From positions 25,258,809 through 25,322,808 of the forward strand of contig NC_057719.1 of NCBI RefSeq assembly GCF_004010195.1: 64,000 nt of DNA, in the 5' to 3' direction. The DNA comes from Chiloscyllium plagiosum. Taxonomy: Eukaryota. Positions 1-64,000 of the stretch are shown here, in pieces; positions within the stretch are counted from its first letter, which is position 1; every line of letters begins with the position of its first letter. The translations under genes were made by a program, and so were the position numbers. The notes beneath the pieces were generated by a model that was not told the origin of the DNA, searched no databases, and saw only the letters and a program-made list of their open reading frames with translations.

Positions 1-49
1 CATGAAATGTTGTGGAATAAGTGCTGAACTATCGTGTCTGTACTTTCAG

Positions 50-167
50 GATTATATTGATGCCCACCCAGAAACCATCATTCTGGACCCACTGCCTGCA
101 ATCAGGACCCTCCTGGACAGATGCAGGTCATATGAACTGATCCGTAGACTTGAAAGCTACATGCAAG
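50..167 (+). CDS. ITPK1: ITPK1 internal coding exon (118 nt), DYIDAHPETIILDPLPAIRTLLDRCRSYELIRRLESYMQ
   Basis: Acceptor tactttcAG at 48-49, donor GTATAT at 168. The peptide closely matches vertebrate ITPK1 (EYIDAHPETIVLDPLPAIRTLLDR...). Upstream exons lie outside the window. Confidence 0.96.
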
Positions 168-843
168 GTATATCATTTACTCATCTTGTTTGAACTCAAA
201 GCGAATTGCTAATTATCTGTTATAAAAGACATGTTATTAACCTGAATAATAAGAGTTATTTGACACCTTATCAAAGCCCCTGTTCCCTGTGACATTATAA
301 GTTCTAAACCCTCCCAGTGCAGTTGTCCCAATCTTATTGAAAACTTGTGGATGCTGCTGCATGGGCAGTTGCATTATTTTGCAGGAGACGGCAATACAAT
401 ATTTACCTTGTGAGAATGATCAAAGTACTTGCTGTGAGGAGTGAATTCCAACAAGCATGAACCACCCTGTCAATTCTTTTCTTGGATTTCCTACGGTCTA
501 GAGCTTCTTAGGAGCCATGCCAGGCTGAATCCACAGCATCTAAACTTTGAAATACTGTTGTTGAATCCAGTGTTGTACCCACATGTGGACTTTTACCATC
601 TTTTCACATCAGAAATGTTGCCCATCTGTATAATGCAGCTCCTAGCATGTTGAATCCATTCACTTAATCAGGGGTGGAGATGGAGCCCCAAACTGCCACC
701 CTCCTACCTGGTTAGATGTCAACACTGCCACCGAACGTGCCTCACAAGAGGGCACAAGATTTTACCCAATGTCCTACACTTGCACTGTACCTGTTCATTT
801 CAAACTCCACTATCTCCCTATACCCAGTGAATTAATATTAAGG

Positions 844-1152
844 TTAGATTAGATTAGATTACTTACAGTGTGGAAACAGGCCCTTCGGCCCAACCAGTCC
901 ATACCGACCCGCCGAAGCGCAACCCACCCATACCCCTACATTTACCCCTTTAACCTAACACTATGGGCAATTTAGCATGGCCAATTCACCTGACCCGCAC
1001 ATCTTTGGACTGTGGGAGGAAACCGGAGCACCCGGAGGAAACCCACGCAGACACGGGGAGAATGTGCAAACTCCACACAGTCAGTCGCCTGAGTCGGGAA
1101 TTGAACCCGGGTCTCGGGCGCTGTGAGGCAGCAGTGCTAACCACTGTGCCAC
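844..1152 (-). mobile_element. HE1-type tRNA-derived SINE, near full length
   Basis: The minus strand reads tRNA-like head GGCACAGTGGTTAGCACTGCTGCCTCACAGC...GGTTCAATTCC, a conserved body and tail GGGCCGAAGGGCCTGTTTCCACACTGT + (AATCT)n. Confidence 0.9.
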
Positions 1153-1154
1153 TA

Positions 1155-1281
1155 CTAAATTGCCTGTAGTGTTAGGTAAGGGGCAAAATGTAGGGGTAGG
1201 GGTGGGTTTCGCTTCGGCGGGTTGGTGTGGACTTGTTGGGCCGAAGGGCCTGTTTCCACACTGTAATCTAATCTAATCTAA
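1155..1281 (+). mobile_element. HE1-type SINE 3' portion, inverted relative to the adjacent copy
   Basis: CTAAATTGCC...GGGCCGAAGGGCCTGTTTCCACACTGTAATCTAATCTAATCTA is the reverse complement of about 844-974. Confidence 0.9.
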
Positions 1282-1635
1282 AAAAGGTTGCTGCCCTTGA
1301 TCTTTGAATTCCTTCCAGACTCTCATCCTGTCCTATCTCACTGCATACATGTCCTCCTTGTCTGGATTCTGAGTGTTTAAACTATTAAATCCTTATACTG
1401 GATGGACAATCTCCTCTGATGGTATTGCAAGAAGAACAACGGTGTTTACCCAAATATCCTGACCAGCATTTAGCCCTCAGTCAAACACGCAAAACAAATT
1501 ATCTGCTGCAAAATCCTTCCTTTTTCTGTATGTTTATCCCTTAAATCAAGAGGCTGTTTGAGTCCATGCACCTTGTCTTAATCTTAGAATTTAAAGTATA
1601 ATTCTAGATTTACTGCATATATTATGTAGAAGGTG

Positions 1636-1858
1636 AATCAACTGTAGAGAGTGCTGGAGAAACTCAGCAGCTCTATCAGCATCTGTGGAAATAGAGTTAA
1701 TGATTCAAGACGATGACCTTACCTCAGAACAAGTTCATACTGGACTCAAAACGTTAATTCCATTTCTCTCCCCACAGATGCTGACAGACCTACTGCGTTT
1801 CTCCAATAATCTCCACGTTTGTTTCAGATTTCCAGCATCCGTAGCATTTTGCTTTTAC
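1636..1858. mobile_element. Penelope-like inverted-repeat element, family A (degenerate hammerhead)
   Basis: Arms GCTGGAGAAACTCAGCAG...CATCTGTGG and CCACAGATGCTG...TTTCTCCA; flanking direct repeat TAGAAGGTG (1627-1635 and 1859-1867). Confidence 0.7.
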
Positions 1859-2340
1859 TAGAAGGTGTAACAGGAGGCTTTTTCTTTAACCACAGATTTT
1901 AAGGCAAAACTTTGTGGGTTGACATCTACAAATGATCAACAATAAAATATGGTACCTTTCCCACTTCTTTGGGTTCATTTAAGGTGACCTCTCACACACC
2001 TCATTTCTAGCCTATGTTCCTCGCACCTTTAACTTGGATGCTTCGCATTTGTAATTAACTTTGTTGGTTTTCTCCACCCTGTCCCCTTGCACTTCTGTCT
2101 ACATTTCTCCCTGTGCAGTGTAATATTTGAGGTGCAGTCTGACAAGAGCATAACACAGTGTGAATGTGACTTACTTTGATTTGTTTATTGTTATCTAGCT
2201 CACCCTGCCATTGACTATGCCTTGCTGCTCTGCTCAGCATGGCTAACCTCAGCACTAAGTCTATTAAGTATAGCACTTTATTTACAGTGCTTTTCTGCGT
2301 TTAAGACTGACTGGGCCTTTTGAAAGTGACTGCTTTTGAC

Positions 2341-2620
2341 AGAATCATAGAATGCCTACAATGAGGAAGCAGACCATTCTGCTCATCAAGTCCATACTAT
2401 CCCTCCAAAGAGCATCCTACTCAGACCACTCCTTTACCCTATCCCTATCACCCTGCATTTCCCTTGGCCAATCCATCTAACCTGCCCATCTTTGGACTGG
2501 AGGAGGAAACTCAAGCACCCGGAGGAAACCCACACAGACACAATCATGCGAGAGTGGAATTGAACCTAGATCCTTGGTGCGATGAGGCAGCAGTGCTAAC
2601 CACTGAGCCACTATGCTACC
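2341..2620 (-). mobile_element. HE1-type SINE, diverged
   Basis: Same head, body and tail as the 844-1152 copy, with a GATTCTATGATTCT-type tail. Confidence 0.85.
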
Positions 2621-3699
2621 TTGGGGAATAGGAAATTTGCGTACTTTTGGGAAATAGATTTGGAACATCAAACCACTGAGAAACCGCAGGTGACTGTCAG
2701 ATCGTTTGTGAATTAAAGCATTTCAACAAGTTAGGGAATAATGACTGAGGGTAGTATTTAATTTAAAATAAAGTGTAACCCAAAAAGGAGTGATAGACCA
2801 GAGGTAAGGGAAGGATGGGATCATTCTCTACAGTTTAAAAGAAAAGATAAACTTATGTTATTTGCCTGTTGCTAAACAACTGCAATCATTTTGACTGATT
2901 TGTCAATAAATGCATTTCTGAAACTGTTTTCTTTAAGTTTTGAATGGAATAATTGGCTCTCCTTGGGACCAGGTTGATTTGAGGGTTAAGTGAATGTTAT
3001 TGCAAAGAATAATGCTAAAGCATGCCAAATGATAAACGGTGTAAGCAGCGAAAATCTCAGACTAAATACAGCGCACATAATCTTGCAGAATGTTAAACAA
3101 GATATCATCTCTGCAGTTGCTCGTGGGTATCATACACTGAAGACGCCATAACAAATCTCACCATAGCCAGAGGCCTATCTAAAATCAATCTAGTGTGCGT
3201 TTGTTTGATTGGAAAATCTGCAGTTTATTGAAATGAAATGTGGATCTCATGGTTTGTTTAAGTTGGCTAGAAACAGTGGAACACGGTTGAGTGCTCTACT
3301 GGGTTCGGAGGCCCAGGATAAGATGCTGTGTGATTTAAATGAGGGAAACACTGATGTTATAAGCTGACTGCAGCCTTGTTGGGTGTGTTTCCCTGCATGT
3401 TCATGTGAGCAATAATAGTTTGTATGGAACCAAAGAGGGGAAACCACTTTATTCCTCGGATTTTCATTTGCATCGGAGGGAAAATGGCTTCCTAAATGTG
3501 TATGGAATGGAAATAAACAATCATACTGATTCGGGTCCTGGATTTCCCTTTTTCTTTCATTCGAAAGCACTTTGCTAGTAAAGGTCATTAGCGAATGATG
3601 GCTCGTGATGATTTTGTTTTTTTGTGATGTGTAACAATTCAAGGTTCAAGTTAGTAGAAGATGGGTTTGAATACTGGATCAAGTGCTCAATAAAAGGAT

Positions 3700-4300
3700 A
3701 ACTCTTTGGATTGTTGGGATGTTATGTTGAGATTGTACAAGACATTGGTGAAGTCTCTTCTGGGATACTGTGTCCAGTTCTGGTCACCCAGTTATAGGAA
3801 GGATATCACCCTGGAGAGGGTTCAGAAGAGATTTACCAGGATGTTGCTGGGTATGGACAGTTTGAGTTATAAAGAAAGGCTGGATAGGCTGGGACTTTTT
3901 TCACTGGAGCATGGGAGGTTGAGGGATGACCTGATAGAAGCTTATAAATTAATGAGAAGTGTAGGTAGAGTTGATGATTGTTGTATTTTCCCTAAGATGG
4001 GGAACTTCAAGATTAAGGGGCACATTTTTGAGAGGGGAGAGATTTTAAAAAAAGAATCGCAGCAAATGTTTTGCACAGCGGTTGGTTCACGTGTGAAATG
4101 AACTTCTTGAGGAAATGGTGGATGAGGGTACAATTATGCTGTTTAAAAGACAATTGGTTGGATACATGAACAGAAAAGGTTCGGAGGGATATGGGCCAGG
4201 AGTAGGCAGGTGGAACTAGTTTAGTTTGGAATTATGTTCGGCATGGACTGGTTGGATCAAAGGGTCTGTTTCCGTACTGTATGACAGTATGATTCTATTC
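3700..4300 (+). mobile_element. CR1/HER1-like LINE 3' fragment
   Basis: ORF2 C-terminus (LYKTLV...YCVQFWSP...LERVQKRFTRML) plus a 3'UTR ending in ATGATTCTAT-type repeats. Confidence 0.88.
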
Positions 4301-6145
4301 GATTATTCTTGTGCTGATGAGAATCTTTTTCAAGTTTATTACTTCATAGAATCACTTGCTCAAAAGAGCACCCCAAATCTGAACTTTACATTAGTAAAGT
4401 CAAGAGCAAGGATTGGCATTATTTGAATTCATTGTTAACGTCATCCATTTCTGTAAATTACTTCAGAGTGTCTTATATGAGTGACCCAGCGCTCTCACGT
4501 CATCTAGCTTGACAAAGGTGGGATGACTGCCAGCTGTGGATTTGTATCTTAATGTTAAGCAATGATCCACAAGAAATGACAAAGAGGAAAGATGTGAACT
4601 GCAGAAAATTCACTTATGAATAGAATGTGACGCACGAAGGAAACGTGAGAGCTATTGATCTTCCTCAAAAGGAAGTCAAGTAATAAGCATTAGGATGGAA
4701 GCAGAATCAGTTTGAATTACTTTAAATGTTATTTGAAAGATTGGCTGGCTTGATTTCCCTTCCTGGGGGCTGTCACAGCTGGTTTTTAGTTGCTGAGAAG
4801 AGTTTGCTGATTCTAATCAGTTTTCTTTTCCTTGTTAACTCCAGACGTAATGTAGCCATCGACCTTTTCATCCTGCAGAGTGCCAGTTGACCATGTAGCA
4901 AGAACACTCAGTCATGTGCATAAAACTCCAGACTGTTTTAATAAGGTTTTAAAATCAAAAAAGAACTGATGTTTGCTGTTTCACTTTGCAGTTAAACAGA
5001 TTATGTGGCTCTGGTTCTGGCTGTATATTTTCCCCATGTACAGTGTCTAGATAACTGCTTTGGGCTGTGCAGATTTCCTGGACTGTGTTTGACAGGGTAA
5101 CCCACTTGAACGTACATGACTAGTCAATAATGTGTTAGTTCTGGGAAACTGGGTGTTAGATAGCAGGTGAAAGGTTCACCAACATAGAACCATAGGTAAA
5201 TATTGAACAGAGTGAAGCCATTTTGCCCAATATGCCACTGCTGGCTCATTAAGAGTTATACATTCACCTCCCTGCTAAGTCCAGCACATTTTCTCTTCTT
5301 TCAGCACTTGTTGAATGCTTTCCTTTCGAGTTATTATTGAATCCGCATTCGCCACCCTCTTTCAGGCAGTGCTTTTCAAAATTAGGCACCCTTTAATAAT
5401 CTGCTTATGAACAAAAGGTTTAATTGTGTGGGATGTGTGGAAAGGTGTTAAATTTATTGAACTTTGTTTACAAATCGTCAATCGTGTAGATTAATTTAAA
5501 AATAAATTTCTTGCTTCAAGGGTGAGCTTGTGTGACTGTGCTGTAGAATAAAAAAAAACTAGAAAATCTTTAATGTAATAATCTCCATGAATAATCCTGT
5601 CCTATGGAGGAGGCACTTTTAACATCCAATAATAATCCTATTTCAGCAATTTGTTTCAACCAAGATGTACTTTTCGTGGAGTGGGTTTCAGTTGGGCTAA
5701 GCCCGTCACCAGATTGGCACACATGCCACTCCTCGCAGTGACTGAAGTTGTGTTTGTACCATAAGTGGTCTAGTTTTAGAGACAGCGTTGCTGGTTCCTT
5801 TTATTGCTCCCCCACAACCATGTGTTGTTTTGTGTCTTATTTAGAATGCATCCGAGCATGTGAATATAGCCTGAACTGCGAACCGATTAACCCTTGAGTT
5901 GTTCTGCTTTGTTCTGAAATCTCTCCTTCCTTTTGGGGTCCAAATTGAGTCCAGTGCCACTCTAGGAGCAGTTAGGTAATTGAAATACAAATTGATCTTC
6001 AGTAACTAGGCAAGGCAGTTAAACACCTTAGCAGGGAATGGTTTCGTTTATCAGCCTTAATGCTGCAAGCTGCTGAACCAGGCTTCAGGCAGTGAATTTA
6101 TTCAGTGAGTAGCTGGAAGACCCTATGCTCCACTTTCTAACCTTC

Positions 6146-6499
6146 TTTATTCCTTCACGGGAAAGGGGAGTCACTGGCTAGACCAGCATTTATTGCCCAT
6201 CCTTAGTTGTCAGAGGGCAATTAAGAGACAACCACATTGCTGTGGGTCTGGAGTCACATATAGGCCAGAGGAGGTGAGGACGGCACTTTCCTTCCCAAAA
6301 GGGCATTAGTGAACCAGCTGGGTTTTCTTTTTCAACAATTTATGCCATTTCATAGACATCATTAGATTCCTAATTCCAGATCTTTATTGAATTCAAATTC
6401 CACCATTTGCCATGGCAGTATTTGAACCCTGGACCCCAGATTATTACCAGGGTTTTGAGATTAATAGCCTAGTGAAAGTACCACAAGGCCATCACCTCC
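6146..6499 (-). mobile_element. Second tRNA-derived SINE family, full length
   Basis: Highly similar to 42538-42880. The minus-strand head has A/B-box-like motifs (GATGGCCTTGTGGT...GGTTCAAAT); its tail GCTGGTCTAGCCAGTGAC...GAATAAA is shared with LINE fragments at 49480 and 51213. Confidence 0.8.
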
Positions 6500-7189
6500 A
6501 CATCTGCCCTTAGCTGAGAGTAGGAGTATATTGTTTGACGTCAGTGCCTCTTGGTTAGGGAGAGTTATCTTGATTCCAAGGCTCATTTTGATGTTAAGTT
6601 TTAGAATCTGCTACCGTTGTTCAATTCATGGTATCTTGAATATCAGAAGAGACTGAAGAGTGTCGGACGAATCGAAGCAGATATCAGTCGGAGGGGAGTG
6701 ACCCAAACTTGCCAATAAAAATGAATTGATTCTTGGACTAGGCCTGATTTTAGAATGTAAAGCTGGAAGGTCTTCATGCGAACATGCACTGATGTGGAGC
6801 AGTGCTCAAGGTGTTTATGGATGGCGTTCTGCAACAGCCTGAACATCAGATTGATCTGGAATCTAGTTTTGATAATCTTTGGGGGGGGGTGACCAGATGG
6901 CTCCTTGAGGTAGAACATTGTCCTTTCACCCTTCAGACATAAAGTATATCTTAGACCATTGACCTGAATGTTTAAAAGATTAAGAAATTACTTTGTGTGG
7001 ATAAAACTAATTCCACCCAAACTTAAATCTGCAACAAAATGTTGGCTATGTGGATTGACCTCTCTCAGGACGGATGCTGCACAGTATATAGGAGTGCACA
7101 CTGATGCAGTAGGAAATGCTTTCTGAAATTGGGTCCGGCCCAATGATATAATATATAACAGGTCTGGTCTATAATATATGCAGATCTAG

Positions 7190-7930
7190 TATGATCGCAT
7201 CACATCTTGATTGACAGAACAGAAGGATCTTGAAGTGCATGTCTACAGATCTCTGAAAGGGTAGCAGTGTAGATAGATAAGGTGGGTTAGAAAGCAGACA
7301 GAATACTTTTCCTTTATCAGCCGACGCAGCAAGATAGGTCAAAAGAGTGCTGAATAAAATGTACAACAGTTTGGGCATTATTAATAGAGGCAATGATTAC
7401 AAAAGCAAGATAGTTATGTTAAATTTGTATAAGACATGGTTTGCCCTGAACTGAAGTATTCTGTCCACTTCTGGATTGCACACTTTAGCTAGGAAGTGAA
7501 GGGGCACAGAAAACCTTTTGGAGAATGGTTTTAGTGATGAGGAACTTCACTTAAGATAGATTGGAGAAGATTCTGAGAGTTCAGAGGTGTTTGAAATAAG
7601 GAGGCGGTCTGAACAGAGTAGATTGGCAAGAAACTGTTCCTGAATGTGGAAGTACTAACAACAAGAGGGAGTAGATTTAAGGTAACTAGCAAAAGAGGCA
7701 ATGGAAAACTGATCAACTTTACCTTGCAGAAAGTGGTTAGAATTTGGGACTCTCTGCTTGAACTTATGATGGAGGTAGGTTCAATTGAAACTTTAAAGAG
7801 GGAATTGGTTATTATCTGTGCAGGGCTATGGGAGAGGGAACAGGTGAGTGGCACTGGGTGAATTTTTCCTTTGGTGAGCAAGCACAGACATTATGGACCA
7901 AATGGCTTCTTCCTGTGCTGTAGATTTTAA
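7190..7930 (+). mobile_element. Old CR1-like LINE 3' fragment
   Basis: Degenerate ORF2 end (TRGSRFKV...FTLQKVVRIWDSL) and a CR1-type 3'UTR. Confidence 0.75.
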
Positions 7931-8056
7931 TGAAAAGAATGAGCAGAGGCTCTTGTGGGTCATCAACACAATTGGATTTAATGGTTGAATGCTGTTGACT
8001 TGATGTTAGTTGTAGCTATATTTTTCAAGAAGAGAAAGCTCGAAAAATTTCTTTCT

Positions 8057-8280
8057 CAAACAAAAACAGAAATTTCTGGAAAAGCTCAGCAGGTCTGGCA
8101 GCATCTGTGAAGAGAAATCAGAGTTAATGTTTCTGGTCCTGTGACCCTTCTTCCCGAAACAGACCCGAAACATTAACTCTGATTTCTCTCCACAGATGCT
8201 GCCAGACCTGCTGAGCTTTTCCAGTGATTTCTGTTTTTGTTTCTGATTTACAGCATCTGCAGTTCTTATTTTCTGTTTAT
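8057..8280. mobile_element. Penelope-like inverted-repeat element, family A, near-perfect hairpin
   Basis: About 80-bp arms at 8058-8138 and 8162-8242 are reverse complements with few mismatches. Confidence 0.8.
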
Positions 8281-8489
8281 TGGAAGGGAGATGGAATGAA
8301 TCCTTGTCATCCATTTAAGTAATTTGTAGACGTGATAGATTGACACAATGTCTCCTCATCCAGAGGATCGATGTTGAATATTCTTCACTCCCAGGAATAT
8401 TCAGGAGCTCTGTTGCTTGCAGGTCTTCAACTGAGTGCCTGCATAAAATCTAACTACAAGCAGTACTGGATTCTTCAGTTCATAAGCTT

Positions 8490-9562
8490 TTGGATATCAA
8501 ATTGGCTTGAAGGTACAAGACAGAAGGTGTTGGTCAGTTGCTTTTCAGACTGGAGGCCTGTGACCAGCGGTGTGCCAAAGGGTTCGGTGCTGGGTCCATT
8601 GCTTTCTGTCATTCATACCAATGATTTGGATGTGATTATAGGAGGTACGGTGAGTAAGTTTGCAGATGACACCAAAATTCTTGATGTATTGGACAGCAAT
8701 GAAGGTTACCTCAGAGTACAATGGGATCATGATCAGATAGGCAAATAGATTGAGGAGTGGCAGATAGAGTTTAATTTAGATAAATGTGAGGTGTTGCACT
8801 TCAGGAAGACCAATCAGGCAGGACTTTTACAGTTAATGGTAAGGTCCTGGGGAGTGTTGCTGAACAAAGAGACCTTGGAGTGCAGGTTCATAGTTTCTTG
8901 AAAATGGAGTCTCAGATAGACAGGGTCATGAAGAAGGCATTTGGTATACTTGCCTTTTATTGGTCAGTGCATTGAGTATAGGAGTTGGGATGTCATGTTG
9001 TGTCTGAACAACATTGGCTAGGTCAATTTTGGAATGCTTTGTGCAGTTCTGGCCTCCCTGCTATGGGAAGGATGTTCTGGAACTTAAATGGGTTCAGAAA
9101 AGACTTACAAGCATGTTGCCAGGTTTGGGCTATAGGAAGAGGCTCAATATGTTGGATCTATATTTTCCCTAGTGTGAAGGAGTCTGAGGGATGACCATAT
9201 TGAGGTATATAAAATCATGAAGGGCATGGCAAGAGTGAACAGCTAAGGTCTTTTCCCAGGATAGTGGAGGCCAAAACTAGAGGCCATAGATTTAAGGTGA
9301 AAGTGGAAAGATTTAAAAGGGATCTAAGTGGCAACCTTTTCACGCAGAGGTAGTGCATGTATGGAATGAGCTGCCAGAGGAAGTAGTGGTGGCTGGTACA
9401 ATTACAACATTTAAAAGGCATCTGGATAGGTGTATGAGCAGGTAGGGTTTAGAGGGATTTGGGCCAAGTGCTGGCAGATGGGACTAGGTTAGGTTAGGAT
9501 ATCAGGATGGCATGGACGAGTTGGACTGAAGCATCTATTTCCGTGCTGCATATCTCTTTGAT
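8490..9562 (+). mobile_element. CR1/HER1-like LINE 3' fragment with RT C-terminal motifs
   Basis: SGVPKGSVLGPLL and SKFADDTK motifs, frameshifted, followed by the 3'UTR. Confidence 0.9.
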
Positions 9563-10927
9563 ACTAAGAATTGATGCAGATGTTTGAAATCCCTCTTCAA
9601 CTTCAACTTCATGCTTCTCTATATTGTCAGTCAATGCATGAAAGTAGCTTCTTAATACAAATGTGTTCCTGCTCTTCCAGTGCACCTGTAAAGGTGTCTC
9701 AGATTTGTTTATGAAATCTGAAACCCTACAATATACACCCATCATAACAATGCACAGTGACTAATATGAGATCAATGAAAGAGCCAGCTCACTTTGCGAA
9801 TTGTCCCTAGCAGATTATCATCTCAAATAAGAAGAGGGACCACTGTCCCTTCACAACCTAGTGGCCTTCCACAGAGGCTTTAAGATCGGATCTATTAAAT
9901 AAACACAATTTTTAAGTTTCTTATTTCACGTTTTCATATAAAATTTGTTGCATGGAAACAGGCCATTCAGCCCAATAAGCTTGCATTCTCCCCATTTACA
10001 GTCTTTGTGTTCTGAATTGAAATATCTGCTCTGATTGAATAGTGTTTGTTCTAGTCACACCTTCACATTTTTCAGATGTGATAAAATGAACTGTAAAGTC
10101 CCCGGCAACGTTTTTAACCGCAAAGACACGTGTTACAAACCGATATAGTTTTCTAAGTGGTTTCCTCTTGTGAAATAGGGACATTAATGGGGTTTTCCAG
10201 CATGTCAGTTGTGAACTAATGATTCTTCTGCTGTTCTCCAGTTTTAAATTGGAGCAACTTCAGAAGATATCCATGGCGTCTGCTTGAACAGGAACTCTGC
10301 ATCTGGGTCATAAAGTGTTCATTGAAAGCCCCTGAACGTCATCATCATCATCTCAAACTTGAACGCTGGCGATGCGGTCTAATAATTTTAATTATTGTTC
10401 GCATTTTCTGTCACAGGAGAAAAAGCCCAGTGTAATGATCCCTGTTTTCCTGTCACAATCAGATAAGCAGGCTGCACTGTTCCACAGCCAATGGGAAAGA
10501 TTGTACCTCGACATTAAAAGAACTTTTGTCTCGGCCTGAATATAGAAGCTGCTTCATTGGTGCTGCTGCTGAAGTGGATTGCTGTATCTATTCATCAGAA
10601 TGTGGAAAGGAGCTGACATTAACCATTGCCTATCTGAAAGGAAGAACAATGTGCAACATTTTAGAAATTTTTTTTGGAATAGTGCATTTAACTTTTCTGT
10701 TTGTGGGGTCAATGGCATTAAATTTAATAACAATCGGCAGGACGCCCATCAAATTGCTGGGGTGTGAATACACTGACCACAGGTCAGTCTGCAATGAAAG
10801 CAACAATGGAAATCAAAATTTAGAGAACTGTCATATCTAAAGCTCACATACATTGTTTATTTTTTTTTTCTCTTCCACCATTTGATCAGGGTCTTTGTGG
10901 TTTCCCATTGCCCAGTGATGGAATATG

Positions 10928-11156
10928 CAGGTTGCTCTGCTATAATGTGACAGTTCTGTTCATCTGCGACCTTGCTCTATAGAAAATTGTGCAATAGAAA
11001 ATCGCTATAGAAGATTGTGCTATAGAAGGTCACTAATCGAAAATCACCATAACTGTTCAGTAGAAAGTTAGTGTTATCCAAATAACATGCACAAGTCATC
11101 AATTGCATTATAGCCAATTTGTGCTGATGAAATGTACATTATAGTAGAACTACCTG
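10928..11156. mobile_element. pogo/Tigger-like MITE
   Basis: TIRs CAGGTTGCTCTGCTATAATGTG and (rc) CAGGTAGTTCTACTATAATGTA; internal ~15-bp repeats (GCTATAGAAAATT-like). Confidence 0.72.
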
Positions 11157-12705
11157 TGGTCAGTTTTATTCACATGCCAACAATCTGGTGGAGTTCCTGC
11201 TGATTGGCATTCAATTAAATACGATCGACCCCCATTTCCCACCAGACTCCTGACTCCTGATTTACTTGCTCCCCATTCAAGCTGATGTTCTAAATCAATC
11301 CCTGCCCTTCAACATTAAACTCCATCCCCCACCCTCCTCATAAACAAAACCGCCTTCATCAGTTTGGCCTCTATGAATATCCCTGACACCTTTCTCTTCC
11401 AAGGCTGTTTGCTCATAAATCTTGTGCCCACTCTTTTACAATATATTCCTGTTAAAGCTGCTAAATAAATGTATCAGCCTTGGGAAGTAGTAAGTGCCCT
11501 TGAACTTGCTCCAATGTGTTCATTAGTCTTTGTTATGAACCCAGACCCAGCAAAATCATCATGAGCATGCAATATAATAATTTATGTTCACTGTTTTTAC
11601 TCACCTGCTGACTTCTGAAGGCAGTTAAACTGTATTTCCTGCAATTTACATTCTTCTTATAAACAGTTCACTGTTAAGTTGGATGATAACCTTGCATTAG
11701 GTAGAATACCACAGCCTTTGTTGAATAAAGCCACCGAACTGAATCACAGGGCGTTCACACAGATTGACAGTGAGCTTTTTTCTTTCATGATCGTACAGTG
11801 ATGTTGTCACAGCTGACTCTGCCTGGACAACAGTGAGCCCATTGTCTGTGCAGTATTAATCCTGCGGAAAGTTCATGAGCTGCTGTTGCTGCTCAAAGGC
11901 TGCTTTAAGTTTTCCTCATTGTTTGCTTGTATGAAACTCTATTAAGTGTTTTAATCTCATTTTGTAAAGGTGAGGGACAAATTGAATTTGTTGGACAGTA
12001 GGGCACCTGATTTTGAGACCCTGTGATCAGCAAGGTGGAAAATTCAGGCTTGTTTATCTTGGATCTGCAGGATGACCGGGAAGTGGAAAACCAGACGCTG
12101 CTCGCTTGTTTAAGGATGTGCATAGAAAGGGAAGAAGGTTTGCCCTTTGTCTCTGGGATTGCAACAAATGAACCATCACTAAGCTGCCAGCATATAAGTT
12201 GCTCACTGTTTCTCCATGGCCCAGTCGTGAAGTGAATCTGGTTTTAAGAAATGTGATTTTGAGCCTGACAAATTAAAATCCATTTTGTTATAGCCACATT
12301 TTTATTATTATCCTATTAATTCAGCTGTAATGCCATGTTTTCCTGTTGGGTATGAAGGATAGTTCCCAGTCCCTTGCCTTTGAACTTTTTCTATCTAAAC
12401 AGGATGAGTGGGTGCCATTAACTGGCAGATAGGTGAAAGGTCAGGTGGTTAAAGGTGACAATTCAATCAGCGAGAACTTGAAGAGTCAGCCAGAATCAGA
12501 TGGTAACCTCTTTAAGACTGAGTCACAATATTCTGGGTTCATGTCCCAGGATATTTTGTCTGTGACTGGATCTGTATACACTGTGCCAGAGCTATCTACA
12601 TAACAGGAGTAGTACATTTAGTCCCTGAAGCCTATGTTTCCAATGAATGAGATCTTTGACTTAACTCCATCTTCCTTTCTTTGACCCATAAAGGGAAGGT
12701 GATGC

Positions 12706-12778
12706 TCTTTCTTTCTTTCTGTCTCTGTTTGTCTCTTATCTGTCTCTGCCTGCCTGTCTCTCTCTCTCTCTCTCTCTT
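12706..12778. repeat. (CT)n-rich microsatellite
   Basis: Pyrimidine tract ending in a pure (CT)n run. Confidence 0.8.
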
Positions 12779-13439
12779 CATGAAAAAAAAGCCTGTTTGA
12801 TTTCTCTCACCAATTGCTGTAAATGGTAGTTTTTGACATGTAGCTAATAGCTTTTATAATTTGTGGACCAGTTGCTCTGTGCGTTCTGCAATGAAAGTGA
12901 AGGATATTGAGAATGGACATCAATAAATAGGTAATGAACGGTCTTGACACCAAAAATATCTGTGTGTGTGTGTGTCAGGGCAGGGGGGACTTTTAGCTTG
13001 AATTTATTTATTTGCTATAAACAGTTGTTCTTGTTAACTGGTCCATGCTTTCTGTGAATTTGGGTCTAAAGGGTAAATTGGTGAATTTTGCATACTTGAT
13101 AAAAGTATGATAGGATTAGAGTTAGGGTTTTGAAGAGTGTGTGAATAGTGGAACTAGATTTCCAGTGCATACTACAGTTAGGGTGACAGTGTCTTAAACA
13201 TCTTGACTGTGCAGCCTGTAGACCCTGCTTGACCTCTTGCATTAACAGATGAAGTGGGTAAAACGTGCATTTCTGAGGTGACAAATTGAGTCTGACTCCC
13301 AGTGTGAGTATAGTTTTTCTAAGCAGAACATGTTAAGCACAAAGTATAGGCCTAAGCCCCAATTGTTTGTTTACTCGTCTTGCACGTGGAGTGGACTTTT
13401 ATCTAAAATGCTTTTGGTTAAACTAAATATCAAGCTCCA

Positions 13440-14220
13440 AGTTAAAATTTACAATTGAATTTGCATCAGTTACCATTTATGGAAGATTGTTCCAGCCTGA
13501 ACAACTCTATTTGTGATGCTCTGATGATCTTGTGATTGATGTTATGGCCTCGGTTATGTTACTTAAGGATTTATTAATGAGCTCAAATGGAGTACGCTAC
13601 TTATGGTTTTCTGGTTGCTTGTGTTTTCTCACAAGCCTTGCTGACTCTTAAAAGCTGAATGTTCCTTTATGTTGATAGCAGTGAAGAACAATTCCTGCCA
13701 ATGCAGCATCTTCACAGGTTTCACAATCTTCTTTAAGATCTTCAAAGTCCTTGAAAATTCCAGACCATCACATTGCTAACTGAACTCTAGCTCTGTACCT
13801 GGTTATCCCCAAATATCCCCAGTATATCCTGCCCAGGACATCTTCCTGAAGTGAAGCTGCAGTCACTTGTCTTCTCTAATATACCTGCAAGTTGTCTACA
13901 ATTGTAAAATGCAATTGGTGCTCGAAACACAAGTTTAATTTTATTCTTCCAGTGTTCATTTGCCTATCTGGTTGCACCTCCACCCAGGACTGTTCTGCAG
14001 ACTATTAACACACACAAAATATTCTGTGAATGTCTTGGAGCTACTAATGCAGTTTCAGAGAGTTTTGAACACACACCCCTCTGCATTTCTCTTACCAGGT
14101 TTGAAATACTTTTGCCACTGACTGTCGATTCTGCCTTTTTGAATCTTAGCATGGGATTCCCTTCTGTGGGGCTTGTGAATATTCAGCTCTTCCTACTGAT
14201 GCCTGCACGTAGGAGCTAGC
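13440..14220 (-). mobile_element. Decayed Gypsy/Ty3 LTR-retrotransposon pol fragment (RNase H end to integrase)
   Basis: Minus strand 13756-13859 translates ASLQEDVLGRIYWGYLGITRYRARVQLAM*WSGI, resembling the Gypsy integrase Zn-finger region IHxGHLGITKCRARA...WWPGI. Confidence 0.68.
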
Positions 14221-16399
14221 TAAATGGAAGCTGCACAGTTTGCTGCTGTGTTGTATGAGCATTCAGTACTGTTGGCTGTCATGTTGCATGTGCTCTTTGT
14301 GCAATTGTTCACTATAAAGTTGATTTGCTGTCACCATTTTCTATCAAGGCAGGGATTTAGGGGACCTGCTTGGTCTAAAGTGATAGAGGAAAGTTGGTTG
14401 ATGGTCTAACAAGAAGAGGCTCTTGTCTTATAGGTGTTGTTGTTTATTACATGGGAGTAGTTCTGTACAAGTTACACTGACGTGATAGGGGTTCTTGTCT
14501 CTCAGAGGTAGTGTCAACAGGCCAGAAGTTCAGTGTTCAAGTTCCGTAAGATCTCTGAACAGGTTGATTAAAATGGCAGTGCTGATGTAATAGACACTGT
14601 TGCAGAGACTCTGAGGAAGACCTCAAATGGTCACACTGGCTGCTTCAAGATCCTAGGCTGTTCCATGTCTGCCCATATGACCTGACCGTAGTTGATGTTT
14701 GATGCACTGCTCAGCATTAAGCCTTTTAGGTCATAAACCCTGTTGTCTAAGGGGGTAACAGGATATTCTCTTTTGTATCATGCACATGTCATTGCTTTGC
14801 TGAAGTAGTATTTCATATTAATGAATGTGACATTTTTCTTGCACAACAGAACAGTTGTTTAATATGCATCTCTAACTGATGCTCCTACCTCACATCACAA
14901 TACAAGTAAAATAGGCAGTTCAGTTTTCTGATTCCAAGACAGCGAGTTTCATATGTCAAAATCATGGCCTTAGTTTATTATATTTTTAAAAACTGTGTTT
15001 TGAGTCAGACCAGAACTGTTAACAAGCTCACTATCTGTTATTTGGCCTAACTGTGTTGTAATCAGGCAGTTTGAATTTTCTTTGTCTTCCAGCCTTGGTT
15101 TTGACTGTAGCTATTGGTCCACAATTGATAAGGGACTTTTTAGTATTGTCTGAACAAAGCCTTGTTCTGAACACTTAGTTCCTGCCTGGCTGTATCTTTG
15201 TCTCACCACTCCCCTTCCCTCCCCTCCCCTGGGGAAGTTGCTCACTGTTGTCTGTGTTTGGAGATCAAAATAGGTTTAAAGCTAAGAAGAGAAACACTCT
15301 GTCCAAAAACACACACATTCAGGCAAGTTTCAAAGGAACTTTGAGCAATCTGATAACAAACCTTTGAAGATGTCCTGAATGTACCTCTGTGCGCCACCAA
15401 TTGACACCTTGTGAAACTGCATTCCATTCCTCAACATCTTGTTTCACTCCTATTAGTCATTCAGCATGGAAACAGACTCGTCCATACTGACCAAGTTTCC
15501 CCAAACTAAACTAGCCTCATTAGCCCGCATTTAGCCCATATCCTTCGAAAGATTCCCTATTCATGTGCCAGACCACTTGTCTTTTAAACCCACTTCTAAT
15601 GTCTAAGACAGATTATTGTGTGCTCCTCAGGCAGCCAGGTTGCCATAACAAACCTGACTCTTCAATTTACAATTTAATTTACAATTTAACTTCTTTTATT
15701 AAGTTTACCCCAGTTAATAATCACCAAAGCTCAGATATAATTGCTGTTTTGAAATAAAATCAGACACCTGTCTCCCTCAGCTGAAAGTCCAGCATTCTGA
15801 AGATCAGCAATGCAACCAATCGCCCTCATTTTTGTTTGAAGCATAATTTTGATTGTTTAGAATTGTCAGACAGTACTATAACCTGTTACTGGCTTTACTC
15901 TGCCAGAAACCTACTTTGGAGTTGCAAGGCAGTTTGCCCAGTTTACCTTTCACATATTGGTGAGATTTGACATGTCTCAGTCAGGCTGCTGAAAAGAATG
16001 TTGCACAGCAACAAGACATTCCAACCCTATGAGAAAAACACAGAGCCAGCCGTTCCCTGCGTTAGTCCCACCTTCATTGACTGATCGGAGAGTCCTATCG
16101 GAGGTCATTGTAAACGTTTGGTTGGAAGGAAACACGAGCAGTTGGAAAACACTGTTTCCTTTCCAATTCTAGTTATCTTCTGTTCTTTTGGAAAAACACC
16201 ATTATTGGAGTGCGACCCTGCAGCATTGACTGTGTTCTGATACTTTGCTGAAATGGTTGTACTTAATGTGAGAGCATACATTTGGGAGTATTGAGAAGCA
16301 GTCTTCTGTGAGAAACATCCCAACCAAGCCTCTTTTTCAAAACTGATGTCTGTAAGAGCCCACCTTAAGGCAGTGCTCCTGAGATAGCAGACAGAAGTT

Positions 16400-16742
16400 T
16401 GGGGAAGCAAGATGGCTCAGTGGTTAGCACTACTGCCTCAGTGTCAGGAACCCGGGTTCAATTCTGCACTCAGGTGACTTCCCCTGTGGAGTTTACACAT
16501 TCTCCCTGTGCCTGCATTGGTTTCCTTTCCAGTCCAAAGATGTGCAGGTTAGGTGGATTGGCCGTGCTAAATTGCCCTGTAGTGTTTAGGGATGTGCAGT
16601 TTAGGTGGATGAGCCATGGGAAATGTAGCATTACAGGCAAAGAATGGAGTGGTGGGCAGGTCTGGGTGGGATGCTCTTCAGTGGGTCAGTGTGGACTTGA
16701 AGAGCCAAGTGGCCGGTTTCCACACTGTAGGCATTCTATGAA
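16400..16742 (+). mobile_element. HE1-type SINE
   Basis: GATGGCTCAGTGGTTAGCACTACTGCCTCA head and ...TTTCCACACTGTAGGCATTCTATG tail. Confidence 0.88.
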
Positions 16743-18289
16743 GTACAAGCCCTAGTAATTAAAGTCATAGAGTGATACAGCTTGGAAACAGACCCTTCGG
16801 TCCAGCCAGTCCATGACCCCCCAGCTTATTATTCAGTAGGTTTTGCCACATGTACAGAGATCTACTCGGATCCTGCCTTAAGTACATTGAGTACATTTAA
16901 GTACATTAAAACAGGATTGTTTCTTGTAAAAATGTGGAAAGTACAGTTTACAATAGGAATTGCAAAGACTAGGGAGACCATAAACAGCACCAAGTTGACC
17001 TAACAATTAATGGTGATAAACACTAATTTAAATTGGACTCTGTCGAATGAGATTAGCCCATTGCAGTTGGTCCAAGCCCATTGGGATCTGTGTGCTCCTA
17101 ACTGATTTTGTTATACAAAAGAGCAGTTGTTTTTTTTTAAGTGTGGACTGATTCAGAAAATCTTGGCATTTCTGCTTCCCCTGCCAGGACCCATCAGTCG
17201 GTTGGTGTTTATTCTGAATTCACTTTATGTGGAATTAATCTTTGTTGAAATGGATGCAGTCACACCAAATACACAGAATTTTATTGTTCTAAAGTGCACT
17301 TTCCATTTTAACCAAGGGAATATATACACAAGTCGTTTGTATTGTAAGGAGATTAACCATCACTTCGCTTCTTTTGACACTGTGTGACACAGCGCTCCAC
17401 TTGAAGTTTCAATATTTCACTTATTGAGGAGCTTGAAATGTGGCCAATGGAACAGGTCAAGACTGAAATATGGGTTGCAGCTGTCATGTTTTCATACAAT
17501 TTCTGCCTATTCACTTAAGTGCACAATATCAATACATATGGACTTCTGAATAGCCTACATTTGCAACATATTGGAATTATTTGTGTACTTAAATATTCAT
17601 AATTATGCCATCCTTTTATTATTTTATTTTGACTGCCTATAAGTATGTTGTGAATTATGCTGTGAATTATGCTTGCTGTTTTATTTGTATTGCAATCACA
17701 GTACAGGATCTGTTGCCATAATGATTTTTTCCAGAAACCAATTATCACTCCAAGTTTCATTTGCAGGCTGAAAGCATCCAGCTTAAAACCACCGCCATCT
17801 CTCCAGATGTGTCTCCTGCTCAGATTCACTAAGATTTATTATTTATACATCTTATGCTGATTTGTGGTTAGCAGTAATTAATTAAATTGTGGCTTAGTTT
17901 CTGTGTGAACTGTGCAAAGTCTGAAAAGTGCAAGTTATAGAGGTTCTTGTCCAATGGAATCTCTTGTGAAGTAGTTGATAAATAATTTGTGTGTATTTAT
18001 ATGGGCAGAGAGAGAGGAAAAGTAAAAACAAAAATTGACTCTTCAACAGCAATTATGATCTGGAGAAATGAGAATTTACACTTGGAGAAACACATCTCTA
18101 GCCTGTTTAGTGGATGTTGCATGGATATTTTTCCTACTGTTGCATGTTTTTCTATGTCCGATTTCTTGATGAGATACTTATGTAGCAAAACCCTTGAAGC
18201 AGCTGAACAATTCGAACAGCAACGTCCTGATTTTCAGGTATAATAATGTACATATCGATTCTGCAAGTAGCTGTCTGATCAATCTTTTT

Positions 18290-18810
18290 AATTACAGTGA
18301 GCACTCTACCTGATCTTCGGCCTCCAGAATTAGATTTTCCCCTTTTGTTCCTGATTGGGGCCTATCCTTAAAGTTTTGTTTATTGGTAAAAGGCTCATAA
18401 ATACCTTCAGATTCCCTTTTCATATTCCGTCTTTGCCTTTTCATACTTAGTTTTAATTTCTTTAGCATGAGAATTGCAAACAACTTCTGATTTTTAAGAG
18501 TAGATCTGTTCAGTATTCTATCCATCTCATATATGATCCTTTGCTGTGTATCGTCTTTTTCTGCGTAGTTAATTTGGAACAAATTCTTGTGTGCCTCAGT
18601 GGAACTTTGGTCTTGGTATTTTAACCTTTGAAAGTTCTTATCCTTTTCTATTTCATATTGATTTTGATTATGTTTTGAGCTGGATTTACCAGTTGTTCTT
18701 TTACTCAATAAACCAACACGACCCATTTCATTTCTCACAGCAACGTTAAGCAATGCTTCCTTCCTCAGAACAGAAGCAGACTGATGCAGAAAATAGTCTT
18801 GTTTGTAAAA
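18290..18810 (-). mobile_element. Old CR1-like LINE internal fragment
   Basis: The K/R-rich degenerate minus-strand ORF (18292-18813) resembles the CR1 ORF2 region between endonuclease and RT. Confidence 0.5.
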
Positions 18811-19045
18811 CAAATAGGAATTCCCAATTTATCCTTTTATTTCTTTCTAGTCCATTTTACAGTTCAAATAACCTAGTGTTAGCCCTATCAAAATTGTATT
18901 CAATAATTTCCCTGTGTCTCATTCTAATTGATCCATAATGGGGAAGTGGTCTCATTTTCTGTCTCTCCCAGAAACAGCCAATCTTTGCTCAATTGAATCA
19001 AAATAAAAGAAAGTCTATTGGTGTAACGACCACATTTAAAGGTTA

Positions 19046-19250
19046 TGGGGAAGCAATGGCCTAATTATCCAATGATCCAGGTAATGTTTTGGGGAACTGA
19101 GTTCACTTCCTGCTATGGCAGATGGTGGACTTTGAATTGAGTTTTTAAAAAAATCTGAAATAGAGTTTAATGATAACTATTAAACTTTTGCCAATTGTGG
19201 GGATAATAAAAACCCATATGGTTCACGCAGGCCCTTCAGGGAAGGAACTG
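19046..19250 (+). mobile_element. SINE family 2, 5' part
   Basis: Reverse complement of the head and central part of 6146-6499 (GGGGAAGCAATGGCCTA...GGCAGATGGTGGACTTTGAATT). Confidence 0.7.
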
Positions 19251-19454
19251 AAAATGGAGAATTGACGTAAATGGGTCCGTTTCCAGGTTCACAATACACT
19301 AGTGGGATTAGTTCTGGGACTTCAACTGTTTGCAATTTTGTATAAGTGACTAAGATGAGGGGATGAAAATGCTGTTGAGACTTTCTTTTCAACCAATATT
19401 TGTGTCATCAGCAAGTGTGAAGAGAGGCTACAAAAAGATAAGGTAAAATAACTT

Positions 19455-19525
19455 CGGACAGTGCTCACTGGACTTGAAATGTTAACTTTGCTTTTCTCTC
19501 CACAGATGTTACTGATCCTGTAGGG
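19455..19525 (+). mobile_element. Penelope-like family A fragment
   Basis: CACTGGACTTGAAATGTTAACTTTG...CTCTCCACAGATG matches the family A arm. Confidence 0.55.
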
Positions 19526-20124
19526 TCATGGTCAGTCTTCTAAAACAGAGGTGGTGAAATCTTGAGTCTTTGGAACTCATCCTGAAAAATGTGACAGAAG
19601 CAGTGTCCTTAAATATCTATTTATAAGGCATAGGTAGATTCTTGTTGAGAAAGGGGTTTGTAAAGTATTGGGGGTAGGTAGAAGTGTAGATTTAAGGCAA
19701 CCATCAGATAGGCCATTAATTTATTGAATTTCATAGCAAGCTCAAGGGGCTGATTGGCCAAATAATTTTATCAGATTGACCACTGAAGCGCATCAGAGCA
19801 CCACCACAATTGTTAAAAGTATCTGAATTTTCATCAGGTTGATCAATTGCAAATTTGCAACTTTGAATATGCTCTTCTGCACATCAGAGTGATATTATTG
19901 CTGATGCACAAAGAGTATGTTGAAGGTACAGAGGACCAATGACCATGTAGTCTCCTTTGTCACAATATACATAGATAATGTGACATCTTGCCTTGGATTT
20001 TCTCTTCAAAGAGCCAAAACTGTTTGATGAAACTGGGTGCAAGATTTGCTGAAAGGTTTGCTCAAAACTGGGCCCTCTCTCCTACAAGCATTTTCTGATA
20101 AAACTATGCAATCTTCTTTTACAG

Positions 20125-20223
20125 ATGAGAGAATTTGTTCCCCTCCCTTTATGGAGCTCAGCAGTCAGTGTGGGGAGGACACTTTGGCAGAGATTACGAA
20201 GCACAAGCTGACATTCCCATTCA
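20125..20223 (+). CDS. ITPK1: ITPK1 coding exon (99 nt, phase 1-1), DERICSPPFMELSSQCGEDTLAEITKHKLTFPF
   Basis: Acceptor tcttcttttacAG, donor GTAAGT at 20224. In frame with the previous exon; matches ITPK1 RICSPPFMEL...LTFPF. Confidence 0.96.
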
Positions 20224-20753
20224 GTAAGTGTTCAGAAACTAAAGCAAAACACAAGAAGCAGCTGCTGGCTTACTGTGCAACTTCCTTACAAATCAGTTCA
20301 AACATTTTTTAACAATCTTGAAGTGGACTGGTGATTGTCATGAACTTCTTCTGTCAGCTTCTACATAAGGCATACATAAATTGTTATTTTGTTCTGGAAG
20401 CAAGGAGACTTGCCAAGCTGCCCACCTTTCTCCTGTCCCACCATCACATGGCAATGTTAGAAATCATTCCTTCTAAAATAATACTTTTGAAAAATTGCTG
20501 AATATTTTGCCATTATTCCTACTGACATCTCTTGGTGCCCAGTCAATTACATGGATAATCTACTTTTAATCTATAAACATTTTAAAAAGGAATTATGAGG
20601 TATTTTTGTGGCACAGTCATAGTGTTCCTACCTCTAATCCAAGAGATCCAGGTTCAACTCCCATTTGTTCAAGAGGTGCGCAATAACATTTCTGAACCAG
20701 TTGATTAGTAAGTATCCTGAAAGCATAAAATGAGGTTAACCTGTGAGCGCTTG

Positions 20754-21994
20754 TGAAATAACTCCAGGAAGGCTGGTATCCTGTTACCTAAGTCACACGA
20801 GCATTGTACACGACACTGACCCAGCTAGCTCAGAGTTGGCTCTGAGACTAAACAATCTCTGACACTCATATACATAGAACATTACAGCATAGTACAGGCC
20901 CTTCGGCCCTCTGTTGCACCGACCTGTGAAATTAATCTGATGCCCATCTAACCTATACCATTCCATTGTTATCCATATGTATGTCCAATACCCATTTAAA
21001 TGCCCTTAACATCAATGAGTCTACTACTGTTGCAAGCAGGCCATTCCACACCTTTACTACTGAGTAAAGAAACTACCCCTAATATCTGTCCTAAATCTAT
21101 AACCTCCCAATTTAAAACTATGTCCCCTCGTATTAGCCTTCACTATCCGAGGAAAAAGGCTTTCACCATCCACCCTAACCCTCTGATTATCTTATGTCTT
21201 AAGTCACCTCTCAACCTTCTTCTTTCGAACAAAACAGCTTTCCATGTAAGACCTTCCTTCCGTACCAGGCAACATCCTAGTAAATCTCTTCTGAACCCTT
21301 TCCAAAGCTTCCACATGCTTCCTATAACGTGGTGACCAGAACTGCACACAGTACTCCAGGTGTGGCGAGCCCAGTGTCTTGTCCAGCTGAAACATGGCCT
21401 TTTGGCTCTGAAACTCAATCCCCCTACCAATTGATGTCAACACTCCATATGCCTTCTTAACAACCCTATCAACCTGGGTGGCAACTTTCAGGGATTTATG
21501 CACCAGGACACAGATCTCTCTGTTCATCCACACTGCCAAGACTTTTACCATTAGCCAAGTACTCTGCATTCCTGTTACTTCTTCTAAACTACCTCACACT
21601 TTTCCGCATTAAACTCTATTTGCCACTTCTCAGCCCAGCTCTCATCTTACCTATGTCCCTCTGTAACCCACAACATCCTTCGGCACTATCCACAACTCTG
21701 CCTACCTTAGTGTCATCTGCAAATTTACTAACCCATCCTTGTATGTCCACATCCATATCATTTATAAAAATGACAAACAGCAGTGGCCCCAATGCAGATC
21801 CCTGCAGCACACCACTGGTAACTGAGCTCCAGAGTAAATATTTCAACCACCACCCTCTGTCTTCTCTCAGCTAGCCAATTTCTGATCCAAACTCCTGTTT
21901 ATATCTATCAGCCACGGCTGCCTGATTGGACCAGATTAACAGGGAGCTCATGTTCTATGAGATCCACCTGGCTGACCTCATTTCAATCTCTACA
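20754..21994 (-). mobile_element. Solo LTR (TG...CA) interrupted by a CR1 insertion
   Basis: Minus-strand termini TGTAG...TTTCA; 5-bp flanks GCTTG/ACTTG; CCAAT and TATAAA motifs on the minus strand. Homologous to copies at 35467, 53473, 62367 and 63660. Confidence 0.72.
20868..21890 (-). mobile_element. CR1/HER1-like LINE 3' fragment nested in the solo LTR
   Basis: SGVLQGSALGPLLF, SKFADDTK and YCVQFWSP motifs on the minus strand; short ACTC duplication at the junctions. Confidence 0.9.
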
Positions 21995-22152
21995 ACTTGA
22001 TCCCAAAACCCCAGAATTGTTACGGTGAAGGAACCCATACAGATGATCGTGTCTGCACTGAATTTCATTTCTCCTTCCTGTCAATATTATGTTAATTGTA
22101 CAGTTAAAGATTAACAGTTGAAGAGTGTTGATTGATTAAGTACTTTAAACAG

Positions 22153-22286
22153 TGTGGCGCTGGAAAAAGCACAGCAGGTCAGGCAGCATCCGAGGAGCAG
22201 GAGAGTTGACATTTCAGGCATAAGTCCTTCACATTCCTGCTTTTCGACTCTGAGTCTCCAGCATCTGCAATCCTCACTTTCTCCTC
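22153..22286. mobile_element. Penelope-like element, family B
   Basis: GCTGGAAAAAGCACAGCAGGTCAGGCAGCATCCGAGG matches the 44898-45129 copy; flanking direct repeats AGTACTTTAAACAG and AGTATTTTGAACAG. Confidence 0.72.
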
Positions 22287-22808
22287 AGTATTTTGAACAG
22301 ACCTAATGACAGACTGCTAGGACACTGGGTTAGTATGTAGCAAGAAAACAAACATAGTGTACTTTATAAGTAAACAATCTATTCAAGGAAATAATTCAAA
22401 TCTAGCTGTAAACTTACTTTTGTTTTATTTACTCTGAAAGTGCAGCAAAATTTGGTGTGTTCTCAATGCCCTCCACTGTACAAACCTGCTGACCTGTATT
22501 TTGGTGTTGCATATAGTCATTATGCCAAGGAGCCCTGGCCTTTGGTATGATCACAAAAGCTAAATTCCTCTGATACTTCATTCCTTTGAATAGTGCAATA
22601 TTGTCTCACTCATGATCAGTATTATAAAAAGGCATTGGGAGCGTTTAGAGAATAGAAATACAGAATTGCGTGGGTATTCATTGAAGAGAGAATAAACAAA
22701 CTATATTTTTTAAAAAAAAGGATTTGGAGGTGCTGGTGTTGGACTTGGGTGTACAAAATTTAAAAATCACCCAGTACTAAGTTATAGTCCAACAGGTTTA
22801 ATTGGAAG

Positions 22809-22843
22809 CACTAGCTTTCGGAGCGCTGCTCTTTCGTCAGGTG
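22809..22843 (-). ncRNA. Minimal type I hammerhead ribozyme motif (PLE type)
   Basis: Minus strand CAC-CUGACGA-AAGAGC-AGC-GCUCC-GAA-AGCU-A-GUG. Core CUGANGA/GAAA/UH is intact, stem I is CAC/GUG, stem III is the palindrome AGCU, with one mismatch at the base of stem II. Confidence 0.62.
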
Positions 22844-22874
22844 TTTGTGGAGTAACATAAAATACCTCCACAAT

Positions 22875-22909
22875 GACCTGATGAAGGAACAGCGCTCTGA
22901 AAGCTAATG
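22875..22909 (+). ncRNA. Minimal hammerhead ribozyme motif, partly decayed stems
   Basis: GAC-CUGAUGA-AGGAAC-AGC-GCUCU-GAA-AGCU-A-AUG. Core intact; stems I and II carry mismatches. Confidence 0.55.
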
Positions 22910-23129
22910 CTTCCAATTAAACGCGTTGGACTATAGCCTGGTGTTGTGAGTTTAACTTTTTTTAAAAAAAGGAGGCTGTGGGATAACTTTTTAAAATGTG
23001 TTTTAAAATTTGAGTGGTTTTGATAGAGCAGATACAGAGGAAATGCTTCCTCCTGTGGTGAAAAAAACATGATTAGAGACCCAATAACAAGAGTAAAGTT
23101 GGCATAGTCTTAGGGGACCACTGCTCCTT

Positions 23130-23450
23130 CATTAAAGAAAGACGATTGATGGGTGAGTTTATCCTTGAAGATCACCATATCTCAGGCAAGGGGAGAGGTT
23201 GAGAAGTTGTGACTTTCATGGTGATCTCAGCCAGTACAAGAATTGAAGCCATGGGGTTGGTGTCAGCCAGTATTACAAACTTGGTTAGAGACAAAAAAAA
23301 CTGCAGATGCTGACATCCAAGGTAGACCAGCTGGAGGTTGGAAGAACACAGCAAGCCAGGCAGCATCAGGAGGCAGAGATATCAACATTTCAGGTGTAAG
23401 CCGCCTTCAATATCACAAAGTAGCAGTCCAGCCAAGTGAGCTAACTGCCT
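23130..23450 (-). mobile_element. Diverged tRNA-derived SINE hosting a Penelope-like insertion
   Basis: Minus-strand head GCAGTTAGCTCACTTGGCTGGAC...GGCTTCAATTC (A/B-box-like), split by 23281-23410. Confidence 0.5.
23281..23410 (-). mobile_element. Penelope-like element, family B-related single arm
   Basis: CTGCAGATGCTG...GAAGAACACAGCAAGCCAGGCAGCATC...ACATTTCAGG...CCTTCA; flanks TATTACAAA/TATCACAAA. Confidence 0.6.
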
Positions 23451-23974
23451 CCACTCTTCCTCCCCCTTTCCACCCACCAGCCCTTACAAGGTAGTCACCA
23501 AGAAATCCAGTTCAGAATTCAGGGGGGAAAAAAACCTACCTCACCTGAAAGAGTGGTGCGAATGTGGTGTATGATGGAAGTGAACACTGTAAATGCACTT
23601 CACGGGAAATTAGAAAAAACATAGATGGCCAAAGGGATAGAGAGTAATGGTTGAAGGTAAGATGAAAGGATTGCAAATAACAACCGTACCTGATTGGGCT
23701 GAATGGCCTGTTTCTCATACTTTTTTGGGTTATTTCTACAGTTTAAGTAATATGTGCTGGTTCTGTGTAGCCACATATTGTACAACTGAGATATTGTTGG
23801 CCAAACTATAATGGACCAAAGTTTTATGCTTTGATTTACACAATGGTCATTGTTTCTGCAATTAAAGCTACACTCATTTAAAAACCACTTCAGAGGATGA
23901 GGCATGGGGCAGTTTCTCAGGCCGTTCTCTTGGTCACTCTATACGTTTTAACGTTACCCTGTTTCTTTTCATAG

Positions 23975-24015
23975 TTTGCAAAACCAGAGTGGCACATGGC
24001 ACCAACTCTCATGAG
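23975..24015 (+). CDS. ITPK1: ITPK1 coding exon (41 nt), ICKTRVAHGTNSHE
   Basis: Acceptor gtttcttttcatAG, donor GTGAGT at 24016. Too short for the ORF track; peptide matches the conserved ITPK1 motif. Confidence 0.96.
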
Positions 24016-24369
24016 GTGAGTGACAACACACAGGATTTGTAAGAAATAACTTTGTTACACTGAGACCCATTTTCCTTGGAAAAAGTTGCCTTTCCACTAT
24101 GTTTACATACATATCTGTACCATTTGGAAACTGAAATATTCTGGTTACCTTTCTTTGAATAATCTATATTTGATGCACTTGATTCTTATATTTAATTTGT
24201 GAAGAGTTTATTGCTTCTAACTCCGTGATATGTGAGAGACAAGTCTATTTTCTTCTTTTGTTCAAAGCATTTCAATAAGATCTATTTTTATGTTGGTGGA
24301 CTTTGAGATTTTTATTAACACAGTTTCTGACTCACTTTTGGAAATCATTCTGTTACGAAAAGCTACAAA

Positions 24370-24968
24370 CATTCAAATAAAAACTGAAAATGCTGAAAAA
24401 ACTCAAAGTCTGGTCTGGCAGCATCTGTAGCGAGGGAAACCAAGTTAGCATTTTGAATCTGATTTGACTCTTCAGCCGTATCAGACTGGAAACCTTATCT
24501 CTGTTTCTCTTGTAAAAGTTTACAAAATCACGAGGGGCATGGATAGGGTGATTAGTCAAGATCTTTTCCCCAGGCTAGGGAGTCCAAAACTAGAGGGTAT
24601 GGGCTTAAGGAAAAAGGGTTGAGATTTAAAAGGGCCTTAAGGGGTAATGTTTTCATGCAGAGGTTGGTGCATGTATGGAATGAACTGCTTAAGGAAATGG
24701 TGGAGGCTGGTGCAATTACAATACTTAAAAGGCATCGGGATGTGTGTGCGAATAGGAAGTGTTTAGAGGGATATGGGCCAAATGCTGGCAAATGGGACGA
24801 GTTGAGATTAGGAAATCTGGTCAGCATGAACGAGTTAGACCAAAAGATCTGTTTCTAGGCTGTACAGTTCTTTGGCTCTCCTCCAATGTTGCCAGACCTG
24901 CTGAGTTTCTCCAACACTTAAAGATTTTTATTTCAGATTTCCAACATCTGCAGTATTTTAGTTTTAAT
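24370..24968. mobile_element. Penelope-like family A hairpin split by a CR1 3' fragment (about 24512-24875, +)
   Basis: Left arm at 24370-24470; the right arm resumes at about 24876 (GTTGCCAGACCTGCTGAGTTTCTCCA); CTACAAA on both flanks. The inserted CR1 reads RFKRALRGNVFMQRLVHVWNEL plus 3'UTR. Confidence 0.7.
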
Positions 24969-27039
24969 CTACAAAAGTATAAGCTTCTTCATGTGCACGA
25001 ATGTTCCCAGAGTTTATCGACATTAGAACACTTGTACAATAACAGGTCCAGGATTAGTTGGTAACAGTTAGCTGTTCTTTCTCTGTGCAGTTGTGCCAGT
25101 GAAGAGTAAGGCAGACACACTGAATTTGTCCAGAGTTTCTTTGTTAGTATTGTCAAATGTTAGCATCTGAGGAAAGTTTGCAAACATTCATTTATAGTGA
25201 CTGCAGAGGTAAAGATTTTTTTTTAAAAAAAGACTAGTATTCATGGAGTGTCCTATGCATCTAAGCAATGTCTCAAAGGACCACAGAGTATTAAATTAAT
25301 TTTCAAGTGCAGTAATTGTTATCAGTTTTCAGAAGCAAAAGAGATGAATGTATAGTTATTCTGGTTTAACTTTAACATTGTTAGTTCATAAAGGAAACGT
25401 GCAATTGAAGTTTAATTTCAAGCAGACATACAGAGATTTATAACCCAACTATTCATTCAACAACTTACCTTGAAGATGACAGGTTAGAAGATGCAGTACT
25501 ACCCAAAAGTATTGGTCAAGGTTATGCATTTAATTTCTGGTATGGAGTTGAAAGCCTAAAGTTGTGATTTAGGGAAGACTTTGAAAACTGAGATAAACAG
25601 CGGATAAATCCTCGGGTTGTGGTTATGAAAACTTTGAGGAAAAGCGTAAGTCAACTGTTCTTGGATCTGTCCTCAGAGTTTGTCTGTTAATTAGAATCAA
25701 TATAATTGCAAACAGAAGATTTGTTTAAGAAATAGGTGGATCTGATATAGTCTATTCTAACTGTCTGTCACAGTCAGCATTGCACCCAAATTGTACAGTT
25801 TACAGAAAGGTTGAGATCACTCCTACATTACAGTGAATACTTCCTAAGTATCAGTCTATCATAAGAGCAGGCATTTTCTGTAGAATACTCAAATTCCTAC
25901 TCTTGCGCTTTTAAGACCGATCACTATCTGAATACTGCAATACTTTACAAAAATCAGAGGCACTAATTCTTAACAGAATCTACATATGATTCCTCTGATC
26001 TTCCAAATTAGTCATGAAAAGCTTAGAGCTTCTAAACCAGCGATAAGCGACAATGAGGTGTAAAAATCTAAACAAACCAATTAGCACCCAAACAGGTTTT
26101 CCCTGCAGCTTAGAGTGTGTGCCAGTGGGCTTTAAGTTGCTTATTAAAATCATCTCTGACTGAAATTGCTCCCCTAAGCAGTATGTCACTTGGCCAAATC
26201 ATTTTGTATTCAACTGCGTCTTGTTGCACTCTGACATTCTCCCATAGAATGGTGGGGTAGCTGTAAATCAGTTTCCCCTTTAAGAACCTCATTTCCTTGG
26301 AGCCCAGCTCTGAAAGCCCTAGCCTCTGTTTTCATTGGCTTGTCTCTTACAGTGGTGGGGGGGAGGGGGGAGTGTGCTTTGAAACTTGGGATTCTTTTGT
26401 GGAAATATTTCTTCTCAAAATGCTGCTAATTCTGTTGTTATGGTAGTGAGATCTAGGATATTGTGCTTTAAAGCTGGCCAACAAACACACCGATTATCTC
26501 CAGTTAGTTGGACGAGCTCCACCTCAGATCTATAAATAGTTCCTGTGACAGCCCCTCAAGCCAGATGAAAAGTCAGAGAGGATTTGTTCTGCAGCTTCAC
26601 TTGATTGCTTTGCTGTTCAGGCGGGCTTAGCGCTCCAACTATTCTGGAAACTTCTAAATCTTCTGAACAGTTAGCTAAAAGATATTGAAACAGACTTGGA
26701 GGAGCCACTCTTGTGGAGGAAGCTTTGTCTGATTGGAGCTTGGATGTTTGATTTGCAGAACCTCCAAATATGGTCTTGTTTAGAAGGTTATCAGAGAATG
26801 TACAAACATGTGCTGCCTCAAGGCTGAAAACCCAATAACACACTATGCTGAGACAACACTCGGTTTTAATCAGGAGGGATGCAGAGTGTGCTGAGTTAGT
26901 GTCGGCCCTGATTGATTTGTGAACCACCCACCTTCAATAAGCTGGAACCAGGCTACTATCGGGGCACCTTCATTCACTGTGTATTGTTGTGGTGAATAAC
27001 AATAGAGGACACTTGCATGAAGAGCAAAAACATATGTAA

Positions 27040-28100
27040 ATGCCATGCTTTAAAATGTCCCACAGGGCTATTATAAAATACAATATGATATTGAGCCAAA
27101 TAAGTCAGGTGATCAAAAGTTTATCAAAGAGGTAAGGAGTGTCTGAAATGGAAGAAAATGAGGGGCAGAGCTGCAGGGAGGAAATCTCCGATTAGGGCCT
27201 ACGTATTGGAAGACCCAACCATCGATGGTGGAGTGATTTAGAATTTCGTAGTATGGGAAAAGGCCCTTCAAGTCCAGGGCTCAGATGCTAATAAAGCCAG
27301 TATTACACCAGAAACGGAAATTGCTGGAGAAACTCAAATGGTCTGGTAGTATCTGTGGAGAGAGAAAGTGTCAACATTTCTGGCCCAGTGACCCTTCTTC
27401 AGAACTGTTTTTGTTTCAGATTTCCAGCAACTACCATTCTTTTGGTTTCACAATTAGATCAGCTTAATTTCAAACTATTCCCAGGGAGAAGAATGAAGTT
27501 GGTGGCAAGGAATAGAATTTAGAGCAATGTTCAAAACTACTGATTGCTAACTTCCCAATATTTCATTCAAGGATATTCCTAACCATTCAGCACTCAACAC
27601 TGGGGGGGAGAGAGAGATAACGGCGAGGTAGATCTTCAGGTTATCAGTGTATAAGCAAACATTATCACTTTCAAATGATGTCATTGAGAAACAGAATGTG
27701 TCTCAATGGAAATAAGAGGTGTTCCAAGGATTGGTCCTTGGGTACACCAGAGATTATGGAAAAAATGCAGGAGGAGAAACCAGTGCAAGTGATTCTCAGG
27801 TGTATTTAAATGGAGAAGGATTAAAGCATGGAAGAGCAGTCCCACTCAGCTGGATGACAAATAGAGGCAGGTTGAAAGGGGATGATGTGGTCAACCATGT
27901 CAAAAGCTGTCAACTGGTCTGAAAGCTGAGAAGGGACAGCTTTTCATTGTCATAGTGAGATAAGATGTGATTTGTGGCTTTAGAAAAGAGACATTTTAGT
28001 ACGGTGCTGAGGTAATTATCGAATTAGAGGGATTGAAATGTGGGAGCTGCATGAAAGATGGTCACAGATTTGGGAGGTGATCGCACATTCAAGGACCTTC
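27040..28100 (-). mobile_element. Old L2-like LINE fragment
   Basis: Degenerate L2-type 3' end (GGTGATCAAAAGTTTATCAAAGAGG..., complement of the 43700-43925 type end) and RT-region remnants. Confidence 0.5.
27305..27450. mobile_element. Penelope-like family A element with near-intact hammerhead motif on the minus strand (27370-27406)
   Basis: Minus strand GUU-CUGAAGA-A-GGGUC-ACUG-GGCCA-GAA-AUGU-U-GAC. Confidence 0.68.
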
Positions 28101-29814
28101 AAGGGGAACCTTTATAACACCTTTCATGATCTTGGGCCTTCCCTAGTGGCAACCAGTCAATGAAATATGTTTTTGAAATGTAGTCTTTGTTGTAATGTAC
28201 AGCGATGACTAAGAGGAGAGAGAACTTGTGAAAATTTTGTAGAGGTCACTGCCTTACCTTTATTAGGCAACTTGAAGTTGATTCCCAGGACCTGGCCTGA
28301 ACTTGCCTTTGGCTTACATTGCCCAGATATTCTTTGGGGATGGCAGAAAAGCAACAGCAATCTTCCAGAGGTCAAAAGGTTATCAAAAACAGGTTGAAAA
28401 ATAGTCAAGGCAGAATCCAACACATTGCATGGAGACGTAGTTGAGACAGGGAAGTGGGTGGCCCTGGGCATTATCATCTCAATCTCAGTTTTTCAGATGC
28501 CTCGTCCATATGCCTTGACATTTTTTAAAGATTATTTCACTGTTGACAATGATTTGTTTCTATTAATAATGTTTCTAAGACTCCAACTTCAGCCTCACTG
28601 TACTGTGTCCTCGAACTGGAAAATCCACCTTGACCCCTCTGGGAAATTCACTAGCCCACACATTTCATATCCTTTGACAGAATTATTGCTGCTTGTCTTG
28701 ACCAGCACAAACTGAGAGGGATGAATTGTTGCTGTTGTGTTTCCAGCAGTCCTGCTGAATATAGCCATTCATGCTTTCTGCATTCCTCAACTTGTGGGAG
28801 GGAACACGCTGTTATAAAAAGCAAATAGTAAAAATGAGCGATGCACTGTTTGGGCATTGTCTTGGAAAATGTGTGGGCCCTACATTCAGAAGTAGAATCT
28901 GAGTTTCACCCCTCAGCAGCTCATGAGTGAAATGGAGGGGATACTGACGAGAGGATTTGAACGTTCAGGGTTGTTCAAAGTTTCGAAGGAGTGGCAGGGG
29001 GAATGATGAGAGGAAAGAGAGGGTCATTTCTAATTAACCCTATCAGTCACATCATACTGTGTTGCCCCTTTTCCTGAGCTGCATCAAACGTTGAAATAAA
29101 TAAGCTACAGAATGGAAGACTGGAACACGCAAATAATGACTGAAGTAATAGGTGTGGAGAAGGAGAGGGACTGAGTGGGATTGGGGGTCAGTGGAAGGAG
29201 GAGAGGGAGAGAATGAGAAAGGTGCTGAAGAAATGGGAGGGAATACTGTACACCATGAAGAAAAACTGGACGCTTTAACTAAGCAAGTCTCCTGTGTAAT
29301 TATTCTTGCAATGTTTGTTTTTGATTATAAAAATGCACTGTGGCTCCTTTTTTTTTGTTGAAGTTGAGATTTGACCTGTTAAAGTTTTTTTTACTGGTAG
29401 CTGTTGCATTGTGCACCACATTAAAGCAGATTTGTGCACGTTGCTTTTATCTAGTTTTAGATCCACAAAACTACTTCAGTTTTGTTCTTTTAGTTTCCTA
29501 GTTAATTTTAATGTTTCCATCTTTATGCACAGTTTTATTTTGGTTGCAGAGATTTGCTATGATGGTCATTAATACTTGGTTTAATGCACTCTCTCCCTAA
29601 AAACAACATCCATGATGATGATGTCAGTCACAGTGATGTGAGAACGACTAAGGGCAACTATTTCAACCCTACATGTGTTTGTTACAGACAAGGGATCAAG
29701 GGAAGCCCCACAGCAAGTTACCTATATTCCCTCTGCAAGGATAGTATGTCACATGAAGCTTTGGGTGGAAAAATGCTGCTATTCAGTAAGATTGTCCTGT
29801 AATTTTAAAAAAAA

Positions 29815-30085
29815 GTATTATTCTACGGCTGTGAACATCACCAGCAAGGCCAGTATTCCTTGCTCATCCTGGATTACCTCTCAAGACAGCAGCTAATGTG
29901 GTGTAGCTATATCCACAGCACTGTTTGGGAAAGAGTTCGGATGTTCGACTCAGTGCCAGAGAGATAACAATGATAAATGTGTATGTCAGCACGGTGTGTG
30001 ACTTGAAGGGAACTTGGATGTGATGCTATTTCTCTGCACCTGTTTATCCTTGACCTGCTAGGTGATGGCGATCACAAATTTGGAA
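29815..30085 (-). mobile_element. LINE 3' fragment (partner LINE of SINE family 2)
   Basis: Diverged match to 51213-51510 (GTGACTTGAAGGGAACTTG..., CCAGCAAGGCCAGTATT). Confidence 0.55.
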
Positions 30086-30257
30086 ATACCATTGTGCTAT
30101 AAAGGAATATTCAATCATCTTGTGAATAACTCATAGCGTGTTTTTTGTCAACTGAATTCTTTCTTTTTTCCTAAAGCTTCAGATATTCTACTGAATGCTA
30201 GTGCATGTGGCCCAATTAGTAGCAAAGTCTGAAAAAATATGGAAACCCCAAATATTA

Positions 30258-30358
30258 CATTCAAAAACAAAAATTGCTGGAGTAACTCGGGTCTGGTCGT
30301 GTCAGTGGAGGGAAGACAGCGTTAACATTTTGAGTCGTGTGACCCTTCTTCAAAACTG
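30258..30358 (-). mobile_element. Penelope-like family A single arm
   Basis: TTGCTGGAGTAACTC...GTTAACATTTTGAGTCGTGTGACCCTTCTTCAAAAC, with a decayed hammerhead core. Confidence 0.6.
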
Positions 30359-30399
30359 TTCTATTCCCTTTCCCCATACAATTGCACATTATTTCTAAT

Positions 30400-33300
30400 A
30401 AAATAATCATCTAATTCCCCTTGGAATGCCTCAATTGAACTTCCCTCCTGGCAGGACATTTCAGACCTGCACCACTCATTGTGTGAAAATTCTTTTCTCA
30501 CATTACGTTTCCAACATTTACAAATTATTGTAAATCAGTGCTGTCTTGTTCTTGATTCTTTTATAAATGGGAACTGTTTCTTTCTATCTGCTCTATCCAT
30601 ACCTCTTGTGAATTTGAAAACTTCTATTAGGTCTCCTCTTAGCCTTTGCCTCTCAAAGCAAAACAGTCTCAACTTCTCCAACCTCACACTCAAAGTTTCT
30701 GATAGAGTCATAGAGATGTACAGCATGGAAACAGACCCTTCAGTCCAACCCGTCCATGCCGACCAGATATCCCAACCCAATCTAGTCCCACCTGCCAGCA
30801 CCCGGCCCATATCCCTCCAAACCNNNNNNNNNNNNNNNNNNNNNNNNNNNNNNNNNNNNNNNNTGAAAAAGTTGCCCCTTAGGTCTCTTTTATATCTTTC
30901 CCCTCTCACCCTAAACCTATTCTCTCTAGTTCTGGACTGCCTGATCCCAGGGAAAAGACTTTGTCTGTTTATCCTATTCGTGCCCCTCATAACTTTGTAA
31001 ACCTCTATAAGGTCACCCCTCAGCCGCCGACTCTCCAGGGAAAACAGCTCCAGCCTGTTCAGCCTCTCCCTGTAGCTCAAATCCTCCAACCCTGGCAGCA
31101 TCCTTGTAAATCTTTTCTGAACCCTTTCAAGTTTCACAACATCTTTCTGATAGGAAGGAGACCAGAATTGCACGCAATATTCCAACAGTAGCCTAACCAA
31201 TGTCCTGTAAAGCCGCAATATGACCTCCCAACTCCTGGACTCAATACTCTGACCAATAAAAGAAAGCATACCAAACATCTTCCTCACGATCCTATCTACC
31301 TCCGACTCCACTTTCAAGAAGCTATGAATCTGCACTCCAAGGTCACTTTGTTCAGCAACACTCCTTAGGACCTTACCATTAAGTGAGTAAGTCCTGCTAA
31401 GATTTGCTTTCCCAAAATGCAGCACCTCACATTTATCTGAATTACACTCCATTTGCCACTTCTCAGCCCATTGGCCCATCTGATCAACATCTCTCCTGCA
31501 CTATCTCCATTGCATTCACATACTTCCTATGGTGTGGCACCCAGAATGATACACAGTAGACTAGCTGAGGTCTAATAAGTGTCTTGTGTAAATTAAGCAA
31601 TACTTCCTTGCTCTGTGCCCCTATTAATAAACACAGGATACCGTGCACCTTATTAACTGCTCTCTCCCTCTATCCTTTAACATTTAGTGATCTGTGCACA
31701 AATACAACCAAATCCCTCTGCACATTCTTAATTATAGAACATAGAAACATAGAAGAATACAGCGCAGTACAGGCCCTTCGGCCCTCAATGTTGCACCGAT
31801 CCAAGCCCACCTAACCTACACTAGCCCACTATCCTCCATATGCCTATCCAATGCCCGTTTAAATGCCCATAATGAGGGAGAGTCCACCACTGCTACTGGC
31901 AGGGCATTCCATGAACTCACGACTCGCTGAGTAAAGAACCTACCCCTAACATCTTTCCTCATCCGATCTTCCTTCCATACCAGGCAACATCCTGGTAAAC
32001 CTCCTCTGCACCCGTTCCAGTGCCTCCACCTCCTTCCTATAGTATGGCGACCAAAACTGCACACAATATTCCAGATGCTGCCGTACCAGAGTCTTATACA
32101 ACTGCATCATGACCTCAGGACTCCGGAACTCAATTCCTCTACCAATAAAAGCCAGTACGCCATATGCCTTCCTCACCGCACTATTTACCTGGGTGGCAAC
32201 TTTCAGAGATCTGTGTACATGGACACCAAGATCCCTCTGCTCATCCACACTACCAAGTATCCGACCATTAGCCCAGTACCCCATCTTTTTGTTATTCTTC
32301 CCAAAGTGAATCACCTCACACTTAGCTACATTGAATTCCATTTGCCACCTTTCTGCCCAGCTCTGCAGCTTTTCTATATCCTGCTGTAACCTGCCACATG
32401 CTTCCTCACTGTCAACAACTCCTCCGGCTTTCGTATCATCCGCAAACTTGCTCACCTAACCTTCTAACCCCTCTTCCAGGTCATTTATAAAAATGACAAA
32501 CGGCAATGGTCCCAAAACAGATCCTTGCGGAACACCGCTAGTGATGGCACTCCAAGATGAACATTTGCCATCAACTACTACCCTCTGTCTTCTTCCAGCC
32601 AGCCAACTCCTAATCCAAACCTCCAACTCACCCTCAATGCCATACCTCCGTATTGTACCTTGTATTTTATATTGTCTTTAATCCTACCAAAATGCATCAC
32701 CTCATATTATTATGCATTGAACTGCATTTGCCACCTAACCACTAACTTCACAAACTTGTCAATGGCTTTTTGGGAGTTCTACACTGTCTTTCTCACAGTT
32801 TACAATTCTTCCAAACATTACATCTTCCACAAACTGTCCCATGAACACGAAGATCTAGATTGTTAACACAAATTGGGAAAACCAAGGATCCCAATACCAA
32901 CTCTGGGGAAGTCCGATAAGTCTTCCTTCAGTCTAAAAAAAAATCCATTAATCACTATTCTGTTTCAAATTACTTGGCCAACTTTGAATTGACATTGTTA
33001 CTGTTCTTTTTTTTTTATTATTACATGAGCTGTAACATTTCTCTGAAGTTTGTTGTGTGGCCTTATGAAAGTGCATGTGTACACAGAGCAACATTACCCG
33101 AATCAATCCTTTCTGTTTTTCATCAGCAAGTTACCCCTTTATAAATCCATGCTGGCAAGTCCTAATCCACCTGTCTTTTCATTGTGACTACTAATTCTAT
33201 TCTGAATAATTGTTTCCAGAAGGATCCCTGCCAGTGAGGTTCAACCGACTGCTTATCAAGAAACTATCTAACTCAACCCTAAAATTATTCAAAGACTCTG

Positions 33301-35350
33301 CTTCCACTATCTTTTATGGAAAAGCATTCCAAACACTCATGAACTCTGTAAGAGAATCTTTCTCCTCATGTCTGTATTAAAGGAGTAACCCCAGTTATCT
33401 CTAGTTTTTGATTCTCCAACAAGATGAATCATCCTTTCTGAGGGCACCCATTCAAGACTTTTCTGGATCTTGTGTATTTCAATCAACTTATGTCTTGCTC
33501 TTCTAAACTCCAGGGGATATTGCTAGCCTGTCCAATCTTTCTTCAGTGAACAACCCACCCATTCCAGGTATTAGTCCAGGAAATCTTCTCTGAACTGCTT
33601 CCAATACATTTACATTCTTAAATAAGAATGTGTATATTATTCCAAATGTGGTCTCTGTCTAACTGAAGATTATCCTCCCTACAATGACATTCAATTAACT
33701 TTCTTAATTACTGTACCTTCATACTTGCCTTTGACAATTCTTATACTGGGGCACCCAGATCCCTCTGCAGTCTCTTACCTTTTTTTTATTCTTCAAAATG
33801 TGCAATTTTCTCACATCATACTCCATTTGCTTGATCTTTGTCCATTGATTGAACCTATTCAATATCCCTTTGTGGTCTCCACATGTCCTTTTCATGATTC
33901 ATTTTTCCATCCAAATTTCTGTCAACAGCAATTTAATAACCCGACCTTTCCTCTCTTTTATCTTAGTCTTTTATGTACATTGTAAAAGGCTGAGGTCCCA
34001 ACACTGATTCCTGTAGCATACGAGTCATTACATCTTGCCAGCTGGAACATAACCCTTTTAAGTGTACTGTTTATTGTTGGATAGTCCATCTTTGATTCAC
34101 ACCAGTGTGTTATGTCCTACATCATGAGCTCTTATTTCTTGCAATGAACTTCAATGTAGAACCTTATCAAATACCTTCTGAAAATCTAAATGCAGTACAT
34201 CTACTGATTTCCCCTTATTGATGACTCATGCTAATTCTACAGAGAACTTCATTACGTTAGTTAAACATGATTTCTCTTTCACAAAAGCACATGGACTCTG
34301 CTTGATTGCCTTGAACATATCCAACTGCCCAGTTTTAGCTTCTTTAAGAACATCTTTCCTGTGACAGTTGTTAAGCTAACTATCCTACAGTTTCTTGCTT
34401 CCTCTCTCCTTCCCCTTCTGAATACGTTGTTCCATTTTCTAATCTCCAATCTAATGGAACCTTTTCTTAATTAATCTAATTTTGAAACTTTAGAACCGGT
34501 GCATCAATTATCTCACGAGCCACCTCTCTTCAGACCCAGAATGTATCTGTCAGGACCTGTGGATTTGTCAGCCCACATATTTAATATTTTGCTCAGTACC
34601 ATGCCCCTGGTGATTGTGATTTTCTTGAGCTCCTCCCTTCCTTCTATTTCCTGATTTTTTTTTTTAAGGATGTTACTCATATCATCTGTATGGAAAATCA
34701 ATGCAATATGTCTGTTCAATTCATCTACCATCTCCTTATTTTCAATTATTAATTTCCCTTGCTTTCTAAGGGCCAACACTTGCTTTATTAAATCTCTTCA
34801 TTTTTAGCAATCTATAGAAAGCCCCACTTTTTGCTTTTATATTTTTAGCTAGCTTTCTCTCTCAGTATAATTTTCCCTCCTTATTAGTTTATTGGTTATT
34901 CTTTGCTGCTTTTTTAAATGTTCTGTCCAATTTTTTGACCTGACACCTATCTTTGCATTTTCTTTAACTTCTTAAGATGTTGGGTTGTCCCCTTAGAATT
35001 TTTCTTTCTCATTGGAATGTTTCTATTTTGTGTAGTCTGAAAAATCTCCTTGCCTGTCAGTATCTCTGACCTATCCCTATATGCAATTTTCCAATTCACT
35101 TCAACCAGCTTTGTTTTCATGTCTTCAGAACTGCCTCAATTTAAATTTGAAATAATAGTCTTGGACCCACTCTTTGAATCTTACAATTAGTTTGCGAATG
35201 AATTGTATTACAGGCTATTACTTAGGACATCATTACTCTGAGGTTATTAATCCCAACCCATTGCACAATACCAGGTCTAATATAACCTAATCTCTGGTCA
35301 ACTCGAGAACATGCTTTTCTGAGAAACTATCCTAAAAATATGCAATGAAT
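30400..35350 (-). mobile_element. Stack of nested CR1-like LINE fragments (at least four), including young inserts at about 30702-31488 and 31733-32650
   Basis: Repeated ORF2 C-terminal motifs (FADDTK, YCVQFWSP, LERVQ.RFTRMLPG) and several independent 3' tails, all on the minus strand. Confidence 0.85.
30824..30863. other. Assembly gap (40 N)
   Basis: Run of N inside a young CR1 copy. Confidence 1.
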
Positions 35351-35466
35351 TACTTTGCTACTTTTGCACGTCTGTTTTTTTCAAGTCTCTATGATTATCA
35401 GTATACCTTTCTGATGAACTCCCATTATTTCTTCTTTTATAATTCAGTTTTTATATTAGTCGCATT

Positions 35467-35645
35467 TGGAATTACTCCACAGAGGCTGGTATTCTGTCAG
35501 AAAACTACTGTTTATTTAGACGCAGAGAGTCCTTGGCACTGATGCAGCTTACTCCGAGCCAGCTCTGAGTGAACAGAACCTCTGACACTTTTGTTTATAC
35601 CTGTCAACCAGGTCTCCTTGATTGGGGCTATTAATCTGGTCCACG
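35467..35645 (-). mobile_element. Solo LTR fragment, same family as 20754-21994
   Basis: TGGAATTACTCCACAGAGGCTGGTAT...GCTCTGAGTGAACAGAACCTCTGACACT...GATTGGGGCTATTAATCTGGTCCA. Confidence 0.7.
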
Positions 35646-37430
35646 ACCACCCTCCCCTCCCCTCCCCTCCCCCCATTAGATGCTTGCTTCTGGGCAATTG
35701 ATTTTTGTTTTCATTTAGCACGCTATTTTAGAGGGAGCTATTGGGAGTGATAAATGAGAAATAGCTGCACAAAAGATGCGTCAGCAGGAGAGCCACATCA
35801 TCATGTAGGAAAGGTTACACTGTGGTTACAATTGGTTTCAGCAAAGCCACAATTCTGTCAAGTTTATTTTTATCCTGGTAAAGCAGGTCCAACCTGCCAG
35901 GCCCTACATATGCTGGCTTCTAACGATGAGGTTGCTTCAGGCAGTGAAGAATGCCCACAGGCAGGGAACTCTCAGAATATCATCAGATATTCTCTTCCTC
36001 AGATTAACTGTAGAAGGAAATGAATTGTCTTGGTTGTGCTGTGTAGGATGTCTGCAGGCAAGAAAGAACCTTGGAGAAAGGGTTTCAAATATGCTTCAAT
36101 CAATTAATCAAGTCCTTGTTACTTTTCATTTAGTAATTGATGAAAGGGATGACCATAAGTAAAACTCTGATAAGCCCACACATGTCTTAATGAGCTTCTT
36201 ACATCCCTGTGCTTGGTGTTTATGATTACGGCAAAATTTGATGTATTTTAGGCAAATCTGTGTTTTGCTGAGATTGTTACAATGTACCCTGATCACAACA
36301 AAGACATTGATTACCTTATAATTGGGAGGTACAGAGAGTAGAATAGAACTTGGTCATATTTCACATGGAAATTATTGTATTTTCTCTGTTTGTTTAAGCA
36401 GCAATCTTGACTGAATTCTTCAGATGTCCTGGTTTGTGTGATCTGTGAAACCCTGTCATGCTTGAGATAGGGAGCCCAGATGCTGTTCCAGCCTCCATCT
36501 GTAGAACTGCATTGTCGTAGTTTTCTGGATTGCTGTCCCTCTTCTGTCTCCAGTTCTCTCAACAGAATTCCTAGTCTCACACTACTCCCAGTTGGAGCCT
36601 GTCTAATGTTTTGGACAGTTGCCTGTTTTGGATTGGATATAACCTGCACAAGGATATTAATCAATGCGAACAAATAGCTTTGTAGAAATATGATCTTTCT
36701 TCTTGTATATAGTACAGTTAGGGCCTGCATATACATTTGACTTGGCACTTCTAGCAGAAATCCCTGTAAATTCCCTTACACCCTATGACTTTGACAACTT
36801 TACAAAAGGCAGATGTACGTTCTGCTTGTAACTCATGGTGCTGTCCCCAGATGGCACTAGATTTCCAGTCAATAATACACTGCAACAGCAAAGCCTCAGG
36901 CTGGGTAGACAAGAAGGGTTCCTTCAGGAACAAAAACTTCATAATTAAATAATTAACAGTGTTGGTCCTTTTTTGGTGAAGTGAGGCACTATTTCTGATT
37001 ATGGAGGGGGGGGATGGCATGTTGATAAATATTTCCAAATGTGGTCTGAATCTTAGCCCTTCTGTTCTCTGTGGGAGCTTACTATGTGGTAGTCTGATGT
37101 TTTCCGATATTTCGAAAGTGACTACCCCTCAAAGTTACTTCATGAGCTCTAGACCTGTACTGATGACATGAAAGGCAAGTTTGTTCTTTCCCAGTTATGG
37201 ACCATGACTTTTTAAAGAAAGTAAACCCAGACAATAGTTTAAAACCAAAAGTGTAAGATGCAGCAAATGTCGAATAGATGAGCTGCATCTAGGACTGATG
37301 CTCTGAAGATGGTAATTACTCAAAGTCTGAAGATTATAGAAAGGTATAAATACAGATTTGAGTTCTGAAGAAAAAAATAACTTTACAGAAGTAGGTAACC
37401 CTCTATGACGTAGACTGTTTGTTTCCACAG

Positions 37431-37596
37431 ATGGCAATAATTTTCAGTGAAGCTGGTTTGAAAGACATAAAGCCCCAGTGTGTCATCCAGAGTTTTATAA
37501 ACCACAACGCAGTGCTATACAAAGTCTTTGTTGTTGGAGAGTTCTACAGCGTGGTTGAACGGCCGTCACTGAAGAATTTCTCGAGAGGTGTTTCAG
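37431..37596 (+). CDS. ITPK1: ITPK1 coding exon (166 nt), MAIIFSEAGLKDIKPQCVIQSFINHNAVLYKVFVVGEFYSVVERPSLKNFSRGVS
   Basis: Acceptor tttgtttccacAG, donor GTTAGT at 37597. Contains ATP-grasp motifs QxFINH, LYKVFVVG and RPSLKN. Confidence 0.96.
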
Positions 37597-37611
37597 GTTA
37601 GTGGATAGACT

Positions 37612-37818
37612 GAACTAGCTAGAGAAACTCAGCAGGTCTGGCAGCGGCTGTGGGGAGAAAGCAGAGGCAATGTTTTGGGTCCAGTGGCCTCCCTGATCTA
37701 AAACGTTGTCGCTGCTCTCTGTCCACAGATACTGCCAGACCTGCTGTGTTTCTCCAGCTATTTCTGATTTTGTTTTAAGGTTTCCAGCATCCACAATCCT
37801 TTGGTTTTGTTTAGTGAC
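37612..37818. mobile_element. Penelope-like family A hairpin just downstream of an exon donor
   Basis: Arms GAGAAACTCAGCAGGTCTGGCAG and CTGCCAGACCTGCTGTGTTTCTC; flanks TGGATAGACT/TGGACAGACT. Confidence 0.75.
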
Positions 37819-38359
37819 TGGACAGACTTGATGACAAATAATTCCCTTTTCATCCAGTGCACCTCAAGTTGCTCATTAGTAATTTTTTTGAACTAATGTG
37901 GCCATCAAACCTTCAACCTTGTTTTAGAATGAATTTGGTAGCATCCTTCCCATGATGTCAAATATGGAATACTTCTTTCCACTTTTATACTACAGAAGGG
38001 CCACCTTACAAAGATACAGGAAAAAACTAAATTCACCCTTGCATTAGAAAATTTCAGGTTAAGGATCAGGAATGCCACATTCCTGTCCCAATCTCACTCC
38101 CTCCATATTGGAGGGCAGCATTGAGAATACTTTGTCCTGACTTCATACTCAATCCCACACTGAGAAATACCTTAAATGCTGAGCACGTCACTGGGGTTTG
38201 AGTTCAGTAGATCAGCTCAGTTCAAAAAAGAAAATATGTGAAGGGATTAGAATATATTATATACCCTCTCTGCTATGTTAAAAAATACTTGTGATGTACT
38301 GACCCCTTTGAAAAGTTTTGTGTAAATAGTAATTGTTATAAAATTTCTATTGCTTACAG

Positions 38360-38427
38360 ACAGAAAAACGATATTTTTCAACAGTCACAATGTCTCAAAA
38401 CCAGAATCCTCATCTGATTTAACTGCA
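38360..38427 (+). CDS. ITPK1: ITPK1 coding exon (68 nt), DRKTIFFNSHNVSKPESSSDLTA
   Basis: Acceptor ttgcttacAG, donor GTAAGT at 38428. FFNSHNVSKPESSS motif; frame consistent with neighbours. Confidence 0.95.
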
Positions 38428-38449
38428 GTAAGTACTAACCTTTGGTATG

Positions 38450-39065
38450 TAGTTCTTTGAAGTTTGCATCTACGTAGAAAGGGTGGTTAAGAAGGTGTTT
38501 AGCATGCTTGCCTTCATTGTTCAGACCTTTTGAGTATAGGATTCGGGATCCAATATTGAGGACATTGGTGAGGCCTCTTCTGGAGTGTTGTGTCCAGTTC
38601 TGGTCCCTATTGTATGAAGGGCATTATCAAGCAGGCACGAGTTCGGAAAAGATCTACCAGGATGTTGCTGGGAATGCAAAGCTTGAGTTATAGTGAGAGA
38701 CTGGATAGACTGGCAATTGTTTTCACTGAAGTGTAGGAAGTTGAGGGGCAATCTTAAAGAGGTTTTTAAAATCATGAGGGGTATAGATAAGGTGAATGAC
38801 AGGTGTTTTTTCTGTAGGGTGGGGATATTTAAAGCAGGGGGCACATTTTTTAAGGTGAGAGGAGAAAGATTTAAAAAGGACATGAGGATAACATTTTTAC
38901 ACAGAAAATGATTTGTATGAAGAGTGAACTTCCAGGGGAAGTGGTGGATGCGGGTACAGATACAGTATTTAAAAGGTATTTGGATTAGTATATGAATAGG
39001 AAAGGTTTTGAGGGATAGGGGCCAAACACAGGCAAATGGGACTAGTTTAGTTTGGGATTATAGTC
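38450..39065 (+). mobile_element. CR1/HER1-like LINE 3' fragment
   Basis: TLVRPLLECCVQFWS and KLRGNLKEVFKIMRGIDKV motifs plus 3'UTR. Confidence 0.85.
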
Positions 39066-39529
39066 TGAAATCTCTGCACCTCTGTTTTTGGAAGACGTAC
39101 TATCTTAAGATGAAATGATAGTGTTATTTTTTTGGGTTAACTTTTCAGATTGGCAGAGAATTGATACAGTTGTGTTTTGAAAGGAGGGAAGCAGGGCTGG
39201 AATCAGGATGAAATAATTTTTTTGCCTGCCATTGCTTCCTTCCTACCTGATGACATCAAAATGATCACAACCTTCAACTACATGCTGTCTGTGAATTGAA
39301 CTGCGCAGAAATCGCAACATCTTTGCACGATCACCAAACTCCCCTCAATGTACAAACTGTGTAAATATAAAGAACAATTCACTCAACAGGTCCTTGATAC
39401 AATGCATGCAATAGACCCATGGGCAACCTACGGCTTTTGTAAACCAGGGGCAATATCAACATAGACCCAGACTTGGCTGAGCGACTGGAAACCTCAAGTT
39501 GTGAAAAATGGAAGGAAGGAAGTGTAATA

Positions 39530-40350
39530 CTTCAGACAGTCACAGACAAACTGGTGGACAGGTGACAGGTGAAGTTCAGTGCAGCGAAATAAAAGTTTTT
39601 TTTTGTTGGAAGAACATGGATAGATAGCAGCATAAGAAAAAGCTGCTACTTTGAAGAGGCTGCAGGAGCAGAGGGACGTGGATGTAGATGTGTATGAGTC
39701 TTTAATGATGGGAGGAAAGATAGAAAGCAGTTAACAAAGCATTATCCTAGACCTTACTAATAAGGGAATGGATTATAAGAGCAAGGAGGCATTGAACTTG
39801 GATAAGATAGTGCTTTGTTCTCAACTGGATTATTGCATCCAGTTCCGGATGCTGTACTTAAGGAAGGTCTGATCAGACTGTCATTAAATGAGATTGAGAG
39901 ATTCCAGGCGTGGGGGACATAAGATTTATAGATGGATTGTAGAAGTTAATACTGTTTACCTTGGAGAGGAGAAGGCTGAGAGTAGGTCTGCCAGAAGTAT
40001 TCAAAATCGGGAGGAGACCGGACAGAATGGGGAGGAAGAAGTTGTTCCCACTGTTGAAGGGATTGCGAGCAACAGCACAGAATTTAAAGTAATTAGTAAA
40101 AGAAGTAAAAGCGACATGAGAAATAATTTTCACAGTGAATGGTTAAGGTCTGAATACAGTACCTGAGAAGGTAGTGGAGGCAGGTTCGATTGAAGCACTT
40201 AACGGGGAATTCGACTGTTATCTGAAAAAGAAGAAAGTGCAGTGTTCCAGGAAGAAAGCAGGAGAATGGCACTAAGTGAATTGTTCATTCAGAGTGCTGC
40301 TGCAGATAGGATGAGCCAAATAGTCTCCTCCCACGGTGTGTCAATTCGGT
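39530..40350 (+). mobile_element. Old CR1-like LINE 3' fragment
   Basis: Degenerate ORF2 C-terminus and 3'UTR, similar to 7190-7930. Confidence 0.75.
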
Positions 40351-41274
40351 GATTTGGTATTTGGCATTGCAGCAAAGAACATTTACAATGGAGCTGAAAG
40401 GTCAAGACTCAGGGATCAACATTTCAAGAGAGGTCTGCGGTTTTCCGTAGAATGTTTGTTTGACCTATGAATTGCAAGCCAGGTAGTAAATATGTGGGCC
40501 TGCAAGTATCGTCCAGAGACTTAAACATTCTTGATCCCTTTGCCAAACTACTGGATAAGTGACTGAATGTGTATATGCACTGGGTCAAGTTGACATGCCA
40601 TTTAACAATGTCCTTCCTGGGATTACAGAATTAGGAAAGGATTTTGCTTGAATTCCTTCCAGTGTGTAAGGAAGCCATTTTTCCATTACTGGCTCTGGAT
40701 TGCTGAAGTCCTTTACCTAAGGTTTATTTTTGTTGCTGGTTTTGCTGCCTACAGACTCGGGGAAATTTGAACGGCCATGGGAGGGTTTTTATCTGCTGTT
40801 GTATCCACAATGATCTGAGTAAAAGCCATTTGAAAACTGACGGCAAATTAGGCTTCTGTATTCTTCATTAGGTTTTGCATTAAAAACATTTTGGGATTGA
40901 AACTGATTTTAAAAATATAATTCAGGGTTGGTTGCTAAGTCCTTGTCCTTGAGCTCTCTTTTGAAAGATGTGAATGGCTTCACCTGCAGAAAATTAAAAT
41001 GAGCTTTTAGCTCATCAGCTGAATTGGAGTGGTTTAATTCAGGTCCAGTGTGGATTTTGCTGCTGTGTTTAGATTGACTGGTTCAGAGCCACCATTGATG
41101 GGTCACACTGGAAGGTAATCATTCACCCGCTAAGTTATTTTATTTAACACAAGACTGCTGTGTTCAATGGCACTAATTCTGTTGAATGACTGAAGCCGAC
41201 AGTACTTTGACCTATTAAACAACTTAGATATACTGCTCAGCTTTAAATTTTACTGTCCCCAATGGAGAAGGAAG

Positions 41275-41591
41275 GGCAGCAGGGTGGCTCAGTGGTTAGC
41301 ACTGCTGTCTCACAGCGCCAGGGACCCGAGTTTGATTCCAGCCTCAGGCGACTGTCTGTGCAGACTTTGCACATTCTCCTTGTGTCTAAGTGGGTTTCCT
41401 CTAGGTGGTCCGGTTTCCTCCTGCAATCCAAAGATGTGCAGGTTAGGTGGATTGGCCATGCTAAAATGCCCACAGTCTCCAGGGATGTGCAGGCTGGGTG
41501 AAATGCAGAGTTACAGGGATAGGGTCGGGTTGCGATACTTCTCAGAGGGTCAGTGTGGACTTGATGGACCAAATGGCCTGGATTCTATGAT
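41275..41591 (+). mobile_element. HE1-type SINE with TSD
   Basis: Full head and tail; AAGGAAG duplicated at 41268-41274 and 41597-41603. Confidence 0.9.
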
Positions 41592-41751
41592 AAAACAAGG
41601 AAGTCAAATTTGGGATATTTGATCCATTGACTGCAAAGAATGCTGAAACTAAACAAGAAATTAATGGTCATACCAACAAAAGAAGTTGCCAACTACTTTC
41701 AAAACTTGAAGCTTTGTCTAATCCCTTAGAATCTATTTAGTAACTTTTTTT

Positions 41752-41925
41752 TTAATATTCATTATGGAATGTGAGGACTGCTGGCACGGTTAGCAATTAT
41801 TGGCCATTCCTAATTGCTTTTGCAAAAGTGATGGTAAGCCACCATGAACTGCTACTGTCTGTGTTATGAAGTTAATCGCAGAGTGCTGCTGGAAGGGAAT
41901 CCAGGATTTTGACATAGCAACACCT
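41752..41925 (-). mobile_element. LINE 3' fragment (partner LINE of SINE family 2)
   Basis: Diverged match to 51213-51400. Confidence 0.55.
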
Positions 41926-42285
41926 TTCTTCTAAGCTATCAATTGCAAATCACTTGACCAAAGGTGACCTTTGTCACTGATGTTGTACAAACTCATGACA
42001 CTACCAAAATCTATACAGGTATTTCATAGTTTTTGGACAGTTTTGTTTTAATAGAGCTGCTGTCTTCAGCTTTGCTAATTCAACTGCTTGCTGTCTTACA
42101 ATTAGCATGATAAAAATAGTTGTTTACATAAGTGATTGTTGTTTAAGGCATTTTCTGTTATGAAAAGGTGTGATATATATGACTTTAGTTTGTAAAGTGG
42201 AACTGTGTCAGGATCTTGTTCTCTGTGAGCTATCTATGAGCCCTTGAAGTCTGCTCTGGTGACATTCAGTTTGTGTTCTTTCCAG

Positions 42286-42448
42286 CTCGATGTAGTGGAA
42301 GGCGTCTTCAGGCCACCAAGCGACGAGGTCATCCGAAAAATATCCAGGACGCTGCGTGAAGCACTTGGCATATCCTTGTTTGGCATTGATGTAATAATCA
42401 ATAACCAAACTGGCCAACATGCTGTTATCGATATTAATGCATTCCCAG
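42286..42448 (+). CDS. ITPK1: ITPK1 coding exon (163 nt), LDVVEGVFRPPSDEVIRKISRTLREALGISLFGIDVIINNQTGQHAVIDINAFP
   Basis: Acceptor gttctttccAG, donor GTAAAC at 42449. Carries the metal-binding motifs FGID and IDINAFPG. Confidence 0.97.
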
Positions 42449-42537
42449 GTAAACAGCTCCGTTCTCTCTGTCAAAGGGACACCTTTCTATTTGATGCTAC
42501 GTACAGTGTATTTGTGAGGCCAGTGAATTTGTTTTCC

Positions 42538-42880
42538 TCTATTCATTCGCTGGATCCACTAGGCCAACAGTTATTGCTCATCCCTAATTGCTCAGAGGGT
42601 AGTTATGGGTCAACCACACTGCGCTGGGTCTGAAGTTACATGTAGGACTGACAGGGTAAGGATGATAGTTTCCTTCCCTAAAGGACATTAGTGAGCCAGA
42701 TGGGTTTTTCCGACAGTCGACAATGGATTCGTGGTCATTGTTAGATTCCTAATTCCAGATGTTTATTGAATTTAAATTCCACCATCTGTCGTGGTGAGAT
42801 TTGACCCCAGGTCCCACCAACATTACCTGGGTCTCTGGGTTAACAGTCCAGTGATAATACCACAAGGCCATCACCTTCCC
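42538..42880 (-). mobile_element. SINE family 2, full length
   Basis: Colinear with 6146-6499 along its whole length. Confidence 0.82.
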
Positions 42881-43699
42881 TGTGAAGGGGAAGTTTTTCA
42901 AGTGCGACTATTTTGTGTGGAAGTTTTTTAAATGAAAGGCTACCTTGATGTGACTAGGTAAATTTGAAGTTTAGAGGAGGCTTGTAGCGAGTATAAACAC
43001 TGCCATGGACCTTCATGGCTGACCATTGGGGTAATTAAACAGTTTGCACTGAAGGGAGCCTTTGAGGATTTCAGATTTGTTGGTGACATTGGCCTCTTTT
43101 TAATTAAAATGGAGAATCTTCATAAACCAGGATTGGAAAAAGATGCTTATTGTTTAAAAAAGGTCACCCTGCCTATGTTCTGCTTATGAGGATTAGATCT
43201 CTGCTCATAATAAAAGTAAAGGATGTGCTTATGCTGTGAATATATTGTATTTGATGGTTGCTCTTTTAAAATAAGTCACCTTTTTCTCCATTTAAGAGAC
43301 ACATCATTGGCAATTTGAAAAAAATCTTAGAATTCAAGCTCAAACCAAAGGAGGACGTGGGCAAGAGGCTGGCAACAATGTTTTGTGGCTTCAAATTCAC
43401 TTTCAATTCTTCATGTAATTGAAACCATGCCAGTTGCAAATGTCTTAATTAGCAAGGGGCTTAAAATATACAGCAAGCACAAAGAAGAGCTCGGTGATCC
43501 CAGTGTCCACGTTCTCCCCTTGATTTTAGAATTTTGTAATAATTCAGTTGAATCCAATTCATCTTGTAAGTCTGCTTCTCATTTGACTACAGGAGCATTT
43601 ACCCTGAAATCACTTAATTAGACTTCTGAAACTGGGTAATGACTGATGTGTTTTATATTCTTGTTTTCATTTTTAAATTCTCATCAGATTTTGCCCAAG

Positions 43700-43925
43700 T
43701 TTTATCTCAATAATCTTCTCCAGCCCTGTATTTTTTCATAAGTTGCTCTGACTCCATTGTCTTCACTTCCCTCCTCTTCCTCTACCACCTCCACCACAAT
43801 AATGGCAGTCATTCCTTCAGCTGACTTAAATTCTCTCTCTTGCCTACCGTGCTGACCCTTGCCTCTTTCTCCTTCCTTAAGACCCTCCCATCGACCAAGC
43901 TTTTGGTCAGTCATCCAGAGGTCTC
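43700..43925 (+). mobile_element. L2-like LINE 3' fragment
   Basis: CTCCAGCCCT...CATTCCTTCAGCTG...CCTTCCTTAAGACCCTCC...GACCAAGCTTTTGGTCA, typical of L2 3' ends. Confidence 0.5.
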
Positions 43926-44217
43926 TCTCTTGTTTGAAATCTTCTTCTCTCAGTCTACCTTTAGAATAATGTTGAACAAATGTATGCTTGCAATGCTACA
44001 CTGGTACAAGCTACTGCTGTCTTTGTTATGCCAGTCAATTTCAAATTCAAGTGAATTTTTCATGAGACTTCAAAGCACTGGTTGAGTAGAGCGTTTGAAT
44101 GAATTAATTCCAATTAGTTTCACTGTCCTTTATTGACACAATGGAGATACAGTAGCAAGAGAATACAGAAATCTCCTTTTATAAATGAGTTAGGATTGAG
44201 CCGTTAAATTAAGTGTT

Positions 44218-44383
44218 CAGAGGAACCTCGATTATCCGAAGGGCATAGGTGTGGATTATTTCGTTTAGTTAATCAAATTCCGGATAATCGAATGCTGGAT
44301 AACATAGTTTAGTCGAGCATTGGGACCTTGCCAGATAATCCGATATTTGGATAATTGAATGCCTGATAATCAGGGATCCTCTG
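44218..44383. mobile_element. Tigger/pogo-like MITE
   Basis: TIRs CAGAGGAACCTCGATTATCCG and (rc) CAGAGGATCCCTGATTATCAG; TA on the right flank; internal GATAATC repeats. Confidence 0.75.
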
Positions 44384-44897
44384 TAATTCCCTTGGAGATT
44401 TGGGATTCAGGGAGTACATTGGTCCTTTACAATCAGCATTTCAAGTGATGTATCTTTTGATGACTGTCACAGACAGCGCACACAGGCGCTTGGTGGTAGT
44501 AGAAGTCACATGACAAAGACAAGCCAGCCAGGACATTTCCACGGTCATCTCCTTTTTGAAAAAACAGTAGGTGCACATATTCACCAAGGTACCCAATATA
44601 CATGGTCAATAATGAAAATTAGCATTAATTAACATAATTAGGCTAGAAATGCTAATCCATTTCACTTCCATTAGTCTCTGTACATGCTTCGGATAATTGG
44701 GGTGCAATTTTCTACTCCCTGGAAGCAGCAAGAGAAAACATAATTGGGCTGAATTGGCCTTGATGAGGTACTCAAACCCTTCTTACCTTATCACTAATTA
44801 ATTTCAGGATGAGAAAATCCATGGTGTTGTATATAGCTGTCTGTAGTTGCGACAATATATCGAGACATTAATATTCTGTCAACTGGCCTGATTCTTG

Positions 44898-45129
44898 GTG
44901 AAAGTGAGGACTGCAGATGCTGGAGATCAAAGTCAAGATTAGAGTGGTGCTGGAAAAGCACAGCAGGTCAGGCAGCATCCGAGAAGCAGGAACATAGATG
45001 TTACAGGCAAAAGCCCTTCATAAGGAATAGAGGGAATCCTGATGAAGGGCTTTTGCCCAAAATATCGATTTTCCTGGTCCTCAGATGCTGCCTGATCTGC
45101 TGTGCTTTTCCTGCACCACTCTAATCTTG
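44898..45129. mobile_element. Penelope-like inverted-repeat element, family B, with decayed hammerhead (45035-45070, +)
   Basis: About 95-bp inverted arms; AATC-CTGATGA-A-GGGC-TTTT-GCCC-AAAATATC-GATT; flanks TGGCCTGATTCTTG/TGGCCTAATTCTTG. Confidence 0.8.
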
Positions 45130-45347
45130 GCCTAATTCTTGTTGAGAACGTTGAATGTTTGCATTCTGATTGGCTCCCCAGTGTTCAGCTCTGACAACAA
45201 ATTGGGGGTTTTATTGAAGTGAAATTTGGCTTTGTCATTTCACTTTGATTTTGTAACTGACTCCTGTTATTACTTTTGGCTGCGATTGTTTTCTGCTATT
45301 GGAAAAGTAATTTGAGTGTGGCATGACGTCTGGACTACTTTCAATAC

Positions 45348-45740
45348 CATAGAGTCATAGAGATGTACAGCACGGAAATAGACCCTTCAGTCCAACCCAT
45401 CCATGCCGACCAGATATCCCAACCCAATCTAGTCCCACCTGCCAGCACCTGGCCCATATCCCTCCAAACCCTTCCTTATCACCTTCTTAAACAGTGGCAC
45501 CACGCTTGCCAAATTCCAGTCTTCCGGCATCTCACCTGTGACTATTGACGATACAAATATCTCAGCAAGAGGCCCAGCAATCACTTCTCTAGTTTCCCAC
45601 AGATTTCTAGAGTAACCTGATCAGGTCCTGGGGGTTTATCCATCTTTTATGCGTTTCAAGACATCCAGCACTTCCTCCTCTGTAATATGGACATTTTGCA
45701 AGGTGTCATCATCTATTTCCCTGCATTCTATATCTTCCAT
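45348..45740 (-). mobile_element. CR1/HER1-like LINE 3' end fused to an internal LINE segment
   Basis: 45348-45478 is nearly identical to the 30702 tail; the remainder resembles a more upstream ORF2 region. Confidence 0.7.
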
Positions 45741-46069
45741 CTGTAGGTTCATTTCTCCATTCAAGGGTTGTGCAGGCCTGTGCTGATCTGCTCAATTTTT
45801 TATGATACCCTTGGCAATTTTTGCAGCTTCCTCAGCATTTCAGTTTGACTGGCAATAGTGTGGAGATGATGTGTGGTGCTGAATCTTTCATGAGGTGGCT
45901 GAATGCTTCATTCCCAAGTAATATCATTTTACATCACAGTGTCTTGAATGCCAAAATGGCTGAACTGTGCTTTTAGATTTTCTACAATCACAACTAGTAG
46001 TCTTTGAAGTCATCTGGTCTAACTCCAAGTCGTCAGCAGTATTTGGTGGTGACCAGATGATCTATGCCC

Positions 46070-47020
46070 ACTAGTTTTGGACTCTTTCCTCCCCCCACCC
46101 TTGGGGAAAAGACTTTGCCTATTCACCATATCCATGTCCCGCATGATTTTATAAACCTCTGAGGTCATGCCTATGCCTCGGATGCTCCTTGGAAAATAAC
46201 TGCAGCCTATTCAGCCTCTCCCTATAGCTCAGATGCTCCAATCCTTGCAGCACCCTTGTAAATCTTTTCTGAATCCTTTCAAGTTTCAGAATATTCTTCC
46301 TATAGCAGGGAGATCAGAATTGCACACAGTATTCCAAAAGCGGCCTAACCACTGTCCCGTACAGCCACAATATGACCTCCCAACTCCTATTCTCAATGCA
46401 CTGACCAATAAATGCAAGCATACCAAATGCCACCTTCACTGTCTGTGACTCCACCTTCAAGGAATAATGAACGTGCACTCCAAGGTCTCTTTGCTCAGCA
46501 GCATTTCCCATTAACTGTATAAGTCCTGCTCTGATTTGCCTTTCTAAAATGCAGCACCTCACATTTATCTAAATTAAAGTCCATCTACCACTCCTCGGCC
46601 CATTGGTCCATCTGATCAATGTTCCATTGTACCTTGAAGTAACGTCTTTCACTGTCCACTGCACCTGCAATTTTGGTGTCATCTGCAAACTTACTAGCCA
46701 TAACTCCTACATTCACATCCAAATCATTTATGCAAGTGACAAAATGCAATGGCCCCAGCATTGATCCTTGCAGTATACCACTAGTCACACACCTATAGTC
46801 AGAAAAGCAACCCTCCCCCCACCCTCTGTCTTCTTCCTTCAAGCCAGTTCTGTATCCAAATGGCTAGTTTTTCCAGTATTCTGTGAGATCTAACCTTGCT
46901 AACCAGTCTCTCATGAAGAACCTTGTCAAATGCCTTACTGAAGTCCATACAGATCACATCAATTTTAGTTGGTTACTTCAAAAAAAACTCAATCAAATTA
47001 GTGAGACACAATTTCCCATG
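46070..47020 (-). mobile_element. CR1/HER1-like LINE fragment
   Basis: SGILQGSMLGPL, SKFADDTK and LEYCVQF motifs. Confidence 0.88.
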
Positions 47021-47180
47021 CATTAGTGAATGATGTGGATTTTTTCCTGACAATTTGGCAATGATTTCAAGGTTTGTTCAATTTAAACTCTATCATGGTG
47101 GCATTGGAACCCAGATTCCCAGAACATTAACTAGATCTTTGGACTAATAGTCTTGTGATAATACAACTAGGCCTTCATCT
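47020..47180 (-). mobile_element. SINE family 2 partial copy
   Basis: CATTAGTGAA...CCCAGAACATTA...GATAATACAACTAGGCC matches 42685-42870. Confidence 0.6.
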
Positions 47181-48334
47181 TGTGTTGTTTGTTTGATTTG
47201 AACAAGATGTTCATGTACTGACACACCTGTGTTTTTGTTGTTCAGCTTCAGATTCATTTGGTGAGCTTTCTCTGAGTCACACTGGACTCTTACCATAGTC
47301 TAAGGTAGCTTCCATTGTGTCTTCACATCCATAGAATAGTAGATTATCCACAGTAGCTCCCATTTCTGGAGGATCACTAGCTATCACATGCTGTCTTCAT
47401 TGAGACTATTCAGCAGTGGTGGAAATGCTGAGCAGCCTGAACTGCAACCTAAATATTGTTCAAAAACTGCATTCACCCAGCTTCCCTCGCCAGTTCCCAT
47501 TCTTCACACTGAAAGGAGTAAGTAACTTTGCAGTGGCGAGTTATGGCAACATTTGTTCATTAGTTGGAATGGAGCAGTAAGCTTTTTACCAAACTTTATC
47601 AAAATCCTTTGGATCTATGCATGGTCTGTTTTCCAGGTGTTTTCACTGCTCCCATCTGCTCACCCAGTCGACAGGGGCTATCCCTTTCTCAATTCCTCCC
47701 TTCCTTTCCAGCTGTTCTAGCTGGAATTCTCCCCTGAAGATGATATTCACTAGCAAGACATCCAAGACCTGTCAGCCTTGGTAATCTTTTAGGATCTGTT
47801 CAGAGGTCACTGACTTAATGGCCTGGGGAATGTTGCATATCCTTTCTGCAACGTCTAAGGGTTATCAGATCAAGCTTTAGACTTGCTTCAAGTTGAGATG
47901 AGTGGATTTTCCTTCGTTTATAATCTGGAACTCCAGATCTTCACTCCTCCTCTTGTTCATTGAGCTTCCGGCTTTGTTTCACGTGTTGAGGTGAGTATCA
48001 TTCCGTCATTTGGCCTCAACTGTACATTGTTTTTTCCACATTTGGTTTTTAGCATTTTGAATAACTTTTCTCAGGGTCAGCAATGTTCATGCCGTGGTGC
48101 AAAAGCACCGGTGTCTACCTGATACTTCATGTGCCCTTTTACAGTTGTCAGTCTAGCTGTCACAAACCAGTTACCACCATTACACTTGACAATGGCAACT
48201 TGTATGGTGTAATGTCATTTGTCAGAATTATTGGCTACTGTCCTTGTAGGCTTGCTTTGCTGCTTACTAGCTAAATACATGTCTGCAGTTGGAGCACTGC
48301 TTTCCCCCACACTGGACATGTTCCCCTTTCTTTT

Positions 48335-48689
48335 TAGAATCATAGAATCCCTACAGTGTAGAAACAGGCCCTTCAGCCAACAGGTCCACACCCACCCTCA
48401 GAGTAACCCACCCAGACCCATTCCCCAATCCTACTAGTCTACATTTTACCCCTGACTAATGTACCTAACCTACACATCCCTGAACACCATGAGCAATTTA
48501 GCATGGCCAATTCACCCAACCTGCACTTTTTTGGATTGTGGGAGGAAACCAGAACACCCAGAGGAAACCCACGCAGACACTGGGAGATTGTGCAAACTCC
48601 ACACAGACAGCCACCTGAGGCTGGAATCTAACTTGGGTCCCTGGCGCTGTGAGGCAGGTGTGCTACCCACTGAGCCACCGTGCCTCCCC
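48335..48689 (-). mobile_element. HE1-type SINE
   Basis: Full head, body and GATTCTATGATTCT tail. Confidence 0.9.
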
Positions 48690-48907
48690 AGTGATGCCCT
48701 CTGCAATATTGACATCTTATCCTTTGGCCATGGGTCTTTCAGCTGGCTTTTCTGCATATATTTCTTCCTCTTTTTTTCCAATAATTATTCTCATTCATTC
48801 TGGAAATTCTCTTAGCATATGCATAGCCTTGTCTGTGTTGCCATTTTTATGTATTGGCTTATGATTGCCAATCTCAGAGCTTCTGAATATGTCAATAACT
48901 AACTTGA

Positions 48908-49125
48908 GAGTTAAAAATCACACAACACCAGGTTATAGTCCAACAGATTTAATTGGAAGCTGCTCCTTCATCAGGTGATTGTGGAGTGCACAATTGTAAG
49001 ACACAGAATTTATAGCAAAAGTTTATAGTGTGATGTAACTGAAATTATACATTGAAAAATACCTTGATTGTTTGTTGAGTCTCTCAAATGTTAGAATGAC
49101 CTTGATAGTTTCGCTTCTTTCATAT
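48908..49125 (-). mobile_element. Penelope-like family C arm plus adjacent element body
   Basis: TTAAAAATCACACAACACCAGGTTATAGTCCAACAG...GCTGCTCCTTCATCAGGTG matches 22760-22850; an internal deletion removes the GAAA half of the core. Confidence 0.7.
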
Positions 49126-49470
49126 TCAGAATAGTGAGTTTAATGGTGAAATTTTTAAAAATCTTACTGGAGGAGCAGACTCCTAAGTCAGAACATGCCT
49201 GGCCTTGCCCCTCATGTCACATCGGAGTGACACGCATTGAGTGGATGTCTTCTTGGGGGCATTCACAGGGAAACCCCATGCCTGTCAGTGCTTGGCCTCA
49301 CACCCCTACATCGCATCTGAATTACACACATTGAGTGGGTGTCGACTTGAGTTAACTGTTTGCTCGCCAAACAGCCTTGTTAGTGAGAAAAAAACTTCTC
49401 AAAAATCTTTTTTTGGTTTTTGAAGCTTTTTGGTTTTTGGGTGTTCGGATAAAGGATCTTCTACCTGTAC
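49125..49470. mobile_element. Possible Tigger/MER2-like DNA transposon fragment
   Basis: Right end CGGATAAAGGATCTTCTACCTG|TA resembles a pogo TIR; internal ~55-bp direct repeat. Confidence 0.4.
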
Positions 49471-49479
49471 TAATTCAGA

Positions 49480-49725
49480 TTGCTGTTTGTCAGCTCTCTG
49501 CAAGTTCCCCTCCAAGCCACTCACTATCCTGACTTAGAAACTCATTCCTGTTCCTTCAGTGTTGTTGGGTTAAAATGCCGGAACTCCCTCCCGAAAGCTA
49601 TTGTGGACATACTTGCACCAAATGGACTGCAGTGGTTCCTGAAGGCAGCTCACCACCACCTTCTCGAAGGAAACTAGGGAAGGGCAATACATGCTGGTCC
49701 AGCCAGTAATGCCATCATGAAAATA
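49480..49725 (+). mobile_element. LINE 3' fragment (partner LINE of SINE family 2)
   Basis: Reverse complement of 51213-51470; ends GGGCAATACATGCTGGTCCAGCCAG. Confidence 0.7.
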
Positions 49726-50456
49726 ACTTTTAAAAATTCCTGCCTTGAATAACGAAGTACACTCCTCACTTGTGCATCAGAGGTTTGATATTCACTGCAT
49801 CCATTATTACAGCGGATGATTAGATGTGTCATTTTGCAGTTTTCTCTCAAGAAAATAAGATGTTAGCTAAATTGGTCTGACTTTCAGCTGATGTTATTTT
49901 TCATACAAATGACTTTCTTTTTGAAGTTTAGTCATCCTGTCACAGATGTTCTTTGGAAACGGTGACATTACTGCAATGCATAATCACAGCTTTAGTGGTT
50001 GGTTTTCTGTGATGTTTACTTTCTGCACCAGATGAATCGGTCCCACTCTTGTGTATCATTTCACATCCGAACCTTTGGAAGAGCTGCAATCCTACCATGC
50101 ACAGGTGACCTTGTATAAAACTGGAATTTCCATTTGTCACTGTGCCAAATGTTCTCCCTGCTTTTGTTCATCTGCTTGTAACACCCACCCTTCGCAGATG
50201 TTATGGTGCCCAAAGGTGATTGTCTCTGGTTCTTTTGATAAAGTGAGAAAATACCTTTTATGCAATTATTGGTTAAGGTCTGGCTTATAGGGTGCTATAA
50301 ATATATTCTGTGGTAGCCTTCAAAAGGGAATTTGGTAAATGCATGAAGGATAAAATATTCCATGGATATGGGAAAAGAACAGGAGAGTAGGATGAACAGT
50401 GTTGGTCCTTTGACATTGCTGGTACAGCCTCAATGCGCTGAGGAGCCTCCTACTGT

Positions 50457-50750
50457 TTAGATTAGATTAGATTCCCTACAGGCCCTTCGGCCCAACAAGT
50501 CCACACTGACCCTCCGAAGAGCAACCCACCCAGACCCATTCCCCTACATTTACCCCTTCACCTAACACTATGGGCAATTTAGCATGGCCAATTCACCTAA
50601 CCTGCACATTTTTGGACTGTGGGAGGAAACCCACGCTGACACGGGGAGAATGTGCAAACTCCACACAGACAGTTGCCTGAGGCGGGAATTGAACCCGGGT
50701 CTCTGGCGCTGTGAGGCAGCAGTGCTAACCACTGTGCCACCGTGTTGCCC
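50457..50750 (-). mobile_element. HE1-type SINE
   Basis: Young copy with (AATCT)n tail. Confidence 0.9.
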
Positions 50751-50957
50751 TTGTGAAACTCAATATTCAGATTGTCAAGTCATCATTATAAATAGAGCCT
50801 ATGATTACAAACCCTGGTGAATGCAAGGAACAAAGCTAAATGTTGAGGGACACGTTTGGGTATTATTGACTGTAACATTAATTTTTGAAATCTTATACAA
50901 TAATTGTAAATCATTCTTTCCCAGTCAGACTCGGCAGCTAATCTGCTTGGTCAAAGG

Positions 50958-51100
50958 TTGTGAAAAAGAGTCAGATTCAACTCAAAAACGTTAACTCTGT
51001 TTCTCTTTTCACAGATGCCGACAGAATTGCTGAGTATCTCCTGCACTTTGTGTCTTTATTTCAGATTTCAAGCATTTGCAATATTTTTCTCCAGTTTTAG
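50958..51100 (+). mobile_element. Penelope-like family A single arm with perfect 10-bp TSD
   Basis: TGGTCAAAGG at 50948-50957 and 51101-51110; the insert begins at a decayed hammerhead motif. Confidence 0.72.
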
Positions 51101-51212
51101 TGGTCAAAGGAACTGTTGTTATACTATGAAGAAACACTAGATTCATACATACACAAGACCTATGCAACACAGCAAGATTCTATTGAGAGGGTGTAGATAA
51201 TTTTCTTTTTAT

Positions 51213-51510
51213 TCTTTATTCATTTGTGGGATGTGGGTGTTTCTGGCTGAGCCAGCATGTATTGCTGGTCCCTTGTTGCCCTTGAGAAGGTGGTGGTGAG
51301 CTGCCACCTTGAATCGCTGCAGTCTGTCTGCTCTGGGTTGACCCACAATGCCATAACGGAGGTAATTCCAGGATTTTGACCCAACAACAGTGAAGGAATG
51401 GCAGTATACATTTCCAAGTCAGGATTGTGAGTAACTTGGAGGGGAACTTGTAGGTGGTGGTGTTTCCATGCATCTGCTGCCCTTTTCCTTCTAGATGGAA
51501 GTGGTCATGC
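51213..51510 (-). mobile_element. LINE 3' fragment (partner LINE of SINE family 2)
   Basis: TTTATTCATTTGTGGGATGTGGGTGTTTCTGGCTGAGCCAGCAT...CTTGAGAAGGTGGTGGTGAGCTGCC. Confidence 0.72.
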
Positions 51511-51799
51511 CATAAATCACTCAAAAAAAAAAACTCCAACTGGTCAGCTGAAAGCAAGTTTGCAGATAAATAAGTTTGTAACCTTTCTATAGTGCTAAAC
51601 TAAAACCAAGAGGGAACAGTCTAGGCCACCTTTAGCAGAATAGGCTGAAGGCACATTGTGGCGTACTTTTCCTATTTCTACACTAATGCTGACGGGAGGT
51701 AAAATGTAGTGAAATTGAGTGGAGGGTCCATTTTTATGAAAGCTGTGTGAGTGTATCGACACTGTCACAGCGTATCGACTCTGTGAGCATATCAGCACA

Positions 51800-51985
51800 T
51801 TAGCCTCAACCTCTGGATTACTAATGTTAACAGACTCAAAACCTGCTACTAAAGCTGCTGGATTTGAATGTCAATTTAAAAAATCCAGAATTGATAGCTG
51901 GTCTTTGTAACGATGACCATGAAACTATCATCAATTGTAATAGAATTTCATGCGGTTTGATGATGTCCTTTCAGGAGGGAAATAA
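51800..51985 (+). mobile_element. SINE family 2-related partial copy
   Basis: CTGGATTACTAAT...GATTTGAAT...ATGACCATGAAAC...ATGTCCTTTCAGG. Confidence 0.5.
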
Positions 51986-52128
51986 ATCATAGAAAAAAGG
52001 AACAAGACAAGGTCATTCAGCCCTTTGAACTTGCTGCACAATTCAATATGATCATGGCTGATCATACAACGCTATACCCTGTTCCTGCTTTCTCCCATAC
52101 CCTTTGACCCCTTTATCCGTAAGAACTA

Positions 52129-52641
52129 CAGTTGGTTCTGCTAAAGCATTATGTTTCTTCAATGCAAGTTGGCTTTAATGCGATTGAAGAATTCAGACCA
52201 TTATTTAGATTAGATTAGATTAGTTTACTTACAGTGTGGAAACAGGCCCTTCGGCCCAACAAGTCCACACTGACCTGCCGAAGCGTAACCCACCCATTTA
52301 CCCCTTTACCTAACACTACGGGCAATTTAGCATGGCCAATTCACCTGACATGCACATCTTTGGACTGTGGGAGTTAACCGGAGCACCCGGAGGAAACCCA
52401 CACAGACATGGGGAGAATGTGCAAACTCCACACAGTCAGTCGCCTGAGTCGGGAAATTAACCCGGGTCTCTGGCTAACCACTGTGCCACCGTGCCGCCGT
52501 AAACACTATTTGTAGAACACTATCTTTCCTTACTTGTACTGGCTATAACACATTAGATTAAATGGCATGGCTATTGTGCGATTTTCGTATAATGCGAGAT
52601 TGTATGAGAACAGAGCTATTGAGTTATTTCAGAACCTACTG
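52129..52641. mobile_element. pogo/Tigger-like MITE (related to 10928-11156) with TA TSD
   Basis: TA|CAGTTGGTTCTGCTA...TCAGAACCTACTG|TA. Confidence 0.72.
52205..52498 (-). mobile_element. HE1-type SINE nested in the MITE
   Basis: Young (AATCT)n-tailed copy; flanks CATTATTT/CACTATTT; ~16-nt deletion in the head. Confidence 0.9.
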
Positions 52642-53472
52642 TATAGTTAACTCCTAGTTGAAAGCATTCAAACCTTTGGCCTCAACTGTTTTCTTTAGCA
52701 GAGAATTTCACAGACTCGCCACACTCTAGGTTAAGAAATTTCTTCACTGTAATCCTAAACTGTGACCTCCTGGTTCTAGGCTCCCTGATTGTCAGGAACA
52801 TCCTTCCTGTGTTCATCCTGTCTAGTTGTGTTAGCAATTTATAGGTTTCTAAGAGACCACACTCCTCATTCTTCTAAACTCCAATAAATATAGCCCTAAC
52901 CAATCCAATGATTTTTCCTTTATCTGGGATGTGAAATTTTGATAGGATATCTTTTCTCACTCTAAAATTATTGCATTATATCCTCTTTCATGTTTACATA
53001 TGGCATGCTGAATTTTGGTATTTTAACTAAAACATTTAAGTGCACGTCTCCAAAGGTTGTGTGATTTAGGTTTATCTTTTTACAAAGCCTAATTAAAGCA
53101 AGATCTTTTAAAATCTGCGTTCAATGTGATTAAAGCCTAGATTCTGCTTTAATGCTCTGAGTACAGAGTGTTTTTAGAAATCCAAAGAATATGGGCAAAG
53201 GTCCAAATTGTGCTGCATTCGTCATTTGCCAACTCTTATTGGCTGTTGTATGCATAAATATGGCAGGTCTTGTTAATGACATTTTAGCTTTGCCTTACAA
53301 AAAATTCCAAAGTGGTTAGCTAAGGTGAAGCGAACAGGGAGAAATTCAGATCCCCTTAAGAACAGCCTAGACTATTCCTGTGAAAAGAAAACCTTTTTCA
53401 ATTGGCCAAAGGGCAGCCCTGTCTCTAAAGTAGTGTTAACAAGGACTTAACTATTTTATATTGAAACTATTT

Positions 53473-53579
53473 TGAAATAACTCCACCAAGGCTATTATCC
53501 CGTCACCAAGTCACCCTTTATTTACATGTGCATAGTACATGGTACTGTCCACCTGGTTGACCTCATTCCAATCAATACA
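53473..53579 (-). mobile_element. Internally deleted solo LTR (107 bp)
   Basis: Both termini present (TGAAATAACTCC...AATCAATACA); ATTT on both flanks; AATAAA on the minus strand. Confidence 0.68.
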
Positions 53580-54392
53580 ATTTGTTCTCTAAAAGCTGCA
53601 AAGATAGTTTGATTTGTCAGTCTCTACAAAATGCCCCCCGTATGATGAGTCTGGTTTCATTCTGCATCAAAATAACCTAACCCTTAATTTCCACATAAGA
53701 AAAATCTCTTTTGGCTGACTTTAAGATAGCAAGACTGAAATCAGCAATTCATCTTAGTGAGAGCAATGGTGAACCTCACTGTCTGTATGAGATGCCTAGA
53801 ATAAATTATGATGTCCAGAGATAATTGTGTTTAGAATCTTACAGATTGTGTAACCTACGTGCTATAACCTCCCACCATCCCAAGGTAGCAATGGCAAAGT
53901 TGGAAACTAGCAGTGTTTGAATCTTGATTTGTGCTGCTCATTCCACACCTTCAAGCTTAGAAGTTCAGAAATTTGACTCCAGTGGTGTCAGAAAATGGGA
54001 AGTATCTGATTAGCCACTAATTCTACCGGACACCTGGTGATCTGTCCAGTCTATTCAATAGGATTCAATGTGTAGAATGGGCAGCCTGCTCATTTACCAT
54101 CCATTTATTGTCTCTGCTTGAGACACCCAAACACTTTAGACCTATTTTTGAAAAGCAATGCAAACTATCCTTAGAACAAAACCATTTTGGAATTTGACAA
54201 AGCCCATGCACCCATTGAGCTGATCTTAAATCTCTCGAGTTATGTCAACAGGAAGTTTCCCTGAAAAAGATGTGGTTTTCTATATGTTACGCAAGAGAGC
54301 TAGTGGCCTCCTAACAAGTAATAAGTTTTCACATTGATGCAAAAACTGTGCTTTTTATGCCAAACCCAATGACTGGTCTGATTTTGTTGCAG

Positions 54393-54709
54393 GATATGAA
54401 GGCGTTCCAGAGTTCTTCACTGAACTGATAAACCACATTCAGGTTGTTCTGCAAGATCAAAACCCAGAATCTCCTCAGTTCAACCAGAATGGAAAGGCGG
54501 CTGAACAGGTGACGAGCATTTGTGGGGACCGGCCCTGTTCTGCCGCCTCAGGCTATGTGACCATGGCAGCAAATGATACATGGCTTGTAGAAGATGACCC
54601 AAGCAGCAGCAAGAGGCTGCAGCACCAACGACTAAGTTGCAATTCTGCTTTGCCACCCAACTTTCAGAACTGTGTCGCTCCCGTGGCGACTAAGGCATCT
54701 TCACAATAA
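54393..54709 (+). CDS. ITPK1: ITPK1 terminal coding exon, GYEGVPEFFTELINHIQVVLQ...HQRLSCNSALPPNFQNCVAPVATKASSQ-stop
   Basis: Acceptor attttgttgcAG at 54391-54392. Open frame to TAA at 54707-54709; ends ATKASSQ like mammalian ITPK1. Confidence 0.95.
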
Positions 54710-57700
54710 CCACTGAGAACACTGGACCAAGCCCAAGGAAAGACCTTTAATGGGGATCAACTTGAACCACTTTCAACAAATCAATAAAACAATTTGTGTT
54801 TTGTTTGAATGATTTCACAGACTGACACATTGACTGGAGCACAGTATCAAAGGTGTTTTGAGAAGCAGGTTGCAGATCCTTTGGTAAAGTCAAATAATAA
54901 ACTCAATCTAATTTTCCTTAAACATTAACATAGCAAAAGTTGCTTTGGTGAACTTTTATTACATAGGAGCTATTATTAATGCTCTCAACAGGAATCGATC
55001 ACCAGTGGCTAGTTGAGTTAATCAGGAATCCTTCCTTTTTGTCCTAGACATTCAAGCATTTATCTTTCTTCCCTCTTGACTGTTCACCTTAACCAGTACA
55101 CAATACCCAAATGGTTTGAGCTGTTTTGAAAGTTATCTTTAGGTTCATTTTAAAAACTGCAAGACATTAAAGTTCTGTGGATTTTACACATTATTAGACA
55201 CTAGTGAGATCTGCCAATCTGAGAGAACCTGGCTGAAGTTTAGATCAGGACATGCTGTTGGCTTTATTTGGTGAGAATTGTTCAGTAAATGGATGTTCTG
55301 TTATTTAAAGTTTAAATAAAACTGAAATGTTAGTTTGAGGGGATATTGATGTACAGTAAAGTGCCATTTTGCCTACCTACTGGCAGGTTAAACCAGGGCA
55401 GTTAAAAGCATGTAAATGCACAAAGTAGATTCCATGAGCAGAGACATGATGGTCTGGCATCCTCTTCAGTCATCCTATTTGTTTTCAGTTAAATTGTGAA
55501 TAATAATACACTTCCATACGTGATCTTCACTTCATCTAAAATCAACTGTGTGAATGCACCTGCAAATAGTTTAAACAAAAGTATTAACCATTAGATTGTG
55601 ATGCTTACAGCTTAATGTTGCAAACAGTGATACTTTTCCCTTGGTTCTATTTCTTAGAAAAGCAGCATTGAGTAATTTGTGACATTTTCAAAACTGATAG
55701 TTTACAAATGCTATGGTGACTCCAGTCAGCATTAGTTCTTTCCCTATGATATCAGTGTTTCAGTATTTAAACAGAGACCTGCAGTTTCAGTAACCCTCAG
55801 TTTAGGTGATCTTAGAACAATATGGGAACAGTCAGAAGTAGGGTGTTAAAGTGCTTTCTATGTTAAAGGAATAAAAGGGGGGAGTTTGCCTCTAGAAACC
55901 AAAGGTAAATGGCCATTTTATTTGATTAAGTTTGTGATTCCAAGTGTTCACTACCTTTTTATAAACAAAGCAAAAATCCATATTTTTTGACTCAAATCTA
56001 AAATATTTAGATCTGGATGACATTGGTTGAGCAATCTATTTTAGGCGCCACAATGGATTGTGTTGTAATTAAAACTTAAAATCAAAGTTTAAGACAGTGT
56101 ACTTGAATTTTTCAAAATTGTACCATTATCAGGCTAACCTATTGCTTTAATAAACACTCCAGTTAACATGATTGAGCTTAGGAGGGCTTTGTTGAGTGTA
56201 TTGTAACAATCTACATCTCTGAACCACTCTAATCATCTTGGGACTCTTAAAAGAAAATATTATGGCTGGAGCCATTGGGGTGGTTCTAAATGTGACATGT
56301 TCCTATTGGGAGTGCCATGGAAACCAGGCCTAAATATGTTTACAGCAAATCAAGTTGAGTGCACTAGATATTAGATGGCCACCTTAATGTGTTGATTTAT
56401 TTCCTCTCTTGTCTCGTTGCATGAGAAGTGATGTGAGATTAATGAGTGATTTTCTTGCTGCCTTAAAATATTGGCTTGACCTTGTTGCACTGCTTCCTTC
56501 TTTGATATCAACTACTGAAAGTAATTGGGAATTTAGCAATTTAATAAAAAAAGAGTTTTTTTATTCATTGTCTGAGTTGAGATTCACAAAGTTCAATTCT
56601 CTGAACAATATTACCAGAAGGTGGCATATTTAATCAGCTTCACTATTGCTTGCAAGTGTTGCTACATTACCTGCAATCTTAAAGTGATGCAGTTCATGTT
56701 GTGGATATTTCAAAAGGGGTTAGTTGATCTCCATAAATACAAAATGGAAAATTCAGGCTAAAGTAGATTCTTTCAGTAATATTCTGGGAGGAACTCTTGG
56801 GATTTGATGTTCTTCACTTTAAGCAAGGAATATTGTTTTTCCATAGTTACTTTTTGTTCTTTTCCTCCCAGATGTGAATTTCAGAGCTGTTGCCCTTTTG
56901 TAGAGAATTGGTATGGGAACAGAATTAATTTGCTGTTTCATTTATCCCTTTTTCTTTTTGGGAGCAAGGGTTATTTCTCAGTAAGATTTGATAAAATTCA
57001 GCCAACAATACTGTCAATGGTGGATGAGCTTTGAGTAGCCAGTATCCTTCAATTCAAATTCCTTCCTTGACCACTGTCCTGTTTACAAAATACTGAATAA
57101 TCCATGATATTATCATAGTTTGACTCAAAGTAAATGCTGACAACAAAATTACTGCTACTTCAGTGACCAATTATTTCAGCGAAACTATTGAGGAAATACT
57201 CTTGCTTACAACACTCCATTTGTTTTGTGTTAACTGTTCCAGTAGCACCATCTTATTGCCCCATACATTTAGTTATTGTCCTAAGGTCTTTTGGAATAGG
57301 TTGCACGTTTGTGTTTTAAGTAGGCATTTTTGGCATCTTCCATCAAATGAAGAATCTGCCGTTTTGGTTCAAAAAGTTCCTGACTTTGAAACCATAGTTC
57401 ATCTGAACCTTAGTAATGCTTAGGTCTGAGTTAGACAAATTGTATGTTCATCTGGTGTCATAATGATAGAACCCAATGCTTTCTGGTAATATTGTATAGT
57501 TGGAAAGTATTTGTTTAAGTTGTACACTCTAGTGACCAGTGGAGTGTGTAGTCTATAATATGTATTTTATGTAATATATATTTTGTGGCACCAGTAATCA
57601 CAGTCTACACAGCTTCACCAAAATGTATTTATTAGTTTATCCATTTTATTTTTTAATAATTGCTGCTTACATAAAACCAAAAATAAATTTGCTGTTTATT

Positions 57701-58690
57701 CTGCTAATTTTAATGCATGAAAGACAGCATAACTGTCTCATGTAAGTGAATGATCCTCCAATTTTACCCCTTATGTAGTGATTTTGGAAAAACAGAATTC
57801 TGGTTCTGGATGTTGACAAACCATTTGGAATGATTCAGTGACCAATAGCAGACCAATTTAAGTAGAGTAACTACATTAGTTGAATTTTGCAATGTAAACT
57901 AACCATTTAATTATTGTATTTCTTAAACTGGCTTCAAGGGACCAGACCTTTGTAATAATCCAGCCCTGAATTGGATTTTTCTATTGTGACTTTGTGTTGT
58001 GTTTCAGCTCAGTATAGTTGAAAATAAGAGGAAATGTGTATGTAATATGAATCTTAAACCTTGCTTCACGGTGTGTTTCATTTTGTAAATGTTGCATTAT
58101 TAAGACATTTATGTGTACATTTTCAAAGTTATAAACATTACCACTTTTGATGAGAACAGTAGTATGTAGTGGGCAGATATAACCTGTGGAACAGAGGAGG
58201 GTAAATTTAAATGGGATGGGGACAAAGATGAGATGACTCAAAGGGTTTTACACATGTAATTGATGTCAGTGCGCAAATATATTGGGATGAACAAGAAAAT
58301 GTCGGTCACGTAGAGACAAACTAACAAGGACTGAAGTGCTTTAATGTAATTTTGCTTTCTATATAAGGTGTTTCCAGTGTAAAGTTGAGTTAAAACAAGG
58401 TAACGATGATACTACATTAAACATATTTGTAAGGGGATTGAGGGGAGTGGGTGAAGAATTTGCCCTGTTTGGAACATGCTTCTTTTGTTTTGACTGCTGT
58501 CCTCATTATGACCTTACCCAGTTACGCAATGGTAAAATGTTCCTTGGAGAGTACAAGAAAGACTGAGCTGCTCTTTGCCCAATTGAAAAAGATTTTTTCT
58601 TCTATTCTAGTGTATTTGGTAGCTGAATTAATATAGCTCACAAAATGTTCTTCTTTATTTACAATAAAAGATCCAAAGTGGGTTCTTGGA
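54710..58690 (+). other. ITPK1: Putative long ITPK1 3'UTR with several candidate poly(A) signals
   Basis: About 4.3 kb of AT-rich sequence with no recognisable repeat follows the stop codon. AATAAA occurs at 54783, 54896, 55315, 55870, 56148, 56543, 57682 and 58663. The true end is unknown. Confidence 0.55.
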
Positions 58691-58987
58691 GCCTGTTATT
58701 AACACAGTACAATAGAATACTTCCATAAAGCGTAGGTAACCATTCGACTCTTAGGAATTATGTAGCAAAATGCTTTTGAGCTTATTCTTATTCTCCGAGC
58801 TTCAAAAGGTAATGTCTTAAATTTGAATTATGCAAAGCTTTGACGACTAACATTTGAAGATTCAAATGTGATCTGAGATTTAGACCTGAACTTTCATAAA
58901 ATAGAATACTGTAAGTTTGAGAAGAAACCAGGCTGGAATGAATTTATTAGCTAAAATATATTTGAGTATGGCTTGTTAAAGTCCTAA

Positions 58988-59077
58988 TAGAATTAGAATC
59001 CCTCAGTGTGGAAACAGGCCCTACGGCCCAACAAGTCCACACTGACCCTCTGAAGAGTAACCCATCTTAGACCCATT
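58988..59077 (-). mobile_element. HE1-type SINE 3' fragment
   Basis: CAGTGTGGAAACAGGCCCTACGGCCCAACAAGTCCACAC. Confidence 0.8.
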
Positions 59078-59219
59078 AATGGTTAGTGAATCTCACTATT
59101 ATAGTAAAGAAAGACCTTTGGTTGGGCCATTGAAAGCAACAATGCTGCTGTCATGGGTTGAGGAAAGGAAGAAAATAAATTCCTCATTATAATTTAACAA
59201 TTTTCCTTGTGGCAAAGAT

Positions 59220-59527
59220 TTTAGATTAGATTCCCGACAGTGTGGAAACAGGCCTTTTGCCCCAACAAGCCCACACCAACCCTCCGAAGAGCAACCCACC
59301 CAGACCCATTCCCCTACATTCGCCCCTGACTAATGCACCTAACACTACGGGCAATTTAGCACGACCAATACACCTAACCTGCACATCTTTGGACTGTGGG
59401 AGGAAACCGGAGCACCCGGAGGAAACCCACACAGCCACTGGGAGAATGTGCAAACTCCACACAGACAGTTGCCCAAGGCAGGAATTGAACCCGGGTCCCT
59501 GGCACTGTGAGGCAGCTGTGCCACCCT
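59220..59527 (-). mobile_element. HE1-type SINE
   Basis: Near full length with (AATCT)n tail. Confidence 0.9.
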
Positions 59528-62366
59528 ACTTATTAGGCCTAAAAATCTGTGAGCCGTTGAAATATGTGGTCAGCACTGTTTTTATTGGTTTTTCCCAGTC
59601 CCTTTCCAGACAGCACGAGTCAATTGGACTCACCATTCCCAGCTCACATACAACCCCTCACCTGAATCCCTACTGGACTGCATAACTCAGTGGCACAAAT
59701 GGCAATGTCTCCACGCGCCAATTCATTGGGACGATGTCTTGAATTTTGAGTATTTTCTCATTGAGAAACGCACCCACTTAAATACTCGTGTGTAAGATCC
59801 CCAAGTAAGATCCCATTCACATTTATTTATTGAACCACTAAAGTACCTGTGATGTTTCAACTCTTTGAATACTGGGAATTCAACTTTGTGACCTCCATGT
59901 TGATCTGTTCAGTGTGCACATCTTTAGTGGAAAATCAGATTTAAAAAAAAATGAGTTTGCATTGTTTTTAAGAGTCTGGATAAAGTGACTACAAAACATT
60001 TGCATGTGGAGATAGCAGTCAGGCCTGATAATATTTTCCAACATTTGAAATTCTAATGGCTCCCTGTATTATTCATGTTTGACTCTTAGTCTGTGCTATG
60101 TTCTTTTGAAGAGGTCATGGGGGGAAAATGTCAGTCCCTTGCTTTAGTAAGCTCCAGCTTTCAAACGCTTGATCAGTGGGCAATTTAGTTTAAACTAAAA
60201 TTAAATTATAGTCAACTTCAAAGAAAAGTTTGAGGATCTGCCTGAAGACAGTTGCTTCTAGCTGTATTAAGGAGTTATTTATGCTATTTCTCTTCACTGT
60301 ACCAATTCATGCTTTCAGGTAAGCAAAATATCCTGAGCTCAAAGAGACCACATTGTTGACCTATCTTAAAAACATTGCTGTATCGATAGCATGTGGTGAT
60401 TGGCAATTCTCCCCAATAAGGACAGTGAAGTGACGGTTAGTTGAAATGGTCAATTTTTGTTCAGTTTCAGAGGAATTGAGCAAATTCCCACCTTTCTTCA
60501 ACTACCTGATTTAAAAAGTGGAGCTTTTTAATAAGCTACACTTAACTCAAAAACAATATGGCTTCATCCATTCCAGTACTTTTGGCTTAAAAGTTGAACT
60601 GAAGGGCTGTCATTAAAAAGTTATCTACTTAAAAGGATAGGTATGAGATTTTAATGCCTTCCATTTTTAAACCAAGCTTTATGGCAAATAAAGTTGGTTT
60701 TATAGAGAATTTTTATTTAACTGTAACATATTACCTAAGTGAATTAAAACCCTTGGATTTGTTCCATTTCAATATCTTGATGGTAACAAATTTACAGTTT
60801 CAAAGATTTTAATTCTGCGAAATGGGCAGCGAAATGAATCAAACACTGTCCTTCTAACTTGGGTCTGGGTTCAAATCTAACACTGGCTGAAAGACTTTGA
60901 AAGATTAAGGGTCTGGAGTGAAGTGAATCTTGGATAATTTAATACAGTGATTATCGAGCTACAGCATTAATCTCTACTTGTACATCTCGAAGGAGGGAGA
61001 GGGTGTAGAGACTGGAATATCACTATCTGGATTGAGGTTTAGAGATGTCCATTCAGGATAGTAGAGGACCTTTGCATCTCACTCATTGGAAATGTTATTG
61101 AGTGTAGAGTAAAAATAATGTTCAGCTTCCATTCACCACAGTCATCTCTCATACTGTTTCTCACATACTGAAAAGTAATTTCCATTAGACATGTGACCAG
61201 TGCATCTTATGAAACTGTGGCCTACCAAAGAAAAACTATACAATGCCCTGAAGCTGTTGTTGCCTGTATGTTACATCTGCATAAGCTTTTGCCATTTAAA
61301 AAGTGGTTTGTTTAAGTATAATGAACATTTTGATTTAAACAATCCCTAACATTTTATTCAGCTTGTATATTTTGCTCCCTGATGCTGAACAGTATCTAGT
61401 GTAAATTGTAGAACTGTATATGTAATTGATCATTGATGCATGTCAACAATTTCCACTACCTCTTATTTGCTCCAACAGATAGTAAGTTGCTAGTAACTCA
61501 TGTTCATGAATAGTGGCTTTTGAAATAGTTAGAGGTGAAGGAAAAGCTTGGAAAAACTGACAGAAGGAAGTTAATGTCATGTTATTGACTGAAAATCTGC
61601 CTCACTTTGCAGTGCAATCAGTTGGGTTTGACCAATTCCCTTACTTGTGCCTTGAACCTAACCATGCTCCTTTTCTCCCCCCACTGTGTGCATGATCGTA
61701 CATTCACCAAAATAGTAAAAAGAAAACAATAGCAAAATTTCAAATGGTCTTTGTTATTGCTTTAGGGTGTGTGTACTCCTGTTTGCCGATTAGTCAATGT
61801 GCTGTCTGTTTCGAAATGGACTTAGAAAATTATCTAAAATATACCTCCTGTACCCCTCTTTTCATTGAATAAGAGTTCACCTCATACAGAGTTGCAAATT
61901 GTTCCATCCTCTTGTCCTGAGATATTGTTATTAAATTAAGTACTTTTATAATCACCACTAAAAAGAAGATGCATTTTTTGCAACTGAAGTCAGGGGGGTA
62001 GAATAAGTTTTTAATTAATTTGTTTGAAGATGCTAAAAGGTAAAGTGAACACGGTTTATTTGGTCAGGAACTTGGATCTCCAACCCACTTGATTCCCAAT
62101 GTGTTAGCAAATTAGCTTCCTGCCTCTGGGCCTTTTTCACTAGTGAATGTTTTGTGGGGAGAAGTTTGCAGTGGTGGATACTCACTCAAGCAGCAGATAG
62201 ACTTAAGTCAATTAAACAGCCAATTGAAACCACTCTTTTGGTTCTGATAGCTTTATGGGATGCCTGCAGAGTTTGAAGCCTGGCTGATCAATGGATGCCA
62301 TATCCTGGCAGCAAACCAAAGATCAGTGCTTTATTACTAATGTTAAATCTTCTCCCCCCCCCCCAC

Positions 62367-62480
62367 TGAAATAACTCTACAGAGGTCAGTATCTCATCAC
62401 CAAGTCACCCTTTCGTTACACAGAGTCCTTGACACTGATTCAAGCTCTGAGTGAACAGAATCTCTGACACTTCTGTTTTA
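62367..62480 (-). mobile_element. Solo-LTR fragment truncated at its TATA-like site
   Basis: TGAAATAACTCTACAGAGG...CACCAAGTCACCCTTT...GCTCTGAGTGAACAGAATCTCTGACAC. Confidence 0.7.
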
Positions 62481-63655
62481 TTATATATATTTTATTAAAA
62501 CACTACAAAATACAGTTAATAAACAAAGCAGTTCACAAAAAAAATATACAGGGGAAAAGGCAACAAAGCCAAATGTCACTCTTCAACCAGTTTTCAGGGA
62601 GAGGAGGACACACCTCAAATCTCACTTGTAAATCATTACAAAGATAACAACAATAACAGTCACAGACAAGACAGACAGTGCATAGAACACAGACCCAATA
62701 TAGCTATAGAAAAGAAGACATTTGTCATCTGTCCACACCACACACAGATCAGATGCCTTGGCCCCAACCACCCTGCATACTAACCCAGACCATCCCCCCA
62801 GGCCAACCATCAACCCTCCGGCTCCTGACTGCTCAATGTACTAACTAGCCCACTCTGACCTGCACTCAATTACAAAACCCACATACATTAATACAATTCT
62901 TAAAATCCTCACAACAGTTTCCAGTACCAAGGCAGAGACCACACCTGAAGACAGAGTCTATTCCAACTAGCAGCAAATGGATACCCTGCAGTGCGCACCC
63001 AGGTGTTCAGTCTCGATGGAGGCCTGATCCATCCATAGAGAACCAAGCCCACTCACAGGAACACAGTACATTGTGAAGCTGCAGTTAACTCACAGGAGTT
63101 TGGTCCACTCCTGAAGGCAGAGTCCACACCACACACACTCAGGTGTTCAGTCTCCACAGAGGCCAGGTCCATTCACAGGAACATGGTACATTGTAAACGC
63201 ACAGTTAATTCACTTGGGGGATAGTCCACTCCTGGATGCAAAGTCCACTTCAGTATGCAGCAATTGCTCACCTCCCAGCACGCACACAGGTGTTCAGTCT
63301 TTACAGAGGCCTAACCATACAGGAACAGCACATCTGGAAAGATGTATTTTCTCACGAGGGCTCAATCCAAACACAAATGAGAAAACATTAAAAAAAAAAC
63401 CTGAGTGCAAGAGCTAAGCCCTGCCACAAAATCAACATACTCTTGAGAAAGGACCAACACACAGCCAGTGAAACAGCAGTTCCCCAATAAGAAATGAGTT
63501 ACGCCAGTAACACATTGACTGACTGACTTTTTTAAACTGGCTGATTTAAACAAAGAGGAATGCCAGTTAACAAACTGGTGATATGATTCAGCCAGTTCAG
63601 AAATCATGTTTTCCCCAAAACAAACAGAAACCAACAGTAGCAGTATGCATTTGAT
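62480..63655 (-). mobile_element. Unclassified insertion, possibly the 3'UTR of an L1/Tx1-like element, with ~140-147-bp tandem units
   Basis: The minus strand ends in T-rich sequence plus AATAAAAATATATATAATAAAA abutting the LTR; CAGGTGTTCAGTCT recurs at 63000, 63140 and 63287; no ORF recognised. Confidence 0.4.
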
Positions 63656-63659
63656 GTGG

Positions 63660-63870
63660 GCAGCCAGCTCAGAGTCAGTTCCCTCACTGAGGCAAATGGA
63701 GTGTCATTGACACTGATCCAGCTCTGAGAACAGAACCTCTGACACTCCTATTTATTGTTTTTCCCCTGTCACCAAATCACCCTTTATTTACATGTGCACA
63801 TAGACTATCTCTGACCAGCCCAGCTCCAAGCCAATCCCTAGAATGATGAGACTGAATCCCCTGTGTATTT
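63660..63870 (-). mobile_element. Tandem fragments of the solo-LTR family
   Basis: CAGCTCAGAGTCAG; GACACTGATCCAGCTCTGAGAACAGAACCTCTGACACTCC; GTCACCAAATCACCCTTTATTTACATGTG. Confidence 0.65.
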
Positions 63871-64000
63871 TATTAAACATTACAGTTTATAAACAATTAA
63901 CATTAACAGCTGTATAGAGCAATCAAGGACAAGGAGGCTCAAATCCCACTTTCAGTTTCACAAACGTAACAGTAACAAATACATACAAGACATTCCAATT

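Follow-up and report, generated by a model that had tools for sequence, protein, structure and literature searches.

A head-to-head pair of hammerhead-bearing end pieces in a shark ITPK1 intron, likely derived from a Penelope-type retrotransposon, and poly(A) joins in related copies

Results and Discussion

The element and its ITPK1 setting

The window analyzed in this study is a 64-kb stretch of Chiloscyllium plagiosum DNA. The element described here sits in an intron of ITPK1, a plus-strand gene, between exons near 20100-20222 and 23962-24021 (both on the plus strand, approximate tblastn limits); a 54-aa ITPK1 exon query was 100% identical to several shark ITPK1 proteins. The element spans 22723-22956 (234 bp), and its inverted repeat consists of two 88-nt arms, 22765-22852 and 22866-22953, which are 81% complementary and have 13 nt between them. 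A direct repeat of 17 nt with one mismatch, a low-complexity T/A run, flanks the element at 22706-22722 and 22957-22973. It outscored 149 of 150 random controls, a result to be read with its low-complexity sequence in mind, and is likely a target-site duplication. No empty site for it appeared among the DNA contigs of three organisms. An earlier note on this DNA had described a ~234-bp inverted repeat within a ~16-bp direct repeat; the 234 bp hold for the element and the flanking repeat is 17 nt long, while the inverted part is limited to the arms.

The two ends of the element differ. About 40 nt at its left end have no partner in the right arm, and the left arm extends 35 nt past the end of the right arm as a one-sided tail (22723-22757, minus strand). 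This tail has an A+C content of 74% and, by prediction, pairs back onto the arm (z -2.7, 2 of 200 shuffles). The rest of the left arm (22758-22852, sense on the minus strand) is a 5'-truncated end module. It is followed by a non-palindromic centre of 13 nt (22853-22865), close to locus-specific, and by a right arm without a tail (22866-22956), which is sense on the plus strand, that is, in ITPK1 pre-mRNA. The hairpin predicted for the whole element has a free energy of -133.9 kcal/mol (z -16, 0 of 200 shuffles), far beyond chance. Neither the tail nor the poly(A) site reported below was part of the earlier description.

Counting this element, 14 loci of three families occupy about 3.4% of the window, all in ITPK1 introns, and two of these loci are probably halves of one element. 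The earlier count of about 13 relatives in three families therein is borne out, and just one other locus belongs to the family of the element, family A. This second copy (48911-49150, minus strand, 5' limit set by eye) is a single arm with no tail and a longer 5' extension, and a 17-nt deletion runs through its GAAA and cut site. Another untailed single arm lies at 30262. Two-armed window copies with both ends readable have exactly one tailed arm (7 of 7, by eye). Flanking repeats of 10-18 nt were found in four of six window copies, two of them (10 and 14 nt) with scores inside the range of chance; of the two remaining copies, one lacks a credible repeat and the other was left unparsed. Tailed arms of family C are all sense on the plus strand, the direction of ITPK1 (6 of 6, window 1634-51085), and those of families A and B are sense on the plus strand once and on the minus strand three times, which are small numbers.

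Hammerhead motifs

Both arm sequences quoted in the earlier note were found in the window where it had placed them, one on the minus strand at 22809-22843 and one on the plus strand at 22875-22909. The first is a minimal type I hammerhead motif with C3 at 22840 and a predicted cut between 22812 and 22811; it was the only match of a strict minimal-hammerhead scan of the window (mean 0.01 and maximum 1 in 100 dinucleotide shuffles). The second, with C3 at 22878 and a predicted cut between 22906 and 22907, was recognized by its core and failed the stem I test of the strict scan. The core of CUGANGA, GAAA and UH is thus present in both arms, as had been claimed, and both have lost structure-critical pairs which the family majority keeps. 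In the minus-arm motif, the G10.1-C11.1 pair is replaced by an A.C mismatch. In the plus-arm motif, two of the three stem I pairs are broken and stem II has a mismatch and a wobble. Stem I of these hammerheads is only 3 bp long, and the damage in both arms is uncompensated. Family-majority letters restore pairing at 22832 (G10.1, 97% of depth in run X1) and, in the plus arm, at 22889 in stem II (83%) and at 22907 and 22875 in stem I (79% and 89%). Judged by these letters, the hammerhead is intact in the family majority and damaged in both arms of the 22723-22956 copy.

The check with covariance models proposed in the earlier note gave no match in either arm. The Rfam hammerhead models had no match at gathering score in the window and none at E<=10 in 22600-23100, where only hairpin-type miRNA models appeared at E<=10, far below threshold. 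A model of our own, R1, built from 70 hammerheads of the comparator loci introduced below, found neither arm at E<=10, while its two true hits (E 0.12 and 0.64) lay among chance hits; its stem II and III columns were fixed by the search motif, so we count this as a failed test rather than as support. Stem I covariation was strong in the comparators (0 of 500 shuffles), a result which does not extend to family A, where only the restoring majority letters were seen.

Since the arms lie on opposite strands, any transcript has one of them in sense, and in ITPK1 pre-mRNA the antisense arm is transcribed first. In the full hairpin, the predicted probability of the hammerhead stem pairs is below 1e-6 on both strands, and that of the arm-arm pairs is 0.95-1.0. 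A same-sense partner for a dimer is absent, as the arms are opposed and mutually paired and the 48911 copy lacks GAAA. Both damaged motifs are predicted not to fold, and this copy is most likely silent.

The three families, represented by the motifs at 45034-45071, 27368-27407 and 22809-22843, differ in the letters of stems I and II and of the palindromic stem III, with pairing kept; that is, ITPK1 carries three separate hammerhead lineages. The arm-by-arm comparison of hammerheads excludes three left arms with misplaced anchors (B left, C8058 left and B22151 left). In one subfamily of the reads described next, the eight letters directly upstream of stem I, at 22842, are complementary to the cut-site region and could form an inhibitory fold.

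The family in DNA reads

DNA contigs from three runs of three organisms were aligned to 22450-23100 at 80% likeness (15,278, 25,765 and 24,959 contigs). Summed depth over the arms was 2.6-6.4 x 10^5 times that of the flank, which gives an order of magnitude only and not a copy number. With apparently about 10^5 copies, the family fits the earlier suggestion that such motifs may be very abundant in shark pre-mRNAs. The centre, in comparison, has a depth of only 1-6 times that of the flank. Contigs exit into mixed flanks at 22721 (148, 373 and 444 in the three runs), at the left copy of the likely target-site duplication, and at 22760 (144, 301 and 318). These loose ends give the family two 3' ends at a distance of about 39 nt, the tail forming the outer one and untailed ends being about as common as tailed ones. 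Exits are also frequent where stem I has its 5' edge, at 22843 (123, 256 and 229), and the cut site is unmarked among the contig exits listed (960 further ones exist).

Joints between arms differ mostly in their breakpoints among the 15 listed (170 further), and one of them, 22831-22876 in run X18, has a depth of 511, about 20 times the single-copy level. The left arm shows about 10 listed differences from the family majority over 90 nt. In all three organisms, which are related, contigs cross from the flank into the element, so that this insertion is common to them and old.

A likely poly(A) site in the family

The RNA data come from one single-cell poly(A) run, of which about 2% was analyzed, and include 2,910 family reads, 1,931 of them first mates. 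More than half of the family reads (1,524) contain oligo-dT runs, which directly precede 22782 in 907 reads and 22785 in 617, on the minus strand. A genomic A run at some copy could be another source of such joins; at both positions, the DNA contigs continue as family sequence. The joins lie 15 and 12 nt behind a poly(A) hexamer, AUUAAA (22797-22802, minus strand), which reads AAUAAA in about half of the family depth (22801 A>T, 53% in X1). This hexamer lies 9 nt past the predicted hammerhead cut and GU/U-rich sequence comes next. A hexamer, a spacing of 12-15 nt and GU/U-rich sequence behind are the standard layout of a poly(A) site. The site lies 25-60 nt upstream of both 3' ends of the family. 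A candidate hexamer is also found in the right arm in the sense of ITPK1 (AUUAAA, 22916-22921, plus strand), likewise with GU/U-rich sequence behind it.

No RNA reads lay on the flanks of the element and most family reads were less than 95% alike to it, which shows that they come from other copies than the one at 22723-22956; none of the RNA data sets listed contained the locus itself. Reads pass uncleaved through the cut site, have mixed letters and continue upstream in three different ways, which implies a contribution of at least three copies, and one of these continuations matches window positions 48989-49004. Read ends do not pile up at the hammerhead cut in this poly(A) library, in which a 30-nt product would hardly show, and this absence therefore says nothing on cleavage. 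These findings indicate that the family likely supplies transcript ends in related copies, and it may be a donor of poly(A) sites. This class of motifs does not have the hexamer as a general feature: it follows the hammerhead in 7 of 114 comparator matches and precedes it in 6, and in families B and C no hexamer was seen behind the hammerhead (by eye).

Link to Penelope-like elements

The earlier note had suggested a search for linked GIY-YIG/RT Penelope ORFs, and none was found within the window. Among 317 frames of the window with a length of at least 55 aa, Pfam detected no GIY-YIG domain and gave only ITPK1, sub-threshold noise and weak RVT_1 matches; we take the latter to be pieces of CR1-type LINEs. 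A tblastn search of the window with 30 comparator proteins returned nothing. A 25-nt stretch of the arm had no matches in metagenome, prokaryote and viral contigs, nor did a degenerate family-A motif in prokaryote contigs.

As comparators, we used DNA of other animals found in metagenome contigs (123 stretches, of which 122 were read); they were collected with a motif of the family B/C type, not A. A same-strand protein match was found upstream of the hammerhead in 36 of 100 comparator matches and downstream in 1 of 100. This count covers the 100 of 128 matches with 290 nt of upstream sequence and leaves out two proteins which read through a non-coding repeat (P0133 and P0134); the unfiltered value of 54 of 122 loci is inflated. 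[quoted passage not shown] Comparators also form short tailed palindromes with flanking repeats of 9-20 nt. A one-sided excess is seen in 8 of 10 picked loci, the exceptions being L056 and L112. Among the centres, that of L039 is a perfect palindrome and that of L084 a short overlap.

One comparator, L040, contains a decayed Penelope-like frame at 57-2440 with RT motifs, a CxxC linker and a GIY-YIG-like motif (by eye). This frame lies upstream of a hammerhead with AUUAAA about 20 nt further on, a layout like that of family A.

Origin of the element

Insertions of endonuclease-bearing Penelope-like elements (PLEs) share with the shark element the head-to-head arms, a tail of 30-40 nt at one end, the target-site duplication, 5' truncation and an A/T-rich target (PMC3846280; PMC8557442). 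In the account of Arkhipova 2013 (PMC3846280), the arms are head to head, one inverted pLTR bears a tail of 31 bp and the duplications measure 8-10 bp; Craig 2021 (PMC8557442) describes a tail of 30-40 bp. In contrast to these insertions, the shark arms are cut to about 100 nt, have no linked ORF and apparently amount to roughly 10^5 copies. A second close system is PAc (Frangieh 2024, PMC11167929), a Poseidon element from Anolis carolinensis. In PAc, too, a tail within a predicted AC-rich stem-loop has an end on either side, the target is A/T-rich and DNA copies keep the whole uncleaved hammerhead. For PAc, two RT starts bounding the tail and AT-rich cleavage are reported; both strands are cut and extended, uncleaved RNA is the main template and the choice of start site did not differ between the strands. 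The PAc ORF starts in stem II, whereas the ATG in the hammerhead core of the shark element meets a stop after eight codons.

The metazoan PLE hammerheads of Cervera and De la Pena 2014 (PMC4209133) have the same core with an extra nucleotide that separates position 9 from 10.1, a palindromic 15.2-16.2 and, as in the shark family majority, G10.1-C11.1. They are mostly solo motifs, and opposite-strand pairs about 100-700 bp apart are described. The shark element differs in its stem I of only 3 bp and in the decay of both arms, and sharks are not named in the portion of that paper considered. Non-LTR retrozymes (PMC7229834; bioRxiv 10.64898/2026.07.22.740005) are also ORF-less, carry type I hammerheads and have been traced to PLE pLTRs, yet they are head-to-tail tandem repeats which give circular RNA, while the shark element is a dispersed head-to-head pair. 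Head-to-tail tandem hammerhead units were absent from the window, which speaks against a non-LTR retrozyme.

The element is likely an old head-to-head pair of end pieces of about 100 nt from a Penelope-type retrotransposon. The insertion matches Penelope-like elements in its hammerhead repeat, its tail at one end, the two 3' ends of its family, an inverted copy with a variable junction and an A/T-rich duplication. The one-sided tail, the two 3' ends, target duplications of varying length and the near-locus-specific centre all point to the Penelope type of insertion, and we regard it as quite probable that two such pieces lie head to head in a 17-nt target duplication, probably from one insertion event, with damaged hammerheads. 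This is the published insertion form of PLEs (head-to-head pLTRs, tail and target-site duplication), not a palindrome moving as a unit. Assignment to Penelope rests on the architecture and the motif class and not on a parent ORF.

How the mirror arm arose is less certain, and a two-nick route may be its source. A Penelope RT/GIY-YIG protein would nick both strands of the A/T-rich target about 17 nt apart, and each nick would prime reverse transcription at one of two starts, tailed or untailed, in the A/C-rich stem-loop. Both cDNAs would copy uncleaved RNA to just 5' of the hammerhead, and repair would join them. As PAc shows no difference in start site between the strands, such priming would give one tail in just half of the pairs and thus needs coordination. 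A fold-back mechanism of the same Penelope-like origin, in which the first cDNA or an antisense template primes itself near the hammerhead and copy-back stops about 35 nt short, would yield the single tail of all seven window copies without such coordination. Its antisense-template version has been proposed (Arkhipova 2013, PMC3846280), and the comparator centres L039 and L084 are in keeping with it. However, the 22706-22973 copy has a 13-nt centre that is not a palindrome, and the untailed single arms at 48911 and 30262, together with the frequency of untailed ends, indicate that reverse transcription can start independently at the inner end, as it does in vitro (PMC11167929). We consider fold-back a conceivable but somewhat doubtful source of the mirror arm.

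The earlier note had proposed an ORF-less, ribozyme-bearing, non-autonomous palindromic retroelement, which can be read as a unit transcribed and re-inserted by means of its hammerheads. Its ORF-less, retroposed and very abundant nature and a minimal type I hammerhead of Penelope-like kind are retained here; a unit with two working ribozymes is not, given the low depth of the centre, the lost pairs and the hairpin. A master transcribed towards the tailed arm would also produce one tail per copy, non-autonomous derivatives of PLEs are on record (bioRxiv 10.64898/2026.07.22.740005; PMC8557442), and the deep X18 joint suggests that a few palindromes may have been re-copied. Movement as a unit is nevertheless improbable, since the centre is near single-copy depth, many breakpoints occur among the joints listed, hammerhead pairing is negligible in the hairpin on either strand and single arms and 5'-extended copies end at the same positions. 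That the element has been domesticated and serves ITPK1 as an intronic ribozyme or hairpin is still less probable: the insertion is common to three organisms, its hairpin is strong and an intact AUUAAA lies in the sense of the gene, yet the majority differences of the left arm and the non-compensated stem hits are those expected of neutral decay. A miniature inverted-repeat DNA transposon would also be short, ORF-less and present in high copy number with inverted arms. The asymmetric ends with a one-sided tail, the single arms, the varying centre and the presence in the arm of a used poly(A) site together with the core of a hammerhead leave it hardly credible, and the flanking repeats, long and variable in both window and comparators, contradict the fixed short duplication which the earlier note had named as grounds for such a transposon.

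To return to the insertion of Penelope-like end pieces, both start sites lie downstream of the poly(A) site, and a polyadenylated full-length RNA would therefore retain its start structure only in the 5' repeat. Priming there would give short run-off cDNAs, which would explain the mass of stubs. Retroviral LTRs have their internal poly(A) site upstream of the RT start, and priming in the 5' repeat yields short run-off minus-strand strong-stop DNA. An LTR-like repeat may have given rise to the stubs as strong-stop-like cDNAs. We tentatively propose that the terminal repeat, with its ribozyme, used poly(A) site and two RT starts, works like a retroviral R-U5. Polyadenylation would shift priming to the 5' repeat, strong-stop-like cDNAs would integrate singly or as one-tailed pairs and the 10^5 stubs would form a stock of poly(A) sites, from which the hammerhead 9 nt upstream could cut off the tail. 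This is a working likeness only, as there is no tRNA primer site and no integrase, and nicked target DNA would serve as primer instead. In other PLEs, transcription is reported to start within the 5' repeat (PMC6765202; PMC2377424; PMC8557442).

The single locus matters little, being a decayed insertion of a described kind. The Penelope insertion architecture and abundance in shark introns are already in print (PMC8557442; PMC3846280; bioRxiv 10.1101/443036), the last of these reporting a Penelope-like expansion in whale shark introns. What is new is the poly(A) joins just behind the ribozyme in related copies, upstream of both element ends. A literature search that left subscription papers mostly outside its scope turned up neither hammerhead palindromes from sharks nor any PLE hammerhead followed by a poly(A) site, and the string 'polyadenyl' does not occur in the main text of Frangieh 2024 (PMC11167929). 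The joins suggest why stubs are so numerous and how the family could shape shark transcript ends. If the R-U5-like reading is true, the 10^5 stubs are ready poly(A) sites genome-wide which already end transcripts from several copies. The family is in any case a very large natural data set on the origin of the mirror arm and tail and on the role of the hammerhead in Penelope biology.

Other repeats in the window

Further repeats were noted in the window. At 24373-24966, a family C element is seemingly split by a LINE fragment of about 350 nt. The 40 N letters of the window all fall within 30407-31000, inside a LINE fragment. A SINE-like repeat with about ten window copies is preceded at 855-1290 by an inverted copy of its own 3' end, and the two arms (863-952 and 1177-1266) are 91% complementary.
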